Origin: Botryllus schlosseri
Lineage: Eukaryota
Assembly (NCBI GenBank): GCA_051294905.1
Contig: CM119373.1
Coordinates: 26,288,001 to 26,352,000, forward strand
DNA length: 64,000 nucleotides
Direction of reading: 5' to 3'
In this document: piece by piece, positions 1-64,000 of the stretch
How the letters are laid out: each line of letters opens with the position of its first letter
How positions within the stretch are numbered: position 1 is the stretch's first letter
Position numbers and translations under genes: made by a program
The notes under the pieces: generated by a model
The model's database searches: none
Told to the model about the DNA's origin: nothing
The model's input: the letters and a program-made list of their open reading frames with translations, nothing else

Positions 1-3000
1 AAATACTCCCTTACCGTTTCGAACTTCAATTCATTTCTCAGGAACTTGCTCATCTGAGCAGAAACAACAGCAGCATTCAACTCCAAACGCGGGATAGATA
101 CCTGTCGCTTCAGAGGGGCAACTCTGGCCTTGCCGATTACCAACGAAACATGGGCATTTCCTCTTTCGTTGACCAAGCGTACGTAAGAGCATTGACCATA
201 AGCATACGAGCTGCTGTCCGAAAAATGATGATATTCAACAAGCACGATCTTACCAAAACTCGGCGGCTTGAAACAGCGGTCAATGCGCAAAGACTCGATC
301 GATGATAACGTTGAACACCACGCAACCCATCGGCGCTTCAGCTCGTCTGGTACTTCATCATCCCAGTCCGTCCCAGCTTTGCAAAGAGATTGCAGAATGA
401 GTTTCCCTTCCAGCACCACTGGCGATATGAAACCCAACGGATCATATACGGAGTTGACAAAGGATAAGATGGAACGCCTGTTCACCGCACGATCGGACAA
501 TTTGATGTTGAATCTGAAACAATCATTCTTAACATCCCAAATTAGCCCCAATGTTCGAGTGCTAGGCACGATATCATCACATAGGTTTATTTCGCGATAC
601 CCAGTCGCTCTATCTTCCGTTGGAATAGAATTCATTATACCTCTGCACTATTGGAAACGAATTTGCAAAGTCGCAACTTGAAACTAGCGCACAGTGCTTT
701 GCTGCTTTTAACCAAACTCACGATTTCTTCAACAGAGTCCTTCGACGTAATACCGTCATCCATGTAGAAGTCGTCGCGTATAAAATTAGCCGAGTCGGGA
801 CCAAACTGACCTTCTCCGTCATCAGCCGCCCGCTTCAATCCAAAGTTCGCACAGCCTGGTGAACTTTTTGCTCCAAACAAATGAACCTTCATCCGGTATT
901 CCACCAGAGGTCCATTCCTGATGTCGTGATCTTGGAACCATAGGAATCTTAGAAAATCACGATACTGCTGTGATACAATAAACTGATGGAACATGGCTTC
1001 TATATCTGTGCACAACGCCACGTGTCCTTTCCGAAACCTGCAAAGAACTCCCAGCATCTCATTCAGCAGTATTGGGCCAGATAACAAAACATCATTCAGG
1101 GAAATTGAGCAATATGGAGCAGAACAATCGAACACGACTCTGATTTTATCCGGTTTATGCGGGTGGTAAACTCCCAAGTGTGGTATGTAATTCACTTTGC
1201 CATTTTCGATATTTCGGTCAGTTTCTGGTACCACCTCAGCCCAATTGTTAATGACATTTTCCATGAAGGTCACATAGTCTGTGGAATACTTCTCATCTTT
1301 CAGAAGGCGCTTTCTAAGTTGACCGATTCGCTTTACTGCTAGCGGCTTGTTATTTGGTAACGTTGCCGTACTGCTTTTCAAGGGTAAAGGCATTTCCAAA
1401 TGACCATCGCATCTTGGAAATGTGCCTTATTTGAGAATTTCGACGAACCTACGGTCTTCTATTGACATTGGAATATGCTTACCATTGTGTTCCGCAAATT
1501 CAATCTCAAACATGGTTCCTACTGATTGAGGTGTTAATACTTCTTTACATTTCGAACCGAACACAAGCTTGTCATCTAGGGCCGTAGGTCGAATTAACGT
1601 TTTGTGACAAATGACGGAATCCTTAGCAACGTCCAGACACATTGGACCTACAACTCCCCAACCTAATATGGTACGCACGCCATATGGTTCATTGTCCCCT
1701 CCAGCCACGACGTCTCTCGGCCGCAATGCTTTCGGTACATCTGTGCCTAGCAATACTGAAACATCCAACTTAGAGTCGTACGGGACAAGCTGATCACATA
1801 CCTCAGTGAGATGTGCCCACTCCTTGCAGACTTTACGGTTGGGAATCTGGGTGCGACAGACTGGAATCTCCTTTTCCGTGAAAAGTGTCGCCACATCAAC
1901 TCTTTCTTTCTTGTCATAGCTCAAGATCTCCAAACCCTTGACTTTCTTGCAAGGCGTGTTGATGTCTCTCCCGGCAAGAGTTGTCAACGATATCGCTGTA
2001 TCCGTTCCATCTAGGTCAAGCTTATCAAACAGTTCGTCTGAGATAAAACTGGAGTTGGAATGGTCGTCAAGGACGCAATAACAAAGTACTTCACATCTCG
2101 CATTATGTTTTGATCTAACCCAAACAGGTACAATGAGCGCGCTGCTTATTCCTCTACCATTTGAATCGCATATCTGCGTACATAGAGAAGTTGAGTTACT
2201 AACTTCCTTTTCATGATCTGTGTCAAGATGAAGGCATGTAGGATGCCTTTTGTCACATTTGGAACATTTTGCTCGCTTGGTACAGGATCTTGAAATGTGA
2301 GTTTTACCAGTTTTGTTGCCACAGCCGAAACACAGATAAAGAGCATAAAATACCTTTTTACGCTCCGCCATGGGTTTACCTTGCAATTTAGTGCAGTCAG
2401 CAATATGATGATCTCCTTCACAATGCAAACAACTTGCCTCCTCTACCTTGAACGCGAAAGAAGTTGTTTTCGGTTTCGGTTAGCTCTTGATGTTTCCACT
2501 GTCTTGCACTTCAAATTCAGGCTGATTCTTGATATCGGATTGGTCCTTAACAAATCTGACAATGTTAACAAATGGCGGGTAACTGTCGTCGAGTTAACCG
2601 CTTGTATTTGTGAACTTCATCCATCCACCGGTTCTTCAAATACAGTGGTAGTTTGTTGACCACAGCCGGTATTTGACAAGACGCATAGTCGAGCGTTTTC
2701 AAGTCCGTATTTCGCTCCTTGTTAGCTGAAACTTGCAACAGGAAATCAGAAAATTCACGAAGGTCATGCTTACTTTTGACGGGCTTCCACGCTTTCAGCT
2801 CATTGATGAAGGCGCTTCCAATCGACGTGCTACCACCGTATCTGAGCTTCAGCTCTCTCTTTGCAGCGAAGCACGATTCCTCGGTATTATTTAGGAAGTA
2901 ACCATCGACAACCTTCAAGGGACCGTCACCTAAATATTGCCGTAACAAATTCATTTTTTCGTTAGTATTTTGAACTCTGGACTCTACCAACGCCTCAAAC

Positions 3001-4614
3001 GATGCTTCCCATTTCGGAAAATCCAAAGGGTTACCAGTAAACTTCCACAGTCGAATGCTTGGAAGTCTTTGAGCTGATATCATCTCCCTCATCATTGACA
3101 GAAGTAACTCCTCGTTGCGTTGGAGACCATCGAGAGTACCGCGAGCATTTGAGTTCGATGCTGTGATATTTGGAGCTACGCCGGATCTACTCACGGGATC
3201 ACGCGGTATCTGCATGTGCATTACCTGCAAACATTGGTACAAAGTTATCGGAATAGACGTTAAGCCTATTAGTTCCTGGTGGTGCAGACGGTGCTTGAGC
3301 GATGTGTCCTGCGATGGTATTGATTGAATGTTCGGCGCGTGAATAATCAGCCACGCGAGATTCATTGACCACCACACGAGTACTAAATTGTGGTCGGTCA
3401 CGAACATCAACTGTATCTTTAACAGGATTCATCTCTGGACCTGTTGGGTGTTCGTCAACGGCGATGCCTTTTGTTTGATCGTGACGTGAAACAGCTGGTG
3501 GCTCCATGTAGGAAGACGGCTGACGCGAGAGATCCTCTAACTCTTCCATGAGACCGAATGGATTTTCCACTTTCTCCACTTGCCTGCACTCTCTTACGAT
3601 TGCTTCCTGCGTAGCTATCTGTTTCTTCGTTTCAAGAGCATCCCGCTCAAGCTTCATGGTGGTTTCATGCAACGCCCTCTTCTTCTCAAGCTCGGATTCT
3701 TCTTGTTTGAAAGCTAAACCCGCTTTAAGCACGGCCGCCTTTTCCTTGGCGTCGCGCATCTTTTGAATATGAGATTTGACACTCCCGGCCTTCGACGATC
3801 TTCCGGATGACTTGGTACGACTCGATCGACTAGAACACGAGCGTTTATCGGCTCTTATTTCGCGAAGACGTTGTGACACTTGTACCTTCGTTTCTTTTAT
3901 TCCAGCTTCCAGACGTTGAAATTCTTCTTCAAATAGGACATACTCGACGTCTGGAAGAACATCTTTCACTACTTCCAGAATACTTCTCAAGCTGTCCCTG
4001 TGTTGAAGCACCAGTTTCAAGGAACCCCCTACTTCACTTTCATCACTCGAGATTATTGCGATCTCGGAGCATTTTTCCATTCTCCGGCTCAAATGTTCAG
4101 TACTTTCTGAATATCTTGCCTTTATTTCTTTTGTCTTGCTGCGCGTCGCCACCTGCCGCTTTTTCACTACATCAGACGGTCCTTCACCGTCATGTTCGTG
4201 GTCATTGCGGTCGTTGCGCGGTACATTAGCATCATCGGTGGACGTTGCGCCCACGTGCGCGGTTCCACGGGCTTTGTCGGCGTCATCAGCGGACGTTGCA
4301 TCGACATGCGCGGGGCAATGGGCTACATCGGATGCCTTTGCATCAGCGGACGTTACATCCACATGTGCGGGGCGATGGGCTTCATCGGATGCCTTTGCAT
4401 CAGCGGACGTTACATCCACATGCGTGGTTCCATGAGATTTATCGGCGTCATCAGCGGACGTTTCACCCACAAGCGCTGTTCTATGGACTTGATCAGAAGC
4501 CTTTGCACCAGCGGACTTTGCATCCACATGCACGGTTCCATGGGCGTCATCGGATGCCTTAACATCATGAGTACCCATCTCGTGATTGGCTGGCGTGTTT
4601 TCTTTCGAAGCCAT
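1..4614 (-). pseudogene. BEL/Pao gag-pol polyprotein pseudogene
   Basis: Track ORFs 3199-4614, 2565-3410, 1427-2428 and 635-1399 join into one polyprotein via frameshifts near 3200, 2575 and 635 and in-frame TAA stops near 2480 and 1427; the frame below 635 is open to position 1. Confidence 0.9.
4227..4563 (-). repeat. Coding tandem repeat in Gag N-terminus, six units of 57/57/51/57/57/51 bp
   Basis: CA(T/C)C(A/G)G(C/T)GGAC anchor recurs at 4233, 4284, 4341, 4398, 4449 and 4506; protein units such as DAKASDEAHRPAHVDVTSA (19 aa) and DDADKSHGTTHVDVTSA (17 aa). Confidence 0.9.
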
Positions 4615-4716
4615 CTTCGAAATGCTTCAGTCTCCCGTTCTTACAAGCGTATATTTTAAAACTGTAACTGCTCCTAACGTAAGGAGAGCTATTGAAACCA
4701 CTTTTAATTGAACTCA

Positions 4717-4738
4717 AATCCCACGATCGATCCTGACA
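4717..4738 (-). promoter_or_regulatory. Putative tRNA-Leu primer-binding site with a 6-bp insertion
   Basis: Minus strand reads TGTCAGGA-TCGATC-GTGGGATT, two bases after a CA at 4741 and upstream of gag; a tRNA-Leu(CAG) PBS would read TGTCAGGAGTGGGATT. Confidence 0.5.
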
Positions 4739-4740
4739 AA

Positions 4741-5050
4741 TGATGATCCGTTGATGAATGTTGAAATAATATATTCTAATGAACGACGTAACAAATGAAT
4801 GTCCCAAATACAGCAAATAAGGTTAGTCGTGGAATTAGGTTTTAAAATAGTGGTCGCCTGTGGTTATAGAAGACAAGCCTAAACAATGGAAACATATGTC
4901 AGTAACTAGGGACCACATATCTAGCGTACCAACTCAACGTAGCTATCACATAGTACCAACGATAGAACCGAATAAACTAGAGGCGGTGGCCAATCAACAT
5001 ATATAGAGAACCACAATTGCGGCGCCTAATCAAATACTGATAATTACTAC
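4741..5050 (-). repeat. Probable 5' LTR of the BEL/Pao element
   Basis: Ends in CA next to the PBS-like site; a TGT start near 5050 is plausible. The partner LTR is outside the window, so this is unverified. Confidence 0.35.
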
Positions 5051-5529
5051 ACACTGCAGATTACTGCAGTAACAATAAGGTTACTGTAGAACCCAAATAC
5101 TTGAGGTCGCACTGCTGTATCATTTTCTGACTCACGAGGTGCCCGGTGATACTTTGAATATTTACCAATTCAGTCACAGCACAGTCGTATGCTAATACAT
5201 GTATATGTAAAAAACAATTAATTTTTTCAAACGTTGTCTAATTATGCCATAATTGTGTGAATACTTCAGAAAAACATTCAGTATGAACCTACGGGCCACA
5301 TACACCCAATATAGTCGACGTTAACGATTTGGGGTGTCTGGAATCCTCGAAATCGTTGTCGGTTCAACAGTTATAGCATGTAGATATTAATCATTGGTAC
5401 GCAATGGGTGTTCTGACGATGAAAACCGTCGACCGTAAAAATTCTGCATAACGATGTAGTTCTGAATAAAGATATTTTTAGTCTGTTTATGACAGTGGTG
5501 GGAAGCCCTATTCATCGAAGAAGTCATAT

Positions 5530-6095
5530 TTCCCTATATTTTTAATCGTAAATGCCAACCGACTATATGACTTCACAATTAAATATTATTGACGTCATGA
5601 CAAAAAAATGTAAAACATGATTGTTTTAAATTGATTTTTTTGTTTTAAATGCATCCCTAATCGTCAGTGATGCAGTTCGATAAGGTTGATAGGTTTGTTT
5701 TCTGAATACACACGTTGCTCTTCTAAGATGCGCTGTAAGTTGATAGTGAGTGCAAAGTAATACAGAGAAATTGCCCAATTCGGTGGTAGATTGGTGGATA
5801 ATCCAAGAATTATCATCGAAAAACTCAAATAACTCCGCTTCTACTGGTTGGAATTGAGTCAAATTTGTTTTGCATCGTCTTTGAAGACAGCGCAACAATT
5901 TCATGAGGTTAACAGAAAAATCTGACAAAATTTTTTTTGCATCTTTGGGTAAATTCAAAATTTTCAAACTGTACGAAATCAGCGATTATTGGTTGGAATG
6001 AATTAAAATTTGGTGTGCGTCGTTTTTTAAGGCAACCTAACGATTTAATCAAGTAACCATCAAGATTGAGGAAAAAAAAACTATTTTTGAACATT
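5530..6095. mobile_element. MITE fragments from families found elsewhere in the window
   Basis: 5530-5660 ends in TTTTAAATGCATCCCTA like the 29416-29951 family; 5690-5790 matches 8140-8225; 5845-6050 matches the reverse complement of ~45960-46300. Confidence 0.6.
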
Positions 6096-6790
6096 GATAT
6101 CAGCGAATTCTCCCTCGATGGAATGCTGATAGCATCAATCAATCAATCAGGTTTATTAATATTTTCATCATTTCAAAACATCACAAGACTGCGATACAAT
6201 GAAAAGATAGGGAGATGTCGAAACAACTTGGAGTAGCCTTTAAGATCAGACACCCACCTTAGCCTAGGCGACGTAAATAACAGGCATGCACACTGAATGA
6301 AAAGTAATGCGGATAATATAAGACGCAAGCGACAAAATGAGGTGGCATGTGGCGGAGGGCGAGGTCGATGTTAGGTCGTGCTCGGGTAATCCTGAAGAAT
6401 GGCTAGTATTGATTTAGAAGAAATTGCTTGTATTTCGACTTGAATGCGGATATGGTCGACGACTGTCGGATCGCCGGCAAGATGCTGTTCCACAATTGGG
6501 GTCCATCATACTTGATAGAGCAATGCGTTTTCTTGTATTCAGACCTGATCATATGGTAGTTGTTATTCGTTGACGCCCGTGTGCTGTACTTGTGCGCTTT
6601 GGTCTCTAAAGCCGTTCTAGCTAGCGAGAAATAGTGATGCTGGCCACAAGAGAATATAGTTCATTGTGAAACACAACAACAATATGCTGAGACTAATCAT
6701 TTCAGAATTTCAAAATGCTTCTCTTAGCGTTCTTCCACAATCACAAATCAAATTACCGGCCGCATGTGGCCTGCGTCTTGGTAACCCCTG
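6095..6790 (-). mobile_element. hAT MITE fragment (family of 28317, 51361, 55505) interrupted by a LINE
   Basis: Colinear with 55985-56213 (CTCCCTCGATGGAATGCTG...AAAGCCGTT...CACAAGAGAATATAG...CAACAACAATATG); terminal GGTAACCCCTG ends at 6790. Confidence 0.7.
6134..6606 (-). mobile_element. 5'-truncated L2/CR1-like LINE 3' end
   Basis: Minus frame HKYSTRASTNNNYHMIRSEYKKTHCSIKYDGPQLWNSILPAIRQSSTISAFKSKYKQFLLNQY*, followed by AATAAA and a (TGAT)n tail; absent from the homologous MITE copy at ~56000. Confidence 0.8.
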
Positions 6791-6918
6791 GTGAGTGCAA
6801 AACGAGCCAAGCTCATGGTTATGGGAAAACTGTGATTTGATAAAAACTGAACTTGATTTTTGCCGTATTTATTTCTCATTAAGAATTTCATTTAATTTCC
6901 AAGTTTTTTGCGAATTCA

Positions 6919-7505
6919 GTATTTCTAATTCTAATCTAATTTGGAATAATTATGTAGCTCTAATTCTAATTCTAATCTAATCTGGAGAAATTGTGTAGCT
7001 CTAATTCTAATTCTAATCTAATCTGGAAAAATTGTGTAACTCTAATTCTAATTCTAATCTAATTTGGAATAATTGTGTAGCTCTAATTCTAATTCTAATC
7101 TGATCTGGAAAACACTGTGTAGCTCTAATTCTAATTCTAATCTGATCTGGAAAAATTGTCTAACTCTAATTCTAATCTAATTTGGAATAATTGTTAGCTC
7201 TAATTCTAATCTAATTTGGAATAATAGTTAGCTCTAATTCTAATTCTAATCTAATTTGGAAAAATTGTGTAACTCTAATTCTAATTCTAATCTGATCTGG
7301 AAAAATTGTGTAACTCTAATTCTAATTCTAATTTAATTTTAAATAATTGTTAGCTCTAATTCTAATTCTAATCTGATTTGGAAAACACTGTATGGCTCTA
7401 ATTTTAATTCTAATCTAATGTGGAAAAAACTGTATGGCTCTAATTTCAATTCTAATCTAATGTGGAAAAAACTGTATAGCTCTAATTCCAATTCTAATCT
7501 GATCT
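6919..7505. repeat. AT-rich minisatellite, ~35-41 bp unit, about 15 copies
   Basis: Unit approx. CTCTAATTCTAATTCTAATCT(A/G)AT(T/C)TGGAA(T/A)AATTGTGTA(G/A), built from TAATTC sub-repeats. Confidence 0.95.
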
Positions 7506-7633
7506 GAAAAAGCTGAAAATTTTCTGGTTGTCCAAGTCTGCTATACAGTCGTATACATGTACAATGTACATGCATACATTTTTTACTAAAAGCCGCTTGA
7601 AGAGCTTCTTGGAGGTACAGAACTTCAATATAC

Positions 7634-8022
7634 AATTAAATAGTATATTCATATTGAAATGAACCCGAATATTTTCGGCTGACACTCGTCAGGGGTAATC
7701 GTCAGCAACTAGTAGAATTGGAAAGAACATTGTATATCAACAATCGTATCACAAAATATGACGTCACCAGCATGAAATTTCGAATGAGAGAGCGTTCAAT
7801 GTACTATTTATGTACTACTTATGTACTATTATGTACTATACTAAAAATAGTACATTGAACGCTCTCTCATTCGAAATTTCATGCTGGTGACGTCATATTT
7901 TGTGATACGATTGTTGATATACAATGTTCTTTCCAATTCTCTACTAGTTGCTGACGATTACCCCTGACGAGTGTCAGCCGAAAATATTCGGGTTCATTTC
8001 AATATGAATATACTATTTAATT
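7634..8022. repeat. Near-perfect long inverted repeat (~176-bp arms, ~35-bp spacer)
   Basis: 7634-7809 is the reverse complement of 7845-8022 apart from a 2-bp indel; spacer made of TATGTACTA repeats; the arm is homologous to 38942-39078. Confidence 0.95.
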
Positions 8023-9199
8023 AAAAGCCGTTTACTAAAGCCTGCCACAAAAATATTGTGGCCAGTGAGTCATCACGGGAATGCAGATAGTCCACCTAAA
8101 GAAGTATCGTAAATGATGCAGTTGAATAATGTTGAGAGGTTTGTTTTCGAAATAAACACGTTGCTCTACTAAGATGCGTCGTAAGTTGATAGTGAGTGCA
8201 AAGTAATACGGAGGAATTGCCTAGTTCGCAAAGCCAATAGTTTCATATCACTATAGAAGCAATAGGAAGCTGAGTCATGCGCTTAAACCTGGTTAAATGC
8301 AGGCCTGTGCACCTGAAAGTCACTCAGTGAGGAAACGAAATCTGTGAGCTCCATTGACGAGATTTTTTATAGGCAGTCTGATAAGTTGGCGCTCACTGTC
8401 TGTCTAAGACGCGTTACTGCAATACTGTCGGGAGTTTGATTGGGAAACTGCTGCAGCCACTTTCTTGCATGTTTGGATATCGCTCAAGTTTATAGTCGAG
8501 GCTTTGGTTTTGAGAGTTCGTCACTATGTGGTTCGGCGAAGAATATATTATCCTGCTCATAAAAATGGCAGCTCCCACAGAGTGTGCAGACCTGTCTCTT
8601 CACCTAGCAGTTTGGGCGAGTATTTGTCATGACGATGAGTTTCCATGGGAAAAATTACATCCGCAGGAGTGGGTAGATCAGTGCTTGAATTATAATAGTT
8701 TTGAATAGATTTCCCGATAGTCCCACTACAGAATTAATAATTCGGGAGTATACATTTTATTTCGAGTTTAGTACCAAGAAAGTATTTTCAGTATAGCAGG
8801 GCATTCTTCCGCACACCAGGATGTATGTTCATTACATTCGACGAGACTTTGCGAACAATGCTCGATACATAATGTCCGTATTGCTCTACCGTAATTGCTG
8901 TCGCTTCATTCTAAGATATTTTCGAGCGTTCTGTTGTCACAATTATTTTAATCTCTTATTTAAATATGTGGCATCCATAAAACGCTGCGCTATGATGCTC
9001 GCCACAATTCACACATTTCCGCTTCCCGTTCACGCTTCCGATTCATATTTTTTCATATTTTCATGTTTTTGACATATGTCAAAAAAGTCAAAATTAGTTC
9101 CAATTTGTAGCGCAAGGTCAAAATGTCAAAATTGTAAACAAAGTCAACATTTTTTACAACCTGCATTTTTTTGATTATTGGGTACCCTTCCCCCAAGAT

Positions 9200-9440
9200 T
9201 AACGCGTGACTTATTGCAATAGGCATTCTGGCGTCAACCATTACCGCGGAACGACGCACCAACACATGAAGTTTAGGCTAAAGGGACTCCGAAAAGTGTG
9301 CCAGAAATTTGGCAGCGAGAAAACCTTGGCCGAAAAGGATTGGTCTTTGATGACCGAAAATCTCGATATATATACGTCTAATTGTCAATATGTTCCTAAA
9401 TGATTGGCGTTCAACATCGCTGTCCTGGCAATCTGCACTA
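9200..9440. repeat. Dispersed repeat fragment, second copy at ~17285-17510
   Basis: Shared AATAGGCATT...CATTACCGCG...GAAGTGTG...ACCTTGGCCGAAA...ATTGTCAATA...TGATTGG blocks. Confidence 0.6.
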
Positions 9441-9445
9441 CACAA

Positions 9446-10456
9446 TAGGGATGGTGTGAACCTCTGAAAGGTTCAGGTTCATGTGAACGCGAACCTTTTT
9501 GAAAGGTTCTGTGTGAACGCGAACGTGAACCTCATGACGTCACGTGACGTCATATTGCTAATTCCAACCCCACATTTCAGTGAAGTGATAGGATATATAA
9601 ATGTACACGATTCCTAGCGACGACTCGGGCCACATAATGCCACAATGCTGAAGTACATATTGACGTTTTAAACGTCGCCGAATGTATCAACTGGGGCAAT
9701 CAAATGATATAATATTCCCATAAATCAATATCTTCCGCCCTTTCCCAACAATTTCAACGAGTACTTGCAAGGTAATATATGCATACGCCTTAACAGTATA
9801 GACCAGACCGGACAATGTATTCGGTGTCCGAGCTAAATTGCTACGTTAATATTGAGCAGAGTGTAAAACGGGTTTCTGTACTTACTACCGATATTAACCC
9901 TATAACAAGTTACACAGCAGTAGCCAACACCCCAATCGCACGGATTTGATTTTCATGATACAATAAACATATTCATATACTTGAAATCAAGATTGGCCCC
10001 TTACGCTTGCTAGATTTTTACATCAGGCAACGATATCAATTTCATTGATTGGTTGAATAAGCATCATTCGCTGACTACCTACATGTAGTGTATTTAGCTC
10101 TTGATGTTGTGTGATTGGGGGTGAAGCAAACAGCAGAGAATCACTAAATATAAACCAACGGAAAGCTGGATATTTCGAGCAAACTTTTGTAACAAAGCAA
10201 GTAAAATGTTTGAGATTGCCAAGGTGCATGTTCGTTTAGTGTTGATTTTTTATGCTGCCAGCGCCATGCAGAGTGGCACGCAGTTGAAATGCAATAAATT
10301 TCTACAAAAGATGTTATAATGAAGTGAAAATTGTAATATATAAAAAAAGGTTCACAGTGCAGTACCTACCAAGGTTCGTTTGTGAACCTGAATCTTCAAA
10401 TTTCCGAGGTTCACACACAGAACGCAAACGCGAACCTCACGTTCACATCATCCCTA
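9446..10456. mobile_element. hAT-type MITE
   Basis: TIRs TAGGGATGGTGTGAAC / GTTCACATCATCCCTA, subterminal GTGAAC(C/G) repeats, TSD CTACACAA/CTATACAA (7/8). Confidence 0.85.
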
Positions 10457-11606
10457 CTATACAAGACAAATGTCATCGCACAGAGAAAAAATATTGCCAG
10501 TGAAGAAATATCAATTTGGAATCGTGTGCGTGTTTTAGTTTAGTATGCATGGGCGATTTGAATATCTATTCACTATTTAACAGAGAGAAAGGTCACGAAA
10601 TAATGACGTGCCCTGTTCAAGACGACATATCACTCTGCTTTGAAGGAAAATCTGCTAATTCTGAGAGGATAAAAAAACTTATAACACTATTTATGCAATT
10701 ACCAATATTATTGACCGATTTAGTGAGGAATTCATAGAATATTTTCGCGTGATTAAGCTACATAAACTCTCTGCCTACATCGAGTAGAATAATGTTCTCA
10801 TGGGTACTGGTGATGGTACTGGGAATGAGCTGACGAAGTGCGTTTCGGCGCTGATTTTGTGGATGGCCATTGGCCAGGTAGCCTATAGCTGTTGTCAGGT
10901 GATTTCGTGGCCGTACATTGTATTCGAAGTAGCCAGAGCAGCCTGTGTTTGGTGATAAAGGGCAATGCACAAGGTAGCACGACGAGGTGCTTGATTCCAC
11001 TCCGATACGCTTCTTCTCTCGATATTGTCGGAGAGAAGACTATTATTAGAGTTGACGTATTCGGTTAAATCTGCGGCCTGTAAAGTCTGTAAACGACTCT
11101 CGGTGGTCAACCGTCGACCCAGCACATTTACTACCGTAATATCACATGGATGACATCATGAACATGATTGATTACGACCAAAAAGTTTTAAAATGTCACT
11201 CTCTAGGATCATATACTTCAGTGACGTGCGGCGAGGTTCATGGCTGGTGAGGCACGGACCCCCCAAACAGACACATACATACACACACACACAAACAAAC
11301 ACTCACGCACGTAAAGTACCTGATAAAGAGACCCAAAATGTGAATAACAGCAGCGACATTTTCTTTGCACTGATAGCCGTTGCAATTCCACATTCTAAAA
11401 CACATGTAGGGCTGGTCGCTATTGCGCTGAATGGGCAAGTTTGGACGGATAATAATTACTATCTCTTCAAGTACCGGTATCAATTATTCGAAGAGCATTA
11501 ATATGGCATCCTCATTTACAGATATTTTTCAGTAAAAAAACACCAGGTTTGCCGAATTTCGAATGAAAATGCACAAGGACACGACTAGGTCAAGTCAGGG
11601 CCGTAA

Positions 11607-12290
11607 CAGCACTTCATCAGCCCCCCAAAACTTTGGTCTTGGGCCCCCCATAGGGTTATAGACCGAACTTATGGGGGGCTTCGCTCCCCAGACCCCCCTC
11701 CGGCGATACACTCTTTACCGCTATACATCATATTCATTGGGAGTTTGTTTAGTGAATCAGCCTTTGCCGACCAAGCGCGCGAAGCACGGAAAACTTCTAG
11801 AATTCATGATTTCATCGGTCAGTATGATCGGGAATTGCATATATTGTTATCAATTTTTATCTTCTCTCTGCTCACGTAATCAGATTTACCGATAGAGCTC
11901 AGTGAGGTGTGTTTGAAAAGCTAGGACCACTCAATAATAATGAAAACATCTTCGGGCAGGAACGTTGGCACGAATGAAACAGCACCTCGTCAGGCCCCAA
12001 AAATCGTGGGTCTTGGGATCCCATAGGGTGATAAAACGTCCCCCCATCACGTTGTTCGCGTTTGTCACGAAATTATCTGTACTGTATTGTGAGCCAGCGC
12101 TAAGCGCGAAAATTTTCGATAATTTATGATGAAATCGGTCAATCAGATCGGCGATTGCATATATATTATGCTATCAATTTATTGTCCTCTCTACTCACTT
12201 GTCCTCTCTTAGATTTACCGGTAGAGCTGAGTGAAGTGTCTTGAAAACGGGAGGGCCCGTAAATTATGATTAAACATCTTCGAGCGGCTG
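11607..12290 (+). repeat. Tandem ~320-330 bp unit (about 2 copies), also at 63640-64000
   Basis: Shared blocks ATCGG(G/C)(A/G)ATTGCATATATT...TATCAATTT...CTCTCT...AGATTTA...GAGG/AAGTGT.TTGAAA...AAACATCTTC...CAGCAC.TC.TC...CCATAGGGT.ATA. Confidence 0.8.
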
Positions 12291-12558
12291 ACCCGTTGAT
12301 ATGACTTCGTTACATGATGTTATTTCGTGACTTCCAGTCCGTTATATCAAAAAATATAGAATCGCCCAAACGTAGGCTTCTAAACTAACAGACGCACACG
12401 ATTTCAAATCGGTATTTCTTCACTGGCATAAAATTTTTCCCAGCGGGATGGTATTTGTCTTGTGAGGTTCAGATTGCAAAGACAGGAACATTCGGCGCCA
12501 GTCATTTAGGCGCCTATGGACAATTAAACCCAATTAAACCACAATTAAGGGTTATAGG

Positions 12559-15442
12559 TAGGGTTAGTTCGGATATCGATAATTTTCACTATCCGGATAA
12601 CGGATATATCCGGATATTTGAAATTTAGCTAACCGGCTAACCGGATAATGAATGCTAAGTGAGATAATCGATTTCACGAGGGTCTGCATGAAAAATGGAT
12701 CGCAAAATAATTACACAGTGTTATGGTAGATTTATAAGTACACGCGCAGTACGAGCGAATACGAGAAAATCACGCAAATTTAATGTTCACTGCTTCTGCT
12801 ACTCCCTCCTTATAAAGATCACTTCATCAATAGTGGTATCCTGTAACCGGGACCGGAGATTTGTAACAAAGAGTCCACACGTAAATGCCCTTTCTGCTTC
12901 CACAAAGTGGGCTGAATATAGTAAGCAGCGCTTCCTTTTTGCCCATTCTTCTGTTTAGGTGTCCAGTACTCCAAGGACGAGTAGCTGATACTGGAATTGA
13001 GGCCGACATGATAGCTCGCTCTAATTCCTCCATGGGAAATTCACATGATCAGGCCCGTAGCCAGCCGAAAAATAAGGGGGGTGGGTGTTTGAAATAAAAC
13101 AAGGGCTGTTTTAAATAAAACGAGGGGTTTCTTATTTTCGAATTTAGTATCAGCGGAAATCAATTACGCTTGCACGCACGAACATGTTTGCGAAATGCGA
13201 ACATTCGATGTCATTCAGTTTCGCGATGTCACTCATTAATCATAATCGCGGATCATAATAGTCTTAGCGGCATATTGTCTCCAAGCCACCATGAGATAGG
13301 AGCCAACGCATGCCAGGCCCGAGACTCGATGGTTACGCCAGCGATGATATCGTTCGTACCATGCCTATTGCAGATGCGATTGTGTAGGCCAGGGGTCGGC
13401 AACCTTTTGCTAGTCGCGGGCCAAATTCCGAGTGAACAACTTTTTGGCGGGCCGGAATTTTTCTTGATACTATATTTAACGCTAACGTCGATATAGTAGC
13501 CTACATTGATGCAATCTCAATCATACAAATCACAAAAAGGGCAAGACACGTGTATTTACACTTCAACAACGCGGGATAAATGTGACACTTGGCTCAGCTC
13601 GCTTTGTGAAAGGTTTCTAACTTCTGGTAACAAGTCAGATGAAGCAAGAATCAGACGATATTCTAAATGTGCGTTGGAATGCGTGATCTAAGCTTGCTCT
13701 TCGTGAATTTCATTCTTGAAAACTATTGTTCACATGCGTACGCGCTACCAAATGTCGATGCCATTTCTTTTGCATTGTTGGTCAAGCTGGGATAAAGACC
13801 CATTTCAATAACGGACTCTTTGTCAAAGTCGTGAAGCGATATGCCCTTTGTATGAAATTTGTCATTCAATTCAACTGCATCGCATTTCAAAAGGGCCTAT
13901 TTGAAATTTTCAGGCAATGCTATTGGCATTCACATTAAACGGAGTACTGAGCAATAGTCAGAATTTATTTTGTACAGAACGAATGTCGTAAAAGCGGGTG
14001 GCAATTCAGTAATTAAATTTCCTATCACAGTTACAAATGTATAGTGCTGGTACTAGGTTTACTCTCCTCCAGTATAGGAAAGTGAGCATAATTTTCTTTA
14101 TACTGTTGTAATTCCCAGAGTCGCAGTTATGTTTCGAATGCGCCTCAACATCTCATATATTCAGTTATTTCCCCGTGAGGTAGCAAATTCAATTTGTTCA
14201 GATGTGAGGTTTAATGAGGCCCTACTACGAAAGCAAGATTAGATACCCACTTCGATGACAAGATTATGAGTCGGCGATGTTTGTATTTTCAAGGAAAGTT
14301 GCTAATTCGTTTCTCAGTTCATACACTCGTGCAAGCATAGCTGCTCGACTTAATGCGCGAACATGGCAGATATACAGGACATCGCCATATTGATTCTCTG
14401 CTTCTAGTAATATATGGGGTACGCTATCTGTCGGTTTGTGAGACCAAAATCAGCTTTCGCCACTGTGTCCAAAACACTATTCAGGTTTGTTGTCTTGGCG
14501 TACAATGTCCTCTGGTGAATTAAACTGCAGATGACTAACCTATGCGCGGGCTAGTTATCTATAATGAAACGGAAAGTTTGAGATTTTGTCATTGCGTTTT
14601 TGGAGCAGAGGAAATGCGCCTTTATTGTCGCACCCTATCAGAACGGCAAACTCTTTAAAAAGTATGGTATACCTTTGGTTGCGCGATGCACCCTCTTAAT
14701 AAGCACTGGTCTAGTCTATTCTACAGATATTCTATATCTCCTACTTTTAGTACGAGATAGGCTACTAGTCAACCGCCTTCGCACCAGTTTTATGGCGTAA
14801 CCATAGACTAATACGACGTAGGATACTCATATCGCAGCAATACCGCATTCTTTCCAAGCAGTGCTGCACTGCAGATTGGAACTCATTACGAAACGGCGGG
14901 CCGTATTCTTGTGATAACTAATTACTTGGTCGCGGGCCGGACGATTTCGCTTGGCGGGCCGGATCCGGCCCGCGGGCCGTAGGTTGCCGACCCTTGGTGT
15001 AGGCCATCGATAATATCGTGAGCACCAAGCCAATGCAGATGCGATTATATGGACCAGTGATGGTATAAAGTCCACAGAGCCTATTGCAGATGTGATTCTG
15101 CCAGCGGAACTATAGGCTTGTTGAAGACTCGAAAAATCAGGCCAGCAACGATAGCTGAGTTCGCAGCAATCAATGACCTAGTTTGGCGATCTTCTCGGGA
15201 GATTGCGTCGCGTTACACACTGCATTGACGTATCTCGCTAACTGGCGACACGCTTCTCGCTGATTGGCCGCGCGCAACACTGATAATACGACTTATTGAA
15301 GCTTCCTAAAAGTGTAAAACGCAATATTAACGATACTATTTTATCCGGTTAACCGGCAGATTTATATTCGGATATCGGATAATAAAAGAACCTGCGGTTA
15401 ACCGGTTAACCGGTTAAACGTTATCCGGATAATCCAACCCTA
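12559..15442. mobile_element. hAT-type MITE, middle member of nest 1
   Basis: Termini TAGGGTTAG / CCAACCCTA, subterminal TATCCGG and TAACCGG repeats, perfect TSD GTTATAGG (12551-12558, 15443-15450). Confidence 0.85.
13390..14996 (-). mobile_element. hAT (Charlie/SPIN/GTF2IRD2-like) deletion derivative with degenerate transposase, inner member of nest 1
   Basis: TIRs CAGGGGTCGGCAACC / GGTTGCCGACCCTTG, perfect TSD GTGTAGGC; minus-strand remnants QYGDVLYICHVRALSRAAMLARVYELRNELATFLE and KEMASTFGSAYACEQ*FSRMKFTKSKLRSR. Confidence 0.92.
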
Positions 15443-18400
15443 GTTATAGGTATTGCCGTTGAATACAGCATTAAGGCCACAAACAACGACAATGCAGTCT
15501 ATGAAAGTAGCTATCACATACCACAATTCAACTTAGCTATGGATGGAAAATACATTACAGCCACATAAGTAAGGGAACGTATTTGCTGCGCATTGTGTAT
15601 TGGAGCATTGTGTATTGGACGTGGCTACTGTATAATTCCTACAAGACTGTTGTATTCCGAAGTCGGCAATTGTCCAATTGTTAGCGAATAGTGCATGAAG
15701 CAGATTCGTTTTTGCCTCACCTGGCCATTGTTTCTCTGCGATGGCATTGTCTGTAATAAAGCCGAATGTCACCTTCCTTGGTGATTTTTGGGGGGTTCTG
15801 GTGCTCTGACACTGTTAATATTTGGATTTTCGGAATCAGTGTGACGATGACATTTGATTGATACCAGTTATTATGAATTCCGAGCTATTTGTGATGAATT
15901 GCATTGTCGCAGGTGAGGCACGACCCACCCGTGCCTCACCTGTGCCGCAACTCTCCTTTCGCGTTGTATTTTGAATAGGAATTATTGAAAATTGATGATG
16001 TAGGATGAAAAAATGTTCAAATTTAGTTATTTATGAGTATCGATGTAAAATATCAATAGTCATCGACTCATGGAGGGTTTTCACAATTTTCACGTACTCA
16101 CCCTGACAACAGGTGAGGCACTGCCTCACCTACCTCATTGGACCGCACGTCACTGATATACCTGCAAAAAAGGCTGCATACTTTACATCTTTGATTGATT
16201 TCAATTTTCGAAGGTTCACCAGTCCGCCAAATATTTTTTAAATTTTACCGGTTCACCGGTCTATAGGATATATGGTCTATATGGCTCTTCGTTATAGGAT
16301 ATGGCTCTTTGACAAATTTCAATTTTGTAGTCACTTCATAAATATTGCAGCAAGTAAATTCCCATGGTGGCCGGAGTAGTTATTATCGTGGCAGCAAAAC
16401 ATGTCTTTGAGAGGTCTAGAAAGAGGGGTATCCAGGGTTAGGGCATCGTACCCCCTTTTTTACCCAAATTTAAGTTGCTGTCGTGCCGGCGACTAACACC
16501 ACTCGCGCATTCGATCTACCTGCCACGAGCCCTTCGAAATCTTGGATTGCATGATACGTTGGATCGCACGATACCTTAATTGGTCAAAGAACAGCGGCAG
16601 ACATGGCGACGCTTGTAGGACAATGCAGTTTTCAAATACACATTGTCTTCCTGATCCCCGCCAAGAAGTGAACCTGCCCTGGAACTTGAAACTGAGATTC
16701 ACAATTACAAATTCAAATTAAAAACAACCCATGGCTATCCATCAGACATGGGATGATTGCTTCATGAATATAATCGATTGCGATTACGTTTACGATTACT
16801 CCTGAATCACGCGATTGCGATTACGATTACGATTATACAAAATCAGGAAGTAGTCGATTACGATTACATTGGAAAAGTAATCACGATTACTCACGATTAC
16901 ATTTATTTTGCTTCTTAGAACTAATATTAGAAGATATATTGGAATACAAGGATTGCGATGAAAAGGCCTAATGAGATAACAGCTTTCTTGATAAATGATG
17001 CTTCATTTACTTGTTACTTCATAATGTATCCATTCCCCAACTTTATAGGGGACGATTTATCGCACCCAACGATTTGAATTCTTGCCAGGTCCGTAACTGC
17101 CGCACCCCAAACTCCCCAATAGGGTGATGGGGAGCGAGCTCGAAGGGGACTCAAAAGTATTTCGTGAACCAACAAAGCATTTCCGAGAGATTTATTTAAC
17201 TTTAAAATTTTCTTCGAGCTTCGCGATTTAAATGTCTCTAGATAGCTTGATTTTGAAATGCATACCTCTCTCACTCGAGAAAAAAAGCATGCATAATTCA
17301 TAGGAATAGGCATTTCGGTGCCGGACATTACCGCGCCCCGACGCGCCAAAAGACATATGCATGGCCAACATGCGACTCCACGAAGTGTGCTACTAAAGAA
17401 ATACCTTGGCCGAAACTAAGGGTATATGTCCATTGTCAATAACCGCGCTGATTGGGCGTGACTGATAGTCCTGTCCTTCCAATCTTAGCCCACAATGCAA
17501 AATCACCCCGAGGTACCCACAGAGTAATAAAGACATGACCATTTGAGTGTGCGTCTCACGAAAGTTTTTCTTTTTGCATGCTTCGTTTGGGCGACTACAA
17601 CATCTTTTGATTATTTAACAGACCGGAGGTCACGAATTAACAACATCCAAAAAATTAGAAATAGATAACCTTTCAGGGGCCCAAGACCAACGCTTAGAAT
17701 TGGGGACAAATTGGTGTTTTGGTACTGATTCTAGCTACAACCCATGCTTACATGGTAACCTATATAAGCGGATGGCTATGGAGGCAGGTCCAAATGTTGA
17801 GTAAAGAATTATGGAATAACGATTGACGCCCGTTTCAAGTAGAGTCATATGAGAAAAATATAAAGTGAACATAAAACTCTGCCTTCAACTTAATACATAT
17901 GCAGCAAGCTGGCGTTACTAGAAACGGCAAGGAACGGCTATAGGTCATGATATATATCAGCATCTGTTGATTTTTAATGCTTCGTTGTGGTAACTGTAAT
18001 GTTTTATTTGACGACTACAAAATTTCAAAGCTTTATATCCTTTACGTACGTACGTAGGCCTACTATGCTCGGCCAGCAGCAACGGTCAAACCGCGTTCAA
18101 CTAAGCTGAACCAAACATCAATACATAAGTATGAAACTAAGCAGAGTGGTGATTATTATCCTGCTGCGAGGTAGTGACGTATGGAGCGTATTGATAACCC
18201 GATATACAGCACCGCGGGTGTACTTAGTATCACATTACAACAAGCGCGGCCAACCCATGGCAGAGAAGGTTCTGAGTGGCCCGCGAGGTAATTGTCGAAA
18301 TTAGTATTGTATTAAAAAATAAATTACCCAGGTTAGTCATTATGAACTTGCAAGGGATATCCAAAAATTTTGATTGAGCAGATCGCGAAATTTGGGATGT

Positions 18401-19505
18401 TGACGACTAAGATATCAGTTACGACGCATAGGCGTAGCCACAGGCCAGCCACAATTTTCATAGATCTTCGTATATGACCATAAAGTAGGCAGACTTATGT
18501 GACTTAAAAACAAATTCTCAGAGCTTCGCGCCATTTATTTTCATTCGATTTCTTGCTTTTAGTATGGGTAACCGCAAATACGCCCAGAATACACAACTGA
18601 GCCTAACTATATTCGGCAATATAACCTTAGCACAAAATAATAGACGTATGTTCGCCGAAATCTTCGATATTGATATGTCCAAGCAACGAATAATCCTGTC
18701 CTCGCCAAATGAGCCTAGCGGTTAACAGCCGCGACCCACAATATATGCAAGCAACAATATTATTGACCGAATTCATTCATTAACTTTGAAATTTTTCTCC
18801 CTTCGCGCAGCTAGGAGTTTTCATGAAATATAGTTATCGATTTTATTGCGTAGTAAGATAAGTCTTGTTTTCACCGTTACCTAATCCGTTACATCCAATT
18901 TCAAGAAAGCAAAAAAAGTGCGCACTAAGTTCAGTCTTATACAAAATGTTGACCAAAAAGTAGTTATTCAAAGAAGCGAAAACGCCAATACGGAACTGTT
19001 ATATGTATTTTACTTAAAAAATATATTAGTTCCCCAAATATATAATTGAAATATCCATGGTCGCACTGCCGTGTTACTGTCGACCCAATAGATCCCCAGA
19101 CACGAGAGATACCGGCCGCGTGGTTTAATAATAATAAACCAAATTCCAATGTCTGCGTTTCCAACTAAATATCTTGTTTTCCTCACAGCACATATGCAGG
19201 GCTAACGTCAAATTAAATCAAAGAGAGCAAAGAGGATGCCAACGTATATACCGGACTATCATCGCATATTTGCCAATTTCATTGTTCGCGAATAAAGCTG
19301 TTGCGACTATAGCTACTTTTGAAACCCTATGACCCGTGTAATATCTATAAGGCTTTATGGTATTTAAGTGACTTGCAAGAGCACGAGGTAACACTTTGGA
19401 ATTAGTTGACTGGTCCGGCCCGCGAGAAATTTAAAGGATTGAATCCGGCCCGCGACGAAATTTGAGTTTGACACCCCTGATGTAGTATATATCGAATGTC
19501 TATTT

Positions 19506-20598
19506 CAGAGGTGGGCAAACTTTTGAGCTTGCGAGCCGCATTCAACATCGGAATCCTTTCGCGGACCGCACTAAGTAAAATTGGGATTATAAACTCAATC
19601 GCAATATTGGTATTTGATTATATAGTGAGGACATCTAGATAACATATATGCTTAAATGCGTAATTAAAACAATCCAAATATTGCTTTGACGATATCGTAC
19701 ACGCGTCAGAAACATAGTGGCGATATTTCATAGGCTGGTCGACCTCAATAAGCAATATGTCAAAACTAAAGAGATGAAAGTCGGTTGTCCCGATTCTTAG
19801 AACACGATTGAAATTTAAACCTGTGAGCAGCGACGTGCATATAGATTTACTAATTCCACTTTTGGATCAGCTCCAGGACACACAATGCTGACAGCATTAT
19901 AACCACAAAAATAGCCAAATTCTACGCATACAGAGAACGAATCTACCTAAAACACGCGCGAATCGTTTTTTATAAGCACATCACTAAAATATTTAAAACT
20001 GGAGTGGCCAATCTGAAATCACACTCGTGATTTTTCAAACTGCGTGGGCCTTGAGATCAGGCTATCACGCCAGAAATTGAATATAAAAATAATATAGGAA
20101 GTATTTACGTTAGTACAGTGGTTCTCAACGTTTTTAAGACAGGCCCTCACCTTATCACGGTAAAACATTTGGCGCCCCTCTTATCGTCATATCACCAAAC
20201 GCAAAGCAAACCTAACGAATAGTTTGATGGCACGGAAGGTTACGGCTGTGGACGAGAGATTTTAAAATATGAAATTCCGACTTAATACAGAGCAATAATT
20301 ATGAACGGGGTGTAAATCGCGCAGAGCGCGAATTATTTTTTCAGTTGAGCTCAGCTTCGCGCCTCCCTTCAGATCTTTCACGCCCCCAAGGTGGGTGCAC
20401 CCCACCAGTTAGGGAACAACTGCCTTAGAATTATCATGGTGAAATATATAAGAAAAGGTTTAATCAAGTCCCTGCCAATTCGATTTTTAGTACGCATTTT
20501 CTCAATATTTTTAACAACTTTCTTTAGACTCTTGCGGGCCGCACAGAACGGCATGGAGGGCCGCATGCGGCCCGCGGGCCGTAGTTTGCCCACCCCTG
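19506..20598. mobile_element. hAT MITE, middle member of nest 2
   Basis: TIRs CAGAGGTGGGCAAAC / GTTTGCCCACCCCTG, GCGGGCCG subterminal motifs, perfect TSD GTCTATTT. Confidence 0.9.
20116..20422. mobile_element. Charlie-like hAT MITE, inner member of nest 2
   Basis: Termini CAGTGGTTCTCAAC / GTTAGGGAACAACTG, TSD CGTTAGTA/CCTTAGAA (6/8). Confidence 0.7.
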
Positions 20599-21907
20599 GT
20601 CTATTTACTCTGTTTGGATACTTCTTACGCAATAACGAGCAAAACCAATGCTTCTGACGTAATAATGAGCGGTGGCGTTTGAAAACCAGACGTTTCTGCT
20701 ATCACTAACACGGTAAAATCACTGAGCTATATATCTTCCTCTTTCACGAATGTTAAGTTTATGTCATAGCCCTCTGGACAAATAAAAAGTAATCGTTCTT
20801 TCACAAAGAAATCGATTAGATATGGGAAGTAGTCGATTACGATTACTTTGGAATTTTTTCGAATGTAATCGATTGCGATTACGATTAATTGAAAATGCTG
20901 TAATCGTCGTAATCGATTACGATTACTAATCGCGATTACCCCATGTCTGCTATCCATATTCTTGATTGGTAAGTGGAATTATAGCACCGCCGTAAAATGT
21001 AGGTGTGTAGCACAACGATATGTTACGCCGGTTACTTCAGAAGTACAGCGCGACAATTACATTTGATTAATATCAGTGATTATAACTTCTAAGCTTCTTA
21101 CGATTAGTTTCACTATCACAGGCGAGACATCGCCCATCTGTGCCTCATCTGTGCCATACCTAGCCCTTTATTTCTGAATAACAGATGTGAAAATTCCGTG
21201 ATTTTGGGAATAAAAATGTTCAAAATCTAGTCATTCATAAACATCGATAAGAAAATACCAATATTAATAATTGAAGGTTTCACAATTTCCTTCATTCACC
21301 CCTGAGGACATATGAGGCACTGTCGCATTTGTCTCCCCTAACTCAACGACACTGACGTATCACACCCCGCCGTGTGTTGGCTATGTACTGCTGCGGTGAC
21401 AAAGTTTGGCTCCGACTACGCATGTGGGCATAAACATATGGTGCACACTATGAAAACCACATATTAGTGCTACGAATACGTGACGAATTTTCAATTGTGA
21501 CGTAACAGTTGATTGACATGTATGGCTCTTTGGGAGGTACAATTGCAAATATTGGTTCAAGATGGCTCTTCGGTCGAAAAAGGTTCCCGACCCCTGCTAT
21601 ACGCCCTATCGGATGTGTGTCAGTGTGTTATTGCGCGACAAGTTTTAAACTCACGGCAGGTCAAAGCTGATACAAAAATATGGAAGTTTATACACTGATA
21701 AACAGTAACGAGATTGATTCTAAACCTACGTCTTCGATTAGAGTATCATTCGCGTTTTTGTTCTATTGTTAGTCATATTGAGCGACAGACAATATATCAA
21801 GAAGTATGTTATTACCATGTGGGCCTATGCATGTAATATTTTCATGTAACTACATGATGTGATGACTTTAGCTGATAGCGGTGCATTCCAATTTCACAGC
21901 TTAGAAT

Positions 21908-24601
21908 ATGACTTCGTTCGGCATTGTTGACTTTATTGCTAATAACTCTCTAGATGAAGTTGGAGCGACTCCTGTCTGGGAAAAATTTCGGAAGCATTTC
22001 TATGCTGTCGGTGTTGGCATTTCCTTGTTTGCACTCTATTTTACTCTTGGAATCCATGTCGAGTGTGCACCAGCGTATTCAAACGGAACCGTCATAAAAA
22101 TAGATTTGTATTCGCGGCATGTCAACGAATATTGTGGGAACAACGATCAGTTGATTGTATTCAGGTATTCTGGATGCATGCTTGTTGGCATGAATGCCAT
22201 TATTCTTTTGGCTGCTTCGTATTGGCTTTATCTGCCGAATGCGATTAAACCACTTCGAACCTTCTCCAAGATACGAGGATTAGTCAACGATATCCATTTG
22301 CCATGGGAGGAGTTGAAGCAGCTCATGGCAACTCCAATGACGGCAGAGGAATTATCGACGACCCCCAACGAGCCAACTGATAAGTTATTGAAACAGAAAA
22401 AAATACGCGAAATAATTAAACTGCTGCCATCATTTAAGGAGGAGAAAGATCACAATCATCAGCAAACAGCCGATTCTAGCAGCAGTTGCTGTTGCAGATC
22501 CCCCAAATGTCCCTGTAAGACACTTGTAGCGTCCTACCTATTTAGAAACTGTGTTCTAGGAGTTCTATTCATCCTCGCTATTGCCGGAATAGTATGTCTC
22601 ACAATACTCATGCTCCAAACTGGCTACACATTTCCCTGCACATACGATTTGACAAGTGACGGCAAGAATTACATTTGTGCAGTCGGTGGCACATCAGTCG
22701 CAATAGTATGCACCATCGTTTGTGTACCTCTACTCGTATGTCAATTGATAGCGATCGGCTACGGATCTGCACAAGCGATCAAAATTATATTGAACGAGAA
22801 TCGCAAGGACGAAAAGCGAAAGAAAATCAACTATTCATCAGTTAGGTTGATTGTCAGATTCTGCAAAAGTTCCCAGTCGCCACGTTCTGGTATTTCAAGT
22901 AGTTTTATTGAATTCTTTTTTTCTAAAGAATTCGAAGAGACTGTTAATCGTAACGTAAATATATCAGAAATCCGGTCAGACGATGAATTGGGTAAGCTAT
23001 CACGCGCCCTCTATATTGACGAAGACCCCTTACGCGACCTAACATCCGATATGAGAGAATATGAGACTACGCAGTTTCGCGGTATCGTTGATATAACCAA
23101 GTACAGCCTAAAACAATATTATAAACTTGCTGAGATGCTGGCTAAACACCAGCTATGGGAGACTTTCGTGTTTCTGCTAGGTAATATCAATGAAGATTTT
23201 CAGAAGTGTGAAGAGGAAGACATAAACGATTTCTCAAGGTTGATCATCAATTTTGATTCCATTGCAACGAAATATCATGATGGAAAGAAGTTATCGAATG
23301 AGTTTTACGAAACAGGATCGTGCTCTCAGAATTTTGACAGTAATAGCATTTTGTATTATGCAATACATAACGGAAACATGGACAATTTCGACGTTGCGTT
23401 GTTTCTTCTGTCTTGTTTCAAACCGATCAACCCTTACGTACATTATTACGTTCCCCAGAAAAATAACCAAAATAGTGTACCAGCATTAGCATACATTAAG
23501 TCACTACCGCCAACCTATACAAAATGCGCGAATTATCCAAAGCTGGAAACTGAAATAAATAAATGCAATACTGCTACGCATCCGGAATATGAGTGTCAAA
23601 AGGCACTCAAAGACACACTGGCGGTATACAAGGAAAAAGCGCAAGTTATGCAGTCTATTATCATAGGTATATTGTCAAGGCGGAAATTTCGTGATTGGGA
23701 TGAGACTGCATCCGAATTCTTGAAATTGGCGGTAGAAAAAGGACACCATGAAATCGAATTAGCTCTTTTAAAAGCATTTTTCACAGGTAATCCGTTGAAA
23801 TATCTATGTAAGAAGCATCGCGGAGTGAAAAAATCTATTCCGAGCGACCGCTGTATAGAGAAGATATTCACCGACTTCAATTACGAACTTGACGATTGCA
23901 AATATTTGGTTGCGCATCTGGCAGAAACTCATTCCTGGTCACTGCTCGTAGGATTACTGAATCATACGAATACTAGATGTGACGAGATGACACCTGAGCA
24001 GAAAGAGTTCTTCAGAAAACTAAAAATAGATCTTCAACTACCCCAACAAAATTCGAATTCAAACGGGTGTGGTGAGAATATCGTATGGGCGGCTCTGGAA
24101 CAAAACCGACGCCGGGACGGCATCCGATTTACTGTCACGAACTTCCTTCTGGATGTTTCTGAACCGCAAATTCTCTACGTCATTAAGGCTGGTTCAGATA
24201 CGAAAAGACTGAGTAAAGACCCGAGGAGTAATCCACAAAATACGCAAGAAGACAGCAAGAAGTTCAAAGATGCCCTTGCAAAATTCGAATTGACATATCT
24301 GCTTCACCGTTATCAGAACAACATTGAGAAAGAAGATTTAAAGAAGATTTTAGCTGACGTGCCGATTCGCGAATGGAATGACAATGTGCGCAAGCTTGCT
24401 GAGCTTGCATCAAGTAACGAAGATTGGGAATTCTTGATTGCCATACTCAAGACGCATATTGCGGAAAACATTTTGAAAGGAAGCCATATCGACATCAATC
24501 CCACTAACGTGAAAGTTATTTGGGGTTTGATAAAGGCCGAGCGAGACCCATTTCTAAATGTATGTGATATTATTCTAGAATATTTCAAGCCACCGAAATA
24601 A
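21908..24601 (+). CDS. 897-aa four-TM LRRC8/pannexin-like channel protein with a non-LRR repeated helical (ankyrin-like) C-terminus
   Basis: Uninterrupted ORF. Hydrophobic segments at aa ~31-49, 87-107, 206-236 and 263-285; Cys pairs in both predicted extracellular loops (C53 VECAP, C76 VNEYC, C244 FPCTYD, C257 YICAVG); TPVWEKF resembles LRRC8 KPWWDVF and YWLYLP resembles FWFKFP; acceptor-like TTTCACAG ends 8 nt before the ATG. Confidence 0.85.
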   Translation: MTSFGIVDFIANNSLDEVGATPVWEKFRKHFYAVGVGISLFALYFTLGIHVECAPAYSNGTVIKIDLYSRHVNEYCGNNDQLIVFRYSGCMLVGMNAIILLAASYWLYLPNAIKPLRTFSKIRGLVNDIHLPWEELKQLMATPMTAEELSTTPNEPTDKLLKQKKIREIIKLLPSFKEEKDHNHQQTADSSSSCCCRSPKCPCKTLVASYLFRNCVLGVLFILAIAGIVCLTILMLQTGYTFPCTYDLTSDGKNYICAVGGTSVAIVCTIVCVPLLVCQLIAIGYGSAQAIKIILNENRKDEKRKKINYSSVRLIVRFCKSSQSPRSGISSSFIEFFFSKEFEETVNRNVNISEIRSDDELGKLSRALYIDEDPLRDLTSDMREYETTQFRGIVDITKYSLKQYYKLAEMLAKHQLWETFVFLLGNINEDFQKCEEEDINDFSRLIINFDSIATKYHDGKKLSNEFYETGSCSQNFDSNSILYYAIHNGNMDNFDVALFLLSCFKPINPYVHYYVPQKNNQNSVPALAYIKSLPPTYTKCANYPKLETEINKCNTATHPEYECQKALKDTLAVYKEKAQVMQSIIIGILSRRKFRDWDETASEFLKLAVEKGHHEIELALLKAFFTGNPLKYLCKKHRGVKKSIPSDRCIEKIFTDFNYELDDCKYLVAHLAETHSWSLLVGLLNHTNTRCDEMTPEQKEFFRKLKIDLQLPQQNSNSNGCGENIVWAALEQNRRRDGIRFTVTNFLLDVSEPQILYVIKAGSDTKRLSKDPRSNPQNTQEDSKKFKDALAKFELTYLLHRYQNNIEKEDLKKILADVPIREWNDNVRKLAELASSNEDWEFLIAILKTHIAENILKGSHIDINPTNVKVIWGLIKAERDPFLNVCDIILEYFKPPK

Positions 24602-25675
24602 CGGACGAAAAGGCTTCACGTAAATCACGCTCGAAACTTTCCGAGGATCAGTAAGTGCAGTAAATTACAAGCCTTCGTTGTAGCGGCGCTGGCATGTAAC
24701 TATATTTTGCGTCTTATGTTGAGGTTTGTTTTGTGACAGCGTGTACCGTGAAGCCATGTTGGATTAATCAGAAAGTACGTGGCATTATCCGTACTGCGCA
24801 AAACATAATGTCAAAATTCATAAAATGCTCATTAAAATAATCCCCACCAATTTTTAACGAATCCAGGCGGGTTCGTGAACATATGATCATAAGATACAGT
24901 ATACGGCATTTGCCCGTTAACATATAGGTAAAACGTTATGGTTGCGGTGAGCCGTAGAGTTAGTGTTGCGGTTTTGAAGTGATATGCTCATATGCTAAAG
25001 TTTTTTGAGGTGATATGCTTGAGTGTCGTATGCTAAACTTACACTGGCATAAATATCGGGAAAAAGTCTTTACTATATGTGAATGAGGCTAAATTCACGA
25101 AAGTATTTTGAGTAGCGCGCTTGAATTGTAAAGTATGGACGGAAAGACCTTGTGATCATGGGTACAATTCAGTCAAGACTCTTTGTAGACACGGCGGACG
25201 TGGTCTCGTGTACAATGCACTTGGCTCGACGTGAAACCTCCTTGTGATTTTCTTTGTCGCATACTTTCATTTGTTTTCTCATTCGCAACCTCTGAATATG
25301 CTATATATGCTATATATGCTGTGTCTGTGTATATTGTCTGTGGTATAGTGGTCCATTATTCATACATTGTAGCGGCACATGTAATAATAACATGTAACAA
25401 ATAAACGTTGTCAATCTTGTAGCCAGATTTGTATCAGGTTACGCTGGTTCGAGGTTTGCAATAGGCCATTTGCAGGACTTAGATCATGTGACCCGTAGCG
25501 CATAGCAACCAGAAATTGGTTAGCACGCCAGTCGCTCGTACATTTGTTTCAATGCTAAATAACGCATAGTGTACTCTTGTTACTGGTGAAAAGAAAGAAA
25601 TTTACAGAAATAACAAAATTCACAGAAATTTAGTAGCCTACTGTTGTGCCAAGGCACAAAACCAAACTTTGTAAG

Positions 25676-26784
25676 TAGGGCGATTTTTTACCTAAAGATG
25701 GAAAATTTTGACCTAAAAAAATCAAAATGTTGACTTTTTTGACCTAAAAAACTGAATTTTGAGCAAATTTTGTCATCTCGTATGCAAATTAGGTGTTTTT
25801 CCACATAATGTTAACATTGTACTGCTTATCTTCATTTCTGGTTGCAACTGTTTGTCCTTACGACGTAGTTTGGCCTAAAAAAACGTTATTGGGTTAAAAA
25901 CTGACATATAGTACTTCAACGAAATCTGGCCCTATGAAGAACTCCAGTAGTTACATCACATATTATGGTAGCTACATTTTTGACATATCAGAAAAAGGAA
26001 AAATTTTGTCATAATTGAAGTGTTAGGTCAAATAATTGTCAAAATTGCTTACCAAATCAAAATTATTTTGCTACCTGCATTTCGTTTGTATCGTAGATGT
26101 ATGCACTGTCGGTAAACGTGTCATTTTACATTTTACATCTTGTAGCCTACTTTATAGGCCTACCGTCGTAGGCAGCCAATTTTATGCTCATTGTTAATCA
26201 TAAACGGTGAAATAACACAAAGAGGATGACATGGTCAACCAACCGCAATATCATATCTGAAGTAGAACTGGGTGGACATGGTTCTTATATCAAGAGGCGA
26301 ATGATGAAAAATTGTGATGTAGTGTATACACCATTGTCAGAATGAAGCAACGCGGTGTGTCACCAGCAGTGTAAGCACAACTTCGGTGTTGTCAGCCAAC
26401 AACTGATGCTGTTAAACGTTCTTTCTCCATTCTTGACAGGCTACTTTAAAAGGACAGAAACTTTCTACCCGAGAATGTAGGAAAGTATCTGTCGTTTTAG
26501 TGCACCAAATTTCAATTATTTCTACCATAATGCGTGTTGCAACTACTGAAATACTTCATACGACAAGATTTCGTTAAAATATTTTTTTCGTAGAGAAACT
26601 TGTGTTTTTAAGTCAGACAGACAGTTCAAATGGGAAAATTCTAACATTATGTGTGAAAAGACATAATTTACATAAATAGGGTCAAAATTTTGTCAAAATT
26701 TAGTTTTTTAAGGTAAAACAATATCCACATTTTGATTTTCTAGGTCAAAATCTTCTGTTTTTCAGGTAAAAAAAAGTCGCCTCA
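25676..26784. mobile_element. MITE with TTTTGACCTAAA-type subterminal repeats
   Basis: Imperfect TIRs TAGGGCGATTTTTTACC / GGTAAAAAAAAGTCGCCTCA; no convincing TSD. Confidence 0.55.
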
Positions 26785-27379
26785 GTGATGAGTGCTTTCA
26801 CTTTGATGCCTTTGTATTGTAAAAATTGCTTTCATTGCTATTCATTTGTTTTGATCAACTCTTGGAAACGGTGAGTTTACCTTAATGCATGAATGGATTT
26901 TGGATACTGTAGAATTGTTCAAAAAAGGTATTTGCGAACAGCCTTGTTGAATTTGTAGTTTTGTATTGTAAGAATTGCTTCCATTGCTGATTTTTGAGAT
27001 TTCATCTTGAATCATGAATGAATATACACTATACAGTATGTTCCAATGTCGTTTTGGGAGTGTGTTTTAGCATCGCGTTGTATTGCAATAGGTATAGATG
27101 CAAGTTATATTGACATGTAGGCCTATGCATGTAATCCTGCTTTACACGGACGGCATGTAGACCTGGCCAGTAAGTGGTAAGATTACAGTCTTGGTCGCAA
27201 GTGAATGTGCCGGAGAACATGTAGATTGGATCTATCGGACGTGACTGTATTCCTGTAACCAGGGCTTTGGAGTCGGATATGATGACTAAAAGAAGAAACA
27301 GAAAGGGCCATCAACCTGCGTCATGTCACTGTTCAGCATCAGGTTACGATGAAGGGGTGACCAAAAAAAGGTCAACATT

Positions 27380-27521
27380 TTCGGCCACAACTGAACATCA
27401 CGGCCCAATTGCCCGAGTGATGATCTTTTGTCTATTTATCACCGTCACAAATGGTTCAATATGTGGGCAAATTAGCGTATCACCAGGAATTAGGACGAAT
27501 CCAAGCAAGATCGAACACTGA
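27380..27521 (+). pseudogene. Possible degenerate Ty3/Gypsy RT fragment
   Basis: QYVG and SVSPGIRTNPSKIE in adjacent frames resemble the Gypsy RT motif YLGHIVS..GIRTDPSKIEAI. Confidence 0.3.
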
Positions 27522-28703
27522 CATTAGGCTGATGAGGATGGCATGTTGAGATACCGTAACTGCTCATGTCGACATCCTTGTATCTGTTCATTGCATCGCA
27601 TTGTACATCGTGTGTATTGACTGATTGAGCGGGTGAAAATAATAGAACCACCGATTATGCCACACTCAGAATTGGGATTCCTAATTTTTTTCTACGTCGA
27701 CTTGTTTACTACATTTTCTCGCGGTACCCTTGAGCAGTCCAATTGGCGCACTAATGTGCCGTGGCACACGGCTTGAGAACCACCGGTTTGGCGTGACGGC
27801 ACAATAACGGTTATAAATCGTATTGTCTTGCGGAGATGTAGGCTACACGAGCGATAGCAATCAAAAATAGCTTTACTAGAGACATGGGACGTGGTTGCAG
27901 AGATCAGTATCAGTACAATGTATAATAGTTGCGATTAATTGTCCGGCTATCTTATTGGCACCCATATGACTATACACAGTGGAAAATTGGCGTACCTACC
28001 AGATTTCCACCGTAGCGTTAAGCAGTGTTTCTTTACAACTGATACTAACCTAGGGAACACTTACTCTAATCTGCAAGCCTTCGCGGAACCCTAAATTTTC
28101 GCTGAGTCATAAAAACAAAAATCCATCACAATACACATTGCATTCAACATATTACTATAGATTACTGGTGCACAAAACGACCTGTGCACCAACAAAGTGT
28201 TAAACACCTATTACAATTTTCGTTGAGTCACAAGAACAAAAATCCCCCGCATTACACACCTAACTTAAACTATATATAGTTAGACGTAAACGCAGGTAAG
28301 ACATTGTTACTTAAACCAGGATTCACCAACACGCGGCCCGCAACCAGATTTAAGATTTCGGAAGAACATTCTGAAATGCTGAGACTGATTTCAGTTTAAA
28401 TATTTTGTTGTTGTTGTTCAAAATGAGCTATTCTCATGTGCCCAACATCACTATTCCTCACCAGCTGATGCAGCTTCGGCGATGGTAATAGCATTCCATG
28501 GGGGAGGAATTAGCTGATTTGAATTGGCATTGGGCATATTGCCTTAACGTGTGTATTGTGCAATGGCCCATACACTTGTTTAGAAAGCAACTTGGAGCTA
28601 CCCCACAAGATCAAGCTTTACGAGCAGATAGTTTCACAGCAAGTTGGCTACCGTGTCTAGCTAACCCCAATATCGATTCTTTAGTCGCTCAAAAGTGTTA
28701 TCG

Positions 28704-29286
28704 TAGGGTAAGTTTTTGCAACTTTTGCAACTTTTTTTACAGCTTCTGGAAGCTTCGTAAATACTCATAATGTATGTAGTATGGTGTTTTAATCTGTTTG
28801 GAGGAGTTTTATGTTGCAACTTTTTGCACCTTTTGTCTATATCTTTCATGCAACTTTTTTCTGCAACTTTTATCAAGTATTACGCAAAATATGCTATAAA
28901 ACTATAATAAAGACTAAATTAATGGATTTCAAGTGACAATGCGGCCCACCATAGGCGCCGGACGCAGGTATACTGGGTATGCCGTGTTTACCGCGCAATT
29001 TTTTCGGGTATGCGGCATACCTACTATTCCGTTAGTCATGAACTCACTGAACTGGTAAATTGTGCGAACCCTATGTAAATAAAAATGTAACCGTGATCGA
29101 TTGAATGGCGATGGAAAAAACGGAACAAGCAGACACCATGCAAATTTTAAACTGCTGGAACCTTTCGAGTATCTCATACCCTCATGATTTAAAAAAAATG
29201 TATAAATGCAACTTCTGCAACTTTTGTTAGAATTAAAAGAATAAATGCAACTTTCTCAGGTTTTTAGTGCAACAAAAATTGCCCTA
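28704..29286. mobile_element. MITE with GCAACTT subterminal repeats
   Basis: Termini TAGGGTAAGTTTTTGCAAC / GCAACAAAAATTGCCCTA; absent from the sister copy at ~51910; a related end lies at ~47300-47522. Confidence 0.7.
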
Positions 29287-29415
29287 TAGGTATCGTGCAC
29301 AGCTCATAGTTCAAAATAGAATGAAAGTGATGATAGTGATATTTTTTTTATATCTGTATTTCTTTTGTGGTAACTATATGCCCGTCGCGCACGTTAGAGA
29401 GCACATCGTTTTGCT

Positions 29416-29951
29416 TATGGTTGCATTTAAAACAAACATGTTTAAAAAATGCCCTTGTTTAAAACATGTTTTTTCAGTCATGACGTCACGAATCTTTAAT
29501 TGTGACTTCAGATTGGATTGACATTAACAATTGAAAAAATAGGGTAAATATGGGTCCTTCGACGAAAAGGGCCCCCAGACACTGTCATAAAGATACCAAA
29601 AATATCTTTAACCGAGACTACATCGTTAGGCAGCATTTTTACAGTCGGCGGTCATCATCACCAGAGCCTCCATTCCGTGCCAATAATTTATATCTAATAA
29701 TTGCAGCTGTTGAGCCGACGACGATTTCGAGGGTTACAGCAACTCCACAACGTTTACTTCGACTATATTGGGTGCAAATAGTCAGTATAGGCTCATACTA
29801 CATGTTCTTTCGACAGTATTTACATAATTATGCCTTAATCATACAATGATTAAAAAAATTAAATTTTTTCATGGCATTTGTTTAAGAAACTGTTTCAAAC
29901 ATGTATTAAACTAAGTGTTTTGAAACACTTTTTGTTTTAAATGCAACCCTG
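29416..29951. mobile_element. hAT-type MITE (GGTTGCATTTAAAAC TIR family)
   Basis: TIRs TATGGTTGCATTTAAAAC / GTTTTAAATGCAACCCTG, TSD GTTTTGCT/GTTGTGCT (7/8); empty site at ~52060; relatives at ~5530-5660 and ~62569-63058. Confidence 0.8.
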
Positions 29952-30410
29952 GTTGTGCTGACGTGAAGGTTTAAAAACGTGGTTGATAAACTGTGTGGCC
30001 TATGTTATCTCCATATTGAATTCATGCGGCCCCGTCATCTACAAAATTTGAAAAGTGGCCCGCGACACGTTTCGAGTGGGCCACCCATGACTTGAGCACT
30101 TCTAATACATTGCTGTAGTTTACTGCTGCATACCAAGAAATGTACAATGTAAACTGTATATTAACATAGATTTAAAATAACAAAAAAAACGTGAAAACAT
30201 GATTTTACTACAAAACGGAAGCATTGTAGTGAATATGAATTCGAAATCAGTGAATTCTACTGTTCCCTTTCAGATATCAGTTCATAAATGCAAGTCTTCA
30301 CCTTGGAAACTAAGATAGACAATGGTGATGATAATTATCCAAAGACATCGCTGTTCTGTATTATTCACAGCTTGTATGGGGTCAGAGATTATTTCTCACT
30401 GCATCACAAA

Positions 30411-30788
30411 ATGGAGATACTTCACCTGCGTCCTTCGGATATACGCTTCATTAGAAATACCATCTCTCCGAGATTCAGCGATGGCGGCCACGTTAACACG
30501 GTCGCAAACGAGCTTATGAGTGGCTTACTGGACGAAGAGTAGCCTACATTACCACGATGGAGGTGTTTTGGGATGACCAGGATCACATCTACTACACGCG
30601 AGACAACCGCATGCTGTATGTATACCGGATGGCTGAATATCGAAGACGTATCGAGGCATGCAAGTGTTTGTCGACCGGAAACGTCCAGGTGACTACGAAA
30701 AGATCACCACGAAAAATAACGGGACTACCGTACGCCTTCGGAACGGCGCCAGAACACTTGAGCATTGTGACTGCGAAAAAGGGAATCG
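30411..30788 (+). pseudogene. ParB/sulfiredoxin-like exon, copy A (disabled)
   Basis: MEILHLRPSDIRFIRNTISPRFSDGGHVNTVANELMSGLL...TMEVFWDDQDHIYYTRDNRMLYVYR...KITTKNNGTTVRLRNG is colinear with 45220-45593; net +5 nt at ~30540 (creates TAG) and -1 nt at ~30656; ends CG|GTGAAT. Confidence 0.85.
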
Positions 30789-31419
30789 GTGAATTACGTG
30801 ATTTACCCTTTAACGTATAGTAATAGTGATTCGAACCGTTACTAAGGCTTGGCTGGTCAGAACCGATCATCTGAGGGATTTGATACCCAATCGAATATTC
30901 GGCTTCTAGTCGTCTCAAATATTCGAGCATCACATATTATGACGTCACTAGTGTCCGGATAATATAGAAAGTTCAAATATGTTCATTTTATGCGACCACA
31001 AAAGGGGATGGCGTGTAAATACATGCAGATATCTAAAAAATCGCAATAGAGATAATATTAGCACGGGACCTACGATAACTTATCGTGGGCCCCGGTTAGC
31101 AATTTTTCGACCGTTCCTATTCCCTCTGCACTCTGTGACAATGCTGAGGGTTGATATAGACTTCACTGAAATGACGTTCCCATTTACGTGCGTAACGTTG
31201 CGCTATGTTTAGATGTGTGGTACCAAATATATCCGTTTCGTGCTAATGCTCAAATGTAGATCAAATGAGATCATGGCCAGTAAAACCAAAATGGTCTGTC
31301 GAAACGAGTCGTGGGTTTGGCCGAGGATGGCACTACCGAATTACTTCGACTACTTTTTGGCGTACTTTGGCAGATTTTCCCAACTTGCATTATACTTGCT
31401 CAAGTAACAATGATTTCTG

Positions 31420-33225
31420 GGCAACTCTAAACGGCGGACCGCGGAACGGCGCAACATGTAATACTAAACGGCGTACCGAGTGAAACTGCGGACCGAGCGG
31501 ACCAAGACAAAATAGCTCAAATCTAAACGCCGGAACGAGCGGGCCGCGGAACAGGCGAAACGTGCAATACTAAACGGATGGCCAAGCGGAATCGCGGACC
31601 GAGTGAACTATTACAACGACCAAAATGGAAACGGCAGACCGCGGATCAGACGCAACTCGCAAATGTCGCAATACTCCTACCTTTTCAAACGGTGTCATTA
31701 TTCTTGACAATAAGGAGCATACCGAACATGAGGACATCTTGTCTGGGGCATTGGTTCTCAACCTTTTTGACCTCGCCGCAACCTTTGGAAATGAAAAATA
31801 GTTCGCGGCACACCATCACAGAGGTCCTGAACTTTTTTGGCTTAAGGCACCTGCAAACTTCCAAAATACTTATTAGGACGAAGTAGAAACGCCGACTGAT
31901 GAAACCACCTCTTCAGTCAATCCACAATTTTTCTGTACTTCCTTTTTAAAATAAACTTCTCCATTTTAATAATTCGAAAAGTAAACTTTTGTACATAAAG
32001 CGTCCCTCATATAGCTTACTAAGCCGTGATAGGAAGTCGTCGTTTACCTAGGGCCAGAATACTGTTCCTTAGTGAGTACAACAAACAGGCGCATTCAGAC
32101 GATTGGTTGAAGAGGCCAAACACGATCGCCGCTAACTAATACAGCGAGGCGTGTACATTGTACAATGCATTTTCACTCAGATCGTGAGGATAGCCATCCT
32201 CAAGTGCTACCGACCGCCACCCGCAGCTCAATTATACTCTCAACAAATCGAGATTATAACCTTAGGGGCGAAGCGAAGAGGTTTGGTAACTGATATATTT
32301 TGATCAACCATACTTCTCAATACTCATATTCGTTGACAGTAACATTACGTTGTGCTATACATACCTACATTTTAACGGAAATGCCGGCACGATACCTAAC
32401 AATTTTGGATGGCCATGTTTGAAATTCGAATTTCTAAACGCGAATGTCAATTCAAAAGGAGTTCATTTCTCGCTGGTGATTGGGGATGGGGAGACAATGA
32501 GGATTAGAAAACTGCATTGTCAACAGGCGCTGCTATGCCTGCTCTTCTCTGCGTGCTATCAATCAACGTATTGTGCAAAACTGAATTCATCGTTCAAGGC
32601 ACGCAATCTGCCCGTTAAAGCGATTTCGAGGATTGATTGCGGGCATAACATCAATTTCGATTTACGAAATGTACAAACTTCATATCAAGCTCAATTTAGA
32701 ATATTGATCGTTTGCTTTAGACCAGAATCATTTTGCGCATAATATCAAAATTCCGAAGAAATCTCTCGCGGCACACATGCGAGACAAAAATGGCACACCG
32801 GTTGAGAACCACTGGTCTAGGGTAACTATGTGGTGTGTTCGAGCGTGGAAACGCAGTACCAACACACTCCTAACACAACCCAGACGTGCGTGCTGTGTTG
32901 CCCGGGTGGCAACCCAGTGGGAAAACACTCCAAACATACCCCAGACTTGATGTCAGAGGAATAGGAATACTGAGAGATGCGCCTGATCCGCGGTCCGCCG
33001 TTTACATTGCAAACTTTATGATTGTCCGCCGGTCCGCAGTTCTGCTCGGTCCGCCGTGTAGTATTACATGTTCCGGTGTTCCGCGGTCCACCGCAGGGAT
33101 ATCTAAAGATATCCCTGGTCCACCGTTTAGATTTGGGCTATATTGTATCGGGCCGCAGCGCCGATTGGTCCGCCGTTTAGTATTGCGAGTTCCGCGGTCC
33201 GCTCGTTCTGCCGTTTAGAGTTGCC
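31420..33225. mobile_element. Non-autonomous TIR element with GC-rich GCGGACCG subterminal arrays (superfamily unassigned)
   Basis: TIRs GGCAACTCTAAACGGC / GCCGTTTAGAGTTGCC; many GCGGACCG/CGGTCCGC motifs in opposite orientation at each end; TSD not resolved. Confidence 0.75.
31749..32814. mobile_element. Charlie-like hAT MITE nested in 31420-33225
   Basis: TIRs CATTGGTTCTCAACC / GGTTGAGAACCACTG, TSD GTCTGGGG/GTCTAGGG (7/8). Confidence 0.85.
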
Positions 33226-33974
33226 AATAAATGTAGTCTAATTTCGCTTTTTCTGAAAACTTTTTCGGCAGATCAATTGATTTTTACACATTACCTTTTG
33301 TAATGGAAAAAGTGGTTTTTAAGTTGAGTTTTTCATCACTCTTATGACTGAAATTGTCATACTAGCCTGGCGAAATAGCCCTTGTATCACAGTAATAGAA
33401 TATGTTGTCGAAAATTGCACATACAGTTGAAGTATCGTAATTGATTTTCCATTATTCGCGAAAATGCACGCTACAAATACAAATAGTCACTTCAGATTAA
33501 GTGTGAAAGTACGCGAGGCGTCAATTAAATCTACACCCCTTTCATAACCCCATTTTCCCATTCTGCTGGAAGTATGATTCGATCATTCTCGAAATTGATC
33601 CTTCTACTTGTGCTTGAGCACAAATCTACGGCGTTACTGCTCCTTCTATTGTAGTATAGGTCTGACTGCTTTGGCCACCTTTGGAATTACGAACACAAAC
33701 TCAGTCGATTCGAATGCCGAATAGATGACATGCCCATACCATTCAACACGACACGGCTCCGAAATTCATCAAATAAAAATGCGTTGCGTAGTTGGTGATG
33801 TCTTTCGATGAACAGGGACAGTGACTTAATAATACTATGTTGAAGCCGCTGGGGTCGCCGCTATTTTGATACATTGTCCCCACGTAAACGAATTTTCATG
33901 ACACGTTCGTTTGCGTATTTATTCATGCTACCAGGCATAAACTTGTATGCGGACATGATTTGTAGCATCTAGTA

Positions 33975-34337
33975 CAGTGGTTCCCAACGTGGGCGATATC
34001 ACCCCCCGGGGGGCGATTTGCGGTCTTGGGGGCGAAAATGACGAAGGGGCGACAGGGGGCGAAAATGGACAAATGGGGCGACGGGGGGCGAAAATAGCGA
34101 AGGGGGCGATGACGCGTCAAAACGGCTGACCATTTTTTTAAAAGTCAACCCACGGAAATTTAGTTACAAAAGTGTGTCAAATTAGACATCGAGCCGAAAA
34201 TTTGACCTTTTTTTTAGTCAACCCGCCGGTGTATGCCGGTTTGTATGCCCAATTTTCGGTATACAAAATTTGGGGGGGCGATGATCGGTGTTGACATTGA
34301 AAAGATGCGATGGGTCGAAAAAGGTTGGGAACCACTG
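33975..34337. mobile_element. Charlie-like hAT MITE with internal GGGGGCGA repeats
   Basis: TIRs CAGTGGTTCCCAAC / GTTGGGAACCACTG, perfect TSD ATCTAGTA. Confidence 0.92.
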
Positions 34338-34568
34338 ATCTAGTACAATATCGGTGTAATAATAGATCCGAGCTGGAATCGATTTGAGATCGTGTCCAAA
34401 TCCAAGCTCGTGTCTGGCATAGCTACCTAAATTCACTTGAAAGTTAATGCAATTAGTGCACGACGTAGTTACCACCCTGGCTGGGGACTCCAATTCATGA
34501 CACGAAAGAGACTATCCATTAAAAATAGGCTGCGCCCTGTCAATAGCTTTACCAAATAATTTCTTAAG

Positions 34569-35200
34569 GGAATTTGACAAAGATGGACAGCGATGGTCGC
34601 CCTCGCGTATGTGGACGTCCTTACACCTCTGAGTGGACAGCATCATTTTCTCCATTCTCGAAATCTCGATCGATACGGAGTTCGAGATCACAAACAACGA
34701 GATATTTGTGTTGACTATGTTTTCGAAGTATACAATGACTCCATAACAATCTACAGTGACGGCTCGCTCCAAGTTTCACGACTGCGCGGGCATAGCAGTA
34801 TTTATCCCTGATGATGATCATGAAACTATTATTAAGTGGCGTTTCTCAAATCAACTATCCAGTATCTCACTGGAGCTGCCGGAAATATTATCGGGCTTGA
34901 GGTGGATAGTGCAGTACGGAAAGTCTTCAAAATATGATATTCTTTAGAATTGCCTGACTGGCCTTCAGCTTATCGGTCACTCGAGCTAAGAACCGCATTC
35001 ACGGCAAGGCACAATCCTGGGTGACATAATTTCGTTACAGCAACAAGCAAGCAAAATCGGTGTAGGCTTCCATTTCGTCTGGATAAAAGGGCATGTCGGA
35101 ATTCAACGAAAGGAAATTGCTGACGTGTCCACGAAAGAGACGGCGAACGATGATTCGTCTGCTTGGTTCCCGATCTGGCCACACGAGTGTTGTTACCAGA
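34569..35200 (+). pseudogene. LINE-derived RNase H exon, copy A (disabled)
   Basis: Acceptor TTTCTTAAG|G; colinear with 49420-50008 (YSDGS, GIAVFIPDD, SLELPEI, FVWIKGHVGI, EIADVSTKE, FPIW); stops at 34630-34632, 34945-34947 and ~34987, plus frameshifts. Confidence 0.85.
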
Positions 35201-36212
35201 GTACTACCAACAGCTTTGAAACAATGAATAAACCCGTGGCCAAAAGGGTCCCGCTACAATCAGTTCCAAAAACAAATTTTGCCAGCTTGCCTGAAACAAA
35301 CAACCGTCAGTATGACGCATTTTACAGTCCACGGTCTATTCTATACAATCCATACGTTTTTGGAAATCTTTTCTCTATATTAGTGGTTCATGAATTTGGG
35401 TCAGTGGACCCGTTTAGGGTTCGCGGATTAGATTACATACCACACCAAATTCGTTGGATAATCTCTCTAACGGTTAATAAGTAAATGATCCATGAGCGAA
35501 ATGGTAGAATCTTCGATAGTAATCAGCAGATTCGGGAAACTGTGGATTTAGCATAATTATTAGGCAGTTTCCTGTCGACATCGACATGATTCTAACTAAC
35601 AGATTAAGTCTCTTTCTTGAACGTTTTGTTCTCGGTTAGATATGTTTTCATGATAGATGGAAAATCGAAGCCCCTTATGGTTAGGTAGTGAAGGCTATGA
35701 GCCAGAAGTGTGAGTAGCCCTTTGAAATCATTATTATATTTAATATTTTGACCTGTAAATGTGGAAACCCAAGCCCCCCCCCATTTGAGGAGTCCAAGAT
35801 TTAGCGCATATATGAACAAAATAAGAAGAATATACCTTGGTAGATTTATTTAACTGAAACGAATTTGTAATCGCGTGCGTCCCACGAAACGAGTTTTTTA
35901 GGGGACGATTGTCTTATTCTATCATTATCTAGTAATCAACTTTCCAAATATGCTCGTGAGTATGTCTGTGCGATGGTGCTGAATTTTTATTTTCAGTAAT
36001 CAGCTTACCAAATTTAGAGGTGGGTCACAAATTTGATCCTCGCACGAAAAAAATCACATGTTAAATATAGGAATAGAATTGTTGTTGTACTTGGTAGAAA
36101 GTAAGCATACCCTTATAGAAATTATGGTTTACATAGACACCATGCGAAAAGAGAAATGCATCATGCAATCGTGGAAAGTGTCGAGTTATAATCTTGCGGC
36201 TGCCGGATTACT

Positions 36213-38098
36213 CTTATTATTATTATTACAAACATGAGTGGTGCTTTTCGCCATTTATGGTCTTGTGCGCCACGGTCGTCAGGAAATTCAAATCAAGCAG
36301 TAACTAAATGAACTTATTACAACTTATCACGAACTCAGCGATGGCTGTGGACAATTGCGATGACGAGAGTATAGGTTGCGTATGGTGAACGGTATATGTA
36401 ACTGATTGCAATAGGTAATAAAAATGATCGATGAAAGTCGTATTTAATGCACGATATCAAAATGTGTTCGACTGTTTCGATGACATCGCATTCTTCGCAC
36501 ATCGGAGAGTCCGAGCAGCCGATTCTGAATAAATGGGATGCTACTCCACAGTGTCCTGACCGTAGTCGAAATATCAGGCGTTCGATATAGCGACTGCCGT
36601 TTTTCTCCGGTCCTGTGGTGAGTGTGCTGTGGAATTGCTTGTAGTGGGATTCCCGTTCATCGGCAGAGTATTCGCATTGCCAGATCTCTTGGGTAACTCT
36701 TTTCATTGCGGCTTTGGCGTCTGGCACGGTAATAATTGGAGTTTGGCTCGATTGATCTTGCGTTGACGAGCCTACTCGGGCTAATTCGTCTGCTTTTTCG
36801 TTACCTGGAATTCCTGCGTGTCCCGGAACCCAAAAAAATTCAACAGCGATACCGGTATCATGGATATGTTTAAATATTTCCAATATGGATACAATCACGT
36901 TATTTGATGGTCGGTTCAGAGGTCTATAAACCGTCGTTAATGCGGATAGGCAATCTGAGAAGATGACGTAAGTGTGGTTTCGCGTGCCGTGGTCGAGTAT
37001 CCAAAATAATGCATGTTGAATCGGCTTCAATTCCATTGTAAAGGCTGATGATATCGGTGAGCAGGTACGAGAGATTGCGATATCATGTACCGGAATATAT
37101 ACCCCGTAACCAGCGCGATTGGATTTTTGGAACCGTCTGTGTAGATTGCCACACTGCCCCCATATCGTTCAAACATGAAATCTAGGCATATCGATTTGAT
37201 GTTTTCCAGTATTTCGCATTCCGAAGTGTATTTAAGTAGATCCAGGTCTGCGACGGGAATCGGTATTGTCCATGGTGGTGTGGTTAACCACTGTTGTGTC
37301 CCAACTGTCACGCGAGTATATGCGATCGTGAAATGATGTTAAAAGCTTTAAAATTCGGTTTTGTGATGCAATATATTTCATGCCACGAGTCTTCTACTAC
37401 GTTAAGACAAGGATGTCGAGGCGGTTGTTGTCCAAGTAATTGGCATCGGTAATTCGTGCTTAGATACTTGTGTCGTATGTCTAAGGGCATTTCGCCGCAC
37501 GCTGCTTGCAATACCCAGGCGGGTGTGCTACGCATAGCTCAACAGCAGATCCGTAGCGCAGCGTTTTGTATCGTCTGGAGCCGCTGTAGGTGACATTTAG
37601 GAGCGAAATAATACGCGGGAAGTGCATAGTCAATAAGTGACCGGATAAACGTTCTGTACACGATCAGTAGAGTTTCTGATATGGTATATCTGTGAGGAGG
37701 AGGAGCACATTCAATCTCCTGCAGCATTTAGCACTTATTTCCTCAATATGATATTTATACGATAGATTGTTGTCAAATATAACCCTGAGAAATTTGAACT
37801 TTTCGGACACTACGACTGGTGTGTTATCAATCCGTAACGCAAGTTCCGGGAGCGAGCGCTTCTTAGTGAATTACATTGCTACGCTTTTGGATTTCGATAG
37901 TATGAAGCCCCATTGTAAACATTAGCGCTAGATTGCATCCAAGGACATTTGTACCTCTGAAATTAGCGATGTTACGTTGAGACCACTTTGCCATAAGACA
38001 CAATCATCCACGAAAAGAGAATTCTCTCAACGTATTACCGAGGTTAAGTCGTTGATCATCACTCTGAAGAGTAGAGGCGACGTGTTTGGACCCTGAGT
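36213..38098 (-). mobile_element. 5'-truncated I-group (I/Nimb-like) LINE: RT end, RNase H, CCHC, (TAA)n tail
   Basis: SPLLFRVMINDL and LFVDDCVLW (RT), YRTFIRSLIDYA, LQTIQNAALRIC, PPWTIP, IYTDGSK, IFSDCLSAL, WVPGHAGIPGNEKADELAR, CEECDVIETVEHILISC; TTATTATTATTATT tail at ~36213; several frameshifts. Confidence 0.92.
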
Positions 38099-38941
38099 TG
38101 AGTTATAAAAAAAAATTGTGTATTTCTGAAGATTGGTGTTCGTACAACTTAATTTCGATATCACGAGACTTCTAGCGCTCTGCACCAGGGGATTTCCCTG
38201 GTAGCCTACGGCTCTGACTATGGCTATGAAGTATTGCTTGTTATTCCAGTTGAAATTGAGGGTTTTGATCGATTTTAGCAGCCTTGTTATTGTTTAAATT
38301 GATATTATTATATTTGGAAGCAAGTTTAGCGACGCATATCAGAAGAATGGTTTGTTGCGTCATGACTGCGTACAGCAGCTGTGCGAATCAAGACATTCAG
38401 CAGAGGTAATATATTACCAATAATTAATATGTGGTACGGCGAAGGATAGTTCGAAGTCAAGTACGGCAGCTCTCAACTGGCACCTATCATTAGCGTACAT
38501 GCCATACTCATGAGAACGTATTTCGCAGCTTCTTTAAGTACGCGGCACAGTTAGGGGAATCGCAGCACCCTATCTTGTTACGGTGACAATTTACACGACA
38601 GTGTCCTGTCTGTAAGCTTAGAAGTGTTTTTCGCAGGGTGCGAGGCAGTTATAGGGAAAAGTCCTGTATAGTTATCTTGGCAGCGACGGTTTCTTGGTAA
38701 CGTTGGGGGCAGATTTCCCAGTAAAGTCTTGAAGTCGGGGAGTTGACTTCGTTAGACTATGTTCTACACTTTGATCATTAAATTCATAGGGCGGCTCCTC
38801 CTACGCGAGTAGGTCGGCGACTGAATCATCATGTATGTCAGAGTGTGATGGAATCCATATAAATGAAATGACTGTATTACTATCGTGCAAGAGAAGGTGG
38901 CTCACTTCCAGTAGGCTATTTAACTGAATATTATATTAATC

Positions 38942-39078
38942 TTGAAATGAGCACGAATATTTTCTGCTAAAACTCGTCAGGGGTAATTGTCAGCATATAG
39001 TAGAGAAAATAGGAAAGAACATTGTATATCAACAACCGTATCACCAAATATGACCTCGCCAGCACGAAATTTCGAATG
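38942..39078. repeat. Single non-palindromic copy of the 7634-8022 inverted-repeat arm
   Basis: CTCGTCAGGGGTAAT.GTCAGCA...GGAAAGAACATTGTATATCAACAA.CGTATCAC.AAATATGAC.TC.CCAGCA.GAAATTTCGAATGA is shared. Confidence 0.85.
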
Positions 39079-39412
39079 ACCGGGGCGCAGAGAGGTAGAC
39101 GAAATCTTTTTGTTGGCACAAACTTGGTTGCGGTATTTGACAAAAGTCGACTGCAAGGCATACAAATGAAAGCGTGAACGGCCTCTCCATGCGACGCGAA
39201 ATCTGTCGTCTCGATAATTTTTCGCACGAACAAGATTATATCCTACGACTGTTTGCCAATGGAAGAAATCATGGCCTTCTAGGTACTGATACAATCTTCA
39301 GGGTGATATTTTCAGTCAAGGGTGATATTTTCCTCGAGCGTGATGCGAGTGTTCTAATAGGGACATGCTGTTCTAATAGGGACATGCTGTTCTATGCGTC
39401 TACCATCTAGTA

Positions 39413-39600
39413 CAGTGGTTCTCAATCTTTTTGTCTTCGCGGACCACTTTTGGATCGTCACGGACCCCCGCGGACTCCCAGTTCTATTTAACAGTTAGGC
39501 CAATTATCATGCCACCGTCATCTGTATTGTGCAGATATCAACTGCAGGCTAGTGATAAACAGCAGCAAAATGACTTTCCATGAAAATAACATCATGTAGA
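39413..39600 (+). mobile_element. Left part of a Charlie-like MITE (sister of 56672)
   Basis: CAGTGGTTCTCAATCTTTTTGTCTTCGCGGACC preceded by ATCTAGTA; right end not found. Confidence 0.65.
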
Positions 39601-42600
39601 GATCGGGAGGACTTTTAATATTTCAAGGCGAATTTTGTGTTGCTGCGTCTCTTGAAATACGTGATCGTGTCGTGAAATTCGCATATGATACGAACGAGTG
39701 ACGAAAATCCATTTCTACAAAGATACGTGGTGGCGAATGTAATAATACCGCGGATCGCTTCCGACGACTCCTTTGGGTAGGGTTAGCGTATGTCCTCCTC
39801 TATGAAGATTTGCACTCCATTCCCCCAAAATCGAAATGTCCTCCAAGGACGCCTAAATGCCCTCCTTGTTGGGACTTCGTCCTCCTCTATATAGCTTAGA
39901 CCACCAGCTCACCGGACAAGTACAACTAAAATAACGCCATCAATGATGCACAATGTTAATATTTAAGCGGGTATCTCGGGAGTAGAACTGGAAAATGACC
40001 CTAGTCAACTCAAGAGGATTTTCAATAAAGTTTTTTAGAATCAGCAGATTTCTAGTCCGGTAATTCAACTTTTATGATTTTTAAAAAGTGTTCTCCATTC
40101 TGGGAGCTAAAATCTGGTAGCCCTACCTTTGGGTATGATCGCAACATACACGGCACCAAATTGAGATGCAGATTTTACTGAACATATATCGCCAAGTCCC
40201 GTCATTACCATCTCGCACCGTATATGGAAGTTATTGTGGAATAGCATTTATGTATATTGTATATAACAGGATAAAATGGGTTTTTGCATGAAGTTTCTGT
40301 ACCTGCGTCCGCCTGAATTACGGTGTACACGAAACACAATAAAACCATTGCGGATTATTGATCCAGGTATAACATTGTAGATTGTTTGTCCTATCCGAAT
40401 AAGCGAGTATCTCGTCGGCAAAGTGTAGTTTTGGTGGAATGCGAAATTGCCCATGAAGTAGCCTACTGCTTGTTATTCAAGTTGGTGTTGTGACCGCTAT
40501 AAAATCAGTTTTAGCTTCCTTGCGGAAACGTAAGTCTGAACAAAGGTTTACACCTTTTTAGTAATCAGTTTATCCAGTTTAGAGCTGGGCCAAGAAACAT
40601 TTTAATATTGGAAAAGGAGCCTCGTCCATAAAAGGTCGGAAACCACCGGATGTGCAACGTGCTTGTGCGGAACGGCATTTCGGCTCATAAGTAGTCCTAT
40701 TCCTTACGGCATCCGCCTCGTGAAGAAATCTGTTGCAGAGCAAATGAGTATATACCAACCCTAGCAAGCACCAGAGCTCACACTAGAGATGGTCCAATTC
40801 AGGACCTGTGTTCCACTCCTGTATACAGTCGACAGGGGAAGCTTCGCTCGTATGACGTCATATTGACAAACATTGTGTTCATGCCTTATTCTAAAACCCG
40901 CTAGAAAGCGCTAAAGAGTGTCCGTAATTTGATCCACAAAATATGGTAACACTAGCCTCGATCAATATGCGTTGAAACTTGGATAATACCGAAACTTATG
41001 CGGCTGAGATATGGTCCAGGCAGTGATGTTAGATTGTATTAGAATAACAACATATGTCGTTTCTTGATGCGGCGCGAGAACTGAAGCTATGCAAGTGTCC
41101 ATCAGAAAAGGCAGCGTACAGGCTAACTAAACCGATGACAACAGATAAATGAGCTTTCCATCATCAATATTTAAAACAGCTGGCATATATACTCCCGAGA
41201 TCAACTACTGCAACACAGATGAGGAGTGCCACAAAAGTTTTCACGTCTGCTGCAGCGATTGACGTATAGAAATTCGCATGCAAGTGAACTGACGCGACTT
41301 GTCACACACTCGTTCTTTCTGCTCCCCAATTCTTCTCGTCCCTCTTCACTCTCGCGTCGCGTTCGTTCCAGGAGACAAACAGTCGGACGCGTTTATGGAT
41401 TGTGTCTTTCCGGAAAGCGCACCACGAATATCAATGACGCATTACATTGCACGCCATCTGCGGTAACCAATCCGGCATGAGCGCGGTACTGGTGCAACAT
41501 ATCATAAATCCCTTTCAGGTAATTCTCCGACCTGAGCTGCGGAAGCAATCGAAAACATCAAGTGAACGCTTTGTGTTAGCTAGACTGCTAGTGTAACGGG
41601 GTTGCAGGGCAAATGCTGGTAATTTGTAAGTTGAGCGGAGTCCACACTACTATATTCACTCGCGACGGCACTCGCGGTGAATAAGTTAACTCAGTACGTC
41701 TTTCTCGAGAGCGAAATACTGCTTCGGTCGTGTACTTACAAAGCTTCAACGTTTGGGATAGCGCATTTGATTTATTTTTGACATTATTCGAAAAGATGTT
41801 TTGCCGTACAACATATGTTAACCTATCGGATGATATGGTAGAAGTTGAAAATAAGAATAAATGCTATATGCACACTGCACTGGGACATGCAGTCCAGAGC
41901 ATTGCTGACAGCTATTTCTAGAGACAATACCTTTTTTGGCAGTGGCAATGACAGTGACAGTATTAAAATAAAATGAACGCATATTTCAGCAGTCAAATGC
42001 GGTATCAGAGTGATTGTTTTATCTGATATAGGCTAGTTGTGGAGAGCTTTGTAGGGCACATCAGCTGCTTGATGGACGAAGTCACCGTGATGATAAAATA
42101 GAAAAATCGTCGTAACAATATCCAGTAGTAGCCATGGCACTTTCATATCAAGCATGGGTTAAGTACCAGTGATAGTTTAGTCATCAGATTTTGTAATCTC
42201 CTCGTCCATCATTGCGTCGTTATCGTTTGTGTTCTAATCTAAGCATATGGATACTTGCGGTTGCTCGAGTCAAGACTAACACCTGTCTGAATATCATGAA
42301 ATTCGTTTTTGTTATCGCGAATGTCATAAAGCTCTATATGATTACTCGGTCCAGACGCGGCGGTTGTCTCCGAACAACTGATCCGTATTTCAAAATATTT
42401 TTTCTCGGCTGTCACGTAATACTGTTGTGCGACAAGATTCACTAGCGAAGCCGCGACTGAAACGCATAGGAGGCGGCCTCGCGTGCACTAGCGACCTCGC
42501 TAGCCAGGGAGTGAAGAAAAGAAAGCGACGAAGACGCGAATGAATTTCGATACTATGTTGTCACCGCACTGCCGATTTCTCAGTCGATAAAAACTTCATA

Positions 42601-42644
42601 CCGTAAGACTGAATACGTGAGTAGGGTAATGGGCAGCTATGGTT

Positions 42645-42789
42645 TGTTTGTTTGTTTTTGATATTCATGGTGTTTCGACTACTTTGGTCATGTTACACTA
42701 GGCCGAAATTCTTTATTATTGATTCCTTATTTACCGACTTGAAGAACTGGCCACTTCTAGACACCGCTTACTCGTATCACGTGGCGAGC
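42645..42789 (-). mobile_element. Short 5'-truncated non-LTR/SINE insertion with (AAAC)n tail
   Basis: 13-bp direct repeat GGCAGCTATGGTT at 42632-42644 and 42790-42802 flanks a segment beginning with a (GTTT)n run. Confidence 0.7.
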
Positions 42790-45219
42790 GGCAGCTATGG
42801 TTGATCGACAGGCAGATAAAAGTGAGAAAGAGATAGTAATTTTTGATAATTGTTACACAAACACATTTATGGTGTAGTTGGTAGCTACTGTATCGCTGCA
42901 ATCGATAACAAATACGATAACCGCAAAATCGAGCGGTGTTCGATTGAGATTATATGAAAAACGATATCATTTTATAAATTATTGACGATTGTATTCACTT
43001 TGCTTCCTTGAATTTCAGCCCAGCGCCTACTCGGAGACAATATACCCATTGTAACGATTTAATGGGGCTACGTCATAAGAGAACAGATTTTTTTTGGAAA
43101 TTGCGACTATAATATCTTATTGCGTCACCATATCGATCACGATTTGTCGGCTTCACAACCATTTGTCCTTCTAGCTACGACCTATGCTTACGTGATCTAT
43201 AAAGTGGGTAACGGAAGACGGATTGAAATCTGGATGAACCAATGCTGAAATAAAGATGTTGCCATGCACCTTCAAGTACCGCCATCAAAGATAAGACAAA
43301 ATCATTTTTCTGATTCAAACTTTTTGTCAGCAGGTTTTTAGCCAAAGGTATATTTTTCAGCCGCTACGTAACAAAAGGTCAATGACTGTAGCCAGCAATG
43401 GTATTCGGTTCGCTAATCTGAAAACATTTCGCGAGACGGTTCGATACAACTCGTGCGAACCTGCTAAAACTTACCAGTGTACAAAATGAACACGCAATTC
43501 TGTCAATACACTTGTACCTGCATTCCACATAATAGGCCTACGGATATTGTGAGCCGCCGTCACGAACATCTCGAAAGAACTGCTCGTTTAAATTGGCGAC
43601 TTACGTCATCCTTATGATATTTTATTTGAATACAAAATTTTCAAAATTTTGGAAAGCATATCGTACGTCTCTTCTTTGGTGCTTCATGCCCCCACGGAAT
43701 ACATGCACCGATAGTACAAAAACTGCAGTAGACCGAAATAACTGCTCCCAAGAGTAACGTCTGAGGTCGCTACCTGATAATATACGATAGCCGCTAGTTG
43801 CTATGACATTGCATATTTACGGTGGTCGATCTCGACTTTAGTACACACTAAATACTATTACGCACGAACAAGAAGGAAACTGGTGTAACTTAAATATGAA
43901 TTTAAAGGGTCGATTTGCAGATGCTCTGTACTTTTCCCGCTGTTTGATAGTCGGTACAATGTGTTGCATTTAGCTACTGCAGAGATGAAAACAGCGGAAA
44001 GAATAAGAACTGGCGTCGATTATTATTATCACCAACGCCTGTTTCCGCTACACGACAGTAGGCTATCGGTTATCGAAAGGAAATCACATATGCAGGTCAC
44101 ACATTCGAAATTAGATTACAGGCTGTGTCTGTATGTTAGCTTCTACGTCGCCATTCGGTTTTTCCCTAGTGGGGATCCAAATCCAGGCATCACATTGTAC
44201 ATTGTGTGTATTGAGCGTATGTCTGGTTGGCACAGTAGTGTATTTTCGCAGGGAATTTCGTTGAATATTTCTTTACATTCGGAATAGACCGATTTGATGG
44301 CTCTCACGGTGACAGGTTATGAGATTGGGTTGCCGGAATGTTATTTACATATTACGTGGTACAGTTGTTGAGTAAAGGACGCTCCTTTGCAATGTGTCTT
44401 GTAATTTTCGACAATTCTGCGCCCACTCACCAACTCACTGCGCAGACCTTGAGACAACAGGGCGTAACGACTAAAAATGGTCATCACTTCGGATTTTTTG
44501 TGCGCAACTTATATTTTCTGTTCGCAGAGACCGTGTCAGCACTGCACATTTGCGCACGTCCGCAGCTTAGAGAGAACATTGCAGTCCTGTGTGTTAGGGC
44601 CAGTATCCCACTCAATCATCGCGGTTCAGCAGTTTCTGTAAGGATCGTCACCCCCTAGTACCTACACCTAGATTTCGCTTATGTTGTAATATTACATACC
44701 GTGGTTGTGTCATGTGCTCCTAGTCATTTGCATGTAAAGAATGGACATGTTGAAATCACTCGTATTCGATATAAGATTGAGTTGAGAAATTCAGACACTA
44801 TACGCGTTATTTAACATTGTCATCTTCTGAAGATTCGCGCTATTGCAAATTTTTGCGTTATCCCGCCACACTATAGCGGATTTCGCTGGTAGCGTATAGG
44901 TACGCATCAACCGAATGGCGATGACGTATTGCGTTTACTCCAATGCAACACCGTGGACGAAGTATTGCTTGTTACTCAGGTTGAAGATGTGACTGACTTA
45001 CATTGAAATAGACAGGGCCTAGGCCTGATACGTTGATGGTCAGTTTGATGAGGACGAGATGCGACCTAGAATATCAGTGAGGCGTACCGTCGGTGGATTT
45101 TGAAAGCTCTGCTTCTACTCGTTCTTGAAGAGTTATTGCGTCACCACTTCTATTTCTACATGAGTAGCTTTCTTGATTACAGACATTATTCCCTACTAGT
45201 AGCCTAATTATATGTTAAC

Positions 45220-45593
45220 ATGAAGCTACGTAACCTGTGTCCATCGGCTATACGCTTCTCCCAAGATACAATCTCTTCGACATTCCGCGGCGGCGAGCAC
45301 GTAACCACGGTTGCAAACGACCTGCTGTGTGGCCTCCTTTGCGTAGAGGACTTTTCCACGATGGAGGTGTTTCGGGATGAACGGGATCGCAACTATTACA
45401 CGCGAAACAACCGCATGTTGCATGTTTTCCGGGAGGCCGAATGCCAAGGATGTATCGTCAGCATTCCAGTGTTTGAGGACCGGAAACGCCCAAGCGATAA
45501 CAAAAAGTTCACCACGAAAAACAACGGAACTACCGTACGCGTCCGCAATGGCGCTATAAAGCTGTATCATTTCGACTACAACAAGAGGTATTG
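45220..45593 (+). CDS. ParB/sulfiredoxin-like domain; predicted exon 1 of a ParB-like-RNase H fusion (125 aa if unspliced, stop at 45595-45597)
   Basis: Intact ORF with PSAIRFSQDTISSTF, MEVF, YYTRNNRMLHVF and KFTTKNNGTTVRVR motifs of a ParB/Srx-like family; ends TG|GTGAAT, a donor-like site conserved in copy A. Confidence 0.78.
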
Positions 45594-45679
45594 GTGAATT
45601 ACATGAGTTGAAGTTCAACATAGTATTAGTGATCGAATCATTACCATATATCTAAATAATATAAAGGCCCAGGTGGCTG

Positions 45680-45785
45680 ACTGATCTCAAAGACTACTCC
45701 AAGCCGCCTCGGCACCTTCCGCATTGTATCGAAGTCTTGTGATGTTTTAAAATGGTGTAATTTAATGAATAAACTTGTACTTGAA
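45680..45785 (+). mobile_element. L2-like LINE/SINE 3' terminus
   Basis: Reverse-complement similarity to 6160-6255 (GATC...AAGACTACTCCAAG...CATTGTATCG.AGTCTTGTGATGTTTT), ending in AATAAAC. Confidence 0.6.
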
Positions 45786-45801
45786 CTTGATTCGTGCCCA
45801 T

Positions 45802-46387
45802 TAGGGTTGTTGAAAAATGTAGTTTTTCCCGGATCCCGGGTATTCTCTGATTAAACTGTTAGCTTGCCTAAAAAGACTGCAAACCAAATTTGGCTTAATT
45901 CCAAACAGCAGAATCCACCGCAGAGCCATTTTTTTTTAATTTATTCGAAAAAAATGACTAATAATTTTCAAATTTTACTGTCCGCCCCATGAAATTGTAA
46001 AGTTGTCTTTAAAAACGATACAAAAGAAATTTGTCGCAATTCCAACCCGTAGATGCGACGTTATTTAAGTTTTTCATCAATTATTCTGAGATTACCCACC
46101 AACGATGCTATTTTTGCAAATCCAAAACTTTCAACTGCAATAACGTCGCTTTTACCGGTTTGAAGTGAGAAAAAATAGCATCGTTCTTTTAGGCAACATA
46201 ACAATTTCATGGATTGACAGTAACATATCATATTTGTTTAATTTTAAAAATAAACTTAAAATTTCGATTGGCTCTGCGGCGGTTTGCACTTGTTGGAATT
46301 GTGCCAAATTTGGTTTGCAGCGTTTTTTAAGCAACATTACAATTGCATAAGTGAATTCCCGGAATCCTAATTTTTTTAACAACCCTA
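45802..46387. mobile_element. hAT-type MITE
   Basis: TIRs TAGGGTTGTT.AAAAA / TTTTTAACAACCCTA, TSD GTGCCCAT/ATGCTCAT (6/8). Confidence 0.75.
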
Positions 46388-48447
46388 ATGCTCATGCACA
46401 CCAAGTTAGATCAAAGCGACTAAAACCTGTCTCGCCAAATTAGTCTTTCGAATCGAATCGTGAATTTCGCAGATGTGGTCGCTAACGAAGTTCTTCTACT
46501 TTCGCCGCGTACTCAGGTAGTTGTAGGTTATGTACACTATTCTTGCTCGTGTAGTTATACTTTTGGGCTATACTTCTAACTTTTTAAAGTTTTTTTTTTT
46601 AGTCAAATCCACATACTTTTTATGGTTTAGCGTTTGATATGTTCCCGTCGATTTTACGACTGAAATTTTCGTATAGATCGGGCATGACCGGACAATATAT
46701 TATGTGGAACACGATAACTGAATATATTTTCGAAAATTCGACCTGCTAGTGGTGTCATTAGTTGCATTTATAATTTTTATTGAATTATCAGGGTATGAGA
46801 TACTCTAAAGGTTCCGTTGTTTAACCTAATTCCTGCAGAGCTGTCAAATTTGTTACTTTACCATTTAACGGCATTTATTCACGGCACACAGCAAGACAAT
46901 TACACAATGCGATAATAACTTCACAGCCAAACAGCATAGCGATAGCCCCGCCCTACCCCTAAAACAAGTAAAATAACACGCCCCTAACCCCCTAGATTTT
47001 CAAACGTCACCCAATGCATTACAGAAAAACTCACTCTCGGCGACTTTAACAGAATCAATAGCCTGAAAAAGGTGACCAAATAAAAATGTAACTTTAGGCG
47101 GTCTCGCCTGAGCGTTCTCAAATTTAAACGACGGAATTAATAAATCGATCTATTTACATATTGCTCTGGCACGGTGGTGCTTGGCAGGGGTAGTTTAACT
47201 TGGTGCTTGGAAGCCATTGTGTCATAGATAACAGTGACATGCAGCTAACACATCAGATAGCTTTTTGTTATGCCAATTAAAGTGAATAGAATCATACCAG
47301 AAATCGTTTATAGCATATTTTTGAATCACTTCTTTACGTTTTTACGCAATATTTGATAAAATTTGCAGTAAAAATTGGCATGATAAATAAAGAAATGTTG
47401 CAAAAAGTTGCACTATAAAATCCCTCCAAACATCATAAAACATCATAGTTCATAGATTCTGAGTATCTAGGAAGCTGTTGGAAGCTGTAAAAAAGTTGCA
47501 AAAGTTGCAAAAACGTTCCCTAGTCATTATCGATATTGTGCATCAGTCTTGGAGCTGCAATGCCTTACTAAAACATAGTCAAGTCAGACTAACTCCTAAA
47601 TGTATCGGTGACCTTGACCATACATCTACCCTTTTCCACCACATACTTAACTACTTTTCAGACGGATAAATTCTATCTATACTTGAAGTATTTTTTCCCG
47701 ATACTTCTACTCGTAATTGAGTGAAAATTGTCGACAGTTCTTCTCCGAGAGAACGAGGTGTGATTACTTCGACTCACTCTGTAATGTCGAATACGGATTC
47801 CGGTGATACGAATGCCGATTCGGATAAACCACGGTGCGATTAAACTAAATTGCTGTCCGACTCATCATCAAGTGACATCAATCAACAATGCGTTGGGTAT
47901 TTAATGATGTCGTTCGATGAGATGTGTCTTATATAGACCCCTTGCAGCAGCTAGCGCAAAACCCGATCGAATTATATATCGGTCGGTAACGTTACATTAT
48001 TTTCGATTACCTGGATGGATTCAATCTGTATCAATGCATAAATGTTGACTTGGGCTCAAACTTCGAATGGCCAAGGTTCCCTTTTACTCATCCCTAATTA
48101 TAGGATTCTGATTTGAAAATGTCTGCTGGACTTCAACTTCCAAATTTTGCGGATCGGTTTGGTCGCAAAAACATCCTACGAAACTGTCATTCCATGAGAT
48201 GTATATGAGTGTTTATTTACGCTATTACCATGCGTGGGTGCAACCCATTCGGACATGATTTGTAACATTCAGGGTAAGATCGGTGTAATTATAGATCCAA
48301 ATCCGAACCCGAAATTGATTTGAGATCCAAATCCAAGCCCATGTCTTGTCTAGTATAGCGACTTAAAGTCATTAAAAGTCAATTTAATGAGTATATGACC
48401 TGGTTCTCACTCAGTGTCGGAGTCATGGTACGAAATAGCCGATATAC

Positions 48448-49361
48448 CAGGGGTGGGCAGATCTGCTTCATGCGCGTGCCACAACACGAAAATGCAAGAA
48501 TGCGAGTGTATTACGTCACAATAAAATGTAGGCTATCGAATGGAGTTTATTATTGTGTGTTGATACCTGGGCTGCAAGGTGTTTGAAATCAGGCTGATAT
48601 GACTCGAAAGCAGCGCGGAGCAGTTCCTTCAAGTGCTGATGAGCATTTAGGGAAGATTTCAGCTCAGTAATCTTATTACTCCGTAAATCTGTGTTCGTTG
48701 GGTAACTTGTGTTCATTGGGTAACTCGCGAAAACGTTTTGGTGTTTGGTTTCGTAATGACGTTTCAAGTTACTAGACTTGAAATTATTGAGAGAATCTTG
48801 ACAGATAAGGCACATTAGCTTACCCCCATTATCACTGAATGCAGACTGTTCCTCCCATTCTCTTTTAAAAGTTCTATTTTCCTGTTCATGTTTTCTTTTC
48901 TTGTAAATGTCGCTGAACGACATTTCCCTGCAGTTATTGCTAGCCTTTACAATACAAATGAAAGAGCATTATTCGCCATTGTTTGCCCGGAATTGTTTGT
49001 GTCCTGCGCTACCATAATGAATTATTATCAAGTTCATTGTTGATTACGATGATTTTTCGTTGACTGATGAGTGACGGCTATGCACAATTGTTGTGGGTGA
49101 AACGTTTATGTGAATTCGATACGAGAATTCAATCACAAAGTTCTAACCATATAGTGCAACCGTCGACTAAATTTTACAAGTGTTATGTCAGCCATAAGGA
49201 GAGAAACAACACCCAAGCGATACGCATATTGTTATACGTAATAGAATGCATCAATTTATAATCATGTTGAACGTTTCTAGCAAAATAGCGAAAGACATGT
49301 GTAGTAGTGTACATTGTACATGTACAATCTTTTAAAGAGCCGCAGTTTGCCCACCCCTAAG
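48448..49361 (-). mobile_element. Internally deleted hAT (GTF2IRD2/SPIN-like) element, ORF 48516-48923
   Basis: Termini CAGGGGTGGGCA / TTGCCCACCCCT, perfect TSD CGATATAC; ORF has N-terminal KRKHEQENRTFKREWEE...CLIC...NLKRHYETKH joined in frame to the C-terminal LRAAFESYQPDFKHL. Confidence 0.9.
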
Positions 49362-49419
49362 CGATATACTGTACAATAGGCTATTTTCTCTTAATACCTC
49401 CGTCCAATACTTTTTTCAG

Positions 49420-50008
49420 GGATCTCAGCAACGATAGCTACCAATACCCAGTCTTTGCAGCGTGGATGGGCCCTCCCCTCCAAGTGGACTGCAGCCTTGA
49501 ACACATCTCCCGCCGACGACGAGATATTTTTCAGGATTATGTTTTGGACATACACGATCGTTCCAAAGCAATCTACACTGACGGCTCCAGGCTCTCATAC
49601 GGCACTGGCATAGCAATGTACGTCCCTGACGACGGAATTATTATCAACCAGCGATGCTCGGATCCATTCAAATCCAGCAGCGATCTAGAACTGCTGGCCA
49701 AAAAATTGGCCTTGAAGTATATAGTGGAGCACGGTGATGCCTGCAATTACACTATTCTTTCGGATTGCCTGAGTTGCGTTAAGGTTATCGGTAACTCTAG
49801 GCCGCAATCGCGTCAACACAAAATCCTGCGTGATATATTTTCGTTACTTGATCGAGCCAGCAACCTCGGCGTGAGTATCAAATTCGTCTGGATACCAGGG
49901 CATGCGGGAATTGCGGGAAATGTAATTGCAGACAAATATGCAAAAGAGGCGGCAAGCGATGAATCGTTTGGTCCGGACCCGATCTGGACCATCGAGTATG
50001 AAAACTAG
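49420..50008 (+). CDS. RNase H domain (I-group LINE type); predicted exon 2 of the ParB-like-RNase H fusion
   Basis: Acceptor CAATACTTTTTTCAG|G; 195 open codons; D (YTDGS), E (DLELLA), D (ILSDCLS), H (WIPGHAG) and D (GNVIADK) all retained; splice phase matches 45593. Confidence 0.75.
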
Positions 50009-50800
50009 AGCGATGCAGAAAACTTTGGAACGATGAATACCAACCGTGTAAGCGGTGTCTTATAAAAGCCTAGAAGTGGGCCGTGCTACAAGTCGGCATC
50101 TACGGAATAAAAATGAAGAAAATTGACCTGGAGTAAATTATTATAGTAGTCAACGTACAACATGAATACCACAAACAACGACAACAACGATGAATACACT
50201 CGTGGCCAAAAAGTATTACAAGCATTTCTGAAAAGCAAATTTTTGCCCGGAGGCCTGAAACGAACAGCCGTCATTATGACGCATATAATTATGTCTCCGG
50301 TCAGGTCACTGAAGTTCAAGCAACGACTCACTTGGTATTCCTCGTTTGTTTCTTGGACACTCTATCCCACTTACTGATCAGATGCCGGGAATTTGAGTAT
50401 CATCTCCGCTAATTTGGTGTAAATAAAACGCTGCTTTCTTTCTCAAAAATATATCTTTGAACTCTACATCGTTTAACTATACCCCAAAGAACTCATACTT
50501 TCCAGTGAACTGTACTTCTATATAAGTAGTTCGTAAATGAGAGTCCGTAGACCCGTCAGAAGTTGGTGGATTAGTTTGAAGTTGTCCGCTAGGGGAAAAT
50601 CATAGGGAATAGGCTACAGAGCCGAGTAATTGGACCGCGCGGCAAATTCGTTGAAATATTCGATAGATCGGCTCGGAAGTAAATGATCCTCGCGCGAAAT
50701 AGTAGGATCTTCGATACGAACCAGCAGATTTTTGAGTCTGCAAATCTGTGGAATTAGCGTACTCAATATGCATTTTCCTGTCATCATCAATATGATTCTG
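50009..50800 (+). pseudogene. Decayed LINE ORF2 tail downstream of the RNase H exon
   Basis: Out-of-frame remnants RKLWNDEY (~50020-50040), KKYYKHF, CLRSGH* (50292-50312) match QEIWQCEY, SHYKQFH and RLRSGHC of the LINE at 36335-37036; homologous decayed tract at ~35200-35600. Confidence 0.65.
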
Positions 50801-51240
50801 ACTAATTCAGTCCCTTTCCTTAGCGTTTATTTTCCAGGTGGATAGTGTTAAATGATGTATTTAAATTTAAAGCCTCATATGGTTGGACAAATGGACATGG
50901 CCACTGAGGGCTGTAAGCCAAAAGTGTCAGCAGCCTCTGGGGATTATTATGATTGTTAATATTTTAACCAGTGTATGTTGGTATTCAGGGCGTAGCAGTG
51001 GCACTACAAACTCCCTTCCTGAGAGCAGTCCCAAACGTAGCTCATAAATGAAAATAAGTAGAATATTCGTGGGCAAATTTATCTAACTGAAAGGAAAGTG
51101 TATTGTCGCTTCCGACAGGAGTTTTTTGGAGGAGTTAGTTTTTTTTCTAGCAATCAGCATTCCGGGTGGGTTTGTGAGCAGGTCTGGGCGACGGTGCTGA
51201 ACTTGTTTTCAAGAATCAGCATACCAAATTTAGAAGTGGG

Positions 51241-51377
51241 TCACAAATCAGAAATTGTGCCACGACCATGAAAAGGTTGGGTTGGATCAGGAGTCACCAA
51301 CACGTGAAGTGCGTCACAAATCAGAAATTGTGCCACGACCATGAAAAGGTTGGGTTGGATCAGGAGTCACCAACACG
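51241..51377. repeat. ~73-bp tandem duplication spanning a MITE insertion junction
   Basis: TCACAAATCAGAAATTGTGCCACGACCATGAAAAGGTTGGGTTGGATCAGGAGTCACCAACACG occurs twice identically (51241, 51314). Confidence 0.95.
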
Positions 51378-52185
51378 CGGCCCGCGATGTCATATTTTGC
51401 GGCCCGCGACGTGATTTGAGATTTCGGAAGAAAGCTAAGAAAACATTTTGAAATGCTGAAATTGATGCGCAATAGCTCAAACACTGTCAAGACCGAGACG
51501 CCTAAAAAACGGCTTAGGGAAGTGGTTCAGAAACTGGGGTGCTCTCCCCCATTGTGGGGGCGTAAAAGCATCTGAAGAACGCGGAGCTGTGGCCAACTGG
51601 CGATTTACCTCGAATTCATAGTTATAGACGTTGATCTGTGTATAATCAGGAATTCATATTATAGAATTCTCTCATCAACATTCATAACCTTCCATGCCAT
51701 CAAACTATCCGTTGGGATTGATAGCATTATGGATGCATTTTGTGATATGACGATAAGGGGGGGGGGGGGGGGGATTTTTCAGTATCATAAAGGGGGCATG
51801 TCTAAAAAGGTTTGAAAACACTAGGTTAGGGGTTCACCACAAGATCAAGCTTTACGTGGAGATGGTCTTTCTGGTAGTAGGCCTACCGTATCTCGCTAGC
51901 CCCAAAAAGCGTTTCCAGGTATCGTGCATAGCTCAGAGCTCAAAATAACATGAACTTGGTGCCAGTGATCCTTTGTTGTATTTGTATTCCTTTAATAATA
52001 AAATATTACTTTTTCTGTGGTCACTATACCACACCCATCGCCTATGTAAGGTAGCACAGCGTTGTACTGACGAAGAGTTTTAAAACGTGGTTGCCTACTT
52101 TATATCGATTTTGAATTCATGCAGCCCGCGGCTGCTACGAAATTTGAAAAGTGGCCCGCGACCCGTTTTGAGTTGGCGACCCCTG
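51361..52185 (+). mobile_element. hAT MITE (CAACACGCGGCCCGC family) with an internal Charlie-like MITE and a G17 run
   Basis: Termini CAGGAGTCACCAAC / GTTGGCGACCCCTG, perfect TSD GGTTGGAT; nested piece ~51523-51822; poly-G at 51757-51773. Confidence 0.9.
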
Positions 52186-53239
52186 GGTTGGATGGTGCAC
52201 AACAAAGAAAACATTCCGGAGCTACTACAAAGGCAACAATGATGAACCGTAACTGGATATCAAATCAACACGATGTGACCGAATATTTTCTCATATATAT
52301 TCGATACTATACCTACACAACCTACTTATTCGTTACGCCAATATTGGAGAGCCGATATTGAATTCGCAATTTGCTGTCAAAAATTCACTTCGCGACCACT
52401 TGATTCGATTCACCCAAGGTTTTCGAATTAGCACCATCATAATAATAATTTACAATCCCTATGTGTCGCGGCGATGGAGTTGGGTAGGAATGCATTATTA
52501 CTGCATGCGTTAACTTTTTACAACGATATTTGATTGCTTTCTTTGAAACTATATCACATGTGACGTGATGGTGATTATCCGTCAGGATGATTCGTATTTC
52601 CTAATCCACTCCATCTACTCTCCGAGGTCGGTAGTATATATCGCTGCTCAGCACTGCCACCTGGGGGTTGGAAGACGGTGGCTGGAAAATACATGGTAAG
52701 GACAAATAATACCGCGTATATCAGGCCGCTTCTTGAAATAGGCTGTATGACATACTAAACAAGCTCAAGGTCATCTGGCATAGGTCAGTAGTAGGCATGC
52801 CCCATGCCCATGCAGCTCACAAAATGAGTACGGACAGAGGTCTCAGATTCAAACCGAAAACGGCGACATTGCTATTACCCGGTCGAAACAGGGAATTTTC
52901 GTGGTATATGTGCGTAGCTCGTACTAACACAAAAATACAAATGCGTGAGTCGACCTCGTGGTATCCAAACATGATGCCAGTTTAATATCTCGATATTGAA
53001 CGATTACAAAGCTAGCAAAAAATCTTGTTTCATCTTCGCCTCTAAAATTACGTAAAATTATGTCGATATTGTAGTCTGACATATGATCATGTGGCGCTTT
53101 AGTGTTCTTCGGCCTATAGCGTGTGATTTTATAACGCCAAAACTAATTATTTCTGTAACTCTATCACAACACTTACCCTAACCTAACCCTCACTCACGCT
53201 CAAGCTTCGCATGCCTTGCCCATGTGTCCACCAACCCGA

Positions 53240-53500
53240 AAGTATGAGAATTACCAAGGCCAATTTTAGAGGTCTTTTCGTTCCAGCAGTCCAACATTTG
53301 CTCAGTGGTTGATCGTTCGGCGACGAAACCGGATTGCTGGTGGGATGTCAAGTCTCGGAAATCAAGAAGCCAGAAAGCGGTTCGGCAATCATGGGGTCCA
53401 CGACTTTACTTGCAGAGCATAATAGAGTCTATATAATTTACGCAAGCGGCACGCTTCCTTTTAAAAAACAGGATGCTACTCACCTGGAACGATTGTTTAA
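53240..53500 (+). pseudogene. Degenerate coding fragment duplicated at 56297-56485 (possibly a LINE APE endonuclease N-terminus)
   Basis: LPRPILEVFSFQQSNICSVVDR...GLLVGCQVSE aligns with LPESFLEVHSIHQPNICSLVDR...ELLAACQVIE; frameshift in this copy. Confidence 0.45.
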
Positions 53501-54381
53501 CAGTTCTGCAACGGGATATGCGACAGTTAGTGCTTATTTTACTATGTGAACAATTGGGAAATATCGTCAACCTCACAGCTCTTAACAATAGACAGATAGA
53601 TTAAAGTGATTCGGTAGCAAAGGTCGGTAATTCAAGTGCGTAAGCGTGATTACTTTGAAGGTGGAGATGGTTGCCGTTACTCGATACACAAACATGCTCA
53701 TTATTCAATTTGAACTGTTCACCTAACTATTACCGAAAGCAGGTATGAAATATCTGTCTTGTGGGAGAGTTTCACTATAAAGGAATCCGATCCTGCTGAT
53801 TGTATCCATCCAAACATTCCACTACACTCGAATTACTTACAGTGACATGACAGTAGGACCTCAATCATTATTGGTATATTGTTAAAACAAAAGACGAAAA
53901 TATCCTCACGCCCTTCGCAAAAGTCTTTTAATTGTGTCATACCAACGATCCAACGTTCACGAACGCGTGATATTCATGGTATTCGCAAAGGAATTGGATA
54001 GACCAGCAACAATGTTTAGTAGGTCGAGAAATATTAATGCCAGATTCAGTTTAGTTGCGTTTAGTCATGTAGGCTTAATGGCCTATACGACTAACCAAAC
54101 CAAAATACGTTTTTTAGAAACTCTTGGCTTCCAACGCGAATTCGTAACGTTTAGTTGCTTGAATTGTTTTGAAATGCTCAGTTGTTCGAAATAAATACTT
54201 GATCATTTCAAGGGTTTCGCTTGATATGATATGCCCTGACGAAAGGTAATTCCGTGTGCTTCAATTTAGAACGCAAAAGGCTTTATTGTGGAAAGTTTCA
54301 CTAGATTTGTTTTACCAATGATATTATTAATAAATATATTCGTGGCGTTGATTAGAAGCGCGCAATTTGCCTATTGTTATT

Positions 54382-54589
54382 ATTATTATGATTCACATCA
54401 GTGGCGCTGATAGCCTGTTTACAGCTTTGTGCTCCACGGCATTACATGCTATAACAGTACAATGAATACATTTCTTCGTCTCTTGATTATTATGATTCAC
54501 ATCAGTGGCGCTGATAGCCTGTTTACAGCTTTGTGCTCCACGGCATTACATGCTATAACAGTACAATGAATACATTTCTTCGTCTCTTG
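54382..54589. repeat. Perfect 104-bp tandem duplication
   Basis: 54382-54485 is identical to 54486-54589. Confidence 0.95.
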
Positions 54590-54599
54590 AATGTTCTTG

Positions 54600-54835
54600 C
54601 ACTCTCTCAGTCCCACTCTTCAGGCATTCTCTGTCACGCTCGCTTCTTCATCGTCTCTTTTTGCTGCCGACTTATAGCTCGGCCCACGTTTTGACTGGGC
54701 TTTTCAAGTCTGCAGAAGTCTGCGACTGCAGTGAGGAGCCCATATAACCTCCCACACGTAGGAGTTAGTCTTAACCGGGATTCGAACCACTTCCATTGGT
54801 GTCTGGCGCTTAACCAACTGCGCCACTCGCTTCCC
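54600..54835 (-). mobile_element. tRNA-derived SINE
   Basis: Minus strand GGGAAGCGAGTGGCGCAGTTGGTTAAGCGCC...GGTTCGAATCCCGG: Pol III A box (54814-54825) and B box (54777-54788), no tRNA cloverleaf 3' end, followed by an unrelated body; 3' end approximate. Confidence 0.75.
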
Positions 54836-55504
54836 AGCAACTTGTTGATGATATTTAGCATGTTATATAGGAAAATAGCCTCCTTCGTCATATTGAGTAA
54901 ATAGTCACATTATGAAATGCAGGAAAAGGTACAGTTTAACAATGTGCGTTTCAAAAAACTAATTTAATTAGAAATCATGCTTGTAATAGCCCAATGAAGC
55001 CATAAGAAAGTGGTTGAAACCCATACGTATACTAAAGCAGTGGTTCTCAACCGCCGGTCCGTGGCAAGTCTTCTGCCGTTCTGCCAAAGATATTAGATTT
55101 TTGTATCTCAATCGAAAAATGCAAGAAATTGGACGCTTGTCCATTAATTAGAGAAATAAAACATCAAATTTTTAAGTCAATTTACAAGTTTGGAACGTCT
55201 TTTTTGTGCACCGTGCCGTAATAGAGAGTCCGTGGTTTACTTTAGACGTTCGTCACAATGGTGAAAGCGTGATACGAAAATATTTTAAAATCCCATACAA
55301 ATCGTTTCGGAATAGTTATTTGATAACGCTATACACACTGTTAAAGAAACTTCGTTAAATTATGACCCGTGGCAGTATAATAGAGGTCATAGCAGCAACG
55401 TCGAGTTTTGCCGAACAGTCTCAATCACGTTTGTGCTTTTCAACAGGACCTCGCGAGCTTCATCTTGCAGAAACTTCAATAAAACTGCGTATAACTATCT
55501 AATG

Positions 55505-56213
55505 CAGGGGTCGCCAAGTCAAAACGGGTTGCGGGCCAATTTTCTAAGTTAGTAGTGGCTGCGGACCACATGAATTCAATATCGATATAAAATAGGCAAC
55601 CACGTTTTTAACTCTACGTCTGTACAACTCTAATCGATATTGGGGCTAACGAGGTACGATACTAGCTCAAAGACTATATCCACGTAATGCTCGATCTTGT
55701 GTGGAAGCCGTGAGCCAGTGGTTCTCAAACTTTTTTAGACACGCCCCCCTTTATGATACTGAAAATTTCCTCGCCCCCTCATCGTTATTTAGAAGCATGC
55801 AACCAGAATGCAAGCAATCCCAACAGATAGTTTGAGGGCATGGAAGCTTATGACAGTAGCTCCGCAGCCCTTTCAGATGCTTCCACGCCTCCGCATGGGG
55901 CACCCTCAGTTTCAGAACCAAAGTCTCGGTCTTGGCAAGGTTTGGACCATTGCACGTTCAGGAAATATGCCCATTCATACCAGCTGATTCTCCCTCGATG
56001 GAATGCTGCCATCGCCAAAGCCGTTTTAGCTAGTGACTTATAATGATGTGAGCACAAGAGAATATAGCTTATTTTGAAACAACAACAACAATATGTTGAA
56101 ACTGTAGTTAATTTCAGCATTTCAAAAAGGTTTACTAAGCTTTCTTCCGAAAATTCAAATCAGGTCATCGGCCCCAAAATATGCCCTCGCGGGACGCGTG
56201 TTGCTGTACCCTG
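55505..56213 (-). mobile_element. hAT MITE, third copy of the CAACACGCGGCCCGC family
   Basis: Reverse-complement colinear with 51361-52185, including the nested Charlie-like piece; TSD not preserved. Confidence 0.8.
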
Positions 56214-56296
56214 AATTGGTAGATTAGTAGGTCTTTATTAATGTCGCATGCGGACCTGCATAATATAGGCCTACTTTTGTAAGATGCAAATAAATA

Positions 56297-56485
56297 ATGT
56301 CGCGGGGATTACCGGAGTCGTTTTTAGAGGTCCATTCGATACACCAGCCCAACATTTGCTCACTTGTTGATCGCCGGTCATGTCATGAAAACGAATTGTT
56401 AGCGGCATGTCAGGTGATTGAAAATCAGGAAGGGAAAAGCACGTCCTTAATAATAGACTCCGGGAGTTTATTACGAAGCATATAG
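56297..56485 (+). pseudogene. Short ORF paralogous to 53240-53500
   Basis: 62-aa track ORF with clear nucleotide and protein similarity to the 53.2-kb fragment. Confidence 0.4.
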
Positions 56486-56783
56486 AATGGCTATGGGCGT
56501 ATATAGTTTACGGGAACGGTCCGCCTATCATTTGTAAAACAGGACTAAGCATGGAAATTTTTCATTCAACTGGTTAAGGAATAAGTAAACATCTATGAAA
56601 AAGGATCTGCAATTTCTGGTGCTTGGTCGGCCATGATCAGTTGAGAGGTATCGTCGATAGAGAGGATAGAACAGCGGTTTTCAACCTTTTTGTCTTCGCG
56701 GACCCCTTTTGGCCGTCAGGGACCCCTGCGGACCCACTTGAGTTTCCGTTCAAATTCATTTCAACAATCGTGCAACCGTCATC

Positions 56784-58495
56784 TAGGGCTGGTCAAAATC
56801 GAGTACATGAGTGATTCGATTCTGAATCACGTATTACGCTTCGAGTCGAGTCGAGTATTCGAGTATCACTCAGTATGACGTTACACCAGAATGCAGGGCA
56901 TGGTATGGTATGGTATGGTATGGTATGGTATGGAAGTATGGTATGGTATGGATCGATATTTTGGTATGGAATATGGAACGATGCAAGTATGGTATGGAAT
57001 GGAAGATTTTAATCTATGGTATGGAACGACATTTCCATACTTCCATACTTTGGTATTTTATACATTTTATCGTGATCTGTGCAAGCTTCATCAAGCGTAC
57101 GTTGTTCGCTGTTCACGGAATATGATCGCTTTTGTTATGTGAGAACGCTGTGTAGGAACAAATACACGCTATGCTTGTGCAAGGGTTTTAGGAGCACCTG
57201 GAATGACATGATTTTGTGATGCAATAATGACAACAGAATGTTGATCTTATATTCCACTGAGTCTACTAGACACGGCGTTTACGAGCGTAGTCCATCATGT
57301 GACGCAATAATTGGTAATGTAGGCTACTCCAACTACCTTATTCCTTGAGTGACGACAGCATACTAGCAATCATGCTGCAATGTACACTAATAGCTCAATG
57401 TGGTTGATAATTACATTTCTTCTGAATCATTGTCCGCCACATTTACACCATTTACATACCGAGATAGCTTATTTGTCTCCTTTCAAACGCTTTCGCATCA
57501 GGATTATAGATGAGAGAGTGGGGTAGATATAGTTGGAAATTCTCGCCACGCTAACCTCAACCAAATATTGTACTTATAATCACGCAGATCGCAGCAGTAT
57601 TGATCACCTGCAGCTGGGATATTTTGTGGGTGCGCCTATATTATAAATTGCTGTGCGAATATTTACTTCAAAATTGCATGTGCCTAATGCCAATGTATCG
57701 GAAATGCGATGATATTCTTATGGAGGGTCCTAGATAACAATCCGCTGACTATCTCATTTTGCTCGCGGAAGCTGTAGACGTACACGGCACCTCACCACCG
57801 TGAACTAAACCTCACCAAACCAGACTCTGTAAAAGTATTACCAGGAATTAGATTCGCATCTTGGCTGGTTGAAGCAATAATTACACCCGAAATATCATAA
57901 TACAGGTGCTAGGAAAGGTACCTTACCATGATATTGAAGTGTTTGAAAGTATGGAAGATGTATCAAGTATGGTATGGAACAATGTTGGTATGGTGTGGAA
58001 AATTGCAAGTATGGTATGGAGAGAGTAAGGCAAGTATGGAGTATGGAAAATCCACGTTCCATACCATACTATACCATGCCCTGCAGAATGTACTGTGTCA
58101 AAGTTCAAATATGTACCTTTTATGCCACCGCAAAGAATATAATGCCTGTTATCCGTCACATTAAAGATATTTTTGTATTTTTTCGACCATACCGATTTCA
58201 TTGCACTTCCCGACAATGTTGTGGGATGATCACGACCTCGGAAATGTGTTATTTCCAGTAACGTTCGTAGCTTTGTGCTATGTCTCGTATGTTGCGACAC
58301 GGCCAATCGGGGTTTCATGGCTTTTTCACTGGAAAATAGTATCAAAACTATAATTCTTGTTAGTAAATTAACTTTCAGTTGCGAGGAGCGTATAATTTCA
58401 GTACTCGAAAAAATCGTCTTTCACTACTCGACTCGAATCAATAAAATTAATACTCGTTTCAGATTCGAGTACTCTAATCATTGTGCCCAGCCCTA
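56784..58495. mobile_element. MITE with CGAGT/ACTCG subterminal repeats, middle member of nest 3
   Basis: Termini TAGGGCTGG / CCAGCCCTA; absent from the sister copy at 39413; TSD not preserved. Confidence 0.7.
56894..58083. mobile_element. MITE with (GGTAT)n subterminal arrays, inner member of nest 3
   Basis: TIRs CAGGGCATGGTAT / ATACCATGCCCTG, flanking 7-bp direct repeat CAGAATG. Confidence 0.85.
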
Positions 58496-58906
58496 GATAT
58501 GACTTGTGCCAAATTTAACTGTAGGATAGTGATAAACAGCGACATATTGACGTATCTTACAAATAATACCGTACATTATGTAGAAATTGCATCGATTTTT
58601 ATTATTTCAAAGCAAATTTCGATATGAACGAGTTCTGAAAATCTATTTACTCAAATATATGTGGTAGCTAATGTAATTACGAAACATGTTTTCTTTTTAG
58701 TAACCGTAACCAATTATGACGCCCCTGTTAACGAACAATGAGATGAGACAACGCAAGAAAAATGTGCAGTGTAACAACGTGTGCTACAAATCACATTTAA
58801 AATGGTCAAATAAAGACCGTAAGAATATGGTTGAATATCCGTTAGGAATTTTGATGATATATATAAAGCATCGATATTTGTCGATACTTTTAGTAAAGTT
58901 TTAAGC

Positions 58907-61299
58907 CGGGCTGTGGAGTTGGAGTCGGAGTTTAGCTAAATTTCGCTTGATGGAGTCGGAGTCGGAGTCGTGAAAACTGCCGTAGTGGCTGGAGACGGAG
59001 TCGGAGTCGTGGAAATAATACCGACTGGAGTAGAAGTCGGAGTTTGTGAAAATGACCATGACTTCGACTCCGACTCCGGCTCCAACTTCTTTATCATGAA
59101 AACAACTGCTTCCAAAGCCCTCTGTGAATTACTAATATATTCTAATACCTATAATAGGATTTTTATGTACCATCAATCACTGTTTAGTAACGATACAGAT
59201 CAGGGCGGCCGAACCGTGCTCCGCAGGCCAAATGTGGCCCGCGAGAAGGTTTTGTATGGCCTGCGTCGTAATTCTCTAAATTATATATAACATAAGGTAA
59301 AATTGCAATGTCTATACCAAAATTTGATTAGCCTAACCGAGAAATTCGACGATGACTAAAACATCAGTTTCGACGAATAGGCATAACCATGGGCCAACCA
59401 CATTCATCACAGATCTTCGTATAAGACCATAAAGTAAAATATTCCGTAGCAGATATTTTGACTTGAAATTTTTCTTAGCATTTCGCATGGTTTATTGTCA
59501 CATTTCTTGCATTTAGTATTGGAACACCTCCTGGAAATTTTAAAAACGCGTAATTTACAAAAATGTGTCCAATTATACTCGCAATTAGGATATAGCATGT
59601 CGTTCAACATGCAACTTCGCTATTGCGCTCGAAATGAGATCGTCGGCGATGAAACATTTTCACTAAATGACAGAGGCATGTTCACCGAAACAGTCGATAT
59701 TGCAATGTCTAAAACGCTAAATAATCCTGACCTTGCCAAATGAGCCCATTGCTATACAGAGGCGACCCCCAATATATGTAAGTGATATATTTATTGATCG
59801 AATTCATTCATTACCTTTGAAAAAATTGCGCGCTTCGCGCGACCAGGGCACACTGTACAGTTGGACACAGAGTTTTCATGATACAATTTCAAAGCGTAGT
59901 AATATAAGTATAACTCTTGTTTTTAATGTCATACCTAATTCGGTTGATACCTATCGGACGGCTTAAAAAAGGTCATCAACATTCAAGTTACCCGCGTAAT
60001 GGTTCTCAAATCTCATGTGGCACTGGCCGAAAAGGTTGGCCACCCCTGACATGGATAAAATTGAACATTTTTTGAAAATTGCAATTCAGTCGCATAGAGC
60101 ATGAAAGAAGCAATATGTATATTCGCGATGCAGTCACAAATTGATGCAATTTGTGGAATCATACCATGATATTGTGACGGAGCAAACAAAACGTCTGGTT
60201 GCAAAATTGATGTAAATATAACCGAACGCTCCTTCCCTCTTGACAAAATGGAAATTACTTGAAGTATAGCTTAGCTGCTTGGGTCGAATATACAGGGAGC
60301 GTAATTGTACATCGCTAAGCGGTCGTTTATCAGCCTTATGCCGGGGAGCACCACGAAGCTTCATAAACACTCCACATCCATTAGTTTTCAACCTTTTATG
60401 GTCACGACTCCATCTCTAATTTCAAAATGTTCCGTGGCTCAGATCAAAATTTGACGAGCTGGTTACTAAAAGAAGTCAGCACCTTTGTCCGGACACGAGC
60501 TATTTTGGAAGCTGATTACGTTCAACATCTTCGCGAACCCCAGAATAAAGGCAAACGACCCCCACGTTTGGACCCAATATATTTGATTAAAGCATTTAAA
60601 CGGCCTTAACGATCTCTAGGAATATACCGTTCTCCTATTATTGCGATTACAATTAGGCTTATTACAGTAAATGAAGGTTGTTTATATTTAATTAAGTTTT
60701 TGCGAGGATGGTAGCTCTCACATTAAAATCAATAAAAGTTATGGTAAATCGCGCGCAGCTCGAAGAAAAATATCATACAGCATATATAGTCCCAAAAATA
60801 ATGCTCTTATGTTGAGTTAGGAAAAAATTATGAGCCCTGATATAATATTGCTTCCTTGTTCACAAAAGTTCAGCTTATGTCATGGTCCTTGAACAAATAA
60901 AAAGTAATCGTTAATACACAAAGAAATCGATTAGATTTACGAAGTAGTCGATTACGAATACGATTACTTTGGAAATTTTTCAATCGCAATCGATGCGATA
61001 ACGATTACTTGAAAACGCTGTAATCGCCGTAACCGATTACGATTACTAATGAATGAAATGAAATGAATCAATTTCGCAGCCATCGTTAATCATATGTTTG
61101 CATATGTTTAATGGTTATATGATTGTCATTTACTGTCACTGTAGCATATAATTTTCGAAGTAAATTGGTAATTCTGGTTGAGTCGGAGTCGGTACGTTTG
61201 AAGACTCAGGAGTCGAAGTCGGAGACGGAGTCGGTCAATTGAAAATGTGTGGAGTCGGAGCTGGAGTCGGTGGTAAAATTTAGCGACTCCACAGCCCTG
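58907..61299. mobile_element. hAT-type MITE with (GGAGTC)n subterminal arrays
   Basis: Termini CGGGCTGTGGAG / CTCCACAGCCCTG, TSD TTTTAAGC/GTTTAATC (6/8); contains 59201-60048 and a CGATTA-family fragment at ~60830-61050. Confidence 0.75.
59201..60048. mobile_element. hAT MITE nested in 58907-61299
   Basis: Termini CAGGGCGGCCGAACC / GGTTGGCCACCCCTG, GGCCCGCG motif; TSD only 5/8. Confidence 0.6.
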
Positions 61300-62568
61300 G
61301 TTTAATCATTTAATAATAACTTGAGTGTGTTCTACACGCCATCTATTATGTTTTATTGACCTGAAAAAAGGTAAAGCACTGGTATATCAAGTTGAAACGA
61401 GTTGGCACGATATATGCTCGCTGTAAACAAAACTTTCTGGACCAGGCTGCTCAATTTATTCTAGAATATCGTGCCATTATCGTGATCTGAAATGTGACTA
61501 GAAGAAAATAAAATCGGGTCCCAGGAATTATAATTTTATTCAAGTCGCTGATTCGGGCAACTGATTCCGTGAACTATATATTATCATCAAATATAAGGGT
61601 CTGCATTGTGCTCTACGCCAGTACAAGTTCCGATTTTGAATAATGTGCGACCTGCGTAATGCGTAGGCTTCTAACACAGCTCGCCGGATACATATCAATG
61701 AGAGATAAGAAAGTGGCCAAAGGTACTAAAATCACATGAATATGGACACGCTAACGTGCAATGGCTTGATATTCTGTCGCGCATCGCAATATTTTATTTC
61801 ACGATTGTTTTATTTGGACGGATATCCAACTTAGTAAGAACCGCTATCACCGTCGTATTTCTAAACACGCGGAAGAGCAATGATTTCACAAAACAGTTTG
61901 TATCAATATTGTCCCTATAATGCTGACATATATAGACAATACTATTTTCATTTCCATTTAATTATTTTATTTCTTGTTGTCATATTTTCATAAGACAGGA
62001 ATATTGTGTACGCTAGGCAATGACCTCATATAATAGCGTAATGGTGAATTTTGTAGTATTAACAAATTTAATAAAACCACCTGTAGACGAAATTAACAAG
62101 GCAATCTCACAAATGAATTTTTAAAAATTATCCATTATTTCATCTGCTACAAATCGATATGAAATTGCGTCCGGATCGAAAACCAAGTCGCGTGTTGGGT
62201 GATGAAATTTCGAAGCTGTTAGGATAAGTAGACGCTCGGGGCTATATAATATTCTGAATTGACTATGAAATTGAGGACCCATTATCGGCGTTTTTCACTC
62301 AATTAAACTGTCTTTCAAATGAACTCGGGTAACTCAGGCAACTCAACTTGAATAATATATGTGGCTCTAACGACCGTCATCGGTCGCATTGTCCCTAAGA
62401 TGAAATTGACCTTATACTCGGAGTTGAATTATTTGCCACTGAATAACCGTCATCGTTATTATCACTGAAAAACTGCTGTTCCTCTACTAACATCGACCGT
62501 TTCTGAACTTAAATTGTTTTTCACTAGAATGAAAGTCATTGTCATTGGTCACTGAAATTATCATTAAC

Positions 62569-63058
62569 TAGGGTTGCATTTAAAACAAACAACAATCTGT
62601 ACTAAAAATGTTCAAATCATTTGCCTTGTTTTCCAAAAATTTGTTGTTGTTAAATTTTCACGACGTGACAAATCTTTATTCGTGTCAGTGTATTGGCATT
62701 GTTGTATCACTCCTTAACAATTATATTCAAAATACGGTCGTCGCTCATCATCAGCAGAACAGCCATTCCAGTCCAGTGCTACATAACTACGTGCTATAAC
62801 GACTGCCGACTGAACCAATGACGATTTCTGGTGTTCTAACCAGCATACCTTATCGTATATGTAGAATACATCATACATCATAGGTCCGGCGGCTCACACT
62901 AAGTACTGAAAGTACTGATACAATAATGACATAATTATACAACTTTTGTGAAAGAAACAATGACTTGTTTCTGAAATGAAATTTCTTTAAAAAAATCTGT
63001 TTCAAAACATGTGTTGAGCAAAGTAGTTTCAAACATCTTTGACTTTAAACGCAACTTG
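62569..63058. mobile_element. MITE of the GGTTGCATTTAAAAC family
   Basis: Left TAGGGTTGCATTTAAAACAAAC, degenerate right TTTAAACGCAACTTG; internal similarity to 29416-29951. Confidence 0.55.
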
Positions 63059-63639
63059 AGTTGCCACCCGGTTCAGGTCGGTATTCTGCCATTCAATGTG
63101 ATTTACATGTTCAGTTCATATTTACTGGTTTAGTACAGGAGTTCGTGATAAGAGGAAAGTGCATTTAAATGCAGTACTAACTGAACAACAAATTTGTAAG
63201 TGGCTCGATTAACTTTGTCGATAGGCCTTATACGTGTCAGTATGTTACTGCGCGACATGTTCCAAATTCAAGGAAGGTCAAACCTGTTACAGACATTTGA
63301 AAGTTCATCCGGTGATGAACAGCAACGCGATTGATTCTAAACCTACTTCGCCTCGATTGGAGAACTCTTCGCGTTTCCATTCTATCGTTATTCATATTCG
63401 GCGACAATATATGGAGGAGTATGCTGTTCCCATGTAGGAATTCGTAGCACTTCGTCCGCCCCCCAAAAACGTTGGCCTTGGGCCGCCACAATGGATGAGA
63501 CACCAAACTTCTGAGGCCCCCCTTTGCCTATACGCTGTTCACCGCTACGTATCATCTACATTGGGTGTCCGTTTAGCCTTTAGCGAGTCAGCTATTCCCG
63601 CCTAGACGCGCGTAGCGCGAATATATTTCAATAATGTGT

Positions 63640-64000
63640 GATTGAATCAGTCATTATAATCGGGAATTGCAAAATATATATTGCTATCAATTTATATCCT
63701 CTCTCTGCTCACGTAATCAGATTTAACGTTATAGCCGAGGGAGGTGTGTTTGAAATGGTAGGACCACGCAATAATAATTAAACATCTTCAGGCGTATACC
63801 CGTTGGCAGGAACGAAACAGCACTTCGTCGCCACCCAAATAAAACATTGGTCGTGAATTCCATAGGGTGATAAACCGACCCCCCATCACATTGTTCACTT
63901 TTGCCACGGAACCAGTAGTACTGTTTAGTGAGCCAGAGCGAAGCGCGAAAATTTTATATAATTCATGATAAAATCGGTCAAGAAGATCGGGAATTGTATA
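63640..64000 (+). repeat. Second locus of the ~328-bp tandem unit seen at 11607-12290
   Basis: ATCGGGAATTG recurs at 63659 and 63987; blocks align with 11800-12140; runs off the window edge. Confidence 0.8.

Follow-up and report, generated by a model that had tools for sequence, protein, structure and literature searches.

Vertebrate LRRC8 proteins, the subunits of VRAC, consist of a pore domain followed by approximately 15 leucine-rich repeats (LRR). They assemble into hexamers or heptamers that conduct anions and osmolytes upon swelling or at low ionic strength. Their N-terminal segment lines the pore, and R103 of LRRC8A is the selectivity residue at its outer constriction. Pannexins (PANX1-3) and innexins (PF00876) share the superfamily fold, the topology and the two cysteines per outer loop with the protein described here. 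Tunicates are the sister group of vertebrates. In a window of 64,000 nucleotides from the tunicate Botryllus schlosseri, one gene encodes a pore domain of this kind, followed by a cytoplasmic tail of another nature. The features of the gene are as follows (aa, residues of the product).

21908..24601, + strand: entire coding sequence, without introns (897 codons and a stop), from the list of open reading frames (ORF)
21908..21973, + strand: cytosolic N-terminal segment (aa 1-22), up to the P22-x-W24-E25 motif; equivalent of the pore-lining N-terminus of LRRC8
21974..22048, + strand: TM1 (aa 23-47); model helix H23-47 with pLDDT ~90, and hydropathy
22049..22144, + strand: extracellular loop 1 (aa 48-79); contains the N59-G-T sequon and the cysteines C53 and C76
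22145..22231, + strand: TM2 (aa 80-108); model helix H80-108
22232..22522, + strand: intracellular loop 1 (aa 109-205), part helical and part disordered in the AlphaFold model
22487-22516, + strand: juxtamembrane Cys cluster (aa 194-203), in intracellular loop 1
22523..22621, + strand: TM3 (aa 206-238) in the AlphaFold model, with R213 invariant and Y210 near-invariant
22622..22690, + strand: extracellular loop 2 (aa 239-261), with C244 and C257 in a beta hairpin (strands E241-246 and E253-259)
22691..22810, + strand: TM4 (aa 262-301); model helix H262-301, Q279 nearly invariant
22811..22942, + strand: post-TM4 cytosolic helices (aa 302-345), the final LRRC8-homologous stretch in the alignments
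23021..23743, + strand: copy 1 of the C-terminal module (aa 372-612), a mostly alpha-helical orphan, from HHalign
23786..24598, + strand: copy 2 of the module (aa 627-838) and a C-terminal extension to aa 897, from HHalign

The 897-aa ORF is the sole long ORF within ~17 kb on each side. An in-frame stop lies 6 nt 5' of its ATG, and the start is supported by an M1 that is invariant in 28 paralogs and by residue numbers that are the same as in LRRC8A through P22. Contigs from public runs are colinear with the ORF and contain no splice joint within it. An AATAAA lies 3' of the ORF, at 24831. The motifs quoted in the preliminary description of this DNA are real, as all eight were located in the translated ORF:

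aa 21-27: TPVWEKF
aa 105-110: YWLYLP
aa 208-213: ASYLFR
aa 242-247: FPCTYD
aa 255-258: YICA
aa 480-501: SILYYAIHNGNMDNFDVALFLL
aa 604-621: FLKLAVEKGHHEIELALL
aa 724-732: NIVWAALEQ

Used as a single sequence, the protein gave no match in Pfam, in the PDB with phmmer or in the protein homology search, and it stayed below the Pfam threshold of PF12534; the homology of the pore domain was revealed by a paralog profile only. Against the PDB, the A1 profile built from 28 paralogs matched LRRC8D, LRRC8A and LRRC8C at E 3e-14 to 4e-9 (profile positions 20-307 corresponding to LRRC8A 20-394), and PF12534 was matched by 15 of these paralogs, with a best E of 1.5e-10. The AlphaFold model of the pore domain (pLDDT 80, pTM 0.76) agrees with the profile. 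The best 50 Foldseek matches in the PDB were all LRRC8 (E ~1e-8), and an all-against-all structure alignment placed LRRC8A on top (Z 17.3, rmsd 3.5 A, 268 residues), ahead of pannexin-2 (Z 13.6), INX-6 (12.7) and connexins (~11); in the VIA alignment, residues 13-335 of the model cover LRRC8A 15-391. Pannexins and innexins are clearly more distant, with profile E values of 0.01-0.5 (pannexin-3 0.01, pannexin-1 ~0.5) against 1e-14 for LRRC8 and, for the pannexins as a group, fold Z scores of 12.5-13.6; innexin PF00876 had no match in 38 family members at E <= 0.01. Sequence identity with LRRC8 is just 13-16%. Taken together, profile and model show that aa 1-345 are homologous to the LRRC8 pore domain and fold like it. 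Thus, the assignment of the N-terminus to an LRRC8-type, pannexin-like pore was confirmed, and LRRC8 came out ahead of any other four-TM family by both profile and fold. A prediction of a three-copy complex of the pore domain, in which no alignment was used, gave a monomer pLDDT of ~43 in that program.

The conserved residues follow the same pattern. Four TM helices, at about aa 23-47, 80-108, 206-238 and 262-301, were found by hydropathy and in the AlphaFold model, and the outer loops carry two cysteines each, both as the preliminary description had proposed. These cysteines (C53 and C76 in loop 1, C244 and C257 in loop 2) are invariant among the 28 paralogs and align in the profile alignment to C54, C113, C295 and C310 of LRRC8A, the disulfide pairing being predicted. 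In the N-terminal motif, which aligns to L20-K-P-W-W-D25 of LRRC8A, P22 and E25 do not vary and W24 hardly does, and W106 in TM2 is nearly invariant in the same 28 paralogs. The N-x-T of the glycosylation sequon is retained in every group A member. Intracellular loop 1 is modeled with helices at 110-182 and a pLDDT <50 at 181-197; its Cys cluster is common only to the nearest paralogs and might be palmitoylated. The homology with LRRC8 stops at about residue 394 of LRRC8A, just ahead of the point where LRRC8 enters its LRR domain.

The protein therefore resembles vertebrate LRRC8A-E in its homologous pore of the same fold, its N-terminus of equal length with a P-W-(W)-D/E motif, its four aligned outer-loop cysteines, its long intracellular loop 1 and its first post-TM4 helices, as well as in having a single coding exon and multiple paralogs. 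It differs in its tail, where a helical orphan module that is present twice takes the place of the LRR, in the size of the family (five paralogs against ~55 here) and in extracellular loop 1, which is ~35 residues longer in LRRC8. By HMM alignment, which is uncertain in such a short loop, R103 of LRRC8A corresponds to Asp66 here, in a column that is variable in the family. VRAC-like anion selectivity is therefore not expected and, given the far shorter loop and the lack of conservation of the R103 equivalent, the pore properties of LRRC8 are not transferable to this protein. The best fold matches in the AlphaFold DB were UniProt entries of 339-619 aa named 'LRRC8 pannexin-like TM region domain-containing' or 'LRRC8B-like'. 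The clusters A0A0C2NBR2, A0A7D9HTE8 and A0A6P8J671 matched at E 4.5e-8 to 3.4e-5 (TM 0.64-0.69 by query) with an identity of 11-14%; their entries are LRR-less PF12534 proteins, since they are too short for a full LRR domain. We presume from the accession ranges that these proteins are cnidarian, and we found no paper describing them.

The tail contains no leucine-rich repeats, as the preliminary description had stated. Pfam LRR families had no match in this protein or in 37 other members, the LRR core motif is absent from all 897 residues, and a relaxed LRR pattern occurred once in aa 336-897 against 2.5 +/- 1.4 times in shuffled sequences. LRR proteins were also missing from the fold matches of the helical tail model. 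A divergent LRR tail, which would make this an ordinary LRRC8, was therefore rejected. By profile comparison, the tail is a tandem duplication of a mostly helical orphan module of ~240 aa: HHalign paired copy 1 with copy 2 at a probability of 98.2% (E 4.5e-14, 199 columns), and a secondary BLAST HSP pairs residues 618-865 with residues 322-594 of P0002, a protein from another species. This internal duplication could not be seen in the initial reading. Copy 1 is present in group A paralogs and in P0002, and the tail of group C is matched by both copies, with probabilities of 94% and 79%. Among 1.84e9 (1.84 billion) representative proteins, only 4 matched the module. A sequence-profile search of the PDB with the tail gave no match, and the fold matches of its low-confidence model included no convincing known fold, generic alpha-solenoid proteins ranking on top with scores no better than noise (best Z 6.8, TM <0.25). 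The duplicated ~240-aa module represents a new domain, nearly without relatives in public data.

The tail had also been described as made of helical ankyrin-like hairpins. The stretches quoted for this are real sequence, but their likeness to ankyrin was not upheld. The tail does resemble ARM, HEAT and ankyrin solenoids in being predicted as mostly helical with hairpin-like pairs; it differs in its noise-level scores, in the lack of a profile match and in a repeat unit of ~240 aa with short strands, against 33-47 aa in the solenoids. A single Ank_3 match (E 0.2-0.3) was seen in this protein only, Ank profiles having no match in five paralogs, in P0001 or in P0002. No ankyrin was found in the PDB profile search of the tail, and three ankyrin entries at Z 5.0-5.1 lay amid many unrelated helical proteins in the fold search with the low-confidence model. 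A protein-atlas search with the whole protein gave a lone ankyrin lead of 0.78, under the trust level. An ankyrin tail was therefore rejected as unsupported, since the lone Ank_3 match does not recur and the fold matches are generic and at noise level.

In the genome, whose lineage markers agree with a tunicate, the family profile gave 75 matches. About 55 of these are intact genes, which are mostly intronless and lie in tandem arrays, and the family also contains ~15 copies that are fragments or contain stops. That the gene is one of ~55 paralogs and not a one-off fusion was likewise not visible from the window in the preliminary description. At least three tail types, unrelated by sequence, occur in the family and, in the tree, each pore-domain clade bears its own. 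Ten divergent members, some with an LRRC8-like size of 716-769 aa, are without LRR. A PF12534 scan of the genome gave two weak matches only, both belonging to this family, and it found no canonical LRRC8 elsewhere. P0002 (935 aa) is 27% identical and colinear across the TM domain and both modules, and it nests within group A (96/84). Independent shuffling of the pore domain is plausible, with LRR either gained in vertebrates or replaced in tunicates.

Compared with the nearest paralog, the TM domain has a dN/dS of 0.39 and the tail one of 0.68, a value that shows weak constraint on the tail. The allelic variants listed comprise 20 synonymous and 18 nonsynonymous changes, a nonsynonymous-to-synonymous ratio of about 1:1 against a neutral expectation of ~3:1. 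A variant scored as K177* was discarded as spurious: two neighboring variants, both carried by the same contigs, had been scored separately. A few reads cover 21779-22369 in the single run recorded as RNA (~6% sampled), and they are identical to this allele across the 5' part; for other read sets that match the locus, the RNA status is only guessed.

From sequence and model, the gene product is probably a subunit of an oligomeric large-pore channel that belongs, within the pannexin/innexin superfamily, to the LRRC8 branch. Like LRRC8A-E, such subunits would form hexamers or heptamers, in which paralogs may take part, and their N-termini would line the pore. The tandem helical modules would hang beneath the pore in the cytoplasm, where they might assume the gating, regulatory or partner-binding role of the LRR domains in VRAC, a role that we purely infer, given the low confidence of the tail model (pLDDT 64, pTM 0.46). 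The proposal that the tail is a sensor domain and the protein a ligand-gated or immune pore is speculation.

It is also conceivable, and in our view unlikely, that the protein is a non-conducting membrane scaffold or receptor, in which the LRRC8-type domain anchors and oligomerizes and the tails serve as signaling interaction platforms instead of gates. The tails are indeed the most variable part of the family, and three sequence-unrelated classes that track the pore clades would be expected if partner binding diversifies; the absence of the selectivity arginine, with Asp66 in its place, points in the same direction. Scaffold roles have been raised in reviews even for the LRR domains of LRRC8 (PMC6363415). 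Nevertheless, the 28 paralogs strongly conserve the pore hallmarks, among them the P-x-W-E motif of the N-terminal segment, which lines the pore in LRRC8, dN/dS is lower in the TM domain than in the tail, and all the characterized relatives named by fold or profile (LRRC8, pannexin, innexin, connexin) are channels.

The weak constraint on the tail might instead mean that, in a family with rapid gene birth and death, this copy is degenerating or not needed, its frame still open but the gene without function now or from the start, a reading that we hold to be rather improbable. The disrupted copies of the family, the L003/L006 pair (dN/dS 0.83, with L006 truncated) and the weak RNA evidence are in keeping with it, whereas the unbroken frame of 897 codons, the low dN/dS of the TM domain, the deficit of nonsynonymous allelic variants, the exact match of the RNA-recorded reads and the retention of the two-module architecture at 27% identity in another species (P0002) argue against it. 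Very improbable is an innexin-like gap-junction subunit that docks by its short, two-cysteine outer loops to form a cell-cell junctional channel. The loops do resemble those of innexins, INX-6 is among the fold matches at Z 12.7, and a quick scan of the genome with PF00876 was blank; control genomes were blank too, however, and this is no proof of absence. To our knowledge, LRRC8, the nearest relative, has no junctional role. The genome contains many connexin genes (74 exon matches), and gap junctions in tunicates, as in vertebrates, are supplied by connexins (PMC6391747).

To conclude, the nearest invertebrate relatives of vertebrates have a large family in which an LRRC8-type pore is combined with other tails, and these offer natural domain swaps. 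The family bears on the role of the cytoplasmic domain in gating, on the date of the LRR fusion and on the function of an LRR-less pore. It is possible, although we put it forward only tentatively and consider it doubtful, that the LRRC8-type pore, older and more modular than reviews have it, is an ancient chassis to which various tails were joined, the LRR of vertebrates being only one of them. Tunicates would then never have had the LRR or would have replaced it. They would have expanded the chassis to ~55 genes, with cytoplasmic domains of at least three unrelated kinds that arose within the lineage, and so gained a differently gated large-pore repertoire (for example in osmotic, metabolite or self/non-self signaling). 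If true, this would overturn the textbook view of LRRC8-type channels as an LRR-defined vertebrate innovation.

The ORF listing gave a single uninterrupted frame of 897 codons for the gene under study, in agreement with the preliminary description. An in-frame stop lies 6 nt upstream of its ATG and the first AATAAA 230 nt downstream of its stop codon; contigs from several public runs are colinear with it and have no splice joints, and the DNA around it, poor in ORFs and with ~40% GC, is what an animal genome typically looks like. The structure model agrees with hydropathy on the four TM segments proposed at the outset:

21908-24601, + strand: open frame, 897 codons
residues ~23-47: TM helix 1
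residues ~80-108: TM helix 2
residues ~206-238: TM helix 3
residues ~262-301: TM helix 4

The motifs quoted initially, those of LRRC8 type and those of the tail, all lie at the expected residues, and each outer loop does hold two cysteines, C53 and C76 in loop 1 and C244 and C257 in loop 2. In an alignment of 28 full-length paralogs, invariance is limited to these four cysteines and to M1, L15, P22, E25 and R213.

As a single sequence, the protein had no match in Pfam, PDB sequences or a large protein database. A search of its own genome returned dozens of paralogs, and their alignment changed this picture. The 28-member profile matched PDB chains of LRRC8D, LRRC8A and LRRC8C (E 3e-14 to 4e-9), profile positions 20-307 corresponding to LRRC8A residues 20-394 (TM1-TM4 and the first cytosolic helices), with pannexin-3 reaching only E 0.01 and pannexin-1 ~0.5 in the same search. 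PF12534, the pannexin-like TM region of LRRC8, was matched individually by 15 of the 28 paralogs. In the HMM alignment, P22-x-W24-E25 falls on P22-W-W24-D25 of LRRC8A with identical numbering, and the four invariant cysteines fall on LRRC8A C54, C113, C295 and C310. Moreover, the AlphaFold2 model of residues 1-335 built from the paralog alignment is confident (pLDDT 80, pTM 0.76); its best 50 Foldseek matches in the PDB are all LRRC8 pore domains (E ~1e-8, TM ~0.6), and with an aligner independent of Foldseek LRRC8A stands by itself at the top (Z 17.3, rmsd 3.5 A over 268 residues), followed by pannexin-2 (Z 13.6), innexin-6 (12.7), pannexin-1 (12.5) and connexins (~11). Thus, profile, PF12534, motif, cysteine and fold evidence together identify the N-terminal domain as an LRRC8-type member of the pannexin superfamily, upholding the suspected LRRC8/pannexin-like pore, and we regard its homology to the LRRC8-type pore as practically certain. 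Loop 1 of LRRC8A is ~35 residues longer, and its selectivity arginine R103 aligns with Asp66, a position that is variable within the family. Directly before TM3 (22487-22516, residues 194-203) is a juxtamembrane cluster of cysteines, C-C-C-x4-C-x-C, a possible palmitoylation site; only the closest paralogs have it, and the LRRC8 alignment contains nothing equivalent.

The non-LRR tail is joined directly after the post-TM4 helices. LRR families had no Pfam match in this protein or in 37 other members, the LRR core motif is absent from it, and a relaxed version of this motif occurs less often than in shuffled sequences, so that the claim of a C-terminal region without LRRs was right on all three counts. 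The tail is common only to five close paralogs, which define group A of at least three paralog classes (A, B and C among them, by tail type). It is duplicated in tandem: profile-profile comparison aligns residues 372-612 with 627-838 (probability 98.2%, E 4.5e-14, 199 columns). Both copies of this module match the group C tail (probability 94% and 79%); the tail of group B, the largest, has no relation to it detectable by profile-profile comparison. Against 1.84 billion representative proteins, the tail profile found only four, all unnamed singletons from raw assemblies, and against PDB sequences it found nothing. The AlphaFold2 tail model is mediocre (pLDDT 64, pTM 0.46), mostly helical with a few short strands, and in fold searches nothing rose above noise (best Z 6.8, TM <0.25): the matches were generic ARM, HEAT, TOG and designed-repeat structures, with a few ankyrin entries. 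The ankyrin-like reading first put forward would draw on these few entries and on one Ank_3 match at E 0.2-0.3, a match reproduced neither in five paralogs nor in P0002, an ortholog of the same architecture from another species; we therefore reject it as unsupported. Given the duplication, the rarity of relatives and the noise-level folds, we regard the tail as a lineage-restricted module, mostly alpha-helical and present in two copies, without assigned fold. L005, a group A locus (G000:C3:26695819-26698158), carries a ~70-aa proline/serine/alanine low-complexity insertion between the two halves of module 1.

The pore-domain profile has 75 matches in the 495-Mb genome, of which ~55 are complete and lie in open frames of 300-1064 aa and ~15 are interrupted or fragmentary, and nearly all the genes are single-exon. 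Most loci form tandem arrays on contig C3 (12.2-12.9, 18.1, 23.5-24.05, 26.3-26.7, 29.7-29.9 and 35.0 Mb), and the remainder lie on C2, C4, C6, C7, C12, C13, C14 and C15. Some members are the pore domain alone (~300-335 aa), without cytoplasmic tail; these and the nearest paralog are:

L043 and L045, C3:29.68-29.91 Mb: tail-less
L044, C3:26467648-26468538: tail-less
L040, C13:24064925-24065824: tail-less
L002 799-3801, G000:C3:26352852-26355671, + strand: nearest paralog, ~1000 aa

L002 is a tandem, same-strand neighbour ~43 kb downstream of the gene, 852 nt beyond the end of the window; identity is 83% for residues 1-198 and ~56% for the rest, and its intracellular loop 1 has a ~50-aa insertion. 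In a maximum-likelihood tree built from 40 pore domains the tail classes emerged as clades, group A with support 100/99 and groups B and C each forming one side of a branch. A scan of the genome with PF12534 found no canonical LRRC8; it gave only two weak matches, both family members. Two loci, L003 (G000:C3:26552618) and L006 (26557124), are near-identical tandem duplicates 4.5 kb apart (dN/dS 0.83); L006 diverges and stops early (503 vs 612 aa), and looks like a copy heading for decay.

P0002, 935 aa long and found in an unrelated public run, shares 27% identity with the protein, and the two align colinearly from residue 1 across both modules. Its best match in the B. schlosseri genome is only 30% identical, hence its assignment to another species, and in the tree it falls inside group A, adjoining the 12.5-12.9 Mb subclade (support 96/84). 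This colinearity and nesting argue that the two-module architecture is old and maintained. Among AlphaFold DB clusters, pannexins and innexins rank below UniProt proteins of 339-619 aa, the top matches by fold, which were automatically named 'LRRC8 pannexin-like TM region domain-containing protein' or 'LRRC8B-like'. LRR-less PF12534 proteins are thus already present in databases; our literature searches found no paper on them.

Comparison with L002 gives a dN/dS of 0.39 for the pore domain and 0.68 for the tail, and the allelic variants listed comprise 20 synonymous and 18 nonsynonymous changes, many in the disordered loop; this indicates that the pore is under purifying selection and that the tail evolves fast. 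Allelic divergence in public runs is 2-4%. One run recorded as RNA (~6% sampled) has reads over 21779-22369 with the same allelic variants as other runs and zero further mismatch, which is weak positive evidence that the gene is transcribed.

Reads of the RNA run also cover a short repeat at 20794-20990 (tandem unit ~64 nt, with joints that go back ~63-65), whose summed contig depth is in the thousands in two public runs, X6 and X7, vs tens in the flanks. Four consecutive ORFs of 254-471 aa at 635-4614 (-) are probably a mobile-element remnant: that at 2565-3410 (-) carries DUF1759, which is often seen in retroelement-like genes; the other three have no Pfam match. Elsewhere in the window are:

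36335-37036, - strand: RNase H ORF (E 4.5e-8)
49466-50008, + strand: separate RNase H ORF (E 2.8e-13)

Among animals, GH6 is a hallmark of tunicate cellulose synthase; two matches to GH6 (PF01341) that pass the Pfam cut-off at G000:C9:15025585-15068854 (-), in open frames of 531-545 aa 43 kb apart, may be two cellulose-synthase-type genes. The genome also has many connexin genes, and connexins are restricted to tunicates and vertebrates (PMC6391747). Together with the 2-4% allelic divergence and the missing canonical LRRC8, these markers make a tunicate origin likely.

The LRRC8 family as defined has an LRR domain and, since this domain was tested for and is absent, the protein stands outside it. 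The LRRC8-type pore itself is of a known kind; as far as could be found, its ~55-gene tunicate radiation with other tails is undescribed. By analogy with LRRC8 and pannexin channels and their solved relatives, the protein would work alike: its N- and C-termini would be cytosolic, its outer loops disulfide-stabilised and glycosylated at N59, and its subunits would assemble, perhaps together with paralogs, into rings of six or seven around a pore lined by the N-termini. This full channel-subunit reading, which we favour modestly, would make the tandem modules beneath the pore a regulatory or partner-binding part.

Follow-up and report, generated by a model that had tools for sequence, protein, structure and literature searches.

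A ParB-like exon spliced onto a LINE-derived RNase H exon in Botryllus schlosseri, a candidate lineage-specific chimeric gene

Within the window of 64,000 nucleotides of B. schlosseri DNA analysed here, two separate open reading frames form one transcribed, spliced gene (copy B), in which an exon encoding a ParB-like domain is spliced onto a LINE-derived exon encoding an RNase H, so that the predicted product is a two-domain protein. We put at roughly 70% the probability that this is a lineage-specific chimeric gene which arose via exonization of a retrotransposon fragment. An intact paralog (copy C) is located 67 kb upstream, and a third copy within the window (copy A) is, judging from its disrupted frames, a pseudogene.

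Table 1. Features of copies A and B, in positions of the window.
Feature	Position	Strand	Remarks
Copy A pseudo-exon 1	30408..30788	+	Frameshifted over three reading frames
Copy A pseudo-exon 2	34569..35187	+	LINE RNase H remnant, in-frame stops
Copy B 5' leader, transcribed	45181..45219	+	RNA contig starts at 45181 and 45193
Copy B exon 1, coding part	45220..45587	+	122 codons + 2 nt; Tox-ParBL1-type ParB/Srx-fold domain
Copy B intron	45588..49419	+	3832 nt, GT..AG, phase 2; absent from RNA contig, run X1
Second donor-like GTGAAT, copy B	45594..45599	+	Homologous donor used in copy C, present in copy A
Copy-B-specific intron insertion 1, dispersed repeat	45616..46392	.	Matches both strands
Copy-B-specific intron insertion 2, dispersed repeat	46755..47534	.	
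Copy-B-specific intron insertion 3, dispersed repeat	48447..49386	.	
Final 33 nt of intron	49387..49419	+	Polypyrimidine tract and acceptor CAG
Copy B exon 2, coding part	49420..50008	+	195 codons + stop (50006-50008)
RNase H domain, PF00075	49562..49954	+	
Young dispersed-repeat insertion directly 3' of the stop codon	50041..50185	.	Missing in copy C
LINE ORF2 C-terminus remnant (aa 1136-1231)	50230..50484	+	Decayed, non-coding

The initial annotation had proposed that the two frames belong to a single spliced gene, and junction-spanning RNA contigs in both copy B and copy C bear this out. The 125-aa frame is indeed found at 45220-45597, ending TAT TGG TGA with a donor-like GTGAAT from 45594, and the acceptor TTTTTTCAG|G stands at 49419|49420, ahead of the 195-codon frame. 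In copy B the junction (AG|GTATTG ... TTTCAG|G) was recovered in a single 246-nt contig of depth 15 from a single run (X1). This contig joins 45587 to 49420; the predicted splice was thus present, with a donor other than the expected one at 45593. Because the donor in use lies 6 nt upstream of that prediction, in unchanged phase, the product is 318 aa long rather than 320 aa. The first base of exon 2 finishes the split codon AG|G (Arg123), and the protein junction reads ...FDYNKR-DLSND. The downstream GTGAAT of copy B, within which the ancestral stop codon TGA is found at 45595-45597, was shown in use by no read examined. Copy B contigs span the exons, and coverage of the intron falls only on the dispersed-repeat insertions, so that the intron gives no locus-specific signal. 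All 112 of the 112 reads retrieved from raw-read run X19 matched copy B only partially, coming from paralogs or repeats, and this run therefore lends the copy B junction no independent support.

The copy C junction (L001:1880|3205) was found in 4/4 RNA runs from four studies, in contigs of up to 1083 nt; as for copy B, these are assembled (Logan) contigs and not raw reads, from runs whose type is labelled 'RNA?' as a guess. The donor in use, CG|GTGGGT, is homologous to the copy B GTGAAT at 45594, and the acceptor is the same. Copy C is efficiently spliced, with a depth of 29-65 over spliced sequence versus 0-8 over the intron. Once spliced, copy B has a complete open reading frame of 318 aa and copy C one of 319 aa, and the ends of the two are nearly identical.

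Recognisable transposable elements had been noted in the copy B intron, and the three copy-B-specific segments there do prove to be dispersed repeats, each with 929 to 3957 first-look genomic candidates. Insertion 1 is MITE-like, as its matches fall on both strands, and insertion 3 contains, on the minus strand, an ORF (48516-48923) that encodes a Spin-doc-type zinc finger. The insertion following the stop codon is 93-99% identical to its other genomic copies. Scans for bacterial promoters and for tRNAs gave irrelevant or empty results.

The C-terminal half had been described as an RNase H, and Pfam, catalytic residues and structure matches agree on a type 1 domain. PF00075 matched the exon 2 frame with 50.3 bits (gathering cut-off 25.8; E = 3.6e-13). 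The catalytic set is intact as first reported, its positions being D177, E213, D238, H284 and D294 rather than D179/E215/D240/H286/D296. Numbered within exon 2, D54, E90, D115, H161 and D171 are invariant among copy B, copy C, the LINE and P0153, an RNase H ORF described below (alignment A2), and they align to the motifs of human RNase H1 (YTDG, AE, TD(N)S, PGHSG..EAD) and also to those of E. coli RNase HI. The core of the RNase H model had a pLDDT of 75-92, and Foldseek, with E-values of about 1e-8 to 1e-7, matched it to E. coli RNase HI, human RNase H1 and the RNase H domains of HIV-1 and MLV. In front of the RNase H, a disordered stretch of about 47 aa links it to the ParB-like domain.

Homology indicates that the RNase H exon arose when part of a 5'-truncated LINE ORF2 was exonized, and that it is not an old host domain. 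The entire exon 2 corresponds to about aa 901-1107 of a 1243-aa ORF2, and its aa 1-183 share 51% identity with the C-terminal part of ORFs of about 1242 aa that are dispersed genome-wide and contain APE, RT and RNase H domains. This homology (ORF2 aa about 871-1169, 48-51% identity) extends past both the acceptor and the stop. The acceptor aligns inside LINE coding sequence; clear ORF2 homology starts no later than about 49403 in copy B, and in copy C it extends 5' of the acceptor for about 110 nt. A word-indexed search with exon 2 returned a single match, P0153, a 196-aa RNase H ORF. Its identity is 51% with copy B and 60.6% with exon 2 of copy C, with which it has indel states in common; P0153 may be orthologous to the captured exon or may represent a LINE subfamily that is closer. 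Neither protein-level evidence nor an ortholog of the fusion in another species was found by the exon 2 protein search or at L022 (a Logan contig) and L023 (Styela clava), the two loci that encode the best relatives of exon 1 and hold ParBL1 genes with no RNase H in reach. We also considered whether B and C were independent recent LINE insertions. This was rejected, as the truncation region, acceptor and stop region are in common, and the two copies have a joint 21-nt deletion versus the LINE and P0153 as well as flanking intron homology.

Exon 1 fits, by homology, the Tox-ParBL1 family, which was described by Zhang, de Souza, Anantharaman, Iyer and Aravind (2012, Biol Direct 7:18; PMC3482391) and is characterised by a conserved Ser and an [NT][RT][RT] motif whose last two positions are mostly R (PMC3482391). 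The ParB/Srx-type fold first suggested for this half is upheld by an AF2 model (pLDDT 84, pTM 0.79) and its structure matches, the top PDB entries being Noc, ParB-CDP and sulfiredoxin (probability 0.96-1.0, with a TM of only 0.43-0.50), while family matches in AFDB reached a TM of 0.7-0.8. At the sequence level, Pfam gave only chance-level matches for exon 1 and 18 paralogs, the domain has no Pfam model, and a PDB sequence search with exon 1 had no match. The literature drawn on here yielded no experimentally measured activity for ParBL1. A word-indexed protein search with exon 1 produced zero candidates because it demanded shared 5-mers and a length of 69-219 aa; an exhaustive profile search found 3603 cluster representatives. 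RNase H was absent from all of the 150 best ParBL1 representatives among these, in line with the earlier remark that the architecture is not recognised from elsewhere.

The conserved Ser is S9, in P-S-x-I-R-F; almost all paralogs and 121/178 family domains have a Ser here. The core motif of copy B is N63-N64-R65-M66-L67 (NNRML, versus DNRRL in the family). Copies B and C and their closest paralogs have N64-R65-M66 and have lost the third position of [NT][RT][RT], so that the domain, without the second arginine, may be inactive. N-R-R is retained in remoter paralogs of the same cluster and in 159/178 family domains, which is the count for the second R, and D is at the first position of the family motif in 149/178. 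Two of the ten ParBL1 representatives run through Pfam, both metagenomic, showed PT-HINT architectures: P0136 has RHS and PT-HINT with the ParBL1 domain at 897-998 of 1006 aa, and P0110 has PT-HINT with the domain at 350-452 of 454 aa. Small ParBL1 proteins occur in many eukaryotes, metazoans among them, and the genes here form a tandem family of at least 30 copies in about 4 Mb, which shows that eukaryotic Tox-ParBL1 genes form large tandem families with fast turnover. The nearest paralogs lacking RNase H (L002 and L007) match copy C in exon 1 alone, and the comparison detected neither intron nor LINE homology.

Copy A has the homologous splice sites that had been reported for it, the donor CG|GTGAAT at 30788|30789 and the acceptor TTCTTAAG|G, or AAG|G, at 34568|34569. 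Between copies B and C the open frame is strongly maintained, which points to selection for it. Their coding sequences differ by indels of 3, 3, 3 and 6 nt, all multiples of 3 (P = 9e-4 for all four being in frame), versus 23 indels in the intron and 3' flank, of which 4 are multiples of 3. The four coding indels observed compare with 17 expected (P = 2e-4), and the chance that 162 random substitutions would create no stop is 0.006. Constraint at the amino-acid level is weak. For B versus C, dN/dS was 0.94 in exon 1, 1.14 in the linker, 0.48 in the RNase H domain and 0.60 over exon 2 (95% interval 0.40-0.97); a ratio near 1, named in the initial annotation as evidence against the gene, was thus found in exon 1 and not in the RNase H domain. 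The pN/pS ratio was 0.47 for copy C and 1.3 for copy B. Nucleotide identity of exon 2 (80%) was no higher than that of homologous intron blocks (80-86%), and in one individual codon 306 of copy C was a stop.

The main alternative, which we regard as unlikely, is that the chimeric transcript arose recently and is in effect neutral, a fusion without selected function caught up in the birth-and-death turnover of the family, with splicing occurring because the stop-embedded GTGAAT and a latent LINE acceptor lay within range. The ratios of exon 1 and the linker and the pN/pS of copy B are what such a transcript would give, as are the identity of exon 2 relative to intron blocks, the death of copy A, the nonsense variant late in copy C and the transposable element insertions within and around copy B. 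However, copies B and C have kept full frames despite about 16-20% divergence, with indels that are few and in frame and with no stops, the RNase H domain has a dN/dS of 0.48 and 5/5 catalytic residues, and copy C is spliced efficiently; these observations argue against neutrality. It is very improbable that the two frames are unrelated, the first being a small ParB-like gene and the second, downstream, a separate LINE RNase H ORF, exapted or decaying, that is translated from its own ATG at 49466. Both frames are individually open, as this would require, but RNA contigs link them in frame at exact GT..AG sites in both paralogs, and copy C contigs cover exon 1 through to the 3' end, with none seen starting at the RNase H exon. 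Least probable of all is an artefact, whether chimeras made by the assembler of the Logan contigs or a processed retrocopy in the DNA: the use of assembled contigs and the guessed run type leave room for it, but the copy C junction is identical in four independent runs and studies, canonical (GT..AG) and exactly in frame, read depth is confined to exons, and a whole-genome search found no intronless copy.

Under the chimeric-gene reading, a 5'-truncated LINE, retaining roughly the final third of ORF2 (RNase H and C-terminus, preceded by the end of the RT region), would have landed just downstream of one ParB-like gene in the large tandem family. The host stop codon context G-TGA-AT would have doubled as the 5' splice site GTGAAT, and a latent acceptor, TTTTTCACAG, would already have been within the LINE coding sequence. 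Splicing would then drop the stop codon and fuse the ParB-like frame, at a phase 2 junction, with the RNase H frame native to the LINE, with the LINE C-terminus being lost through a later stop codon. Duplication of this cassette would have given copies C, A and B, with B and C remaining intact, transcribed and spliced and A decaying.

We lean towards a protein of 318/319 aa that is made and useful. Tentatively, it could act as an RNA:DNA-hybrid-directed effector, the RNase H domain of which would bind and cut hybrids, for example R-loops or intermediates of retrotransposition. In that case the ParB-like domain would serve as a binding or regulatory module and not as the ancestral toxin enzyme, since its NTP-binding motif is changed (NNRML versus DNRRL). 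A more speculative suggestion is that ParBL1-RNase H is a host restriction factor made from a parasite's enzyme, among fast-evolving tandem ParBL1 conflict genes; the captured RNase H would bring the toxin-derived module to RNA:DNA hybrids and so destroy or block them, the proposed targets being LINE target-primed reverse transcription intermediates, viral replication intermediates and R-loops. For the specific roles in defence, anti-retroelement activity or R-loop handling raised in the initial annotation there is no support so far. The ParB-like domain, from a polymorphic-toxin family, and the RNase H, from a retroelement, both have a past in conflict, which makes the fusion a testable candidate for anti-retroelement activity or nucleic-acid surveillance. 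If the protein has no function, the locus is still a clean example of coding-exon birth: each step is legible in the sequence (stop used as donor, latent acceptor, in-frame join, truncating stop and duplication), and the dead copy A is an internal control.

The fusion shares with Tox-ParBL1 proteins the ParB/Srx-type fold, the N-terminal Ser (P-S-x-I-R-F) and, in the wider family, the N-R-R motif, and its homologs include domains C-terminal behind PT-HINT, one with RHS repeats; it differs in the N-N-R-M-L motif of the B/C subclade and in the fusion to RNase H, found in none of the 150 best representatives. It resembles type 1 RNase H (PF00075) in its fold and in the D-E-D-(H)-D active site motifs YTDGS, ELxA, SDC and PGHxGxxGNxxAD, but here the domain is outside a reverse transcriptase and without a hybrid-binding domain, and is preceded by a linker and the ParB-like domain. 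Co-opted LINE-encoded proteins on record are few (PMC12129022) and captures of LINE ORF2 are rarely documented. Lyosin (L1 ORF1p-MYL4) and BCNT p97, with its LINE ORF2-derived exon, are host-LINE fusion genes covered by Kitao et al. (2025; PMC12129022), according to whom ORF2 fusions are still to be elucidated. As in these genes, a LINE coding segment is spliced in its own frame as the terminal coding exon of a host gene, giving a lineage-specific fusion protein; in contrast to them, the segment captured is the ORF2 RNase H with intact catalytic residues, the partner is a toxin-derived domain, and the fusion is known here from one species. In host-transposase fusion genes (Cosby et al. 2021), the transposable element likewise gives an exon and a splice site to an adjoining host gene, yielding a new architecture; those fusions involve the DNA-binding domains of DNA transposases and for the most part give rise to transcription factors, whereas a retrotransposon enzyme domain was captured here. 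The ParBL1-RNase H fusion is a host-transposable element fusion gene, of a kind already known, and the capture of a LINE ORF2 RNase H by a ParBL1 gene is a new variant of it.

Two open reading frames, one ParB-like and one for RNase H, had been predicted by the initial annotation to form a single spliced gene (copy B), and both were present as it described, as a 125-aa ORF at 45220-45597 and a 195-codon frame at 49421-50008. Among the assembled Logan contigs of a presumed RNA run, X1, the two ORFs were joined in one 246-nt record. The joint was reported as 45585 -> 49418, 'GT..AG (cut +2)', with 3 ambiguous letters; shifting it by this cut of +2 places the intron at 45588-49419 (3832 nt). Exon 1 ends ...AAC AAG AG and exon 2 opens G GAT CTC, so the join reads ...N-K-R-D-L-S... 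and gives a complete 318-aa ORF. Splicing and phase were therefore as predicted, but the exact donor was not, as AG|GTATTG is used in run X1, 6 nt upstream of the proposed TG|GTGAAT (45594). Contigs of a second run, X3, covered exon 1 at 45193-45557 and exon 2 at 49565-50050, with no intron coverage among them, and the intron coverage seen in runs X1 and X10 falls on dispersed repeats. We put the probability that the gene structure and origin of the fusion are as described here at about 0.9.

Positions of copies A and B and of other elements in the window
Feature	Position	Strand	Remarks
ORF, 897 aa	21908-24601	+	
Copy A, pseudogene	30408-30788 + 34569-35187		
Second, unrelated LINE fragment	36416-38869	-	ORF2 aa 628-1207, 39-45% identity; between copies A and B
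Copy B, exon 1	45220-45587		ParB-like
Intron repeat	45799-46370		inside 45616-46392
ORF, 135 aa	48516-48923	-	Spin-doc-type zinc finger PF18658 (8.4e-8); within dispersed repeat of copy B intron
Copy B, exon 2	49420-50008		RNase H
Dispersed repeat	50041-50185		35 nt past copy B stop; absent from copy C

A search of the whole 495-Mb animal genome, in which the window spans C3:26288001-26352000, found an intact upstream paralog, copy C, with exon 1 at C3:26266306 (70% aa identity) and RNase H at 26268005 (65%). Its junction (L001:1880|3205, CG|GTGGGT ... TTTCAG|G, intron of 1324 nt) was seen in all four runs tested, from four studies, and contigs of up to 1083 nt spanned both exons and went on to ~250 nt beyond the stop. 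The copy C ORF is 319 aa long with an end almost identical to that of copy B, and the donor it uses is the homologue of the one first proposed for copy B. Copy A also keeps a homologous GTGAAT donor and AG acceptor, as had been pointed out, though it carries frameshifts and stops. Some unspliced copy C RNA was present, at a depth of 2-8 where spliced RNA reached 29-65; it would encode the ParB-like protein alone. In every contig of run X13, L001:3746 G>T turns codon 306 of copy C into a stop, with the loss of the last 13 residues. This stop, found in one run, falls beyond the catalytic core, and the C-terminal tail of copy C seems dispensable or polymorphic.

The exon 2 frame matched the RNase H family PF00075 at E = 3.6e-13, scoring 50.3 bits where the cut-off is 25.8, and its residues 1-183 shared 51% identity with the C-terminal part of ~1242-aa ORFs on many chromosomes, one of which (L019) holds APE, RT and RNase H domains. 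In copy C the LINE homology begins at ORF2 aa 871, ~110 nt upstream of the acceptor, and copy A has it from aa 856 onwards; it extends past the stop, up to aa 1231-1243 of ORF2. No RT core was found upstream of this homology in the copies, which together with its limits indicates a 5'-truncated LINE as the source. The acceptor aligned to LINE coding sequence (LINE TTTTTCACAG|ATCTC against TTTTTTCAG|GGATCTC in copies B and C), and the D-L just after the junction are the LINE's own residues. Copies B and C have both lost 21 nt that the LINE and a Logan RNase H ORF (P0153) retain, and both have a nearly homologous stop, which cuts the last ~135 aa of ORF2. In exon 2, D54, E90, D115, H161 and D171 do not vary, and they line up with catalytic motifs in human RNase H1 and in E. 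coli RNase HI. The AF2 model of exon 2 matches RNase H structures, with a core pLDDT of 75-92 and the first 36-47 residues disordered.

P0153 itself (SRR25569784) is a 196-aa ORF that stands at 60.6% to copy C, as against 49% for the genome's own LINEs. It has the loop and tail states of copy C, yet retains 7 aa missing from copies B and C, and represents either the LINE subfamily that was the source or an ortholog, from another sample, of the captured exon. One run X3 contig carried six linked changes at 49699-49708, replacing A-K-K-L with A-I-S-S, as found in the LINE and in copy C. A divergent allele may account for them, as may a paralog missing from the assembly or gene conversion among the copies.

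For the exon 1 frame of copy B, Pfam gave no match. An AF2 model from an 18-member alignment reached a pLDDT of 84, and its best solved-structure matches were Noc, ParB-CDP and sulfiredoxin, at a probability of ~1 but a TM of only 0.43-0.50. AFDB clusters at TM 0.7-0.8 came from molluscs, tunicates, amphioxus, cnidarians, dinoflagellates and choanoflagellates, and the closest named relatives were those of the ascidians Styela clava, Clavelina lepadiformis and Phallusia mammillata, which makes a tunicate host probable. A profile search returned 3603 cluster representatives; the domain lay at the extreme C-terminus behind PT-HINT in 2 of the 10 that were Pfam-scanned (metagenome proteins), one of them also with RHS repeats. 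Tox-ParBL1 is described as a predicted ParB fold with a conserved N-terminal Ser and an [NT][RT][RT] motif, metazoans included (Zhang et al., 2012; PMC3482391), and the exon 1 domain fits this family.

At least 30 exon 1 paralogs were found in the whole-genome search, nearly all on C3 at 24.9-29.2 Mb (loci L001-L018), with one match on C15. Most are open, with very different C-terminal tails and ORFs of 119-300 aa, and the set looks like a fast birth-and-death family. The exon 1 tree divides them into a subclade that has the canonical DNRRL motif and a second that has NNRML. Across 178 family domains the D-N-R-R-L core was present as D in 149, N in 170, R in 164, R in 159 and L in 177, and N-N-R-M-L is the core in copies B and C and their ten nearest paralogs. 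As the Tox-ParBL1 motif reportedly corresponds to the ParB DGHHR motif (PMC3482391), the nucleotide-handling chemistry of the NNRML subclade may, judging from sequence, be changed or lost.

The tree placed L002, one of the two nearest paralogs lacking RNase H, beside copies B and C (support 83/89), and grouped B with C (88/90). ORFs at L002 and at the other such locus, L007, end ...TTG TGA AT or ...TTG TGA GT, thus their stop codon sits inside a GTGAAT or GTGAGT string. Neither has intron or LINE homology in common with copy C, which suggests that a LINE inserted behind the ancestor of copies A, B and C. A splice between the stop-embedded donor and a latent LINE acceptor would have removed the stop, in frame by chance, and the ParB-like/RNase H cassette would then have been duplicated. 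Later, copy B probably gained three intron repeat insertions (enlarging the intron from ~1.3 to 3.8 kb) and one directly past the stop, and took up its new donor 6 nt upstream.

Other genomic copies of the repeat past the copy B stop are 93-99% identical, so it is young, and it may alter the copy B 3' UTR; RNA contig depth over it reached thousands. The tabulated intron repeat had nearly full-length genomic matches on both strands (~4000 first-look candidates), which marks it as a long, MITE-like inverted-repeat element. A 233-aa ORF at 36335-37036 is part of the minus-strand LINE fragment.

Between copies B and C, dN/dS was 0.94 for exon 1 (87% nucleotide identity) and 0.60 for the whole of exon 2 (80%; bootstrap 0.40-0.97), with 1.14 in the exon 2 linker and 0.48 in the RNase H domain; nucleotide identity was 80-86% in intron blocks and 78% in the 3' flank. 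Overall, constraint on the RNase H core is moderate and the rest of the fusion is nearly free. The pN/pS from RNA contig variants, which were few and linked, was 0.47 for copy C and 1.3 for copy B. The main rival explanation, that the fusion is a neutral young chimera, we regard as rather unlikely. The reading frame is clearly maintained: the coding sequences differ by four indels (3, 3, 3 and 6 nt) against ~17 expected (P = 2e-4), the probability of all four being in frame is 9e-4, and non-coding blocks totalling 1278 nt had 23 indels, only 4 of them multiples of 3. When the 162 observed substitutions were placed randomly, the frame was still open in 0.6-0.7% of trials. This pattern fits a young or fast-evolving gene, and the fusion protein is probably translated and useful. 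That it acts as a hybrid-directed effector against retroelements or on R-loops is a doubtful, speculative proposal.

None of the 150 best representatives of the ParBL1 relatives carried RNase H, and no fusion-like protein was found in a collection of 5.8 billion proteins, which may omit those of this genome. Host-LINE fusions through exonization are known but few, Lyosin and BCNT p97 among them, and ORF2 fusions have been called still to be explored (PMC12129022).

Follow-up and report, generated by a model that had tools for sequence, protein, structure and literature searches.

A LINE-derived RNase H is the spliced last exon of a Tox-ParBL1 gene in Botryllus schlosseri, with its frame kept open in two paralogues

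Introduction

Can the RNase H domain of a LINE, separated from the remainder of the element, become part of a host gene, and is it then maintained as protein? Host genes derived from retroelements draw mainly on LTR-element parts (gag, protease, integrase and, for NYNRIN, RNase H together with integrase) and on DNA transposases. The capture of a lone LINE RNase H is, to our knowledge, not a textbook case, and no described example was returned by a literature search. The question is raised by a stretch of 64,000 nucleotides from Botryllus schlosseri (C3:26288001-26352000; hereafter the window), in which a preliminary description had pointed to an RNase H frame kept open while the rest of an old LINE insertion decayed, and had proposed purifying selection on this domain. 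At this single locus the steps of capture are all readable, namely a sense insertion, the birth of a donor, an acceptor in the linker, a stop just past the domain and a polyadenylation signal in the decayed tail, and three paralogues display three fates, one conserved, one fast-evolving and one dead. They are designated here copies A, B and C, copy B being the locus under study. The features are listed in Table 1.

Table 1. Features of the three copies; coordinates are window positions unless prefixed by C3
Feature	Position	Strand	Remarks
Copy B, upstream ORF	45220-45597		
Copy B, exon 1 coding part	45220-45587	+	ATG at 45220; 122 codons + 2 nt; Tox-ParBL1 (ParB/Srx-fold)
Copy B, intron	45588-49419	+	3832 nt; GT..AG contig joint
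Copy B, LINE-derived linker	49403-49419	+	tblastn start; gives polypyrimidine tract and acceptor AG (cttttttcag/G)
Copy B, RNase H exon	49420-50008	+	1 nt completing split Arg codon, 195 codons, TAG stop
Copy B, 3′ UTR consisting of the decayed ORF2 tail (C-terminal, zinc-knuckle region)	50009-50515	+	tblastn to ORF2 residues 1136-1243
Copy A, upstream ORF	C3:26266306		
Copy C, ParBL1 exon, pseudogene	30411-30780	+	split over three frames
Copy C, LINE 3′ fragment	34434-35320	+	RNase H with lesions

LINE origin of the exon and of its decayed tail

The element used as reference is a full-length LINE (L035:2626-6354, minus strand) with an ORF2 of 1243 aa that contains Exo_endo_phos, RVT_1 and RNase_H domains. 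By tblastn, ORF2 residues 901-1093 correspond to positions 49403-49966 of copy B with 48-51% identity, and residues 1136-1231 (to 1243 at most) correspond to 50230-50484 with 37% identity, across stops and frameshifts; in copy A the match covers residues 871-1243. Judged by sequence, exon and tail are derived from a LINE ORF2, since they are collinear with a full-length element beyond what a generic RNase H would share with it. The linker motif WMGPPLQVD and WIPGHAGIAGNVIAD, taken earlier as marks of LINE kinship, are both present in the exon, and the motif with which the latter had been compared, WVPGHAGIPGNEKAD, is found in a minus-strand LINE at ~36.6 kb. In a tree of A, B and P0001 with LINE RNase H domains of the genome, the domain nests within the diversity of these LINEs, the group (P0001,(A,B)) being sister to the L003/L006 LINE family with support of 93/91. 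P0001 (49-62% identical) is the only match returned by protein searches besides distant arthropod LINE fragments (at most 39%), and it ends at the same position as B. An orthologous fusion protein was found neither by single-sequence nor by 3-sequence profile searches among 5.8 billion proteins.

LINE homology in B begins at 49403, and a tblastn search with the full-length LINE ORF2 found no reverse transcriptase (RT) homology upstream of this position, RT remnants being absent in A and in B. The acceptor had been described as cutting in just upstream of the RNase H linker, so that no RT is included. The exclusion of RT holds, but the placement needs correction: LINE sequence extends ~17 nt upstream of the acceptor in B and ~90 nt further in A, so that the acceptor lies inside the LINE and not at its edge. 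At the same site the intact LINE reads tttttcacag/atctc.

Beyond the stop, the remnants LWNDEY (~50023), YYKHF (~50213) and CLRSGH followed by a stop (~50293), earlier interpreted as what survives of the LINE continuation, were recovered in shifted frames and align to ORF2 residues 1136-1231. The tail of B passes through other frames and stops, no longer has the Cys/His ligands of the zinc knuckle and counts at least two stops plus frameshifts and an insertion, while at least six stops are found in the tail of A. A 135-bp high-copy repeat sits inside the tail of B at 50041-50175. According to a four-way DNA alignment, the AATAAA at 50422-50427 is common to A and B and absent in the LINE.

A complete type 1 RNase H domain

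Translation from the acceptor gives DLSNDSYQYPVFAAWMGPPLQVD...WIPGHAGIAGNVIADKYAK...EYEN followed by the stop. The 195 codons at 49421-50005 are uninterrupted and belong to an open frame that spans 49361-50005 and is closed by TAG at 50006-50008. Residues 1-47 of the exon form the linker and residues 48-178 the RNase H domain, over which Pfam PF00075 (RNase_H) is matched with E=3.6e-13 and 50.3 bits, above the cut-off of 25.8, from profile position 3 to 140 out of 141. The corresponding scores are 58.9 bits for copy A and 42.1 bits for the intact LINE.

The Asp-Glu-Asp-Asp and His residues are all present in B, as D54 (YTDGS), E90 (LELLA), D115 (LSDC), H161 (PGHAG) and D171 (IAD). Residue conservation was assessed on an alignment of 21 sequences, of which 19 are LINE RNase H domains from this genome. 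All 24 invariant columns are kept in B, among them D54, D115, H161 and D171, as is the catalytic E90, which belongs to a near-invariant column. Among the near-invariant LINE RNase H residues, 5 of 12 are replaced in B (K57R, I68V, I94K, W100Y and E168V) and none of the 12 in A. The I94K replacement puts a Lys in the buried helix that follows the catalytic Glu. The atypical ELLAKKLAL of B, flagged from the outset as an oddity, is genuine, the LINEs having ELLAILSAL and copy A ELQAISSAL.

The AlphaFold (AF2) model of the RNase H exon displays the canonical RNase H topology (mean pLDDT 83.5, pTM 0.82). Its best Foldseek matches are the gammaretroviral (XMRV, MoMLV), HIV-1, human H1 and E. coli HI RNases H (E 3e-8 to 6e-7), and human RNase H1 (2qk9) is also matched in a profile search. 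On profile score, catalytic residues and predicted fold, the exon thus encodes a type 1 RNase H. Cleavage of RNA:DNA hybrids by the B protein is a prediction that carries caveats, namely I94K and the four other near-invariant departures.

Splicing to an upstream Tox-ParBL1 exon

The donor AG/GTATTG (45587/45588) and the acceptor (49419/49420) are both of phase 2, so that an Arg codon is rebuilt and ParBL1 is joined in frame to DLSND...RNase H. Among public runs aligned over 44900-50600, one contig from run X1 joins 45587 to 49420 (mapped 45585->49418, 'GT..AG (cut +2)') and skips 3832 nt; its depth is 15 and it comes from one run, presumed to be of RNA. As this contig is 97% identical to B, it does not originate from the paralogue. 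A retrocopy was considered as its source and discarded because the 45587/49420 junction is missing from the genome assembly, which was searched with up to 3 mismatches. Coverage by X1 extends over exon 1 (45181 onwards), the RNase H exon and the tail as far as 50417, and the depth is 0 past 50438, which fits the AATAAA signal. Words of the exon were found in 16 non-source runs from 7 studies, with a share 3-4x that of the whole locus, as predicted by exon-only coverage, none of these runs being on record as RNA. Bulk RNA-seq subsamples (X20 and X24) contain few reads on the exon, all partly fitting, and neither confirm nor refute expression.

The exonisation is real: the LINE RNase H is spliced on as last coding exon in a small ParBL1 host gene, and the fusion product comprises a 122-residue Tox-ParBL1 followed by a linker of 47 LINE-derived residues and by a complete RNase H. 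The acceptor AG/G is common to copies A, B and C. The donor of B is not kept in A, where CG/GTGGGT is found 6 nt downstream in the same phase. Due to transposon insertions, the intron is larger in B than in A (~1.3 kb), and that of B holds a minus-strand BED/Spin-doc zinc-finger ORF (48516-48923; PF18658/PF02892).

Read without splicing, the exon 1 frame ends 3 codons after the donor (TGA, 45595-45597). The nearest LINE-free family members are single ORFs that stop exactly at this unspliced stop, and the unspliced transcript still codes for the ancestral 125-aa protein. The family comprises ~35 copies, pseudogenes among them, which form a cluster at 26.08-27.3 Mb of C3. Elsewhere, exon 1 has 544 homologues, some of them from tunicates and annelids; one, with E=4.6e-8, is the module at the C-terminus of a bacterial RHS/PT-HINT toxin. 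The top fold matches of its AF2 model (pLDDT 92) are ParB/Noc/sulfiredoxin. Exon 1 contains the N-terminal Ser-containing motif IRFSQDTIS; in the [NT][RT][RT] motif N64 and R65 are invariant and the third position is Met (NRM) in A and B. Fusion of RNase H to ParBL1 was seen in none of the homologues examined, Pfam detecting no RNase H in ten longer ones, and the C-terminal parts of longer homologues have no match in the window or in the 32 kb upstream. Many longer ParBL1 homologues are tandem ParBL1 repeats. A hypervariable patch of exon 1 (45305-45345) shows A-like variants in the reads of other individuals.

Three copies of one locus

A six-frame search of the whole 495-Mb genome identified copy A as the closest relative of the B exon (C3:26268005-26268577; 65% identity), which lies 69 kb upstream and has an open frame of 233 codons. 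The next relatives are LINE ORF2s, at most 51% identical and many of them full length. Copy C, 44% identical to B, is broken: its RNase H has 2 stops, the catalytic Ser-Asp being replaced by one of them, and the TDGS motif is interrupted by 4 inserted nt. Each copy lies 1.3-4 kb downstream of a ~125-codon ORF, and a flank is also common to copies, B 50643-51248 matching C 35446-36032. Since the loci are homologous not only over the ORF and the LINE fragment but also over parts of the spacer and the flank past the end of the LINE, the copies are duplicates of one locus that share one LINE insertion. Divergence between the duplicate loci amounts to 19% and ~33%.

The occurrence of many near-identical copies within young full-length LINEs had been named beforehand as an observation that would speak against domestication; none was found, the nearest LINE being 51% identical. 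With such distant LINEs, one paralogue at 65% and a dead copy C, B does not belong to a young LINE family. The unit is immobile and of low copy number, consisting of three linked copies made by locus duplication and devoid of RT and APE. The candidate reading of B as a young 5′-truncated LINE copy was rejected on copy number and identity.

Frame retention and amino acid selection

Divergence between A and B (Table 2) was determined on block-wise alignments; a global MAFFT alignment of the 5.6-kb unit misplaces exon 1. At the nucleotide level the exon has diverged by 19.2% and the intron by 19.1%. At 19% divergence, both A and B have 0 stops and 0 frameshifts. For the domain, 4.9-6.4 frameshifts would be expected and none is observed (P ~0.002-0.008), and when neutral substitution was simulated to the observed divergence both frames remained stop-free in 2.4-3.1% of trials; retention of the coding parts by chance has a probability of ~1e-4 or less. 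There is good statistical support for the frame having been kept open. The comparison of lesion density that had been suggested as a check sets an intact frame against a tail riddled with stops and frameshifts, and the view of a frame kept open while the rest of the LINE decayed holds in two paralogues. In A, B and P0001 the frame ends a few codons past the domain (...PEYDY in P0001, ...IEYEN in B), so that truncation at this place is old; A differs by a 4-nt indel, and the TGA that it uses occurs in B as well, though in another frame.

Table 2. Comparison of copies A and B; omega values rest on these two sequences (codon-model maximum likelihood; for the RNase H exon, likelihood-ratio test against omega = 1)
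Segment	Aligned length	Identity	Gaps	Omega	p
RNase H exon	589 bp	80.8%	3, 3 and 6 nt in frame; 4 and 2 nt at very end	0.73	0.20
Pfam core				0.67	0.16
Linker				1.8	0.28
Exon 1	368 bp	86.7%	none	1.09	0.82
Alignable non-coding DNA	1506 bp	80.9%	21 (17 frameshifting)		
LINE tail alone	468 bp	79.6%	4 (all frameshifting)		

The purifying selection on RNase H that the preliminary description had proposed could not be demonstrated at the amino acid level, omega being non-significantly below 1 and the exon having diverged as much as the intron. A calibrated simulation of the excess of synonymous change gave p=0.15, and the apparent constraint in a Nei-Gojobori omega of 0.60 was set aside as non-significant after modelling of transition bias. 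Polarised changes amount to 20N/13S in A and 37N/16S in B, and the tree branch of B is about four-fold that of A (0.41 vs 0.09). As a candidate functional fusion, A is to be preferred to B, which evolves faster. Contigs from another individual (X15) differ from the window at 7 of 484 sites in the RNase H exon, at 11 of 320 in the 5′ flank and, for the contig 48843-49461, which is almost all intron, at 22 of 619 sites; the smaller number of differences in the exon than in its flanks is suggestive and comes from a single sample.

If anything, selection would act on the open frame within a fast-evolving two-exon gene. Since copy C is dead, the unit is dispensable, and with a non-significant dN/dS of ~0.7 an open frame and a true splice are insufficient proof of domestication. 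Functional domestication is plausible but unproven. An open frame with omega ~0.7-1.1, in a clustered family descended from toxins, fits either a fast conflict gene or a weakly constrained add-on.

Proposed history and rival explanations

The account that we consider rather probable starts with the insertion of a 5′-truncated LINE (ORF2 retained from about residue 870 onwards) in sense orientation, ~1-4 kb downstream of a single-exon Tox-ParBL1 gene that belongs to the tandem cluster of ~35 genes on C3. A donor AG/GT would then have arisen in the last codons of the host gene, 3 codons before the old stop, and a pyrimidine-rich AG/G in the LINE linker would have turned into an acceptor in phase, giving a ParBL1-RNase H fusion through gain of an intron. 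With the frame terminating shortly after the RNase H, the rotted tail, in which an AATAAA is new, would have come to serve as 3′ UTR. Two duplications of the unit would have followed, A and B staying open in both exons under selection on a functional protein and C decaying. That frame retention reflects such selection is probable in view of the lesion counts, and the gene pair seems to evolve fast (dN/dS ~0.7-1.1), by analogy with conflict or immune families.

A more trivial possibility is that the domain is part of no gene and represents a recent 5′-truncated copy of a rare LINE family, still open through youth. Truncated 3′ ends are the commonest LINE remnant, and the genome has hundreds of RNase H-bearing LINE copies. 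This explanation is nevertheless highly improbable, because no genomic copy exceeds 65% identity, the insertion is older than two locus duplications that are themselves 19% and ~33% diverged, the tail is heavily decayed and a spliced junction to an upstream exon is seen. Neutral exonisation deserves more weight, although we hold it to be unlikely. According to it, splice signals fitted by chance, the RNase H has no function, and B drifts under relaxed constraint towards the pseudogene state of C. It agrees with the omega of 0.73 (p=0.20), with 1.09 for exon 1, with equal divergence of exon and intron, with the long branch of B and its lost near-invariant residues, including the Lys in the buried helix, with the death of C, with an unspliced transcript that retains the ancestral 125-aa product and with low bulk RNA-seq coverage. 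It is at odds with the lack of any stop or frameshift in both exons of two copies (P ~0.03 as to stops and 0.002-0.008 as to indels if RNase H is taken alone, and smaller when exon 1 is included), with the many lesions gathered meanwhile by the adjoining tail and by copy C, and with the retention of the catalytic and all 24 invariant residues and Pfam scores above that of the intact LINE.

The values near 1 might also arise from diversifying selection, a doubtful but possible reading in which the fusion is functional and its dN/dS averages a constrained core and a positively selected surface or linker. The linker omega of 1.8 against 0.67 in the core, neither being significant, goes in this direction, as do the hypervariability of the 45305-45345 patch of exon 1, with its A-like variants in other individuals, the ~35 clustered paralogues with pseudogenes among them and the descent of the family from bacterial polymorphic toxin modules (PMC3482391). 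Against it, only two sequences are compared and none of the differences in omega is significant; it is in any case a refinement of the favoured history of insertion, intron gain and duplication, and not a true alternative to it. Within that favoured history, the RNase H may bind or cut RNA:DNA hybrids and would so direct the ParBL1 module to such substrates. Extended to a lineage-specific effector, in which the RNase H would recognise hybrids and bring in the ParBL1 module to act against retroelements or viruses, the proposal becomes distinctly unlikely. Candidate substrates for such an effector are retrotransposition or viral replication intermediates and R-loops. Because one partner domain is of bacterial polymorphic toxin descent, the pair is a candidate nucleic-acid-directed defence protein; if the effector proposal were true, a retroelement part would have been turned on retroelements or viruses in a fast-evolving, tandem, immune-like family.

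Comparison with known systems

The fusion is filed in the known class of host-transposable-element chimeric genes. On the host side, the Tox-ParBL1 family is defined by a ParB fold, a conserved N-terminal Ser and a [NT][RT][RT] motif, and metazoan members have already been reported (Zhang et al. 2012, PMC3482391). Exon 1 agrees with this family in the ParB/Srx fold, the Ser motif, the RHS/PT-HINT homology and the first two residues of the N-R-[R] motif, whereas the third motif residue, usually Arg, is Met in A and B. On the element side, RNase H-bearing LINEs (APE-RT-RNH ORF2) have in common with B the homologous linker, domain and tail, the DEDD+H residues and the nested tree position. B differs from them in having no APE, RT or zinc-knuckle tail, in its low copy number, in being spliced to a host exon and in its 51% identity to the nearest one.

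Recruitment of a transposable element coding segment to a host transcript, with decay of the remainder, is also found in SETMAR and in the EKA effector family, which comes from LINE ORF1 (PMC4641428); the recruited segment is a transposase or LINE ORF1 there and an RNase H in B. The closest analogue is NYNRIN (CGIN1) of therian mammals, in which a KHNYN duplicate has been joined to the RNase H-integrase segment of a Ty3/Gypsy element (PMC9447858). In both, a host gene, with a nuclease-type domain in the KHNYN duplicate, is combined with a retroelement pol fragment that carries RNase H and no reverse transcriptase (PMC9447858). NYNRIN has an LTR donor, includes integrase and is therian-wide, whereas the B fusion has a LINE donor, contains RNase H only, was formed by a new intron and is lineage-specific.

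Exon 1 variation and a possible second isoform of copy B

If the intron of copy B, the window unit that joins a Tox-ParBL1 exon to a LINE RNase H exon, were retained, the frame would end three codons on (RYW*, 45588-45597), and the predicted product of such a transcript is the ancestral 125-aa ParBL1-only protein, so that, judging from the reading frame, the locus may make two isoforms. Within exon 1, a hypervariable patch is found at 45305-45345 (residues ~29-42), where contigs from other individuals (runs X15 and X1) carry 7 differences in 37 nt and loose read ends in the RNA-seq subsample X20 resemble the version of copy A, the open upstream paralogue. This variation in the patch suggests that alleles are divergent here, that gene conversion has taken place or that a paralogue is missing from the assembly.

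Repeats and LINE sequences in and around copies B and C

The intron of copy B contains a zinc-finger ORF, absent from copy A, which is probably an insertion of transposon origin. Further downstream, where the LINE tail has decayed, a 135-bp insertion has ~82% matches at other sites of the region and is a high-copy short repeat, since depth over it is very high in every run (2600-3900); it is possibly a SINE or MITE. Units similar to the 72-bp duplicate are also present at 56110-56214, as well as in other parts of the window. The minus-strand LINE part that adjoins the decayed copy C directly downstream is 39-45% identical to the reference ORF2 of a full-length genomic LINE, and is not related to the LINE insertion carrying the RNase H of copies B and C.

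Features of the window with their positions
Feature	Position	Strand	Remarks
Tox-ParBL1 cluster members	30411-30780 and 45220-45597		
LINE 3' part	36416-38140	-	RT end, RNase H, zf-RVT-like tail; frameshifts
135-aa ORF, Spin-doc/BED-type zinc finger	48516-48923	-	PF18658 E=8e-8, PF02892 E=3e-3
135-bp insertion in decayed LINE tail	50041-50175		
72-bp direct tandem duplicate	51233-51304 and 51306-51377		98.6% identity between units

Outside relative and Tox-ParBL1 cluster

P0001, the nearest outside relative, is an RNase H-only ORF of 196 aa on a Logan contig of 1373 nt, with no called gene in the ~650 nt upstream. Its identity is 62% with copy A and 49% with copy B. The insertions specific to the clade of these two copies are present in P0001 as well, and its end coincides with that of copy B; P0001 may therefore come from a different sample as an orthologue or a paralogue of these copies.

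Tandemly clustered in G000:C3:26.08-27.3 Mb are ~35 Tox-ParBL1-like ORFs, most of them single-exon and 110-160 aa long, some with stops, and only three with the LINE RNase H. The cluster looks like a lineage-specific family with gain and loss of members, whose ancestry appears to lie in bacterial polymorphic-toxin modules.
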